DNA of 41,599 bases, taken from contig CAZAXT010000004.1 of NCBI GenBank assembly GCA_964489295.1, forward strand, positions 1 to 41,599. Reading direction: 5' to 3'. The notes beneath the pieces were generated by a model that was not told the origin of the DNA, searched no databases, and saw nothing but the letters and a program-made list of their open reading frames with translations. Every line of letters begins with the position of its first letter. Positions within the stretch are counted from its first letter, which is position 1. The DNA is from an uncultured Candidatus Saccharibacteria bacterium. Lineage in GTDB: Bacteria; Patescibacteriota; Saccharimonadia; QS-5-54-17. Both the position numbers and the translations under genes were made by a program. Positions 1 to 41,599 of this stretch are shown here, one piece after another.

Positions 1-3000
1 GTGTCGGTTTCGTCCGAATTGATAGCGGACATCAATTCCTCACGTGCTGATTGTTTGCTGTCATCTTGAGGAGGTTGGATGACGGCTTCATCGCCCGAAC
101 CGGCTTGGCTGGACTGTGGCGGCTGGGACTGCCCATCGACTCGGGTATGGTCCGCACCGGGTTGTTCCTGGCCAGCACCTGCGGTCGAACCGGCGGTCGC
201 GGCAGATTGATCAGGAATCTGATAGACGCTCGCATCAGGCGCCTGGGACGGGGACGGGGACGGTGCAGCGGATTGTTGTTGGTTTGGCGGGTCGGGTTGT
301 TGCGAATAGGCGGAAGATTGCGGATTTTGGGTCTGGTTACCAGCTTGGTCCTCCGAAGACATATACGCTTCCGTGCCCGGCTGCTGGTTGCCCGGATGCT
401 GGTTGCCCGCTGTTGCTCCGTCGCTAGCTTGTGAAGGTTGAGACGATTGCGGCGTGGAACCGGGTGTTCGGGATTGGTCCGCATCCGGTGTGTTAGGTGA
501 TTGGTTGGCTGTCATACTACCCTCCTGTGACATATTATACCCATTCTGCTGATATCCGCTCGGTCGGTTGGTCTGGACGTCACCGGATCGTACCCGATGT
601 CGTTGCGGTGCTAATTGTTGCGGATCATCGTTTGATCCTTGATTACGATCCACTGAAGATCCCTGCGAACCCTGACCAACCGAGGCATTACCCTGAGCGG
701 GCGCTTCTCCGCCTTGTTCTGTGCCCGAGGAAGACGGTCCACCAGCGGGACTTTGTGACGACGACTGTCCGCTTTGCCCGGTGTCACCACCCAGCGCGGA
801 GCGACGCTTGGCCAGCCATTCATCCAAGAATGACGAGCCGCTACTCCCGCTTTTGCTAGCACCACTTTGTGCACCCTGTGAACTCTGTGTCTGCGCGGAC
901 TGGGACGCGCCCGTGGAAGCAGGTACCGATTCTTCTCCTTGTGAACTGGCTAAACTCTCGTACGGATTCGGTGGCGGTTTGGTCGAGAGTCGCTCAAATA
1001 TTTCATCTTCGACTTCCTTCCGCGGCCGCCCGTACTTAGCATTGGACAACTGCTTCAACGCTTGGGCCAATTCCGGATTCCCTTCTTCCAACGGCGGTAT
1101 GGTAGTCATGTTGAAGGGTTGGGTCGGCAAACCCTGGCTCATGAGTCGGACTGCCGCATGATAGTTGGGCAGGTTGACCAGATCCCGGTCATTGAAGGTC
1201 GGTGAGAATTGTTTCACCAAAAAGTCGGCGTCGTTCGGGCCCGTACGTAAACTGACAATGGTACCCACGTTCCCGAAGACGGCCTCACGGACTTCTTCGC
1301 TGAGCTGACTGATAAACTGGTTGGCCACGATCATGTTCAGATGGTACTTCCGGGCTTCGGAGAGAATAAAAGCGAACGACTCGGTTGAGAAATTTTGGAA
1401 CTCATCGATGTAGAATGAGAAATCGATCCGGTCATCCTCGGCCTGGTTGGCCCGGCTCATAGCCGCCGCTTGGAATTTCATCACGAAAATCATACCTAGC
1501 AGCATGGAATTAAGTTCGCCGAGCCGCCCTTTGCTCAGATTGGCGATCAGAATCTTGCGGTTGTCCATGACATCGCGGAGATCGAAAGAGCTTTGGGATT
1601 GGCCGATGATGTTGCGCATCATCTGGTTACTTAAGAACGCACCGAATTTGGACACGAACCAACTGACCATTTCCCCGAAATCACTGGAGCGCTGCGCCTG
1701 GGGCATCTCTTTTTGCCAGAATTCCAGCACCGTCTTGTCTTCCACGTACTGGAGCTTTTCCTTGACGAATTGGGAGTCGCGGAACAGCTTACTAATATCG
1801 ATAAAAGTACCGCCGTGCGGATCGGCCATAACGGTCAAAGCGGCGTTGCGGAACATATGATGATAGCGCGGCCCCACGATACCCTGCTGGTGCGGATCGT
1901 ACAGCTTCTCCAGCATGTTGATGGCTTCCTGGATAAGGAAGTCTTTTTGGTCTTCGGTGTAGTATTCGAACAAATTGAGCCCCGGTGGATGCTCCATATC
2001 GCCGGGATCGAAATAAATCACATCCTCGCTGCGCTCCTTGGGTACCATGCCGAGTAGTTTTTCGGCCGCGTCGCCGTGCGGGTCAATGAAGGCGATACCT
2101 TTGCCGTCCCGCATGTCCTGGGTCATCATGTTTTCCAGCAAAACGGATTTGCCGGTACCGGTCTGACCCACGATGTAAACGTGGCGCCGACGGTCGTCAT
2201 CACTGAGCCGGATTTGCTTTTTTACCCCGCGATAAACGTTGTAACCGATAAGCAGGCCGTCCTGGCTCAACTGGGAAGGACCTTCCACCTGCTTAGAGTA
2301 CTGACGTTGCACTTGACTGGTCTGGGTGAATTGGGCGTCCGGAAAGTGGAAGATGGTCGAAAGTTCGGTGCTGTTTAATATCATCTGTCGCCGTTCCGGC
2401 GGGAAAAACCGGAAGATGAAGTCGGTCACGAATTGCTCCATGTTTTTGGCCGGCTTGAAAGTGAATCCGTTCAACCCTTGAGCGTCGAACATGGAAAATG
2501 ATGAGACAATGTTATTTCCGATCACCTGGGCCCGACTGGCCGTACCCGACGAGGTGATAACACGTATCAGGACTTCGTAGCCGGTGTGTTTGGCTTTCTC
2601 TTCGATAGAATCAGCGGCCGTCTGCTCCAAATTACTCAGTTGTTTTGGTTTGCCACCGCCCTCATCGTCACCTTTCCCCTCGGGCGGCTTGAATGGCGCC
2701 TGCAGAATGTGTTTGACAGAAAACCCGGAACTGTCTTTGTCTTCACGCTTTTCCTTGGCTACGGATTCGGCGTTTTTCGTCCATTCCTCACGCGCCGGGC
2801 GGAGCAGGATCTGTATACCGGCTCCGTCTCCCTCCTCAAGAGAGGTTAAGGAGTTGAGAATCCCCTCCATAGTGTTGCGCTTGAGCTGATCAAAGGTCGC
2901 GATCGGGTAGGGGTAATCCTGTTTTAAGACCAACTCTCCACCGTAAGTGCCGCTGATTTTACCCGTCTGGCTGAAAATGTTGTGGTCTTCGACTTCTTCC

Positions 3001-3407
3001 AGGCTGGCGCCCGGATAGGCAGTCAGAATCGCTTGCTTGACCACCTCTACCATGGCGACCGGTACCGCCGCGTAAAACTGGATGATGCCGTCGACCGCGA
3101 TCAGCTCGAAGGCGATATGGCGCTGTCCGAAAAATTTACTTTTGAACCCTTTGGTCGCCGTGCTGGCGATCAGATTATACAGGACTTCGGCTTGGGATAT
3201 TCGTTCGTGTATAACTTCGCGGACATCCCGTGCGCCAACCTCAACGTCTTCGCTCGGCGGAGGCAGACTGATTAAAATCGGCACCATTTTGATGCCGCGT
3301 TCAATACTTTTAGCGTAGCGGAGACCCCGGCGATACAGGAGATAACCACCGGCTAGTACGACTCCCACAATAAATAGTAATACGGCGATGATGACTATCG
3401 TCTGCAT
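1..3407 (-). CDS. Type IV secretion coupling-protein-like ATPase (VirD4/TraG/TraD type, membrane anchored); 3' end runs off the left edge
   Basis: Not in the supplied track because it has no stop inside the window. My translation of the minus strand from ATG 3407..3405 stays open down to position 3 (>1135 codons). It has an N-terminal TM helix MQTIVIIAVLLFIVGVVLAGGYLLY, Walker A VYIVGQTGTGKSVLLEN, Walker B FSFYIDEFQNF and an ANQFISQL motif typical of TraG/VirD4 NTPases. The '+' ORFs listed for 51..3318 are antisense shadows. Confidence 0.8.
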   Translation of the reverse strand, partial: MQTIVIIAVLLFIVGVVLAGGYLLYRRGLRYAKSIERGIKMVPILISLPPPSEDVEVGARDVREVIHERISQAEVLYNLIASTATKGFKSKFFGQRHIAFELIAVDGIIQFYAAVPVAMVEVVKQAILTAYPGASLEEVEDHNIFSQTGKISGTYGGELVLKQDYPYPIATFDQLKRNTMEGILNSLTSLEEGDGAGIQILLRPAREEWTKNAESVAKEKREDKDSSGFSVKHILQAPFKPPEGKGDDEGGGKPKQLSNLEQTAADSIEEKAKHTGYEVLIRVITSSGTASRAQVIGNNIVSSFSMFDAQGLNGFTFKPAKNMEQFVTDFIFRFFPPERRQMILNSTELSTIFHFPDAQFTQTSQVQRQYSKQVEGPSQLSQDGLLIGYNVYRGVKKQIRLSDDDRRRHVYIVGQTGTGKSVLLENMMTQDMRDGKGIAFIDPHGDAAEKLLGMVPKERSEDVIYFDPGDMEHPPGLNLFEYYTEDQKDFLIQEAINMLEKLYDPHQQGIVGPRYHHMFRNAALTVMADPHGGTFIDISKLFRDSQFVKEKLQYVEDKTVLEFWQKEMPQAQRSSDFGEMVSWFVSKFGAFLSNQMMRNIIGQSQSSFDLRDVMDNRKILIANLSKGRLGELNSMLLGMIFVMKFQAAAMSRANQAEDDRIDFSFYIDEFQNFSTESFAFILSEARKYHLNMIVANQFISQLSEEVREAVFGNVGTIVSLRTGPNDADFLVKQFSPTFNDRDLVNLPNYHAAVRLMSQGLPTQPFNMTTIPPLEEGNPELAQALKQLSNAKYGRPRKEVEDEIFERLSTKPPPNPYESLASSQGEESVPASTGASQSAQTQSSQGAQSGASKSGSSGSSFLDEWLAKRRSALGGDTGQSGQSSSQSPAGGPSSSGTEQGGEAPAQGNASVGQGSQGSSVDRNQGSNDDPQQLAPQRHRVRSGDVQTNRPSGYQQNGYNMSQEGSMTANQSPNTPDADQSRTPGSTPQSSQPSQASDGATAGNQHPGNQQPGTEAYMSSEDQAGNQTQNPQSSAYSQQPDPPNQQQSAAPSPSPSQAPDASVYQIPDQSAATAGSTAGAGQEQPGADHTRVDGQSQPPQSSQAGSGDEAVIQPPQDDSKQSAREELMSAINSDETD

Positions 3408-3428
3408 CTCTCACAGTGCCTTCCCGTT

Positions 3429-3914
3429 CTAGCGTGCGGCTTTAATGTCTCTGCCATACCGCTTCTTGTGGTATTCGATTTGTAGTTTTTCGAATTCTGC
3501 TTCCTGGGCGTGAGGGTCATCTTTGGTGCTATCGATGATTTCCTTGGCTTTATTCACCCACGCTTTTTCGATCACATCGACATCATCGGCAACCGCCGGC
3601 ATGGATGAAGCGGCAGCTGTGTTTTGAGCGGTATCGGTTTGTTGGGATGTATCCGCATCATCCTGATCGTCATCAGTTTGATCATCAGCCACGTGCGGCA
3701 ATATGACCCGATCGTCCCGATCGACCGCTTCCATGGGGCGTTGTTGTTCTTGCTGAGCCGGTGCTTGTTCGGCCTGCGTTGGCTCACTCGGCGCTGCCTC
3801 TGGTTGTGCCAGATTCGTTTGGGGTAGTTGCTCACCTGTCTCTCCAGCAGTTTCCCCGAATTGGGACGGGTCATACTGCTCCGGAGTTTGGTTACCTTGC
3901 GCCATACTATACAT
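3429..3914 (-). CDS. Hypothetical acidic, Q/E/D/A-rich protein, probably co-transcribed with the coupling ATPase (21-nt gap)
   Basis: 161-aa ORF with a low-complexity acidic N-terminal half and a helical C-terminus. A TATACT box at 3921..3916 suggests the real start may be the second Met, at 3905. Confidence 0.5.
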   Translation of the reverse strand: MYSMAQGNQTPEQYDPSQFGETAGETGEQLPQTNLAQPEAAPSEPTQAEQAPAQQEQQRPMEAVDRDDRVILPHVADDQTDDDQDDADTSQQTDTAQNTAAASSMPAVADDVDVIEKAWVNKAKEIIDSTKDDPHAQEAEFEKLQIEYHKKRYGRDIKAAR

Positions 3915-4121
3915 TAGTATAACAAACCGTTGTGCATTCTCACACCACGTATGTCCGGAAATATCGGCAAAATGGCTCAGTATGAATATACCCTGCAGGC
4001 TTTATCACACGATTTGCATATCTTACGCGTTATTTTAGCTGAACCGAAAAGTCTCATATTCGACGACCATTTCCCGATCGTGCTTCAAAAACGGCGGATC
4101 ATACACGGGCGTACATCCCGT

Positions 4122-6923
4122 TTATTCCGTAGTGGCACCGTGTTCGTGGGCTAATACATCCTGTATGTGCTTCATACGTTCCTCGATGTGCGCTTCGGTC
4201 AGTGTCGCTTCGTGGGCTTGCAATTCAAAATGAATGGTCACGGCTTTCCGTTCATCTTTGTAGTATTCGTCGCGGAAGCTCGCGATAGCGTTTTCGACGG
4301 TTTCCAGGCTGCACCGTATGTCCTGCCATCGGGTATGCGGTGGGACCAGTACGGTGAGGTCGCGATAACTACTCTGGTATTTGGGTAATGGACGAAATCG
4401 TGCCGACTGCCACAGCCGCAATATCGCTGTCACGTCCAACTCCGCGTACATGACCGTCTCCCGTGACTTCAGGGAATCCAGAATGTCCGGGTGCATTTCT
4501 CCGAACCATCCGAGCGATTCTTCCCCGTTCCGGAGCGTAGCTTGGCGGGCTGGATGTAGAAACGGATTCTCCTGCTCTCCTTTGATGTCGGCTTGGATCT
4601 GAGCATGAGCCAGCAATTGATCTATATGATGCTTCAGGCGTAATACCGTTTCGGCTTTGGCGGCAATACCAAGCTTAAGATGTTCCGTCGGCAATTCTTG
4701 CTCAGCTTCAGGAACGAAGACCCGGGCGATCTCGAAGACGCCGAACTCCTCCGCGTACGCCGTGTTATTCGTTACGGTGCGAACGAGCAACGGGAGCAAC
4801 GTCGTACGGAGATACGCCTGCTCCTGGGAGCGCGGATTGGCTAATTTGAGATGCTTTTTATCCAGATTGAATGTTGTAATATCGTCTTCACTTATGAAAG
4901 GGTACGTCGTGACTTCGAATAACCCGAGTCCGTACAACAACCACCGGATTTCATTCAGGCGATACCAATATTCGTCCGGTGTTACATTATGGGGGTGCCA
5001 CGTCGGCAGTGTGGATGGAATTTCATCCAGCCCGATTAATTTGACCAGTTCTTCGACCACGTCTTCCGTCATGGTCACATCCGGCCGCCACCACGGCACG
5101 GTGACCGTCACCATGTCACCCGGATCATCAAGGTAGCGTCGAGCTCCGAGATAACTATCATCCTCAGTGAATTCCGACAGATCGGTTTCGATAACCCCTT
5201 GTTCGTCACGTTCTACCCATTCGTTATCTTTCCGGGTGTATTGGGCGACAGTCACAACTTTCCCGTCTCCGATGTAGATGCCGTTATGGCCGACCCGCTT
5301 TTCTTCTTCCAGTTCGTGCTTGGTATGACTGCCATCCGACTCACGGGTATAGTAATGATCGGTACTGGAGCGCTCGATTTTACCCTCGTAAAACACCACA
5401 TCACCCGCTTGCAATGCTTCCACCTCCACGGGTGTACCGTGTTCGAACTGCCCCAACGCCGTATGCCCGATATGCACGCCGACCAATGAGTATATATAGT
5501 CCACCAAATATGAGCAGTCGAACGCATCGGTGCCGTCAGTTTTATACGAAGCACCCCACTTGTACGGCTTTCCCAGATGCTCCCGGGTTTCGGCCACAAT
5601 GTCGAACGGGCGGGCTTCGAACTCTAATGTACGCAGTTGATCAGCGATCACCTCCCGACTCAAGTCATCGACACCGCTGAGCACGGAAGTCCGGGACGTG
5701 GAAATACCGATGTGCTGGATCCATGGCCACGCATTTCGCTCAGTATTGTATGCAACGACTTCAGCCCGTGCGTACTCCTGGAAAAGCCGGATGGCGTATC
5801 GCAGCGCATGCCGGACCGCCTGCATGGGGATCCCGCGTTCGAACCGGGCACTGGCCTCAGTTCTCAGACCGTGGCGCTTGGCTGACGTGCGGACCAGCGC
5901 ACTGTCAAAAGTGGCCGCCTCCAGAGCAATGGTTTCAGTTTGAGAGGTTATCTCGCTCTCCTGACCGCCGATAACTCCCGCCAGTGCCAGCGGTTTATCG
6001 TCATCGGCAATCACCAGGTCGCTACTGTTCAAATTTCGTTCCACGCCATCCAGTGTTGTCAGTGCTTCATCGGAGCGGGCGAACCGGATGTGTACCTTGT
6101 CCTTGATGGCTGCGTCATCAAAAGCATGGAGCGGTTGACCGGTGACAAGCATAGCGTAATTGGTGATATCCACCACAGTACTCATCGGCTTGATGCCATG
6201 GAACCGCAAGCGACGCTGCATCCACACCGGTGACTCACTGTCTATCTCTTCTCCCAGTTTCAATCGCACGAGGCCGTAGCATGAAACCGATTCCGGAACA
6301 TGATTTTCGAACAAGTCCGCTACTCGCTCTCCTTGTGAATCCGGTTTTTGTTCGAGGTCAAAAATATGGGTTGCCTCAGTGTGGGCAGCCACTTCACGAG
6401 CTATGCCTATATAACCTTGGACATCCCATCGATTTGTTGGTGTATCTACATCAATTACGGTGTAACGGTCGTCATATATAGCATGAAGCGGAGTGCCGGG
6501 TTCGACTTCCGGCCCCAAGTCCAGAATGCCTTCATGGGACTCGCCGAGCCCGAGTTCCCGCTCGCTGCACAGCATACCCTGGGACGTTTGGCCGCGGATT
6601 TCCGTTTCCTGGATTTCGGTCCCATCAGGCAATAACGCGCCGACACGCGCTAAAACGACTCGCTGCCCCTCGTACAGGTTGGGCGCACCGCAGACAATTT
6701 CGTATTGTTCGTCATCCACTTCGACCGTTGCCAGCCGAAGCTTATCGGCATCGGGGTGCGCTGCGACTTTTTTGACCGTCGCGGCTATGATGGCGTCATC
6801 GAACTCAGGCGGGCGGATGGTATCTTCTACCTCCAGCCCGGCTTTTTCCAGCGCCGTTTCTATCTGGGCGACGCTCAACTGCTCGGATAAAAACTCGTTC
6901 AACCACTCGACGACTACTTTCAT
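4122..6923 (-). CDS. pheT: Phenylalanine--tRNA ligase beta subunit carrying a ~160-aa inserted NlpC/P60-like domain
   Basis: 933-aa ORF with the expected PheT domain order: tRNA-binding domain (VAAHPDADKLRLATVEV), B3/4 (VVDITNYAMLVTGQPLHAFD), B5 (PWWRPDVTMTEDVVEELVKLIGLDEIP), core and a C-terminal FDX-ACB domain. It lies directly downstream of pheS. Confidence 0.95.
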   Translation of the reverse strand: MKVVVEWLNEFLSEQLSVAQIETALEKAGLEVEDTIRPPEFDDAIIAATVKKVAAHPDADKLRLATVEVDDEQYEIVCGAPNLYEGQRVVLARVGALLPDGTEIQETEIRGQTSQGMLCSERELGLGESHEGILDLGPEVEPGTPLHAIYDDRYTVIDVDTPTNRWDVQGYIGIAREVAAHTEATHIFDLEQKPDSQGERVADLFENHVPESVSCYGLVRLKLGEEIDSESPVWMQRRLRFHGIKPMSTVVDITNYAMLVTGQPLHAFDDAAIKDKVHIRFARSDEALTTLDGVERNLNSSDLVIADDDKPLALAGVIGGQESEITSQTETIALEAATFDSALVRTSAKRHGLRTEASARFERGIPMQAVRHALRYAIRLFQEYARAEVVAYNTERNAWPWIQHIGISTSRTSVLSGVDDLSREVIADQLRTLEFEARPFDIVAETREHLGKPYKWGASYKTDGTDAFDCSYLVDYIYSLVGVHIGHTALGQFEHGTPVEVEALQAGDVVFYEGKIERSSTDHYYTRESDGSHTKHELEEEKRVGHNGIYIGDGKVVTVAQYTRKDNEWVERDEQGVIETDLSEFTEDDSYLGARRYLDDPGDMVTVTVPWWRPDVTMTEDVVEELVKLIGLDEIPSTLPTWHPHNVTPDEYWYRLNEIRWLLYGLGLFEVTTYPFISEDDITTFNLDKKHLKLANPRSQEQAYLRTTLLPLLVRTVTNNTAYAEEFGVFEIARVFVPEAEQELPTEHLKLGIAAKAETVLRLKHHIDQLLAHAQIQADIKGEQENPFLHPARQATLRNGEESLGWFGEMHPDILDSLKSRETVMYAELDVTAILRLWQSARFRPLPKYQSSYRDLTVLVPPHTRWQDIRCSLETVENAIASFRDEYYKDERKAVTIHFELQAHEATLTEAHIEERMKHIQDVLAHEHGATTE

Positions 6924-7056
6924 GATTTAAATCCTAAATTATTATAAATTCGAAACTCTAAACAATTCCCAAATCCTAAATCATAAACATTACAGTTCCG
7001 AACATTGGCATTTTGATGTTGTTTCGTATTTTGCGCTTCGTATTTAATATTTGCCA
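6924..7056. repeat. AT-rich imperfect-palindromic element, copy 1 (pheS-pheT spacer)
   Basis: 133-nt spacer that is collinear with 37150..37280. Both share the word order aaactctaaa, atcctaaa, tcataa, gtttcgta(t/a)tt, ttcg(t/a)attta. Confidence 0.5.
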
Positions 7057-8073
7057 TTAAAACTGCTCCAGGAATTTTAGGTTGGGTCGCCACAACTCAC
7101 GTAAATCGGGGACCTGGTATTTGACCGCCGCTAGCCGCTCCAGGCCGAATCCGAAGGCGAAACCACTGTAGACTGCCGGATCAATGCCGACATTCCGCAA
7201 AACCTGGGGATGCACCATACCGGAACCGCCCAATTCTACCCAACCACTGCCTTTGCAGACTTTGCAGCTTACGCGGGTATCGTCATCGCACATCATGCAG
7301 CTGGCGTCGACCTCGGCCGAGGGTTCCGTATACGGAAAATAATCGGGGCGCAACCGAAGCTGCGTGTCTTCACCGAATACGCCTTTGAGCATAAATTCCA
7401 GTGTGCCTTTGAGATCGCTCAGACGGATATTTTCATCCACCACCAGACCCTCGACCTGGCGAAAGCTCCATAAGTGCGTCGCGTCCTCATCTTCATTGCG
7501 ATAGACTTTGCCGGGCGAAATTATACGAACGGGGGGCTTGTTTTGCTCCATATAGCGAATTTGGACTGCCGATGTCTGGGTTCTCGGAATAGTACCATCT
7601 TCCAGATAAAACGTATCCTGTGTATCCCGAGCAGGATGTTCAGGTGGTTGATTGAGCGCTTCAAAGTTATACCAGTCGGTCTCGACTTCGGGACCTTCTA
7701 CTACCTCGAATCCGATCTGTTGAAACAGCCGGATCACGTCGTATTGCAACGTCTCCACCGGGTGCAGCCGACCCCGATCCGGACCGAGGCCGGGGCGGGT
7801 CAAGTCCACGTATTGCTGCGTCTGGGTTTCGAGTCGCTCCGCACGTACATGTTCGCGTCGTTTCTCCAGTGCATCTTCCAGCTGCTTCTTGTAGCGATTT
7901 AGAGTTTTACCCTGCTCGCTCCGTTTCTCTTCAGGTAATTCACTGATACCTCGCAGCGCCCGGGTCAACTCCCCTTTACGGCCCAGATATGCCACCCGGA
8001 TCTCTTCCAGTTCTTCCTCGGTCTGAGCCGCCTCGATCTTTTTGACCGCATTGGTTACATCACGTTGCTTCAT
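7057..8073 (-). CDS. pheS: Phenylalanine--tRNA ligase alpha subunit
   Basis: 338-aa ORF with class II aaRS motifs (RPDYFPYTEPSAEVD, GSGMVHPQVL, GFAFGFGLERLA). Its start overlaps the upstream gene's stop by 1 nt. Confidence 0.95.
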   Translation of the reverse strand: MKQRDVTNAVKKIEAAQTEEELEEIRVAYLGRKGELTRALRGISELPEEKRSEQGKTLNRYKKQLEDALEKRREHVRAERLETQTQQYVDLTRPGLGPDRGRLHPVETLQYDVIRLFQQIGFEVVEGPEVETDWYNFEALNQPPEHPARDTQDTFYLEDGTIPRTQTSAVQIRYMEQNKPPVRIISPGKVYRNEDEDATHLWSFRQVEGLVVDENIRLSDLKGTLEFMLKGVFGEDTQLRLRPDYFPYTEPSAEVDASCMMCDDDTRVSCKVCKGSGWVELGGSGMVHPQVLRNVGIDPAVYSGFAFGFGLERLAAVKYQVPDLRELWRPNLKFLEQF

Positions 8074-8429
8074 TATGCTCGCATCCGCCGCATATAAAAA
8101 TCTATTACCACCACTAAGACAGTTATGAGAATGATATCCGTAATCGTCAGTTGACGCAAACTGTTTAAGGCCAGCAACGCCACCGCCCAGACGGCGATCA
8201 GAAAACCGCGTGGTAGAGCACGCATGAACCCGCGGGAGCTATAATCTTTTCGTCTACGATATATGAGGTACGTCGTTGCTATGGTAACCACCACGAGTAA
8301 TAACGCGAACCAGATCGTGATGCCGAACGGCCCCAGATCATTCGGGCTGGTGAAAAACACGGATGCGACCAAACCGACAGCGATAAGCACGCTTCCAAGC
8401 TGCAAACCACGAATGAGTTTTGTAGACAT
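8073..8429 (-). CDS. Small integral membrane protein (3-4 TM helices), first gene of the pheST transcription unit
   Basis: 118-aa hydrophobic ORF. A TATACT box at 8441..8436 ends 6 nt before the ATG, and there is no SD, so the mRNA looks leaderless. Confidence 0.6.
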   Translation of the reverse strand: MSTKLIRGLQLGSVLIAVGLVASVFFTSPNDLGPFGITIWFALLLVVVTIATTYLIYRRRKDYSSRGFMRALPRGFLIAVWAVALLALNSLRQLTITDIILITVLVVVIDFYMRRMRA

Positions 8430-8700
8430 AGGGGTAGTATAACAGAGCGCGCGACACGCAGAGGAATGTATAAACAGTTAAGATAAATGTGAATTTATCC
8501 GTTAAGCTTCACCTGCAGCCTATCTGATGGGTCGAGAGTATGGCAAAACACGTTCGCGGAAATCGGGTGCACCTTTAACATTGCTTAAATACGGAGTCTG
8601 TTTGTGGACATTTAAAGAATACAGCCTTCAGTTACGGTATTGTGCTCGAATTATTTCAAGCTGCGAGATGGCTAATATACGTAGTGCCAACCGGATAACG

Positions 8701-8726
8701 AAAAAACCGGACATATGTATGCCCGG
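8701..8726 (-). terminator. Rho-independent terminator
   Basis: On the minus strand, CCGGGCAU-ACAU-AUGUCCGG forms an 8-bp stem followed by UUUUUU. Confidence 0.65.
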
Positions 8727-9134
8727 ACAGTGCTGTTATCTTAAGATTATGTTGTGTGCTCGTTCAAAAAATGAGAAGAACGAGGCGGCAAATCCGCTAC
8801 CTAATATAATTTATGAGCGCTTGCCGCCCCGTCTGTACTCCAGACTGGCGACAATCGCAACATATATTGTTACATAAGCCACCTGGAGTCGCCCTCCAGC
8901 AAGCTGATGCCGCGGGGGCGTCGACAGCCGCCCTACCTATTTGGGTAAGGCCAGTATGGACATAATTCTCGGGTGTCCATGCCGGCCCTACCACAGTAGA
9001 CGGCCATCCAAAAAGGAGGTTCATCCATCCGCTTTCACAGATAGATGTGGTGTGAAGGAGCAGCTTTTAATAGTTTTGTTTTGTGTGATGTGTTGGTTTT
9101 GTTCCTGAATGTTTTCAGGCGCTATTAAAAGCTT
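8701..9134 (-). ncRNA. Unclassified structured RNA candidate (~430 nt) with its own promoter and terminator
   Basis: Promoter TTGACA-17-TAACTT at 9169..9141. The GC-rich core contains many hairpins, including a ~19-bp hairpin GGUAGGGCCGGCAUGGACA/UGUCCAUACUGGCCUUACC, CUGGAG/CUCCAG, GGGGCGGCAA/UUGCCGCCUC and a 12-bp long-range stem AGCUUUUAAUAG/CUAUUAAAAGCU. It ends at the terminator at 8701..8726. There is no convincing CDS. Confidence 0.4.
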
Positions 9135-9140
9135 ACCCTT

Positions 9141-9169
9141 AAGTTAGCATGAGTGGTTCGCCGTGTCAA
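9141..9169 (-). promoter_or_regulatory. Sigma70-like promoter (TTGACA, 17-nt spacer, TAACTT)
   Basis: Read on the minus strand: ccaTTGACAcggcgaaccactcatgcTAACTTaagggta. Confidence 0.4.
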
Positions 9170-9250
9170 TGGATTTCCACATGAACTTTTGTAGTAATTT
9201 TTTCTATAGTACAGGTGATGTTACTGGAATTTGGAATGTGATTTAAAAAA

Positions 9251-10375
9251 TTACTTTTCCCGTAATCCGATTGCTTGTTGCACGGTGTGTAATTGGTGGT
9301 CGGCAACGTTTTGCATTTGCTCTTCACTGGTAGCGAGCTTGTCTTCGATGGCAGCATCGTCGAGTTCGCCTAAGCGGGACTGGAAATCCTGCAGGAATTC
9401 GGCTACATTGTCGGCCACCGCTTCTTTGAGCGGGCCGTACTGGGTTTGGCCGATGAATTGTTCCGTATCGCCGTCAAGTAACTCAAGAATATCCAGGAGA
9501 TTGCTGACTCCCGGTTGATTTTCGTAGTCACGTTGAGCCGGCACTTCATTTTCGCTATCCGTAGTGGCGTTTTTAATCTTCCTGTGTGCATCGTCAGGTG
9601 GGTCGTTCAAGAACAGGACGCCTTTTCCGGTTTCGTCACTCTTGCTCATCTTTTTGGTCGGATCTACCAGGTCGCGGATGCGTAGTCCCTGATCCTTGCC
9701 GAAGAATTGGTGCTGCTCCTTGACTGGCTTGGGGAGCATAAACAATTCGCCGAAGCGGCTGTTGATGCGACCGGCGATATCACGAGTAAATTCCAAATGT
9801 TGCGTCTGATCATCGCCCACGGGTACGTACTCAGCGCCGTACAAGAGGATATCGGCTGCCATAAGGATTGGATAGCTAAAAAGCCCAACCGAAACTCTGG
9901 ATTTAATTTCACTAATAACCTCACTTTGCTTCTCTTCCATCTCATCCGTGTCGTGCAGTTCACCTTGTAATTGTTCGTTATAATATTCCGAATTCTCTTT
10001 ATACAGCTTTTTTGACCTGTCTTTATACTGAGTCATTCGTTCCATCTCGCCTACGCCTGTGAAGCAGCTCAAAATCCACGTCAGCTCACTGTGCGCCGGG
10101 ATAAAGCTCTGGCGGTACACATAAATGTCCTGGCTGTCCAGCGGAAGTCCGGCCGCCACATTCATCTTCACAGTGTTCAGCGTCTGCTCATACAGTCGTG
10201 AATGATCGATGGGCGTCGTGAAACTATGCAGGTCCGGAATGAACAAATTGACCTGATACTCGCCGGCATGCCGTTTGGCCATATCCGCCATCGGCAACAT
10301 GGCACCCAGATAGTTGCCAAGGTGCAGGTCGTTGTTAGATCGAAGACCGGTTAATATAACTGGCTTACTCATCAT
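9251..10375 (-). CDS. trpS: Tryptophan--tRNA ligase
   Basis: Class I motifs HLGNYLG (HIGH) and KMSKS, plus MAADILLYG and VPVGDDQTQHLEFTRD. The ATG ATG at 10375/10372 is preferred over the track start at 10396 because it follows GGAAAGG and only minimally overlaps the rmuC stop. Confidence 0.92.
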   Translation of the reverse strand: MMSKPVILTGLRSNNDLHLGNYLGAMLPMADMAKRHAGEYQVNLFIPDLHSFTTPIDHSRLYEQTLNTVKMNVAAGLPLDSQDIYVYRQSFIPAHSELTWILSCFTGVGEMERMTQYKDRSKKLYKENSEYYNEQLQGELHDTDEMEEKQSEVISEIKSRVSVGLFSYPILMAADILLYGAEYVPVGDDQTQHLEFTRDIAGRINSRFGELFMLPKPVKEQHQFFGKDQGLRIRDLVDPTKKMSKSDETGKGVLFLNDPPDDAHRKIKNATTDSENEVPAQRDYENQPGVSNLLDILELLDGDTEQFIGQTQYGPLKEAVADNVAEFLQDFQSRLGELDDAAIEDKLATSEEQMQNVADHQLHTVQQAIGLREK

Positions 10376-11435
10376 CACCTTTCCGCGGTTTATCAATGGT
10401 GGCCGGGTCCACTGCCCGCTCGGTATCGGCGATGCGGACCACGTCCTTGTCTATTTTACCAAGTTCTTTGTGAGCGGTGTTGAAATGATTAACCGTTGTT
10501 CCCAGCGAATTGCCCAGCTTTTGCATATATTCCTCGTGGGTCGCGATGTGCCGGTGCAGCTCGGTCACGCGCTTCTGGATCTCCCGGACATTCTCTTCTA
10601 TCTCCAGGCTGCGCAACCCCTGGATGACCGTTTGTAGATAGGCCATGAAGGACGTCGGCGAGACGATGATAACCCGTTTTTCCTGAAAGGCATACTCGAT
10701 CAAATCCCGAGCGGTGGTGTTGCTGTTGCCGACGTTGTTGATCAACAGATCATAGTAAACGCCTTCCGAGGGGATGAACATGAAGGCGAAATCCATAGTG
10801 CCCAGATTCGGCTGGATATACTTGGCCGTTTCATCGATGCGGTTTTTCAGGTCGGCCTTGAACTCTTTTTGTATGCGATCGCGTTTGTCATCATCGTGCT
10901 CCTGTACCAGGCGATTATAGTTTTCCAGGCTGAATTTGGAGTCGATAGGCAGCGTTTTTCCTTGATCAAGGAAAATAGCCGCGTCCGGGATAAGCTTGTT
11001 GCCCTTTTCATCCTCGCCCAATGTATATTGTAGCCGGAATCGTTCCGGCGGCAGCACGTTCTTAAGTACCGTTTCCAGATAGTATTCACCCAGCACGCCC
11101 CGCTGTTTGGGGTTCTGGAGGATGTCCTGGAGACTCTGGAGTTGGTCGGTGACGCTGACGACCTGCTTATTGGTTTCATCCAGTTTGCCAAGCCGTTCGC
11201 GCACGTCGCCGATCACGTTCTGGGCATCTTTCATCTGTTTGTGAATGGTATCCTGTAGCGAGGTCTGGTTGGATTGCAGTCGTTCATCCAGCCGGGTTTG
11301 CAATTGGCTCATTTGTTCCTGCAGCAGATGCAGGCTTTCACTATCAGATCCTGACTGCTGTTTGCGGAATATTGCCGTTGCTATAACACCGGTTATCACT
11401 CCTGCTGCGAGCAATAGTACGTATTCGATCGGCAC
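10365..11435 (-). CDS. rmuC: DNA recombination protein RmuC
   Basis: 356 aa with an N-terminal TM helix, a long coiled coil and a C-terminal RmuC nuclease-like region (FAFMFIPSEGVYYD, VIIVSPTSFMAYLQ). GTG start, preceded by AGGAG 7 nt upstream. Confidence 0.85.
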   Translation of the reverse strand: MPIEYVLLLAAGVITGVIATAIFRKQQSGSDSESLHLLQEQMSQLQTRLDERLQSNQTSLQDTIHKQMKDAQNVIGDVRERLGKLDETNKQVVSVTDQLQSLQDILQNPKQRGVLGEYYLETVLKNVLPPERFRLQYTLGEDEKGNKLIPDAAIFLDQGKTLPIDSKFSLENYNRLVQEHDDDKRDRIQKEFKADLKNRIDETAKYIQPNLGTMDFAFMFIPSEGVYYDLLINNVGNSNTTARDLIEYAFQEKRVIIVSPTSFMAYLQTVIQGLRSLEIEENVREIQKRVTELHRHIATHEEYMQKLGNSLGTTVNHFNTAHKELGKIDKDVVRIADTERAVDPATIDKPRKGDDE

Positions 11436-11659
11436 CTACGCACTCCTGTTTTTACTACACACAGCGTAGCACACCCCATCCGTTCGCGCCTACGGTTTAT
11501 ACGTGACGCGGCACTACCGCATACATTACTGTATTATTTTCTAGCCTGGAAAGTATATTTCACTAAAACTCTGGGGATCACCCATGGCCATCCATCGTGA
11601 ACGTGTTGCAAAGACGGTACTTGAAATGAAACGAGTATGGAGGCGATACATAAGCCCCA

Positions 11660-11896
11660 TCATGCTTTTTGGGGTGCAGTTTTCTGCTTGGGTTTTTGTT
11701 TTCGTTGCCGTATGATTTCGGCGCCGCCGGCTTGAGCTGCGTTCACCCCGGCGCCAGCAAACAGCACGTTTTCATAGGCAGGGAATACGACACCGGCTCC
11801 GCCCAGTGCCGCGGCACCGAGTAAACTGACATTTCGGAACCACTTGAGCCGTTCGGGATCTAATAATCCTTGTTTTTCCACCCTATCCGTTGCCAT
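11660..11896 (-). CDS. Small hypothetical protein with a Gly/Ala-rich hydrophobic segment and a basic tail
   Basis: The track ORF is 11660..12004. I prefer Met37 (ATG 11896) because a TATAAT box at 11908..11903 ends 6 nt upstream, the same leaderless pattern seen at other genes here. Confidence 0.4.
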   Translation of the reverse strand: MATDRVEKQGLLDPERLKWFRNVSLLGAAALGGAGVVFPAYENVLFAGAGVNAAQAGGAEIIRQRKQKPKQKTAPQKA

Positions 11897-12102
11897 ATCC
11901 TCATTATAGCACTGTTTGTACTCCGTTTCGGCGGAGCTACCCGTTAAGAGGTAATCCAGCAAACCACGCCCTTCCAAACCAAGTCGTAACCACGGATAAA
12001 TCATATTTAAATATGATTTCCGTCGGAGTTATACGCTACTGTAATGGTATTGTTTTAGACGTATTGCCAGGTGCTCAGAGCGCAGCTATATTTTGAACGC
12101 GC

Positions 12103-14532
12103 TTACTCGGATTGCGCGTCAGTGGTTTCAGTATTCGCAGCCTCCAGGTCCAGATCCCCAGCATCCAGCGTCACGCTGTTGCCCGGTTGTAAATCGCCGC
12201 TCAAAAGCAGCTTGGATACCACGTTTTCCACCGTACGTTGCATAACTCGGCGCATCGGCCGTGCACCGAGTCGCGGATCGTATCCTGCGTCCACGATGGC
12301 TTGGGTGGCCGCATCGGTCAAAGCAACGGAAACCTGCCGATCGGCCAGGTTCTGGTTGACGTCACGTAAGAGTAATTCCACGACCTGTAAGAGCTCATTC
12401 TTCCCGAGCGGCCGGAATAGCACAGTTTCGTCGAACCGGTTGATCAGCTCGGGCTTGAATTGTTGATCACTGATAAGCTGGTCGATAAACTCCTGGCTGA
12501 AATCTTTCAGATCATAACCTTCCTCTATAAAGGAACGAATAGTGTCAGCGCCAGCATTGGACGTAGTGATGACGATAGCATCACGGAACGACACTGCCCT
12601 GCCGTTGGTATCCGTTAACTGCCCTTCGTCCAGCATTTGTAGCAATAAATTCAACACTTCATCTGATGCTTTCTCGATCTCATCCAGCAATACCACACTG
12701 AAGGGTTGCATACGCATAGCAGTCAGGAATGTACCGCTGTCACCTGCTGGTGCCAGTAATCGCTGGGTGCTCTCGGGTTGGTTGTATTCGGTCATGTCCA
12801 CTCGAACCATATGATCCTCGCCACCGAAATACAGGGCCGCCAGCGACTTGCTGAGCTCAGTTTTGCCTACACCCGTCGGCCCCAGGAAGAGAAAACTTCC
12901 GACCGGCCGGTTCTGATCCCGTACGCCCGCTCGTGCCCGCCGTAGGGCGTCGGATACGACCCCTACGGCGTATGACTGGTTGACCATCCGCTGATGTAAA
13001 TGATCTTCCAGATTCAGCAATACGTCCTGTTCAGCATCCGTTGTCCCGGATACTTTGGTGCCGGTCATCGATTCGACCGCCTGCTGCACCGACGCAGGTA
13101 ACACCCAGCCGGATACCGCGTTCGGAGCCGCGCTTTTGAGCAATGTGATGCCTTTGCCCGGAAACGCCTGGTCGGGCATATACCGATCCGCCAACCGATA
13201 CGTTTCCCGGATGGCCTGATAACGTATATGCACTTCTTTCTCGGTCTCCACTGCCAGTGATTGGTCCTGGAGTACGTATTCCGTCATCTGCTGATCTGGT
13301 TCGGTGATTTGTATCTGTTGTATATAAGCCGCGATGTCCGGAGCGGTACTGGCGAGTTGCTGCCAGTCCTCGGGTCGCAACGCAAGTACGATGCGCGCGG
13401 CATTATTGGAGACCACCTGAGCGAGGATGTTGGTCATGTCGGTCGCTCCGGATTGCTCGGTCAGAAAACTGCGGGCGTCATCGAAGAACAGGATGATATT
13501 TCCTGCCTGGCGCGATTCGGCGATGATCCGCAACAGGAGTGACTCCAGGTTGCCGCTACGGTTGGCTTCGGACACGATAGCGGTTGAATCAAGGGAGAAC
13601 ACTTTATAGTACTGTAGCGTGTGATTGGCGGGATCCAGTAACCGTTCGGCCAGCGCATAAACCAGTGAGGTTTTGCCGGCTCCGGTTTTTCCTATCAGTG
13701 CGATCGAGTTTTGGGTTTTCTGCGCCAGCGTATGCAACATCTGATCCAGGCTGCTGGAGTGTGTCTGCAGGTACATATGCTGGTACACGCCGTGTTCGAC
13801 ATCGGTGCTGATATCGTGGCCGAATCGATTCAAAAGTGGCGTGTACCCAGCTGCCCAATCCCGGGCAAACCCACCGAATGATCGATTTTGTTGTAATTTA
13901 TGTAATATTTTATCTGTTCTAAATTGCCAATGCAGAACATGAACGACATCTTCGGCTTGTAGCTTCTGCTCTTGCAGCCATTGTTCACTGTCGTCGCGAT
14001 TGAGTATGAGCGCCGTTGCCATGGCGCCGTCCGTAATCGAACTCGCACCAACGTACTGGCTCAACCGACGGGCGTGCTCCCATGCCGGATGCATATCCTC
14101 CGATGAGTCGCTCACTCTAGCAGTTACTTCCTGTGGATCCAACCCTAGGCGGTTCAATATGAATCCAGTGGGCCACGTGCCAAGTAGTTCGATCCATAAC
14201 TGCCGGGGGGTGTTGCTATCCGAGGCGCACCGTAAAAGCATGAAGTCGGCTTGGGCATTCGGATCGATCGCATCAGTATTGATCCCAGCGGTCGGCGGTA
14301 CATCCCGCAGGTACAAGCGCCACCATAGAAAAAGTTGAACTAGCAATATCAGGATAGCTCCGGCAAGGTATATGATACTGACCGGCCAATTCAAAAGCAT
14401 TGACGTGGCCAAAACCACTGCACCGACCAGAAAAACCACACGCCATATCCATACGTGCCAGCCTTCGAGCCAGTGACGGTAGCGGGCAGACCGGACCCTG
14501 AACGCGTTCGGCTGTATCGCTTTTATATCCAT
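12103..14532 (-). CDS. Membrane-anchored two-ring AAA+ Clp/Hsp100-like ATPase
   Basis: D1 has Walker A LIGKTGAGKTS and an atypical Walker B ILFFDDA. D2 has FLGPTGVGKTE and VVLLDEIEKA, followed by FKPELINRFDE. Two N-terminal TM helices follow the start MDIKAIQ (ATG 14532). The first 59 codons of the track ORF overlap the upstream gene and were dropped. Confidence 0.8.
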   Translation of the reverse strand: MDIKAIQPNAFRVRSARYRHWLEGWHVWIWRVVFLVGAVVLATSMLLNWPVSIIYLAGAILILLVQLFLWWRLYLRDVPPTAGINTDAIDPNAQADFMLLRCASDSNTPRQLWIELLGTWPTGFILNRLGLDPQEVTARVSDSSEDMHPAWEHARRLSQYVGASSITDGAMATALILNRDDSEQWLQEQKLQAEDVVHVLHWQFRTDKILHKLQQNRSFGGFARDWAAGYTPLLNRFGHDISTDVEHGVYQHMYLQTHSSSLDQMLHTLAQKTQNSIALIGKTGAGKTSLVYALAERLLDPANHTLQYYKVFSLDSTAIVSEANRSGNLESLLLRIIAESRQAGNIILFFDDARSFLTEQSGATDMTNILAQVVSNNAARIVLALRPEDWQQLASTAPDIAAYIQQIQITEPDQQMTEYVLQDQSLAVETEKEVHIRYQAIRETYRLADRYMPDQAFPGKGITLLKSAAPNAVSGWVLPASVQQAVESMTGTKVSGTTDAEQDVLLNLEDHLHQRMVNQSYAVGVVSDALRRARAGVRDQNRPVGSFLFLGPTGVGKTELSKSLAALYFGGEDHMVRVDMTEYNQPESTQRLLAPAGDSGTFLTAMRMQPFSVVLLDEIEKASDEVLNLLLQMLDEGQLTDTNGRAVSFRDAIVITTSNAGADTIRSFIEEGYDLKDFSQEFIDQLISDQQFKPELINRFDETVLFRPLGKNELLQVVELLLRDVNQNLADRQVSVALTDAATQAIVDAGYDPRLGARPMRRVMQRTVENVVSKLLLSGDLQPGNSVTLDAGDLDLEAANTETTDAQSE

Positions 14533-14900
14533 ATCCGCACCACCGCCATTATGAAACCGCCGACCACCGCTACGGGGGCAAACGGCCACAGCAGCAACAG
14601 CACGCCTCCCGTTATGGCCGTTGCGGTCAAGAATACGATCGCCACACCCAGTACGATAATCCGTATAAACGCACCCAGGAACCGCGAAACCTGGTTCCCC
14701 ACCCACCATTGCAGCCGCACTGGTAATGGCGTATTTGGGCCCGCCACGTTAACGGTCTGTTTCCATGGAGCGAATAGAGTGCGCACCAGAACCGGTACGG
14801 AAAAATTATGCAGCGTAGCGTGCAACAGACGGAGTAACGCCCGTGCTGCGGCCTGCCACCCGTACCGGTACCACCACTGCCACAAGGTGAGAATTATCAT
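14523..14900 (-). CDS. Small membrane protein, start/stop-overlapped with the AAA+ ATPase
   Basis: 125-aa ORF with hydrophobic helices. It overlaps the downstream gene by 10 nt. A TAAAAT box at 14912..14907 ends 6 nt before the ATG. Confidence 0.55.
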   Translation of the reverse strand: MIILTLWQWWYRYGWQAAARALLRLLHATLHNFSVPVLVRTLFAPWKQTVNVAGPNTPLPVRLQWWVGNQVSRFLGAFIRIIVLGVAIVFLTATAITGGVLLLLWPFAPVAVVGGFIMAVVRIWI

Positions 14901-15133
14901 AGGTGCATTTTAGCACAGAAATCAGGGTGCAGCGTGTAAAGCCCGGGATACATGCAATACGATAAGATGCGACGATTCACCAGGCCATACGGTCTCGTTT
15001 CTTTGGGTTCGGGTTTTGCACGTTTTTTCCGTTTTTCTTCTTTCTCCACACTTCCTACTTTTTATCTCCTCATAAATGGCATACCCGGTGCTTCTAAAAT
15101 TCCTTTACTCGCCTTGGGCCCGGTTCGTGTAGC

Positions 15134-16879
15134 TCAACCATTGAGTACATTTTGTATTTGGCGGGCGAGTTTTTCGAATTGCCACCACTGTCCGCCATAG
15201 GAGTAAATGGCTAATACGTAGTCACGCCCATTACCTTCTACGATAGCGACGTCATGCAAATACCCCTGGAAGAATCCGATTTTATTAGCCACTGTACCCG
15301 ACGATCCGGCTGGTATACCGCTCCGATAAATCTGCTGCTGTAAATGGCCGAGCAACCGCCCTGTATGGTGTTCATTCAGCAACTCTCCCCTTCGCAGCCG
15401 CTGCATAAATGCCGTCGCATCTGAGGGGGTTGTGTGTTTATTGACCCGGCCGGATCGTTGATTATTCAGTGTAGTTTGCTGAAATCCGGCATCATTGAGC
15501 AGTTTATCTACCCGCTCCCAGCCTATTGCATTGCCGAGCGCCGTTGCGCAGGGATTCGTCGAGTACAGGATCATCTTCTTCAGACAGTACCCGACATTAC
15601 CTGCTCCCGTTTCCTGATTCATGCTCAGGTTATCGTTCTCGATCTCGGTGTAGGCCGTGTACGCCAGATACATTTTATAGGTACTGGCGGTCACGAATCG
15701 TTTATTACCGTTGTGCGAAGCCTGTATATTGCCATCCATGGTGCGGACGACCAACCCGTAATTCCCACTGTGCGAAGCCGCGAAGTTAGCAAGAAGCGCT
15801 TCAATGCCCTGGTTGCTTCTGCTGTAGGATACGTCGCGCTCGAGGGGCGGTTCCACGGTGTTAATCACGAGTGCTACTTCGGCCGTTCCATTCTCCGACA
15901 ATAGCGCCGATCGTATACTTTTCATACTGGCGCTTACGTCGAGCTCGCGTCCTTTTTCACCGGGGGTTTCGTTTTCTACGGTGCCATCCCGGACAACTTG
16001 CTCTCTTGGAACCGGTTGTTCATCGATGTTTTTAGCCAATTCCTGTAAATGCGCAGTGATTTCCCGTTCGTTTACTCCCGGGGACGGCATTCCTTCCCCG
16101 TTCTTTTCAATCGCCAGCCAACTGGCCACCTCCCGATCCTCTACCGTGTATGTCGTATCATTATGAGTAAGGCGGACATCAGTCGCCATAAGCCGCCGCA
16201 TTTCCCGGGCAACGTGATCGATCTGACCCGCCGTAATATCAGGAGGCTGTGTTTCTACGGGTACCGACACGGTGTCATCCAGCTCAGCAGCGTTATCACG
16301 CAACCGACGCTTCAGAATACCGGTGTTGATCTGCCGGGATGATTGTCCCGGTTTGACTTTGGCCTCTCGGCCGTCCAGCACGACCTGGGCGTCGAGCGAT
16401 TCGCGTTCATATTCGGCAAAAGTATTCTCCAGAAACGAATTGAACCGTTTTTCGTCAAGCTCTACGACCAGATCGTAGTCTTGAACATTCCAGAAGTTCC
16501 ACGCACTCTCTATACCGCGCCTCCGACTCTGCTGTTGGTCACGGATACGGCTGTACGATTCAGGCATATCGAAGGTTATCCCCGTTTCTGCGTATGTAGC
16601 GGTTGTGGTGTAGGAGTCTATCCGGAATTTCACGCTGCGACCGGCCAGTTCATTTTTTTCAAAAGCGCCGGCCGCTTCCTCTGACGTCATTCCCCCGATA
16701 TACTCCCCGCCCATCCACGTACCCGGTGTCAACCGCTGTTGAGGATACACATGGGCAGCCGTGTACCCGACCACCCAGACGCCGAACGTTACCATAAGCG
16801 TCAACGCTGCTCCCGCAGTCCACATCCAGCGGTGGTGTATATACTTATGGGAAGCTACGCGGAAAACAAGCGTATGCAT
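15134..16879 (-). CDS. Membrane-anchored serine hydrolase with a class-A beta-lactamase / DD-peptidase fold
   Basis: 581 aa with an N-terminal TM helix. The C-terminal domain has SxxK (ASTYK), an SxN-like motif (YSTN) and a KTG-like motif (NKIGF). Confidence 0.7.
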   Translation of the reverse strand: MHTLVFRVASHKYIHHRWMWTAGAALTLMVTFGVWVVGYTAAHVYPQQRLTPGTWMGGEYIGGMTSEEAAGAFEKNELAGRSVKFRIDSYTTTATYAETGITFDMPESYSRIRDQQQSRRRGIESAWNFWNVQDYDLVVELDEKRFNSFLENTFAEYERESLDAQVVLDGREAKVKPGQSSRQINTGILKRRLRDNAAELDDTVSVPVETQPPDITAGQIDHVAREMRRLMATDVRLTHNDTTYTVEDREVASWLAIEKNGEGMPSPGVNEREITAHLQELAKNIDEQPVPREQVVRDGTVENETPGEKGRELDVSASMKSIRSALLSENGTAEVALVINTVEPPLERDVSYSRSNQGIEALLANFAASHSGNYGLVVRTMDGNIQASHNGNKRFVTASTYKMYLAYTAYTEIENDNLSMNQETGAGNVGYCLKKMILYSTNPCATALGNAIGWERVDKLLNDAGFQQTTLNNQRSGRVNKHTTPSDATAFMQRLRRGELLNEHHTGRLLGHLQQQIYRSGIPAGSSGTVANKIGFFQGYLHDVAIVEGNGRDYVLAIYSYGGQWWQFEKLARQIQNVLNG

Positions 16880-16966
16880 GATAGACGTTTTTTGATGTTT
16901 TATTTATTTTTATATAGTGACTATGCGCACATCATACCAGATGCAGGTATCCCAGTATACGTGCAT

Positions 16967-17572
16967 TTATCTTTTGAGCGGCACGAAGGCGAAGCCGGGA
17001 TACTCATGAAACTCGACATCACCGTCCGCTGATTTGTCTACTTGCATGATGGCATGTTTGACCGCGATGATCATCCGACCGCCATTGGCCAGTTGATCCA
17101 CCAGCTCATCCGGCAGTTCTTCCCCCGCGGCCGAGACGAGGATCCGGTCGAATGGCGCTTTATCCGGTAACCCGAACATATCACCCGCCTCAAGAATTTC
17201 GGCATTGTCAAAGTCATACGCGGCCAGATTGTTTTGGCCGAATTCTACCAAATCTGGTATCCGTTCTACGCCGTACACGCTACCGGACTCGCCGACCACG
17301 TGTGCCAGCAGAGCAGTCGTCCATCCCGACCCGGAACCGACATCCAACACCGTATTTCCCTTGTGTGGTTGTAATTTTTCCAACATAAACACCACGGTGG
17401 AAGGTTGTGAATTGGTTTGCCCATAGCCGATCGGGAGCGGCTGGTCTTGATACGCAGAGGAAAGCTGGTCTCCGGTAAGAAAATCAGCTCTATCTATCGA
17501 CTGGAACGCGTATATAAGCGCTTCCGTCTGGAGTGCGTCACTGGATTGCAACCTTTCAACGAGTCGTTCCAT
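16967..17572 (-). CDS. pcm: Protein-L-isoaspartate O-methyltransferase
   Basis: Carries the SAM-binding motif VLDVGSGSGWTTALLA and the PIMT-type motifs GQTNSQPSTV and DRILVSAAG. The start is set at MERLVERL; the track start at 17596 overlaps a TATAAT box. Confidence 0.85.
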   Translation of the reverse strand: MERLVERLQSSDALQTEALIYAFQSIDRADFLTGDQLSSAYQDQPLPIGYGQTNSQPSTVVFMLEKLQPHKGNTVLDVGSGSGWTTALLAHVVGESGSVYGVERIPDLVEFGQNNLAAYDFDNAEILEAGDMFGLPDKAPFDRILVSAAGEELPDELVDQLANGGRMIIAVKHAIMQVDKSADGDVEFHEYPGFAFVPLKR

Positions 17573-17636
17573 GCCTCTTATACCATTATAAAACACGAAG
17601 GCGTTTTTGATATAATGAAAGAAAGAGGAGGCGTGT

Positions 17637-17879
17637 ATGCCATACGATGACCAAAGCGAGTTGCCAGAGAGTGTACGGAATGTATTACCACCCCATGCAC
17701 AGGATATTTACAAAGAAGCGCACAATAACGCCTTGCAGCAGTATCAAAACCCGGAAGAACGTCGCGACGGAAAGAAGGACGATCCCGAAGAAGTGGCGCA
17801 CAAAGTCGCGTGGGATGCCGTGAAGTCGCAGTATGAAAAAGGCGATGATGGCAACTGGCACCCGAAAGATAAATCGTAA
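17637..17879 (+). CDS. ChaB-family protein
   Basis: 80 aa with the ChaB-like pattern LPESVRNVLPPHAQDIYKEAHNNA and EEVAHKVAWDAVKSQYEK. A strong SD (GAGGAGG) and a TATAAT box lie upstream. Confidence 0.7.
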   Translation: MPYDDQSELPESVRNVLPPHAQDIYKEAHNNALQQYQNPEERRDGKKDDPEEVAHKVAWDAVKSQYEKGDDGNWHPKDKS

Positions 17880-17881
17880 GT

Positions 17882-18520
17882 TTATTTCCCTGATACCTCT
17901 ATCGGTTGGCCGTTCTCGACATCCAGAAATTTAATACCATAATCTTGTAGAAATTGCTGTGCTTTGTCATACAAAGCGACCCGTGCTTCATTGCGCCAGT
18001 GCCAGTCGTGTATTGGGATAATCATTTGCGGTTGTAATTTGATCGCCGTATCAAGCGCTTCTTTCAGAGAACCCCATGGCGCTTGCATCGGTAATGCCAG
18101 TACTGGAGCTGTATCGACAATTTGCAGTGAATCACCCGGGTGTGTCAGTCGATCGAACACTGTGATACTCCAGTTGTCAGGAACCGACGTTCGCCACGGT
18201 AACGACTGATGAACGGCCTGCTCATACGTGACATTTTCTACCAACTCAGTGGTCGCGGTCACGCCTTCGGCTTCCAATGCGTCCACCACTTCCCGGTTAG
18301 AGATGATCGGCACCTCCGGGAATCGTTCCCGTGTCCGCCGGAGCAATGGAACGCTGCAGTGATCGAAATGCCCGTGTGTGATCAACACCGCATCCAACTC
18401 CGGTAGACTATCTAGGTCCAGCATGCTCGGTTCCGCCGCGTAATCACCCGGGTCAAACAGTACTGCGTGATCGTCCGTTTCTACCAGAAGACAGGAATGG
18501 ATATACTTGGTAATTCTCAT
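17882..18520 (-). CDS. MBL-fold metallo-hydrolase
   Basis: 212 aa with the HxHxDH motif (ITHGHFDHC). Confidence 0.8.
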   Translation of the reverse strand: MRITKYIHSCLLVETDDHAVLFDPGDYAAEPSMLDLDSLPELDAVLITHGHFDHCSVPLLRRTRERFPEVPIISNREVVDALEAEGVTATTELVENVTYEQAVHQSLPWRTSVPDNWSITVFDRLTHPGDSLQIVDTAPVLALPMQAPWGSLKEALDTAIKLQPQMIIPIHDWHWRNEARVALYDKAQQFLQDYGIKFLDVENGQPIEVSGK

Positions 18521-18573
18521 TAATAATTATCCTCTTAACTGATTGACTGGACTATATCCGAACAAAACGGACG

Positions 18574-18651
18574 TGGTCGGGGATGCCGGATTTGAACCGG
18601 CGACCTCATCGTCCCGAACGATGCGCGCTACCTGGCTGCGCCAATCCCCGC
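18574..18651 (-). tRNA. tRNA-Pro (anticodon CGG), CCA encoded
   Basis: The minus strand reads GCGGGGAUUGGCGCAGCCAGGUAGCGCGCAUCGUUCGGGACGAUGAGGUCGCCGGUUCAAAUCCGGCAUCCCCGACCA. This folds into a cloverleaf with anticodon loop UUCGGGA, G37 and a GTTCAAATC T-loop. Confidence 0.93.
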
Positions 18652-18837
18652 TCGTTGCAAGTATATAGTATAGAGTATATAGAGAAAACAATCCTCAAGT
18701 AACTCAATTTGCTTGTATTAAGTGCTCGATATCGCATTGAAAATACCTCTATTGTTTTACTGCAGGAGTAAACCACCCGGTACTCGTAATTTTTGTATAC
18801 AAACAAATTAATAATTATTGTTGTTAAAATATTAACA

Positions 18838-19335
18838 CTACCCTAAAAATGGTAGTTTTCTTCGTCGTGTGGTGTTGCGTTTTTGTCCATGGTTGCGCTG
18901 TTCATGTTTTCGAAGGAAGCGCGGCCATTCGTCCCGGACCCACGTCTGCTGCCGATCATATAGTTCGCCCAGGCCGCGGTGTTCAAATTCCTTCCGAACG
19001 ACGCCGCCCGCGTGCGGATGAGTGTGTTGCTGCTCGATTCCGGAATGAAACCCATGGGCATAATGGCACATTTCATGGACGATAACCGAACGAACGATGT
19101 CGGCTGGCACTTCAGGATGCATGAACCATCCACTTATCCTGATAAGTGTTTGTTCCGGATTCTTGGGATCAAAACGGATTGACCCTAACCGTGTCCGTGC
19201 CCGACGTCCGAACTCAATCCGCACCGGGTTGTATTCGGACACATCAAAGAAATAGCGTTGCCAGACTTCCCGTAGTTGTCGTTCCAGCCATATATTATTA
19301 CGCATACACTCAGGATACCCTACATGACCTGCCAT
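18838..19335 (-). CDS. SprT-like zinc metalloprotease-domain protein
   Basis: Has the HExxH motif VIVHEMCHYAHG. The start is set at MAGHVGY (ATG 19335) because a TATACT box at 19346..19341 lies 5 nt upstream; the track start is 19371. Confidence 0.6.
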   Translation of the reverse strand: MAGHVGYPECMRNNIWLERQLREVWQRYFFDVSEYNPVRIEFGRRARTRLGSIRFDPKNPEQTLIRISGWFMHPEVPADIVRSVIVHEMCHYAHGFHSGIEQQHTHPHAGGVVRKEFEHRGLGELYDRQQTWVRDEWPRFLRKHEQRNHGQKRNTTRRRKLPFLG

Positions 19336-19458
19336 GACAGAGTATAGATGCATTATAAAACAGTGAGGCATTACAGCTTAAGATCAAGCAACTTCTACAT
19401 AACCATCGATAGCACGATGACCACTACGCGAATCGCATACTCAATACTTTATACTTAT

Positions 19459-21069
19459 CTACATTTGTTGCCGTGGTTCGATGCTAAGTATACTCCAATA
19501 TACATCCATGCATCGGATAAATTGTTGTAAAAAGTAGAGTTTTTCAGCAGCTTTTTCTGCTGACAGGTCCACCACGCGGACCGTCTCGTACCAGTCATGA
19601 AACAATCCGGCCAGTTCCCGGCCGTAAAACGTCAGGTGATGAACTTCGTAACTTCGCTCAATTTCCTCCAGTACATCGGGGAGACGGCTTAACCGCTTGA
19701 CCATGGCGTGTTCGATCTCGTTCAGCTCGGTCATGGAATCACCCGGTTCGATTCCCCGCTCCGCTGCCTCGCGCTGGATCGACTTGGCACGAACGTAAGC
19801 GTACATGACATACCAGAACGGGTTTTTCTGCGATTCTTTCCTGGCCAGATCAAGGTCAAAATCCATATGGGTATCGCTGCTGCGCATAAGTATGAACCAC
19901 CGCGCCACATCAGGCCCGACTTCATCAATTAGCTCCCCGACCGTTACGATCTGACCCAAACGTTTACTCATCTTGACTTCCTGTCCGTTTTGCATCAGCC
20001 GCATCTGTTGGTGCCCCACCATGCTCAGTTCTTTATCGGGAAATAGCAATGAAATAGCAGCCTTTACTGATGGAAACTGGGCTACGTGATCGGGACCCAG
20101 TTCCTTGATGGCCGTATCAAATTTCCGCTCCCTGAAAATATTGACATGGTAGGCCACATCGGGCGCGAAATACGTCGGCTGACCGTCACTTTTGATAAAT
20201 ACCCGCTCCCTACGCGGGTCCCCGCCTTGGCTCGTATCGAGCCACAGGGCACCGTCACGCTCGAATAGTAACTCCTTGTCTTTCAATAGTTGTTTCGTGT
20301 GCTCGAACGTGTCATTTTCCAGGAGGGATGTCTCATTAAACCAGACATCGAATGCGATACCCATCTTCTGGATGTCCGGTTGGATATAATCCTCAAACAC
20401 TGCCTTCGTCAACAGTTTCTTCAACGTTTCGTCATCTTCGGTTTCCAATTGTTCTCTGAACTGGCCGGCCAATTCCGTGATGTATTCCCCGCCGTACTGC
20501 CGCTCTTCAGCGGTCGTCAGCCCCGCTTCAACTTTGACCGACTCCAGCAGTTTGTCTATCTGAGCACCGCCGTCATTAAAATAATATTCACGCGTGATCG
20601 TGTGCCCTTGGTGTTGGAGCACATTGCTAATGACATCGCCGATGAATCCACCCCTGGCATTACCGATATGTAGTGGTCCGGTTGGATTAGCCGATATAAA
20701 TTCGACCTGAACAGCATGGTCATTGCCGGACTTGGGCAAGTTCAAATTAGCCAAAGAATCAACCGTATCAAGCCAAAAGGTCTCGGTCAGAGTAATATTG
20801 AGAAACCCCGGACCGGCCGCTTCCGCCGTTTCCACCGATTCGTTGTGCTGCAAGGTCTCAGCTAATTCCCCGGCGATCTCCCGTGGCTGGCGTCCCAGTT
20901 CATCTTTGAGCTGCATGGCCACGTTGGTCGCGAAATCCCCGAACTCGGACTCAGCCGGGGTGACTTCCGGTGTACAGTCAACGCTAAGTACGTGACTGCA
21001 CGCTTCGGCGATCAAGCCGGCTACATATTGTAGCGGTGTTTCTGAAGATCGATTATTCGTTTGTGACAT
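19459..21069 (-). CDS. argS: Arginine--tRNA ligase
   Basis: 536 aa with SANPTGPLHIGNARG (HIGH region), MSKRLGQ (KMSKS-like) and a DALR anticodon-binding C-terminus. Confidence 0.95.
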   Translation of the reverse strand: MSQTNNRSSETPLQYVAGLIAEACSHVLSVDCTPEVTPAESEFGDFATNVAMQLKDELGRQPREIAGELAETLQHNESVETAEAAGPGFLNITLTETFWLDTVDSLANLNLPKSGNDHAVQVEFISANPTGPLHIGNARGGFIGDVISNVLQHQGHTITREYYFNDGGAQIDKLLESVKVEAGLTTAEERQYGGEYITELAGQFREQLETEDDETLKKLLTKAVFEDYIQPDIQKMGIAFDVWFNETSLLENDTFEHTKQLLKDKELLFERDGALWLDTSQGGDPRRERVFIKSDGQPTYFAPDVAYHVNIFRERKFDTAIKELGPDHVAQFPSVKAAISLLFPDKELSMVGHQQMRLMQNGQEVKMSKRLGQIVTVGELIDEVGPDVARWFILMRSSDTHMDFDLDLARKESQKNPFWYVMYAYVRAKSIQREAAERGIEPGDSMTELNEIEHAMVKRLSRLPDVLEEIERSYEVHHLTFYGRELAGLFHDWYETVRVVDLSAEKAAEKLYFLQQFIRCMDVYWSILSIEPRQQM

Positions 21070-21421
21070 TGATGCTCATTATACCTTACGGAGCGTTGAA
21101 GGTCAGTACAGAGTATGGGGTACGAGTATACGGAATAGCCGCAACGCATACTCCGGCAATATTATATTCGTCTACCGACAGACAGAGCGTTTGCAAAAAG
21201 AGGACGGAAACAGGATGAGACCGGTATATTGGTTTCCGTTGGCCTTCAAAACAGAGCATAGCGGCATAACGGAAAGGTATGCAGACACATCGAACACTGC
21301 TCTCCACGACTTACTTCTTTTGTGTACTCGATACTCTAAACTTGATACGCAATACTTAATACTTCCTCTTCCCACCTCCGTACTCTATGACCCGCGCTCT
21401 ATTTCCGATATCCTAAAGACT

Positions 21422-21856
21422 ATGAAGACCATAGCCCGCAACAAACGAGCCACGTTCGACTTCGACATCGGATACACGCTAACAGCCGGTTTGGTGTTAA
21501 CCGGTAGCGAAGTCAAAAGCATCAAACAGGGGCATATCAGCCTCAAGGGGAGTTATGTGCGTTTCATGGACGGCGAACCGGTACTCTCCAAAGCCCGCAT
21601 CTCCCCATATAAACCGGCCCACATTCAGCACGACCCGCTTAGAGACCGAAAGTTACTCTTACATAAATCGGAAGTCCAGCGTTTACGGGCTGCCCGTCAA
21701 AACGGTCAGCACATTTTGCCATTACGGGCCGGAACCGAGCGCGGGTTGGTCAAATTGGAAATCGGTGTCGGCACGTCACGCAAAAAACATGACAAACGGG
21801 AACGTATTAAGCAGCGTGAAATGGAACGCGAAATTGCCCGTAAAACCAAACGGTAA
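21422..21856 (+). CDS. smpB: SsrA-binding protein
   Basis: MKTIARNKRATFDF..LTGSEVKSIK..LLLHKSE..GLVKLEIGVGTSRKKHDKRE matches the SmpB pattern. The first 77 codons of the track ORF have no SmpB similarity. Confidence 0.92.
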   Translation: MKTIARNKRATFDFDIGYTLTAGLVLTGSEVKSIKQGHISLKGSYVRFMDGEPVLSKARISPYKPAHIQHDPLRDRKLLLHKSEVQRLRAARQNGQHILPLRAGTERGLVKLEIGVGTSRKKHDKRERIKQREMEREIARKTKR

Positions 21857-22066
21857 ACATATACTCGCGATATAGTTTATATAAAAACGCCCGCACGTAT
21901 TACATACACCAATGTGTTTTTTGGTTTAAGACATTGCGGGTTATACTCGTCGAAACGTGGTACGTATATGCGCTTCCTCGATTGAGTTATGCTGAACGTA
22001 AAATTCATTTTTTATATTCCCGATCAACGCAATGATCAAAACCTATTAAATTTTCGAGCATAAGCG

Positions 22067-22095
22067 TTGACAGGCCGGGCACGCTTATATACATT
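22067..22095 (+). promoter_or_regulatory. Sigma70-like promoter (TTGACA, 17-nt spacer, TACATT)
   Basis: TTGACA at 22067..22072 and TACATT at 22090..22095, directly upstream of the hairpin-rich sRNA candidate. Confidence 0.45.
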
Positions 22096-22100
22096 AGGGG

Positions 22101-22259
22101 TAAGCACTTTTGAATAACAAAAGTGCTCAAAAATAAAAACGTAAAATAAAGCTCCCTTAAGTAACGGCTTTTCGAAGCCGTTACTTACAAAAATCTCCAC
22201 ATCTCCAAAACCCACACCAAAACTCGAAAAAGCCCCGCCAAAAACAGCGGGGCTTTTTC
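22101..22259 (+). ncRNA. Orphan small RNA candidate (~160 nt)
   Basis: Three perfect hairpins: AGCACUUUUG/CAAAAGUGCU (22103..22127); a 12-bp stem with a UUCG loop (22159..22186); and a terminator AGCCCCGC/GCGGGGCU followed by UUUUU (22231..22259). An unpaired C/A-rich linker carries two UCUCC motifs. There is no ATG-initiated ORF on this strand. Confidence 0.45.
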
Positions 22260-22452
22260 GTGCCAATTATACACTGCTTATTACATATACATGGCCATGC
22301 ACCAAGATACGAGTGTCCATATTCGACCTTTAAGAGGTTCCCTCGAAACGCTTCACTGCGAAGTCAGTAACTTCACATACGCTACTCCGGACCTTTACCC
22401 TCCACCTTGCTTGTCGTGATACAATGCCATACGAATCATAAGAGTTTTGGAT

Positions 22453-24105
22453 ATGGCAAAGACGGCCGAAGAAGAGCGTCAAAAACAAGAAGAGGTAACC
22501 AAAAACCGGGCGGAACTTTTACGCGTACACTATACCGACACGCGCGAAGAAAACGCCGTCAGGTTTCTGCCAGAGATGATGTCGTTAGAAAAAATCGATC
22601 AATTGCACATGGTTCCCGTGAACGCCACGGTTAACCAACTCTTGCTCGGCTTTACTCTGGATACACCCCAAACCAGCATGTACGGAGTAGAGGATCTGTA
22701 CCCCGAATACAATGTCACGTTCACGCTGATATCGAAAGACGGATATGAAGAAATTTATAAACAGTACTACGATTACGCTCACAAAGATGATCCACCCGCT
22801 CCGACCCACCAGGAAATCGCCGAGCAGCTGGCGGATAAAATCCTGGAGGTTAATGAGCAAATTTCCCAGCAGGAGGAGTTGAACCTTTTCGATGAAGAAT
22901 TCTCCAAAACCGGACAGATGGAGCTTTTCGAGTTCCTGGCTCAGCAAGCATACTTACTAAGCGCGTCCGACATCCACCTCGAACCCGAGAAAGACGAAAA
23001 CGGCGCCCGGGTTCGATTCCGGATTGACGGCCGGCTCCATGTAGTAGGCCGCCTGGAGCAAGATCGATATCAGGTTTTGCTAAACAGTTTACAGATGCGA
23101 TCGCGCATCCGGTGGAACGCTGACTACCCGCAAACGGGTAGCACGACCGAAACCTTGATCAACCAAAACAAAGAGCAGATCGAAGTGAATATGCGGATCG
23201 AAACCGTACCGACGCTGCATGGCAGCGACGCCGTCATTCGCATCTTCAATATGGACGAAACGTTTCTGAATCTGGACAATATCGGCTTGAACGCGGAGCA
23301 ACGCAAACCGATCGACCAGTTGATCGCCCGACCGCATGGCATGGCTTTGATGGTCGGTCCGACCGGATCAGGAAAAAGTTCCACACTCTACGCCATGATC
23401 AACAAGCTCAACACCCAGGAAGTCAAAATCATCACCCTGGAAGATCCGGTCGAATATGAGATCACCGGTATCACCCAAATACCAGTCAACACGAACGACC
23501 AAGAAACGTTTTCCCGGAAACTGCGAGCCGTGCTGCGGGAAGATCCCGACATCATCATGGTGGGCGAGATCCGGGACGAGGAAACCGCCCGGACCGCATT
23601 GCAGGCTTCTTTGACCGGCCACTTGGTGCTTTCGACGTTCCACGCCAACTCATCGGCGGCAGCCATTACCCGTATGTTGGATTTGATTGACTACAATCCT
23701 TTGTTGGCTTCAGCGTTTCGATTGATCACGTCCCAGCGGTTGGTGCGTCAACTGTGCCCGCATTGCAAGGAGTCTTATGCACCGGACCATGACATGGCTG
23801 AAATCATCGCCCACGCGCTGCAGGGCACGGAGCAACAACCCGACGAGCTAACGCTGTACAAACCGGTCGGGTGTAGTGAATGCCATCACATCGGTTATCA
23901 GGGTCGGTTGATGGTGCTGGAGCAATTCGAAGTTGCCGAGTCAATCTCCCGGGAGATTACCAAGAATCCCGAAGGATCCGCCGACCATTTCCAAGAATTA
24001 GCCATCAGTGACGGAATGGTGACTATGCTACAGGACGGCGTTCAGAAAGCCCTGAACGGCAACACGTCCATGGAAGAAGTGCTCAGAGCCGTGGAACTGC
24101 GGTAA
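22453..24105 (+). CDS. pilB: GspE/PilB-family secretion/type IV pilus assembly ATPase
   Basis: Walker A GPTGSGKSST, Asp box, Walker B IIMVGEIRD, His box LVLSTFHAN and a tetracysteine motif CPHC..CSEC. Confidence 0.88.
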   Translation: MAKTAEEERQKQEEVTKNRAELLRVHYTDTREENAVRFLPEMMSLEKIDQLHMVPVNATVNQLLLGFTLDTPQTSMYGVEDLYPEYNVTFTLISKDGYEEIYKQYYDYAHKDDPPAPTHQEIAEQLADKILEVNEQISQQEELNLFDEEFSKTGQMELFEFLAQQAYLLSASDIHLEPEKDENGARVRFRIDGRLHVVGRLEQDRYQVLLNSLQMRSRIRWNADYPQTGSTTETLINQNKEQIEVNMRIETVPTLHGSDAVIRIFNMDETFLNLDNIGLNAEQRKPIDQLIARPHGMALMVGPTGSGKSSTLYAMINKLNTQEVKIITLEDPVEYEITGITQIPVNTNDQETFSRKLRAVLREDPDIIMVGEIRDEETARTALQASLTGHLVLSTFHANSSAAAITRMLDLIDYNPLLASAFRLITSQRLVRQLCPHCKESYAPDHDMAEIIAHALQGTEQQPDELTLYKPVGCSECHHIGYQGRLMVLEQFEVAESISREITKNPEGSADHFQELAISDGMVTMLQDGVQKALNGNTSMEEVLRAVELR

Positions 24106-24220
24106 ACCTACACGCAAAGACTTTACATACGCAGTTTCAACGTAATGCCCTGCCTTCGAAAAGTTTTGCGAGGTAGCGCCAACTGGAGGCTGCCTACTAT
24201 CCATTTTGTGTTGCGTGTAT

Positions 24221-25483
24221 TCACGGTGTGTTCATATAATCCCGTGCCAGCACGGCAAAGACGGCATTGGTCCAACCAAAACCGATCTGGGATGGGTAAA
24301 CACCGTCTTTGGGCGGTGCGTCCACGTCCACCACATTGTATTTTTCAAAAAATTTGCCGTGCTTATTGAATCCGTGCAGATTGGTATACAACCATCGCCG
24401 TGCGATCCGTTCAGCCAGCATTTCGTATCCATAATCGGCCAACCCGCGAATCGCCAGCAAATGCAACGGCGCCCAGCCATTCGGATATACCCACTGGGCA
24501 GCGTGATGTTCCTTCACATGGGGGTTCTGCAGCGTAGCCGTCATCCCGCCGGCGCATTCGAATTTCTCTACGTTATCGGCCAAGCGTTCCGCCTGTTGCT
24601 GACTGGCCATGCCGGCCCATAGGGGGTAATACCCCGCCATGGACCATACCCGCGACTGCTTACCGGTTTTGTAGTTGTAGTCGAAATAAAAACCGGCGCT
24701 TTCATTCCATAGGTATGAATTGACTTGCTCGCACCGTTCCTTGGCTCGTTGCTGCCACTGCTCAGCTTCCCGCGGCTTCCCCATGATCAATGACGTGCGT
24801 TCAAAATCGACTTCATATTTGTACAAGAGTGCGTTCAGGTCTATGGGAATGTATTGCAAAGAACTACCATAAAAGCGTGTCGTATAATCCCAACCGCTCT
24901 CAGCTTCGGCTAGTTCATCGATCAGGTTGATCTCATAATTCCGGCTCAACCCCTCGAATACTTGCCGCCAGTGCGGATGCAGGGTGCCCCGCCACACCAG
25001 CTCGTACTCTTTTTTGACTAACTCCATTCGCGGCGCAAGCCATTCTTTACTCCCGCCATAGTCATACAAATCCAGAAGTAGCGATGAGAGTAACGGCGGC
25101 TGCGAGCGACCTGTCAGATAGATACGGTTGCCCGAGGGGACGAAACCGAACCGTTGCAATAGGTGCAACAGGTTGTCAGCCTGTTCGAAAGCTTGGGTAT
25201 GCCGTTTAGTATCGATTAATCCCAGTGCTATGAAATACGTATCCCAGTAATACAACTCGTTGTGAATGAATCCTTCCCGGGGGTGGTTACCCGGCACAAA
25301 ATACGGATACGGTACGCCCAGCAACGTGTCCGAATCCTGGGACCGATTACGTTCCAATTCGCCCCACGTGGCCTCGACATATCCGAGCGCTCGTTCCATA
25401 TCCGCCGAATCGATCCGTGGCGGTGCCATGACCGTATTGCCGGTTTTGGTTCTGGATTGGCGCTTTGCCGCTTGTTGTGTCAT
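24221..25483 (-). CDS. Glycoside hydrolase family 37 trehalase-like protein
   Basis: Carries GH37-type signatures ELYYWDTYF and AAQWVYPNGWAPLH, consistent with an (alpha/alpha)6 fold. Confidence 0.8.
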   Translation of the reverse strand: MTQQAAKRQSRTKTGNTVMAPPRIDSADMERALGYVEATWGELERNRSQDSDTLLGVPYPYFVPGNHPREGFIHNELYYWDTYFIALGLIDTKRHTQAFEQADNLLHLLQRFGFVPSGNRIYLTGRSQPPLLSSLLLDLYDYGGSKEWLAPRMELVKKEYELVWRGTLHPHWRQVFEGLSRNYEINLIDELAEAESGWDYTTRFYGSSLQYIPIDLNALLYKYEVDFERTSLIMGKPREAEQWQQRAKERCEQVNSYLWNESAGFYFDYNYKTGKQSRVWSMAGYYPLWAGMASQQQAERLADNVEKFECAGGMTATLQNPHVKEHHAAQWVYPNGWAPLHLLAIRGLADYGYEMLAERIARRWLYTNLHGFNKHGKFFEKYNVVDVDAPPKDGVYPSQIGFGWTNAVFAVLARDYMNTP

Positions 25484-25553
25484 ATCCCCTACGCCTTCGG
25501 TTGCACTATACTATAGCGCTTATGATAGGCGGAGGCAAAGCTACGGAATCCGA

Positions 25554-26120
25554 TTACCAATGGCTATCATCGTAGGGTTTATTAGTTCCCGCACGTATGG
25601 CCGCGACCGTTCCTATGTCAAAAAGAGCCTCCTGATGTGATACGCAAAAACGCGCATTACCTTGTATGGCTCCTGCCTGCAGTTCGATACCTTTCTCCTT
25701 CTGGTAGTGTAATATGCCGCGTAGCTCTACGATTTCACCTCTTGAGACAACATTTTCACTCGGGAATTCCAGTGGCCACCACAATTGCACCGCGGGACTC
25801 GCATCCATCAACTCCTGTTGGTTGTCTGAAACGACCCGACCTAGTAAAACCCGTTCGTAATAATCATGCAGCTCTTCCACGTTCCGTTGTTTATCACATA
25901 GTATATGGAGCATATTGCCGGGTTGAAGGCGACTGAATGGTAACATCCCTTCCATCGTTCCCCGTCCTTCAATCGGAGCTGAATCAACCAAGGTGATATC
26001 CTCTGCAGCAATACAACCGGGTCGTGCCACTTTTTCTTCGATGTCACGAAGTGGCGTCTCTATTTCTCGTATATTGCTGGGGTATTCATAATGGAGTGTT
26101 TCCGGGTTCTGAGCTGCCAT
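25554..26120 (-). CDS. Hypothetical protein
   Basis: 188-aa ORF with no recognisable motif. It sits downstream of, and on the same strand as, the ABC-class ATPase. Confidence 0.5.
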   Translation of the reverse strand: MAAQNPETLHYEYPSNIREIETPLRDIEEKVARPGCIAAEDITLVDSAPIEGRGTMEGMLPFSRLQPGNMLHILCDKQRNVEELHDYYERVLLGRVVSDNQQELMDASPAVQLWWPLEFPSENVVSRGEIVELRGILHYQKEKGIELQAGAIQGNARFCVSHQEALFDIGTVAAIRAGTNKPYDDSHW

Positions 26121-26238
26121 ATCTATTTTATAATTTATATTTCTTCTTATACTCCAACCTCTGATACTGCGTCAATACCGAAAAACACAACCGATACATG
26201 TGTACCCGTTGATCATCGATTCGTACGGGCTCAAATAG

Positions 26239-27951
26239 TCACCTGAGTCCAACTTCCAGCGTCCGCAGCCGGTTCAGCGCCGCGGCCAGTTCAAAGCGGC
26301 GGAATTCGGCCAGATCGCCGGGATGACCGGACATGAGGACATCGAGTCCGTGCTCGGCTACATCCGCTTCTACCCGGTCCAATGCCTCAGCGACCGTCAC
26401 GTTTTCGCCTAATATATGCTGCTTCATGTACACCAGTGCTTGAGCGATGGCCCGGGTCTGGCTTTCATCGACCAGTTGCTCTACAGCGGCCAGATCGATA
26501 TCGCCGACCCCGACCTGGATGCGCGTTCTCCCTCTGGCTTTAACGTCGATCGATTTTTTACCCTTGGCGGGATTGATGGAACCGGGCTGGGGTGTGCGTT
26601 CGGAAATTAATCCGAATTGATCCCCGCCTTCGGCCTTTCGCTCAGCTCGATAGGTTTCGGCAATGTCCTTGGCCCTCCCCGTGACATCATATGGCCCGAA
26701 GTCTTCCATAGCGATCACCGTATCGGCATGTTCAAAGTAATCGCCACTGCCGCCCATGACCAGCACCGATGAGACATTGTGATCGGTATACAGCTGCCGG
26801 ATCTTGTCCACGAACGGTGTGATGGGTTCTTTATCGACAGCGATCAGCTCCTGCATGCGGTGGTCACGTATCATGAAATTGGTTGCTGAGGTGTCCTCGT
26901 CGATCAACAGCGCGGAAGCACCGGCTTCCAGCGTTTCCATGATGTTGGCTGCCTGGGAGGTGCTACCGGACGCATTTTCGCTGCTGAAATCAGTGGTTGA
27001 AGCGCCGCCGGGTAGATCGCCAATGAACGGCGAAATGTCTACACCGCTAACGCTCCGCCCGTCCTCGGCCCGTATCTTGACCGCCGCCGGATCAGTCACT
27101 ACGAACTCTCGGCCGTCGCCGGGGATGTGATCGTATATGCCGTTTTCGAGCGCATTCAGGAGGGTGGATTTGCCGTGATAACCGCCGCCGACGATCAACG
27201 TCACACCCGTCGGGAGACCCAAACCCGTTATAGATCCGGCATTGGGTCGATCCAACTCAACCCGGAGCGTTTCGGGTGCATGGAACGGAATGGCGCCATC
27301 CTCCATGGGACGCTCATCCACACCGCTGCGTCGGGGAAGTATGGCCTCATCAGCCACGAAACCTACCAAACCGCGTTCACTCAGCTGGTCGCGGAGTACA
27401 TCAGCGTCCTCAATCGTTTCGATGTGCTGCTGTAGCTCGTCCACATCTAGCGCTTCGTACTTCAGAGCAACTGCCACGGTCCGGGGTAGAGACTCGCCCA
27501 ACATCACGGCCGCCTGTTTTCCCAGTATCCGGCGGCCCTGCGCCGGTAAACCGACCGTGAATCGGACCTCCACGTACTCATCATTGATGAACGCGGAGGT
27601 ACGCTCTAGCACCGGCTGCCACGGTGGGTCGATACCGATGTGGCCGCTTTTGCCACTACCGCGATGTGCGTCCTCTTTTCCGGTTATCCGAGCAAATTGA
27701 CGGGTCATATAATCCTTGAGCGCGACTTCCCGACTCCTGGACCGGTATGTATACGCCGGGAATCGCGCCGTTTTCTGCGGCACGCGCACCCGGAGTCGGC
27801 TGGGCGCGGCGAACGGATCACCCTGTACGTAGTCAATGATTAATGAAAAATCATTGAATTCGTACTGCCTCCCCTGCAGATCTTTATAGGTCTTGTAACT
27901 TTTGCCGTCGATATGATTGAGCTGGTTGATCAAATCCTGCTCAGTCGGCAT
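26239..27951 (-). CDS. ABC-class ATPase (COG3044-type, stand-alone)
   Basis: The N-terminus YKTYKDLQGRQYEFNDFSLIIDYVQGDPFAAPSRLRVRV and the P-loop GGGYHGKSTLL are typical of this family. The start is set at ATG 27951, behind AAGGGGG. Confidence 0.8.
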   Translation of the reverse strand: MPTEQDLINQLNHIDGKSYKTYKDLQGRQYEFNDFSLIIDYVQGDPFAAPSRLRVRVPQKTARFPAYTYRSRSREVALKDYMTRQFARITGKEDAHRGSGKSGHIGIDPPWQPVLERTSAFINDEYVEVRFTVGLPAQGRRILGKQAAVMLGESLPRTVAVALKYEALDVDELQQHIETIEDADVLRDQLSERGLVGFVADEAILPRRSGVDERPMEDGAIPFHAPETLRVELDRPNAGSITGLGLPTGVTLIVGGGYHGKSTLLNALENGIYDHIPGDGREFVVTDPAAVKIRAEDGRSVSGVDISPFIGDLPGGASTTDFSSENASGSTSQAANIMETLEAGASALLIDEDTSATNFMIRDHRMQELIAVDKEPITPFVDKIRQLYTDHNVSSVLVMGGSGDYFEHADTVIAMEDFGPYDVTGRAKDIAETYRAERKAEGGDQFGLISERTPQPGSINPAKGKKSIDVKARGRTRIQVGVGDIDLAAVEQLVDESQTRAIAQALVYMKQHILGENVTVAEALDRVEADVAEHGLDVLMSGHPGDLAEFRRFELAAALNRLRTLEVGLR

Positions 27952-28217
27952 ATACCCCCTTCGTTGCTCGAATTCAGGTCTCATTGTAACGCGTAGCGGG
28001 CCACGGCACCCACCCTCTTTTTTGGTTTTGTCGCGGAGCTGCACTTTTTCGTAATAAACATTTTGGTCAAACAGTTTAATTTTGTTTGGTTTAAAAATGA
28101 TTTACTAAAGGAGGTGCTTCCGCGAGAATGCTACGCCGGAACCGGCGCCTCATCCCCATTCGTCATTTATTAATTTTCTTTTTTGGTTCTACTCCAGGGT
28201 TTGAGTTTCTATCCATT

Positions 28218-28453
28218 TTAAAAATAGTTGTGCAACATAGTACTCATGGCGGTTCTCCCTTTGTTGGTTTTTAAGTATTTTCTCTCCTCTGAGCATCTTT
28301 TTTGCTACTGTACGCTTCGTAGTGTATTAGATCCAATGGCTGATACGATTTTGTTGCTTTCGCGCTGCCAGAGTTATGAAATTGATATCTTTTCTTTAGG
28401 TTTTCCGTGTAGCCTACATAGGTATAATTTTTCCCTGAGTTCCGTAATACATA
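28218..28453 (-). pseudogene. Degraded GIY-YIG nuclease-family gene
   Basis: The minus strand reads YVLRNSGKNYTYVGYTENLKKRYQFHNSGSAKATKSYQPLDLIHYEAYSSKKDAQRRE. An in-frame TAG lies immediately upstream, and the only ATG (28452) is in another frame. The conserved C-terminus KYLKTNKGR.. is reached only after a frameshift in an A4 run near 28276. Confidence 0.6.
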
Positions 28454-28612
28454 CTACTTATCCGGGGGTGCTGAATATAGACCCCATACCGTCTGATATG
28501 GGGATCAGGCCCAGCACCAGTCGGTGCTGGGTTCAGGTACCATGCTGCATCTGGCCTCGAGAGGGATATGTCTTACATTAAACGATGGCGAAGCCAAGTG
28601 CCGAATGGTACC

Positions 28613-29019
28613 TGGTGGAGCTGCGGGGAATTGCACCCCGGTCCGCAAGTTAACCCGCTACTCGTCTACACGCGTAGTCGGCTTTGGAAATCGTCTGACA
28701 ATGCAAGCATCCGGGAGCCGACCTCCGCGCTCCTGCATTGCGAGTCGAAATAGCATTCAATGCACGTTCTCGACATCACGCGCACCTACACCCAGTGATA
28801 TGACACCGGTTAACCGTTACTGGGCGTTACGGTACCGATGGTCGCGGTAGTTAAGCCGCGACAGTAACGGGAGCAAACTGCGGCGAAAATACGCTCGCTA
28901 CAGTTTCCTTCATCCGTGTCCATGCGTTTGCACGTATTGTAGTGATCCATCTGACGTGTAGATCAACCCGGCGTGCCAAGTAGCGTGTCAAAGTTCTCAC
29001 GTCGAAGCTAATCAGCCCC
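28613..29019 (-). ncRNA. ssrA: tmRNA (transfer-messenger RNA)
   Basis: The 5' end is GGGGCUGAUUAGCUUCGACG. The 3' end, GCGGACCGGGGUGCAAUUCCCCGCAGCUCCACCA, forms a T-arm-like stem plus acceptor with CCA. An internal tag frame ends ..VTVAA-UAA. Confidence 0.93.
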
Positions 29020-29051
29020 ATACCAACAAAACTATAGCATTTTGTAGGATA

Positions 29052-30332
29052 TTACGCAAGCTTGTGTTCGAGGTGTTCTGCCGCGGCAGCATCCACCATC
29101 TCATCCCATCGAAACGCGGTTTCTATCACTCTTCCACATAACATTTCATTCAGCAACCAGTTGCTATGTTTTTCATTCGAGGCGATTATAGCCCGGATAC
29201 TCTTCGATGCGCCAGAATCGGAATATGTGCTTCGTTTTGATTCGAGAAAGTCATCCGGCGGAGACAGTTTATCTTCACTCCCGGCAATGAATGTCATGTC
29301 GACTCCGGTTTCATCCAGGTCTTCCGCCCGCATATGCGTCTGGGCAATGATTTTGGTTAAATGATGAAGTGCGCGAAAATTGTGCACTTCTTCTCTGCCA
29401 AACAGTTTACGTACAGCATCTTTACCCAATATTCCGGGCAGAATGTGCTCGTTGAAATGATTGATAATTCGCGCCCGTTCCTCGGGATCGCTTCGCAGTA
29501 GCGATCCCGTTTCCTGCCTGAGTACGTCATTGGCCAGTTGCAGAGTATTGCAGTAATTGACGGGCGGAGAAATTAGAATTGCTCGTTCAACCGGTGTACC
29601 GTACACATGTTTTTGCTGTAGATGCTTCGCCAATTCAAGCGAAAACATAGCTCCCATGGATTGGCCGACCAAGTCGATACCCAGACGGGGCATATCGTTT
29701 TCATCCACGCCACCATGTTCACGGAGTGCTTCGTGAAGACACTGATGCCGTATATCCGTCAGTGTTTGCAAATCGCTGTGCAACCACTTGGGATGCACGC
29801 GTACATCGGGTGTTCCTTCGTTGCCGACAGCTATAACCAAGTTCCGGGGAAAACGTTGACTTATTTGCCACAAGGCTTCTTTTCCCTGATCCGCCGACAC
29901 GGATGAGGTGAACGGTAACGATACAAGCATTGCGTTTCGGTCTTCCCATTCTGGATATTCCCGGAAATCCTGGTTGAGACACACTACATCGTAGACTGAA
30001 CCGGTAATTGATTCGGTCACGGCAAGCGCGCCGTTCCGCATCTCGGTATCGAATTGTCGTAAACGCGCTTGGTCCTCTTCCGACGATTCGAGTGCATTCT
30101 TCAACTCCGGCGGCTCCTCCGAGTGTGACCGATACGAATCACGGCCGATTTCTAACTGTTGCACATCGCCTTGCCGGGACAAGACGTACCTATCAGGCAT
30201 TAATTCAGCATGCATATTTTGATCCCACTTTGTTTCGATCGAGTTCAGCGTTTCTTTCATCACGAAACCGTTACGTAAACTGTACCACTTCGGTGACGCT
30301 TGCTCAACGCTCCACGTGTTGCCGCACATCAT
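29052..30332 (-). CDS. Alpha/beta-hydrolase-fold protein (GxSxG nucleophile elbow)
   Basis: 426-aa ORF with LVGQSMGAMFSLELA. The start is uncertain; an alternative is Met25 at 30260. Confidence 0.55.
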   Translation of the reverse strand: MMCGNTWSVEQASPKWYSLRNGFVMKETLNSIETKWDQNMHAELMPDRYVLSRQGDVQQLEIGRDSYRSHSEEPPELKNALESSEEDQARLRQFDTEMRNGALAVTESITGSVYDVVCLNQDFREYPEWEDRNAMLVSLPFTSSVSADQGKEALWQISQRFPRNLVIAVGNEGTPDVRVHPKWLHSDLQTLTDIRHQCLHEALREHGGVDENDMPRLGIDLVGQSMGAMFSLELAKHLQQKHVYGTPVERAILISPPVNYCNTLQLANDVLRQETGSLLRSDPEERARIINHFNEHILPGILGKDAVRKLFGREEVHNFRALHHLTKIIAQTHMRAEDLDETGVDMTFIAGSEDKLSPPDDFLESKRSTYSDSGASKSIRAIIASNEKHSNWLLNEMLCGRVIETAFRWDEMVDAAAAEHLEHKLA

Positions 30333-30373
30333 CGTACGCCTGAGACATCTGCTACAATAAGCATAACAATAAT

Positions 30374-31342
30374 ATGGTGAAAGAAACAGTCGGTATGACT
30401 AACGAGCAACCCAGGTCCCAAGTGCGAAAACACTACTACCGGGACCAGTATGTCGTCATCGCACCCCGGCGCATGCGACGCCCCGCCCGGTCGGATCGTC
30501 GCACGGTTTCCAGTCGCAAACACAGCTTACACCACTCCATAGAGGACACGCCGTCGCTTTTGGAAATACCGGATGAGAAAAGCGGCGACTGGCACGTCAA
30601 AGTCGTCCCCAACGCCTACCCCGCTCTTGAACCCAGCGGTGAACACCCTCACGGCAGTCAGGAAGTCGTGCTGGAAACACCCCGGTTGGATGTGCCGTTC
30701 CACAAGCTTTCTGTGACTGACATCGAGCGAGTTTTGTATGCGTACCAACACCGCATCGCTACGTTGCGTGGTCAATTCCGTTACGTCAGCGTATTTAAAA
30801 ACCATGGCTCCATGGCCGGCGCCACACTGGATCATACCCATTCCCAAATTATCGCCACTGATACGGTCCCACCCGAGGTGGCCACCGACCGGGACGCACT
30901 CACCCAGTATCAATATATACACAAAACATCTGTGCTGTGTGATGTCATCCGTCACGAAATGACCGAAAACCGCCGGGTTGTCATTCCTAGCCGGCACACG
31001 ACCACTATCTGTCCATACGCCAGTCAGTTTCCATTGGAAGCATGGATCATCCCGCACCGCCAATGCCATTCGATCACCGATCTTTCCCCTGACGAAATGT
31101 ATTCGGTAGCTGATCACCTCAAAGGTGTAACCGTAGCCCTTGGAAGTAGTGACATCGATTTCAACTATCATCTCATGGAAAACGCACCCGACGCGTTTAA
31201 TCACTTCTACATCAAAGTAACGCCGCGCCTTGCGCCATATGGCGGTTTCGAGTTAAATACGGGTATGCATATCAACCCGGTTTCGCCCGAATACGCGAGC
31301 TTTTGGTACCAAAAGCACATCAAGGCGCCACATGCTGTCTAA
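30374..31342 (+). CDS. galT: GalT-like HIT-family nucleotidyltransferase (galactose-1-phosphate uridylyltransferase family)
   Basis: 322 aa with the HxHxQ active-site motif (LDHTHSQII) and a duplicated half-barrel layout typical of GalT. Confidence 0.75.
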   Translation: MVKETVGMTNEQPRSQVRKHYYRDQYVVIAPRRMRRPARSDRRTVSSRKHSLHHSIEDTPSLLEIPDEKSGDWHVKVVPNAYPALEPSGEHPHGSQEVVLETPRLDVPFHKLSVTDIERVLYAYQHRIATLRGQFRYVSVFKNHGSMAGATLDHTHSQIIATDTVPPEVATDRDALTQYQYIHKTSVLCDVIRHEMTENRRVVIPSRHTTTICPYASQFPLEAWIIPHRQCHSITDLSPDEMYSVADHLKGVTVALGSSDIDFNYHLMENAPDAFNHFYIKVTPRLAPYGGFELNTGMHINPVSPEYASFWYQKHIKAPHAV

Positions 31343-32637
31343 GGTCTTTTCCGCGGCCAATACAGGGTTCAACGGTAAGTTGGTCGAAATCGAATGCGAT
31401 ATCACTGGCGGTATTCCCGGCATCACCATCGTCGGCCCGCCCAACAAAGCTATCGACGAAGCCAAGGAGCGGATGAGAAGCGCCTTGCGGAACACTCGGC
31501 TTAATTTGCCGCCCAACGGATCACGCTTAACCTGGCTCCGGCAGACCTCCCTAAAGACGGTACCGCCTACGACGTAGCTATGGGCGTGGACATTCTGATC
31601 GCCCACATCCGCGACGTCTACCGCCACTTGACCGCTGAAACGGCACTGCCGGCTCCACCGCCCTTGAAAGAATTACCCGTTTCCGGAGCCTATGAAGCCT
31701 CGGACTTCGGCGATGTCTACGGTCAGCACACCGCCAAACGGGCACTGGAAATAGCTGCTGTGGGCGGACACAACGTCCTTTTAACCGGGCCGCCCGGTTC
31801 GGGAGCTATGCTGGCCAAGATATGTTGTCGATTTTACCACTGCCTACCCGGGAAGAGATGATCGCTATTACCAAAATGTACTCTCTGGGCGGTCAGCACG
31901 GTTACGACATCATTACCGAGCAGCCGTTTCGCAACCCGCACCATACCATCAGCGACATCGCGCTGATCGGCGGCGGCCAGCATGCCAAACCCGGTGAAAT
32001 CTCTCTCGCTCATCACGGAATTTTGTTTTTGGACGAATTGCCTGAGTCCAATCGCAATGTACTGGAAGTGATGCGGCAGCCGCTGGAAGACAACAGCGTC
32101 ACCGTCAGTCGAGCCAGTCATTCCTCTGCCTATCCCGCCAACTTCATGCTGATCGCCACCCGAAATCCGTGCCCATGCGGATACTTGGATGACGAACAGC
32201 GGGAATGCAGTTGCAGTCTGGCGGCCATTGAACGATACCAAAAGAAAATATCCGGCCCGCTACTAGACCGGATCGACTTGATCGTCCCCTTGCAACGAGT
32301 CGAACACGACAAGCTACTACACCACGCAAGCAGCGAACCCAGTAGCGCTATCGCCGGACGCGTGGTCACAGCCCGGCTCCGCCAACACGAGCGAACCGGC
32401 CGACCGAATGCCGCGTTATCGAATCAGGACATTAAGCAATTTTGCGCATTGGACAGCTAGACCGAAGATTTCATGCAGAAAGCTATGCGGACATTGGATC
32501 TTTCCGCCCGCGGATATATGCGGGTACTCAAAACTGTTCGCGCCATCACCGACCTGGACGGTTCGGAAATCTTAACTACCGACCACATCAGCAAAGCTTT
32601 GCAGTACCGCGATACGGATGAAAGAGCAGGGTTTTAG
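31332..32637 (+). pseudogene. comM: Disrupted comM/yifB (Mg-chelatase-like competence ATPase)
   Basis: ComM-like sequence is spread over three frames. Frameshifts lie near 31515..31518 and 31818..31824. The Walker A reads [11 protein letters not shown] and lacks the Lys-Thr. An in-frame TAG at 32458..32460 precedes the conserved C-terminus LSARGYMRVLKTVRAITDL. Confidence 0.85.
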
Positions 32638-32687
32638 GTTTTAGGGTGATAGGGTTGCCGTGCATTATTTGCTATCATGGAAACACG

Positions 32688-33008
32688 ATGTCGAACACGA
32701 AGAAACGAAAGACTAGAGATCAGAAAGAACGGGCTGCCCGGCGACGAAGCCAGCAAACGTATACATCTTCTTCACGGGAAAACCACCCTGCACCGAAACC
32801 AATAGGAAACGAAACGGCATCATCACAGGAAAACCGGATGGAAACGGTATCGACAGAACAGGATACACCCACTGAAAAACGCGCCCGACACGCTGAACGC
32901 ATCCGGCTCATGAAGATAAGTGTCATGGTATTTGCCGGACTTGTCGCATTCCAGCTTATGCTATGGGGGCTGGATTATACCGGTGTCATATCGCTCAGTG
33001 CAGTCTAG
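32688..33008 (+). CDS. Hypothetical basic protein with a C-terminal TM helix
   Basis: ATG at 32688 (MSNTKKRKTRDQKE..). The N-terminal half is Lys/Arg-rich and a hydrophobic helix lies at the C-terminus. Confidence 0.45.
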   Translation: MSNTKKRKTRDQKERAARRRSQQTYTSSSRENHPAPKPIGNETASSQENRMETVSTEQDTPTEKRARHAERIRLMKISVMVFAGLVAFQLMLWGLDYTGVISLSAV

Positions 33009-33162
33009 CTTGGCGACGATCACACAAATAACGATCAGGGGTTAATAAGTACAGACATCGAATGTGCGGACAAGTAAAGTCGTTGTTCGGTGATTCCGCA
33101 TAGCTCCGTATGCATCGAGGCTATGGAATCCGGTTCGAATATTTCTCTGTGTTCCTGATTCA

Positions 33163-33183
33163 TTCTCCATACTCCCTGCTCCA
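33163..33183 (+). repeat. Exact 21-nt repeat TTCTCCATACTCCCTGCTCCA (copy A)
   Basis: Identical to 35118..35138. It is embedded in a pyrimidine-rich tract upstream of the DUF4446 gene. Confidence 0.9.
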
Positions 33184-33239
33184 TGCTTCGTCTTCTCCCG
33201 CCCTATACTACGGTCATTTCCATGCGCTATACTGGAGCC

Positions 33240-33731
33240 ATGTATGAATTCATGATACTCGGAAGCAGCGCGATCGCCTTCATCGCGGTGGTTATGGCAG
33301 CTATGGGCCTGTACTATGCTTTCCGCGTAAACTCGCATTTAAATCAATTGCTGGCAGGACTTGATGTCCAGGGTAACCTTCGCGAGATGGTCGAACAGTA
33401 CTTTTCCAGTGTTCAAAACGTCGAAAGCCAACTGGAAACCATCCAGAAAAATTATGAACGCCTCTCCGATATCGCGGCAGCCAGCATCCAAAAAACGGCA
33501 ATCATCCGTTTCAATCCGTTCAAAACGACTGGTGGCGACCAGAGTTTCGTGCTTGCACTGTTGGACAATCATGACAATGGCTTGCTTTTGACCAGTATTC
33601 ACTCACGGGAAGGCACACGGGTCTACATCAAACCGGTCCAGTACGGCACCAGTGATCACACGTTATCCAAGGAAGAACAATCCGCACTAACGACCGCCCG
33701 AAGCGGTCCGCAGAAAGGAGCACGAACATGA
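33240..33731 (+). CDS. DUF4446-family protein
   Basis: An N-terminal TM helix, a coiled coil and IIRFNPFKTTGGDQSFVLALLDNHDNGLLLTSIHSREGTRVYIKPV match the DUF4446 pattern. A TATACT box at 33228..33233 ends 6 nt before the ATG. Confidence 0.75.
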   Translation: MYEFMILGSSAIAFIAVVMAAMGLYYAFRVNSHLNQLLAGLDVQGNLREMVEQYFSSVQNVESQLETIQKNYERLSDIAAASIQKTAIIRFNPFKTTGGDQSFVLALLDNHDNGLLLTSIHSREGTRVYIKPVQYGTSDHTLSKEEQSALTTARSGPQKGART

Positions 33732-34105
33732 ACAAAAATCAGCACCTGCCCGACACGACGGAAACCACGATTTCCCGAGGCATACATATCAAAGGAGATA
33801 TATCTAGCGATAACGACATGTGGGTAGACGGCCACGTGGAAGGAAGTATCGCCACGGCCGGAACGCTCACCGTGGAACAAAATGCCCGCATCGAAGGTGA
33901 TGTCAGCGGTCGTGATATCCGGATCAACGGCCGGATTTCCGGCAATGTCAATGCGGACGATTCCGTTACGTGCGGCGTGGCCGCTGTCATTCACGGGGAC
34001 ATAAACACTGCCGAGCTCACCGTTGAAAACGGTGCCAGCATCCGCGGAACGGTCGTGGCCGGTTCCAGTGAAGAAAATATACCCGAGGAAGACGCAATCG
34101 AATAG
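33728..34105 (+). CDS. Bactofilin (polymer-forming cytoskeletal protein)
   Basis: Contains repetitive beta-helix segments (GDISSDNDMWVDGHVEGSI, IEGDVSGRDIRINGRISGNV, IHGDINTAELTVENGASIRGTV). It overlaps the DUF4446 gene by 4 nt. Confidence 0.85.
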   Translation: MNKNQHLPDTTETTISRGIHIKGDISSDNDMWVDGHVEGSIATAGTLTVEQNARIEGDVSGRDIRINGRISGNVNADDSVTCGVAAVIHGDINTAELTVENGASIRGTVVAGSSEENIPEEDAIE

Positions 34106-34117
34106 GAGTAAGCGCGC

Positions 34118-34900
34118 GTGTACTACTATATTGTGAATCCGAACGCCGGCAGCGAAGCGTTCACCGATATTCAGCACAAACTCAAACGCACATTGCGCGA
34201 CTTCAACATCGACGGCGAATTCGCCAAGACACTCGAGAAAAATGATGCCCAGAAAATCACCCGTTCAGCTCTGAAACGTGACGTGAAAACGATCGTGGTG
34301 GTCGGCGGCGACAAAACGATCAATGAGGTCATCACGGCCGTTCACGAAAGCGGTAATCGGTCGGTCTCGATCGGCATCATCCCGATAGGCACGCAGAATA
34401 CGTTAGCCCGGTTCCTGGGTATACATGACTGGCAACACGCCTGCCATCTGCTGGCTACCCGCCGGCTACAGTCGTTCAATCTGGTGCACGTGAACGATCA
34501 CAGTTTCATCCACTCGTGCCGGATCGACCCCAAAAACCACGAATCCACCTCTCCCGTCTTAGCCGAGATCGACGGTGCGTATAAAGTGCGGGGCGAAATC
34601 TCCTTAACCACCGTGGCCAACCAAAAAATACACAATGTCAATCTGCCGAATGAATTACTGCTGCGGTTCTGGCCATCGGTCTCCCGCCCTTCATGGTGGG
34701 AGCGCATCAGAGGAAAAACACCATCTGATCCACCACCCACACAACTCCACTCCCGAGTCGCTATCATGGAATTCTCGACTGAACACACGGCGACCATCGA
34801 CGGGCGGACTTTGAACAATACGTTGTTCCGGATCCGTCTCTCGGAAGTACCAGTTTGGTTCATAACCGCCAAGCAGAACCATGAGTTCGCCGAGCAATAA
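34118..34900 (+). CDS. Diacylglycerol/lipid kinase family protein (YegS/DagK-like)
   Basis: YYYIVNPNAG, VVVGGDKTINEV (a GGDGT-like motif) and IGIIPIGTQNTLAR. GTG start behind GGAG. Confidence 0.8.
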   Translation: MYYYIVNPNAGSEAFTDIQHKLKRTLRDFNIDGEFAKTLEKNDAQKITRSALKRDVKTIVVVGGDKTINEVITAVHESGNRSVSIGIIPIGTQNTLARFLGIHDWQHACHLLATRRLQSFNLVHVNDHSFIHSCRIDPKNHESTSPVLAEIDGAYKVRGEISLTTVANQKIHNVNLPNELLLRFWPSVSRPSWWERIRGKTPSDPPPTQLHSRVAIMEFSTEHTATIDGRTLNNTLFRIRLSEVPVWFITAKQNHEFAEQ

Positions 34901-35117
34901 AAAACACGACATGAAGAATGAAGTAGGAAGCATGGAGAAGAACATGGAAATACGTGTAGCACATATAACGTCCAACCCTTGTCGTATGATGTGTTATATG
35001 TAATGTGTCATGTATATACTATGGAGGTTTCCGCTTTCATTCTGAAAAATGCCGCGTAGGACAGCGTAGGGACGGAGTGCTTTTTCGTTGGTTCCTTCCT
35101 CCTTCCTTCATACTCCT

Positions 35118-35138
35118 TTCTCCATACTCCCTGCTCCA
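35118..35138 (+). repeat. Exact 21-nt repeat TTCTCCATACTCCCTGCTCCA (copy B) within a ~100-nt polypyrimidine tract
   Basis: Identical to 33163..33183. It is flanked by the related units TTCATACTCC, TTTATACCTC and GCCATACTCC. Confidence 0.9.
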
Positions 35139-35193
35139 CCTCCCTGCTTTATACCTCTTCCGCCATACTCCATCTTCTTCTTATTTCCCCTGA

Positions 35194-35223
35194 TTGACCA
35201 CCGGTGCGGGGCTTTGGTACTAT
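35194..35223 (+). promoter_or_regulatory. Promoter of infC (TTGACC, 18-nt spacer, TACTAT)
   Basis: TTGACC at 35194..35199 and TACTAT at 35218..35223. The predicted start of transcription is near 35230, downstream of the in-frame ATG at 35224. Confidence 0.5.
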
Positions 35224-35253
35224 ATGCCTAGTTCAAAGAGAAGAGGAGTTAGA

Positions 35254-35760
35254 ATCAAAAACCCGCGCGTAAACCAGGATATTAAAGCATCGCAAGTGCG
35301 GCTCATCGATGCTGACGGCAGCCAGATCGGTATTATGAGCATAGAGGATGCTCGCACGCGAGCCGAAGAAACCGGGTATGATCTGGTAGAAATGTCCCCT
35401 CAAGCCGAACCGCCGGTTATCAAAATGGTTAACTGGGGCAAATACCAATACGAAAAAACCAAACAGGAACAGCGGGAGCGCCAAAAGAACAAAGCACGGG
35501 AAATGAAGCAGATCCGTTTGGGATTGAAGATTGGCGAGCACGACCTTGAGGTCAAACAAAAACAAATTCGGCAATTCCTTGAGAAAGGACACAAAGTCAA
35601 GTTGACCGTCCGGTTTCGCGGCCGGGAAATCACGCACGAAGAACTCGGCCACGAATTGCTGCAGCGGATCGCGGATTCGTTAAGCGACATAGCGGTCATC
35701 GATCAGTCCGCCGAGATGAGCGGTAAACAGCTTAGTATGATTTTACGCAAACAATCCTGA
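35254..35760 (+). CDS. infC: Translation initiation factor IF-3, probable ATC start
   Basis: INQDIKASQVRLIDADGSQIGIM.., MVNWGKYQYE and KQIRLGLKIGEHDLEVK match the IF3 pattern. GAGGAG at 35243..35248 lies 5 nt before ATC 35254. The alternative ATG 35224 has no SD and falls inside the promoter. Confidence 0.8.
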   Translation: MKNPRVNQDIKASQVRLIDADGSQIGIMSIEDARTRAEETGYDLVEMSPQAEPPVIKMVNWGKYQYEKTKQEQRERQKNKAREMKQIRLGLKIGEHDLEVKQKQIRQFLEKGHKVKLTVRFRGREITHEELGHELLQRIADSLSDIAVIDQSAEMSGKQLSMILRKQS

Positions 35761-35880
35761 TGTCGTTCAGCTGGAAATACCGATCAAGAATACCCCTGAA
35801 GCACCCTCTTTGCATGCTCACAACACTGTGCTAGAATTACATCTTGTGTAAACACGAATGAGGATACGGAGACTCTCTTC

Positions 35881-36078
35881 ATGCCGAAATTAAAGACGCA
35901 CCGGGGCGCACATAAACGCGTAAAAGTCACTGGCAAGGGACAGTTGCGGCGACGCCATGCCTATCGTTCACACCTTTTAACTAAAAAGCGTGCTTCCCGC
36001 AAGCGGAATTATGTAAAAGAGTTTCCTTTTCATACGACTGACGCTAAGAATGTACGACGGGAACTGCAGCGAAAATGA
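35881..36078 (+). CDS. rpmI: 50S ribosomal protein L35
   Basis: MPKLKTHRGAHKRVKVTGKGQLRRRHAYRSHLL. An extended -10 promoter TGcTAGAAT lies upstream. Confidence 0.95.
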   Translation: MPKLKTHRGAHKRVKVTGKGQLRRRHAYRSHLLTKKRASRKRNYVKEFPFHTTDAKNVRRELQRK

Positions 36079-36118
36079 CGCGTAGCAACAATCACAGCAC
36101 CTCAAGGAGGAGCTCATA

Positions 36119-36466
36119 ATGAGAGTTAAAAGCGGAACGACCAGACATCACCGACACACGGAAGTCAGAAAACGCACCAAGGGTATGCAGCACACCCACC
36201 GTTCAAGTCCGCGGCGAGCCCGCCAGGCGGTTACTCGTGCTGAAGCTTACCAGTACCGGGACCGACGGAATAAGAAACGTGACTACCGGCGTTTGTGGAT
36301 ATCGCGCATCAACGCCGCCGCCCGGCAACACGACACTTCCTACTCGAAACTCACCAAGCAACTCGATGACGCGGGCATCCAACTCGACCGCAAAATATTG
36401 AGCGAATTAGCGGTCAATCATCCTCACGTGTTCGAGAAAGTCGTCCAAACGGCAACGAAAAAATAA
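36119..36466 (+). CDS. rplT: 50S ribosomal protein L20
   Basis: MRVKSGTTRHHRH..YRDRRNKKRDYRRLWISRINAAAR. AGGAGG SD upstream. Confidence 0.95.
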   Translation: MRVKSGTTRHHRHTEVRKRTKGMQHTHRSSPRRARQAVTRAEAYQYRDRRNKKRDYRRLWISRINAAARQHDTSYSKLTKQLDDAGIQLDRKILSELAVNHPHVFEKVVQTATKK

Positions 36467-36744
36467 GGTTTTCGGAACGGACAACCCGTAATTCACGCGC
36501 GGACACTTCGCCCAATCGGTTAATGTGGTCGTTAGGTACATGGATGACAACATCTTGACATATGACAGGTTCACGGGGATGATCGGCGTTCTCGGCATCG
36601 TCAGTAATGAATCTTTACCGGACTAGAAACACCTTGGTTGACCGCAATGCTCGGTATACGTCAGCATGGTGCATCGCAGTTTTTTGCTTTCACTAAATAT
36701 ATATGGTATAGATTGCGTAATATTCTAACGAATAAGGAGACGAG

Positions 36745-37008
36745 ATGGGTGAGCAAATGCCAGAGCAAAGTTATGGAATTGAAGACGAACAGGGAATCAC
36801 GGTCGACGAATCCCAGCTGGCTATGCGAGGACGACGAGCTACCCCGATAGAAAAACCCTTGGTACGGGATAATACACGTCCGTACCCAGGAAACAATCGC
36901 ACGGGTGGCAGTCGTTCGCAGTCGCGAGGAAAATCGGCGGTTGAGGTGTCCCTCCCCGAAACTACTCCGAGGTTGATAGACAATGAAGACGAAGAGACCC
37001 CCTGCTAG
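36745..37008 (+). CDS. Hypothetical small disordered protein
   Basis: 87-aa ORF with a good SD (AAGGAG, 5-nt spacing), followed by a strong hairpin terminator. Confidence 0.45.
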   Translation: MGEQMPEQSYGIEDEQGITVDESQLAMRGRRATPIEKPLVRDNTRPYPGNNRTGGSRSQSRGKSAVEVSLPETTPRLIDNEDEETPC

Positions 37009-37063
37009 CGTTCCGATATACTCTCGTTAATATAACGCTGGCGTACACCCTCCTGATTAAATC

Positions 37064-37097
37064 AAAAAAGCACCCGGGAAACCGGGTGCTTAGTTTT
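37064..37097. terminator. Bidirectional Rho-independent terminator
   Basis: AAAAAAGCACCCGGgaaaCCGGGUGCUUaguuuu forms a 9-bp GC-rich stem flanked by an A run on one side and a T run on the other. It serves the '+' small ORF and the '-' rnpB. Confidence 0.7.
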
Positions 37098-37102
37098 GTA
37101 TT

Positions 37103-37711
37103 TTCCGCGCAAGAATACCTGTAAGCCGGATTCTGTCCTAGGCAGTGCTCCGCACTCAAAACTCTAAATCCGAAAATATAGATCCTAAACAATATCCAGA
37201 TCATAATTTTCCAAGTTCATAACTCGGAAATCTGGATTGGTTTCGTAATTCAGGATTCGAATTTAGAATTTCAAGGCGCGAAGCACTGCCAGTGATGGCT
37301 ATCTATCTGGGCTCGATGTTGCCACCGGGCTCGAGCGGTTCTTTACTACGACATCGGCCGGGCCAGCCATCGTGATGTCATATTCCTTGCAGCCGGCAGG
37401 GTTTACCGCCACGTACTGTCACCAGCACGGGATTCGCCTGAGGCGAAACTTTTCACCTTTCTCCCGCCGAAACGACGGGATAGTATAGTCTCTGTGGCAC
37501 TTTCCCTGGGATCACTCCCGGTTGCCGTTAGCAACTGCCGTGCCCTATGCTGTCCGGACTTTCCTCCTGCCAGTGCGCTGCGCTGGCAAGTTCAAAAGTT
37601 CTCAAAGTTACAAGTTCTAAAGCTTGAGCTGCTTTATGAACTTTATAAACATTCGACTTTCAACTCGCCGGTGCAACGCACCGACAGGTAGCCATCCGGC
37701 ACTCTTGCGCA
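37103..37711 (-). ncRNA. rnpB: RNase P RNA, bacterial type A, unusually long (~610 nt)
   Basis: Minus-strand motifs: GGAGGAAAGUCCGGACAGCAUAGGGCA (CR-I, centred on 37576..37566), GGUGAAAAG, GGUAAACCCUGCCGGCUGCAAGG, CCAGAUAGAUAGCCAUC and ACAGAAUCCGGCUUAC (37136..37121). P1 pairs UGCGCAAGAGU (37711..37701) with AUUCUUGCGCG (37116..37106). P2 pairs GAUGGCU (37696..37690) with AGCCAUC (37300..37294). Confidence 0.9.
37141..37290. repeat. AT-rich imperfect-palindromic element, copy 2 (inside rnpB, P19-like position)
   Basis: Closed by GGCAGTGCT / AGCACTGCC. The interior is collinear with the pheS-pheT spacer at 6924..7056. Confidence 0.5.
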
Positions 37712-37717
37712 TTCCTT

Positions 37718-37746
37718 ATAATACACTATGTGTTTGCTGTTTACAA
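37718..37746 (-). promoter_or_regulatory. Promoter of rnpB (TTGTAA, 17-nt spacer, TATTAT)
   Basis: The minus strand reads TTGTAAacagcaaacacatagtgTATTATaaggaaUGCGC. This places the transcription start at the first base of P1. Confidence 0.5.
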
Positions 37747-37850
37747 AGCCATGAAAGGTTATACTATATGTATACTGTAATCATGCGTTTTGTCGGATTC
37801 GGGCTTGAGCAAGCGGTTGTTAGAACAAATTATTATTAAAGCTGTTAAGA

Positions 37851-38492
37851 CTATGCGCCCTCTTGCCCGTCAAGGATCTTATTCACTTCCTCGTCGGCCA
37901 TCCGGTTGTGTTCACGGTTGACATGAGTGAATTCGACCGACCCGAATCCCCCGGATAAATCCTGTATGGTCTCGTACATTGGCCGCAACTCTTTGTTTTT
38001 GACTTTATACACTCCGTTGAGCTGGTTGACAACGAGTAAACTGTCGATGCAGAAACTCAGATGCTGCGGCTGGAATTTCCTGGCTGCTTCCAAACCGTGC
38101 GTCACGGCGTGATACTCAGCCTGGTTGTTGGTCATAATCCCGAGATATTCACCACCGCGCTCCAAAACCCGGCTTTCGTCATGGTTAAGAATCACGTAGC
38201 CACTGGCTGAGGGGCCCGGGTTGCCGCGGGACCCGCCGTCGGTGTAAATAATCAACGTTTTTTCCGTATCAGTTTGACTTCTATCGTCCGTATTTTGACT
38301 TCCTGTTTCCAGTGCACCCAGCGCATCGTGCCATACTCTGTGTTTGGAGCGGCTACTGGAGAGTAGTTCGGTCGACCCGTCCTGATGCAATGTGTATACG
38401 TCATTCCCTTTCCGGATAATGGCCATGCCTTGCCGTAATGCTTCCAATGCCACGGTTTGTCGTTTCGGTTGGGAGGATTTTCTGCTGCTCAT
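37851..38492 (-). CDS. rnhA: Ribonuclease H (type 1) with a ~95-aa N-terminal extension
   Basis: IIYTDGGSRGNPGPSASGYV, TNNQAEYHAV, DSLLVVNQL and REHNRMADEE supply the DEDD catalytic pattern. The start is set at MSSRKSS (ATG 38492) because a TATACT box at 38505..38500 lies 7 nt upstream. Confidence 0.85.
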   Translation of the reverse strand: MSSRKSSQPKRQTVALEALRQGMAIIRKGNDVYTLHQDGSTELLSSSRSKHRVWHDALGALETGSQNTDDRSQTDTEKTLIIYTDGGSRGNPGPSASGYVILNHDESRVLERGGEYLGIMTNNQAEYHAVTHGLEAARKFQPQHLSFCIDSLLVVNQLNGVYKVKNKELRPMYETIQDLSGGFGSVEFTHVNREHNRMADEEVNKILDGQEGA

Positions 38493-38612
38493 GGACTCAA
38501 GTATAGCAGACCACTGACGGCACGGAGTATGGAACACGAAGTATGAAATGAAGCACATAACACAAACGCCTCCTCCATACTGCATTCTGCCTGCTTCATA
38601 TTCCGGGTTTCG

Positions 38613-39446
38613 TCACACAGTGATAATGACATACCCCAGTGCCTGGGACATAAGGATGATGACGAGTGCTATCAGTACCATCCGAAACAGACCGGCATAG
38701 ATCGATTTATCGCTCAACGGATTCCTGCCGATAGAAATGATGGTATTGCTGACCGCGCCATATAGCAACACCATAGACCCCACCAATCCACCAGCCACGA
38801 CCACCAAGGCGATAATGACCCGGGCCGGTGATACCGGTTGGCCGGCCAGAGTGTTGGCCGTACTTTGGAGAAAACCGGGTAGCGGCGAATCCGTTTGCTT
38901 GGCATTAGGATTGCCGCCGATTTGAATGACCGCTGGTATCCGCACCACTGAGATCGTCCGGGATTCTTCTCCTGCTGTTTGAATCGTGCGCGCTTCCACG
39001 CTACCAAAGTCTTCGCGGGCTCTAGCGATCACGATGCTGTGATCATCGTCCGCTCGCATACCGATGCCGTTTACTTCCGAAGCGGTAATGTAATCTCCCT
39101 CCTGGATCGCGCCGTTCGTATCGGTCACCAGCATCTCCGTAACACCTTGGGTTGCGACCTGTACATCGCTTTCCTGCGAGGTAACCGCGAACAGTGAATC
39201 ACTGCCGTTGATCACGACTCCGAGAACATTACTCAAATTCCCCCGGTGCGTCGGCTCCACCGTTTTGTTCTGTTCGGATACGATACTGACTGCCATACCT
39301 GCTGACACTGACGCTTCTGATTGGTACCCGGAAGAAAACTCTTGAGCAAACACAGGTGCGACATGGACGCTCACGGCTACGGCTGCGATGCCGCATACAC
39401 CGAGAAACCATCCGGTTGTGTATCTGAGATTACATATCGATTTCAT
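38613..39446 (-). CDS. Secreted/membrane-anchored protein: signal peptide, ~190-aa ectodomain, C-terminal two-helix hairpin
   Basis: Signal peptide ..AVSVHVAPVFAQE. The C-terminus ARVIIALVVVAGGLVGSMVLLYGAVSNTIISIGRNPLSDKSIYAGLFRMVLIALVIILMSQALGYVIITV forms two TM helices joined by a GRNP loop. Confidence 0.6.
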   Translation of the reverse strand: MKSICNLRYTTGWFLGVCGIAAVAVSVHVAPVFAQEFSSGYQSEASVSAGMAVSIVSEQNKTVEPTHRGNLSNVLGVVINGSDSLFAVTSQESDVQVATQGVTEMLVTDTNGAIQEGDYITASEVNGIGMRADDDHSIVIARAREDFGSVEARTIQTAGEESRTISVVRIPAVIQIGGNPNAKQTDSPLPGFLQSTANTLAGQPVSPARVIIALVVVAGGLVGSMVLLYGAVSNTIISIGRNPLSDKSIYAGLFRMVLIALVIILMSQALGYVIITV

Positions 39447-39606
39447 GACGTCAACTACTACCGTAGTATTGTATACGAGTCCCGCTTACGTTTAAAGTTA
39501 GCTCATTGTGGCATAAATGGTTGACGTATACATAACGCTTGTGGTATTGTGTCGCTATATTCGCAAAATATAAGCAAATAAAAACCAAAACAAAGGGGTT
39601 TTCACT

Positions 39607-40692
39607 ATGAAAACACTATTACATAAAAACCCGTTCACCCGAAAACGGCTCATGGTTTTTTCCAGCATCGCAGCGTTGGTCGCAGGAACCGTTGCTCCGA
39701 TGTCAGTCCAAGCCGCCCAGCTGGAAAGCCGTGAATTAACATTGGAAGATTCGGCCGCCAGTGCTACAACCGGCCATAATTATTCCTTCACCATCCCGAC
39801 CGCAGATGACGTAGCGGAGATTAGATTCGAATACTGTAACAATAATCCATTCCCCGGCGAATCGTGTACTGCACCAAGCGGACTGGATGTTTCTTCAGTA
39901 ACATTGGACAATCAAAGCGGCGAAACAGGATTCAGTATAGATAGCACAAATACTACCACAAACGAAATAGTTATCGACCGCACTGCTGAAGCAGTTACTG
40001 CCGATACGGCTGTAGAGTATGACTTTGGCAGCGCGGACAACCCCGACAGTGCAAACGCAGAATTCTTCGTTCGAATGTATACATACTCGGACGACGGTTC
40101 AACACTCGTTGATGATGGCGGGCTCGCTTTCAGCACCGCTGAAACTGTTGACGTAACCGCCCGGGTCGAGGAAAACTTGGTCTTTTGTATATATGGTTCA
40201 GCTTCCGATAACTGCGACAATCCGGGAGATACAACCGTTGATCTTGGTGTATTGGAAATTAACAACGAAACAACAGCATCACATCGAGCTGAGGTCACAA
40301 CCAATGCATTAAATGGATTTACGGTTCAGTATGCCGGCACTACATTGACTCATTCAAACGGCAGCGATACGATTGAAGCGATTACGGGTACAGGCGAAGC
40401 ATCCAACCCTAGTGGCGGCGTTGAACAATTCGGCATGAACATCTCGATAGCCAATTCGCCGAGCACATCAGCTAGCTTGGATGCCGACTACTCCGGATCA
40501 AACTATGCTTTCGTGAACAATGCCAGCGTAACCGACGGAGGTGACAACACAGCCGACAATACCATAGCGAGCAGATCGGGTGCTGTTGATACAAACGAGT
40601 TCAACATTGAATATCTTGGCAATGTCAACACCACGACTGAAACGGGTGTTTACTCCACCACGGTAACCTACGTAGCCACCTCCACTTTCTAA
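39607..40692 (+). CDS. Secreted Thr/Ser/Asn-rich beta-rich protein (paralog 1)
   Basis: Sec signal peptide ending VQA-AQ and an SD AAAGGGG. It shares motifs with the next gene. Confidence 0.7.
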   Translation: MKTLLHKNPFTRKRLMVFSSIAALVAGTVAPMSVQAAQLESRELTLEDSAASATTGHNYSFTIPTADDVAEIRFEYCNNNPFPGESCTAPSGLDVSSVTLDNQSGETGFSIDSTNTTTNEIVIDRTAEAVTADTAVEYDFGSADNPDSANAEFFVRMYTYSDDGSTLVDDGGLAFSTAETVDVTARVEENLVFCIYGSASDNCDNPGDTTVDLGVLEINNETTASHRAEVTTNALNGFTVQYAGTTLTHSNGSDTIEAITGTGEASNPSGGVEQFGMNISIANSPSTSASLDADYSGSNYAFVNNASVTDGGDNTADNTIASRSGAVDTNEFNIEYLGNVNTTTETGVYSTTVTYVATSTF

Positions 40693-40715
40693 ACAGAATC
40701 TAATAGGAGTACCAC

Positions 40716-41599
40716 GTGAACATCCTACGGAAAACACACATGGCCAAAGTAGTGGTTGCGATAGTGGGATTCAGTTTGATATCGCAACCAGTCTGGGCAG
40801 CCGAGATTACCGACCGGAGTGTGACGCTGAGTAGTTCCGCCCCCAGCGCCACAGGAGTGAATTACAGCTTCAACTTCACGGTTCCCTCGAATACGGTTAT
40901 ACAATCTTTCTCAGCCGAAGTATGCACCACCGCCTATAATTCGTGCACGACCCCTTCGGGTTTCGACGCTAGTAGCGCAACCCTGCTTTCCCAGCCGAGC
41001 GGGTTCGGTGACTCCAGCGGGTGGTCGGCCGACTCCTCCGATCCAAGTCAAATACGGATGCAGCACGGTAGCAACTCTACTAGTCCGGGAGGGTCCCAAT
41101 CCGTAACGTTCGACGACATTACAAATCCGTCCAGCACTAACTTTGAATATTTTATCCGTATCACTACGTACTCCAACAATGACTATACGGGTGAAATAGA
41201 TACGGGCGTCGTAGCCGTAAGCACTGCGACCCAAATCGACCTTACCGGCGAAGTGCCACCCATTCTGACTTTCTGTGTCGGCACCAGCATATCCGGTGAT
41301 TGCTCTACTGCTACAGGCAATTCCCTGGATTTCGGTCAGTTTTCCCCCACCAACGCCAGCACCGCCACATCCCAGATGCGCGCCAATACCAACGGAGCCG
41401 GCGGATACGCCATAACCGTCCATGGAACCACGTTGACTTCGGGTACGAACTCCATCCCAGCTTTGGCGAGCCAAACCGCTTCTAACCCCGGCACGAGCCA
41501 ATTCGGGATGAATTTACGTGATAATGCGACGCCGGATGTCGGATCCGAGCCGAGCGGTGCCGGCATCGGGACATACAATTCCAATTACGGCACTCAGGA
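40716..41599 (+). CDS. Secreted Thr/Ser/Asn-rich beta-rich protein (paralog 2), open at the right edge
   Basis: Not in the track because it has no stop. GTG at 40716 follows AGGAG with 6-nt spacing. The signal peptide is NILRKTHMAKVVVAIVGFSLISQPVWA-AE. The frame is uninterrupted to the window end. Confidence 0.7.
   Translation, partial: MNILRKTHMAKVVVAIVGFSLISQPVWAAEITDRSVTLSSSAPSATGVNYSFNFTVPSNTVIQSFSAEVCTTAYNSCTTPSGFDASSATLLSQPSGFGDSSGWSADSSDPSQIRMQHGSNSTSPGGSQSVTFDDITNPSSTNFEYFIRITTYSNNDYTGEIDTGVVAVSTATQIDLTGEVPPILTFCVGTSISGDCSTATGNSLDFGQFSPTNASTATSQMRANTNGAGGYAITVHGTTLTSGTNSIPALASQTASNPGTSQFGMNLRDNATPDVGSEPSGAGIGTYNSNYGTQ

Follow-up and report, generated by a model that had tools for sequence, protein, structure and literature searches.

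The rnpB gene and its setting

The window, a stretch of 41,599 nucleotides from an uncultured Candidatus Saccharibacteria bacterium (GenBank assembly GCA_964489295.1, contig CAZAXT010000004.1), carries a type-A RNase P RNA gene (rnpB) of about 604–608 nt on its minus strand at 37710..37107 (Table 1). The covariance model RF00010 matches the minus strand at 37590..37301 with 187.1 bits (gathering score 100, E = 4e-59), and the local alignment reaches model positions 20–313 only, which is the core alone. A preliminary description of this DNA had identified the locus as an RNase P RNA of type A that owes its unusual length of about 610 nt to two large AT-rich expansions, and had proposed a covariance-model search as a check; the search aligned the core, is consistent with class A and supports that reading. 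We examined the type-A helices P13, P14, P15–P17 and P18 against the type-B elements P5.1, P10.1 and P15.1, and the type-A set aligned to the class-A model with high posterior probability. Known RNase P RNAs range from 250 to 550 nt, with a type-A mean of 374 nt (P Finder, PMC7191817).

Searching the whole genome (624 kb in 32 contigs, 88% complete, 51.4% GC) with RF00010 returned a single match, the rnpB gene of the window. Among the other structural RNAs, the 16S rRNA has a normal length of 1504 nt, and 23S rRNA is not in the assembly. The tmRNA gene, also on the minus strand of the window (28613–29019), is 407 nt long (RF00023, 129 bits) and contains about 50 nt, inserted past the start of the tag region, that the model lacks.

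Table 1 Features of the rnpB locus, in the order of transcription (window coordinates)
Feature	Position	Strand	Basis
Sigma-70-type promoter TTGTAA-17-TATTAT	37718..37746	−	−10 box separated from P1 by 7 nt
P1 5′ strand GCGCAAGAGUGCC	37698..37710	−	13-nt complement of 37107–37119; 7/13 P1 pairs changed on both sides in the family
P2 5′ strand GAUGGCUA	37689..37696	−	Pairs with 37294–37301; 100% of cells paired, 2 compensatory pairs
Extended P3, single 123-nt hairpin with GC-rich base and AT-rich interior	37566..37688	−	MFE −62.2, z = −8.5
Conserved type-A core (CR-I/P4 5′ strand, P5–P14, P15–17, P18, J18/2 AGAUAGAU)	37302..37565	−	RF00010 alignment, 187.1 bits; 90% identity to the core of the congener G001
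CR-I/P4 5′ strand AGGAAAGUCCGG	37565–37554	−	RF00010 alignment
P2 3′ strand UAGCCAUC	37294..37301	−	Inverted-repeat scan and family pair count
Giant P19, imperfect hairpin of 150 nt, 59 bp (10 G–U)	37141..37290	−	MFE −73 kcal/mol, z = −13.1
CR-V/P4 3′ strand ACAGAAUCCGGCUUACA	37120..37136	−	Invariant in the family, 100% paired
P1 3′ strand GGUAUUCUUGCGC	37107..37119	−	Inverted-repeat scan and family pair count
Intrinsic terminator: 10-bp stem (7 G–C), 4-nt loop, U-run	37062..37091 (stem-loop 37091–37068)	−	15 nt past P1

The genome also encodes the protein partner RnpA (PF00825, 85.2 bits, C22:6244-6564), and no match to a HARP-type PIN_5 protein was found in it. Given a core that is that of a normal type-A ribozyme, ordinary processing of pre-tRNA 5′ ends with RnpA is expected and is the presumed function: the rnpB product and RnpA together would form the endonuclease that removes the 5′ leader.

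One element of the core departs from the usual form. The GGU motif of L15, which pairs with the 3′-CCA of tRNA, is typical of type-A RNAs and not universal among them. It is not present here; the aligned positions on the 3′ side of L15 read GUAGUA (window 37340–37350). This does not bar membership of class A, because the CCA-binding motif is missing in about two thirds of CPR RNase P RNAs (PMC8172020). The usual pairing of ‘no GGU’ with ‘CCA not encoded’ is broken in this genome, in which 32 of the 33 tRNA genes with readable 3′ ends encode CCA. An L15 without GGU, although nearly all of these tRNA genes encode CCA, suggests that substrate docking differs from that in E. coli.

Ends of the RNA

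By reading of the sequence and an inverted-repeat scan, P1 pairs 37710–37698 with 37119–37107 over 13 bp that include G–U pairs; P4 pairs 37561–37553 with 37130–37123 over 8 bp, with U37558 bulged. The preliminary description had found both P1 and P2. The pairings hold, and in P2 100% of cells in the family are paired; the helices are longer than it had given, P1 having 13 bp rather than 11 and P2 having 8 bp rather than 7.

In an alignment of the gene with its counterparts from six other family genomes, we counted the 29 pairs of P1, P2 and P4. Over the seven members, 96.6% of cells are paired and nine pairs have changed on both sides (seven in P1 and two in P2), compared with 26–38% paired in a control in which the partners were slid by 1–3 columns; no shuffle reached the observed values. 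Covariation, on which the preliminary description had let its P1 and P2 pairings depend, thus favours them. The −10 box (TATAAT) and the start of P1 are aligned in all seven family members. The promoter of the form TTGTAA-17-TATTAT and the strong terminator that had been proposed are both present (37746–37718 and 37091–37068), and the ends that had been placed near 37711 and 37103 are supported by the covariation of P1 and P2 and by both signals. Covariation of P1, P2 and P4, the conserved position of the promoter and the terminator together point to a mature RNA of about 604–608 nt, the exact ends of which we infer.

Two expanded arms

The 5′ expansion had been described as about 110 nt placed ahead of a simple P3 hairpin. 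A large AT-rich segment does lie there, but its reading changes. Folded as a single hairpin, the segment has an MFE of −62.2 kcal/mol, compared with −46.6 kcal/mol for a three-hairpin fold that keeps the small local P3 of Rfam, and such a small P3 would leave about 100 nt between P2 and P3. In bacteria this spacing is normally a single base (PMC1874661). We therefore rejected an insert ahead of a simple P3, for which the fold is 15.6 kcal/mol worse and the gap about 100 nt; on the same two grounds the folding model indicates that the 5′ segment is P3 itself, lengthened to 123 nt. CR-I begins at 37565 and not at 37578, as had been thought. The arm forms a nearly continuous duplex of about 50 bp. 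The direct repeats that had been noticed in the segment do exist, as part of a weak array with a period of about 8 nt (UUGAACUU-like) in the 3′ arm of P3, where autocorrelation gives z = 3.6 and 4.2 and TRF reports a unit AAGTTCAA in 4.4 copies.

The second arm was correctly delimited in the preliminary description, as a 150-nt hairpin at 37141..37290 in a ‘P19-like’ position. The P19 site lies between the 3′ strands of P2 and P4, which in RNAs lacking P19 are joined by a linker of 4 nt (PMC9945441); the hairpin, closed by GGCAGUGCU/AGCACUGCC, occupies precisely this canonical site. It is joined by the linkers ACU (37293–37291) and UAGG (37140–37137), so that the flanks read AGCCAUC-ACU and UAGG-ACAGAAUCC. 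A weak periodicity of about 7 nt runs through its arms. Known P19 helices differ in length, continue the stack of P2 and are coaxially related to P3 (PMC12974513), and P19 is counted among the mobile peripheral elements of RNase P RNA (PMC11779636).

Both arms are AT-richer than the core, as had been claimed: GC content is 35% in inner P3 and 31% in inner P19, compared with 57% in the core. They fold far better than shuffled sequences (z = −8.5 for P3 and −13.1 for P19), and the sense strand folds better than the antisense strand (−73 versus −49.2 for P19; −62.2 versus −49.4 for P3). In P19, the sense fold contains ten G–U pairs and the antisense fold none. This asymmetry between strands argues for helices that are maintained at the RNA level in the sense orientation of rnpB, and against fold-back assembly artefacts. 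No group I or group II intron, ORF or other Rfam family was found within either arm. Between P3 and P19 there is a weak, collinear resemblance (z = 2.4, reached by 9 of 500 shuffles), which could be explained by their common layout of a GC-rich base and an AT-rich interior. A further observation concerns a 10-nt stretch in the 5′ arm of P3, AAGUUCAUAA (37643–37634), which is perfectly complementary to UUAUGAACUU at the tip of P19 (37222–37213), a match that is near chance expectation.

We also examined whether the arms belong to a repeat family. BLAST found no copies in this genome or in seven other genomes of the family, where matches did not exceed chance, and 9-mer counts were at background. 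A repeat-family origin was rejected, as BLAST of both arms against the own genome and the family, together with the 9-mer counts, gave only two short partial matches. Both are matches of the 5′ arm of P19 to AT-rich spacers of the same genome (31 nt at 90% and 42 nt at 79% identity). Two spacers of this genome (G000), C28:3757-3905 (L034:1398-1545) and C15:13082-13112 (L033), contain words like those of the P19 arm (AAAUUC, UUCGAA and UCUAA). The C28 spacer forms an AT-rich hairpin of about 130 nt (z = −5.7) just upstream of a gene start.

Variation among relatives

A cmscan of 150 Saccharimonadia genomes gave ‘full-length’ matches mostly of 330–420 nt, with a few of 460–630 nt; cmscan misplaces the 5′ end of rnpB when P3 is long. 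For a survey of the class, we searched near conserved motifs for the complementary strands of P2 and P1. This yielded 97 high-confidence genes, after exclusion of loci (L040 and L116 among them) whose P2 was under 7/7 or whose P1 was short, at which P3 and P19 were measured wrongly. Across the 97 genes, the P3 region has a median length of 19 nt (IQR 15–22) and the 123 nt of the window gene rank third; for the P19 region the median is 17 nt (IQR 4–24), and the region of the window gene, 157 nt with its linkers, is the longest. Other members of the class have expansions in P3, P12 (up to about 270 nt), P18 (169 nt), P13/14 and P19 (about 75–100 nt). P19 regions of about 100 nt or more co-occur only with a long P3 in this sample, a pattern that comes from two or three independent lineages.

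Lengths of P3 within the family are 12, 22, 31, 107, 123, 299 and 302 nt. P19 is missing in five of the six other members and is a short hairpin in the sixth (G004, with a P19 region of 33 nt); the linker at the P19 site of relatives is 4–7 nt long. The closest comparison is with the congener G001, the core of which is 90% identical to that of the window gene. Its P3 is a GC-rich hairpin of 107 nt, and a 7-nt linker stands in place of P19. Similarity between the two P3 arms is at z = 0.4, and their homology was rejected on this basis; RNAalifold on the pair gave no common structure, and the sequences do not align. These comparisons suggest a gain, or a loss, of P19 within the genus and a replacement or scrambling of the P3 arm, with the core barely changed, so both arms appear to turn over quickly. 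The rnpB of G001 (L029:1496-1947, minus strand) is about 444 nt long, compared with a cmscan match of 362 nt; its true P1 and P2 follow a conserved TATAAT box and lie about 80 nt farther upstream. Scanning metagenomes with a genus-specific 23-mer revealed no closer relative, and a gapped pattern requiring a P19 region of 140–170 nt found none there; a scan of genome collections returned only the known congener (MAG Candidatus Saccharibacteria bacterium QS_5_54_17).

Two further genera of the family, represented by G004 and G006, have still longer genes, of about 770 nt (~L038:497-1273, minus strand) and 740 nt (~L031:1497-2243, minus strand); cmscan reports 491 and 462 nt for them because a wrong 5′ end is forced. 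They have a branched P3 domain of about 300 nt that is conserved between them and a P12 arm of about 110 nt, and in both genomes P3 and P12 begin with the identical stem CCCCGCACCUGAAA. In one Saccharimonadia genus of another family (L044, L048 and L152–L156), hairpins of about 100 nt with a common basal stem occur in P3, P12 and P19. The P19 and P12 copies in L048 are identical at 98 of 100 positions, and the P19 interior is inverted between species (88/97 to the reverse complement versus 71/94 in direct orientation). In that genus, the hairpin behaves like a copyable and invertible module within the ribozyme gene, judging from these alignments.

Origin and fate of the arms

We consider it probable that the arms are fast-evolving expansion segments that persist in the mature RNA and are under selection only for staying closed helices. 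The extra ~240 nt would then be two helix expansion segments, P3 (123 nt) and P19 (150 nt), on an otherwise ordinary type-A core. Going by solved structures in the literature, P3, P2 and P19 would be stacked coaxially into a single unit at the outer edge of the catalytic domain; for the RNA described here, the stacking of P19 on P2 is expected by extension from solved type-B structures (PMC12974513). The arms would sit at the two ends of this stack and project off the active site, where they could grow without disturbing catalysis, and such a placement may be why these sites tolerate about 240 extra nt. The arms would be transcribed and retained. Hairpin-forming sequence that grows and turns over rapidly in place may have given rise to them, and the duplication of short motifs visible in P3 may be a trace of this process. 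Selection would act mainly to keep self-contained helices that avoid misfolding the ribozyme; no sign of selection for a sequence-specific function was seen. Each arm is known from one sequence.

The main rival, which we regard as rather unlikely, likens the arms to the intervening sequences (IVSs) of bacterial 23S rRNA, which RNase III excises, leaving the rRNA fragmented. A transcript of about 600 nt would lose P3, P19 or both to RNase III, and P1, P2 and P4 would hold the pieces together. Long near-perfect duplexes are good substrates of RNase III, and the nearly continuous duplexes of P19 (59 bp) and P3 (about 50 bp) are of this kind; the genome encodes RNase III (C7:4895-5287, 142 bits). 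The likeness to IVSs extends further, to long AT-rich hairpins at the tips of helices in an essential structural RNA, from which excision would spare the core pairings, and to fast sequence turnover with variation between close relatives. Excision has been shown for IVSs; we know of no description of such excision for RNase P RNA. Removal of P19 would also leave a 3′ piece of about 35 nt held by only the 8 bp of P4 and the 13 bp of P1. That the RNase P RNA works as two or three non-covalently held fragments, naturally split by analogy with IVS-fragmented rRNA, we judge unlikely, and we are aware of no bacterial RNase P RNA reported to be fragmented in nature. If instead one or both arms had been inserted as a mobile or copyable palindromic hairpin, MITE-like or copied from helix to helix, rather than grown in place, relatives would offer parallels: the ~100-nt hairpin found in both P12 and P19 of another Saccharimonadia genus (98/100) and inverted between its species, and the identical basal stem of P3 and P12 in G004 and G006. 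The two spacer matches to the P19 5′ arm (31 nt at 90%, 42 nt at 79%), one of them in a spacer with a hairpin of about 130 nt, and the collinear similarity of P3 and P19 (z = 2.4, 9 of 500 shuffles) point the same way. Yet the own genome and seven other family genomes hold no second full or half copy, the ACU and UAGG flanks of P19 show no target-site duplication, the likeness of P3 to P19 is within reach of the common GC-base and AT-interior layout, and the spacer matches consist of short, heptamer-like, low-complexity words. We therefore regard an inserted module as decidedly improbable.

A gained function of the arms, as a platform for proteins or through an RNA–RNA contact, such as one in which the complementary 10-mers of P3 and P19 link two molecules, is very improbable. 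The perfect complementarity of AAGUUCAUAA and UUAUGAACUU and the restriction of P19 regions of about 100 nt or more to RNAs with a long P3 would fit it; but one such 10-mer is near chance (about 0.2–0.5 expected in 616 AT-rich bases), the co-occurrence stems from two or three independent lineages, and arm sequences are not shared even by congeners. We give next to no credence to a pseudogene or an assembly artefact, whether by fold-back chimeras or by insertions that inactivated rnpB. A second rnpB copy might lie outside a MAG that is 88% complete, but this gene is the only RNase P RNA found in the genome, its core is 90% identical to that of the congener with every conserved region intact, and promoter, terminator, P1, P2 and P4 are likewise intact. 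Fold-back artefacts would be perfect palindromes, and these hairpins are imperfect, with strand-specific G–U pairs. Expansion segments retained in the mature RNA remain the reading that we prefer.

Relation to known RNase P RNAs

Heterocystous cyanobacteria have rnpB genes with STRR arrays of tandem heptamers in P12, and these repeats also occur genome-wide. The likeness lies in repeat-built additions to the end of a peripheral helix, in an RNase P RNA that is active, and in their variability between closely related organisms; the window gene differs in its weak periodicity of 7–8 nt, its sites (P3 and P19) and its lack of a genome-wide family.

For CPR bacteria, ‘large extensions of helices’ in RNase P RNAs have been reported (Lui, Nielsen and Arkin 2021, PMC8172020). 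Those RNAs resemble the one described here in that they derive from type A, belong to ultra-small bacteria, often align only partially to RF00010, in many cases lack the L15 motif and needed manual refolding. They differ in that the paper shows an extended P15 and missing helices for other CPR classes, whereas the RNA of the window is from Saccharimonadia, keeps the full set of helices and has its extensions in P3 (123 nt) and P19 (150 nt). P19 of type-B RNAs and of some type-A RNAs (PVC group, for example Methylacidiphilum infernorum; PMC9945441, PMC12974513) occupies the same site as a simple hairpin of variable length that is sporadically lost or gained; at 150 nt, P19 here is the longest among 97 class members, in which the median for the whole linker region is 17 nt. 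The gene is thus an extreme case of a helix extension already known for CPR bacteria, in which the longest P19 of the class sample and the contrast within the genus are noteworthy.

Implications

With RF00010, such genes are either aligned in their core alone or given a wrong 5′ end, and lengths of CPR rnpB genes are therefore under-reported; the true lengths in G001, G004 and G006 are about 444, 770 and 740 nt. What is known of RNase P function is unchanged. For the evolution of RNA, two congeners with cores that are 90% identical differ in that one has a 150-nt P19, and their P3 arms of about 110–120 nt have no detectable sequence similarity. The sites that tolerate growth would be the ends of the P3–P2–P19 stack, and the congener pair may serve as a natural before-and-after case of a catalytic RNA gaining or remodelling expansion segments.
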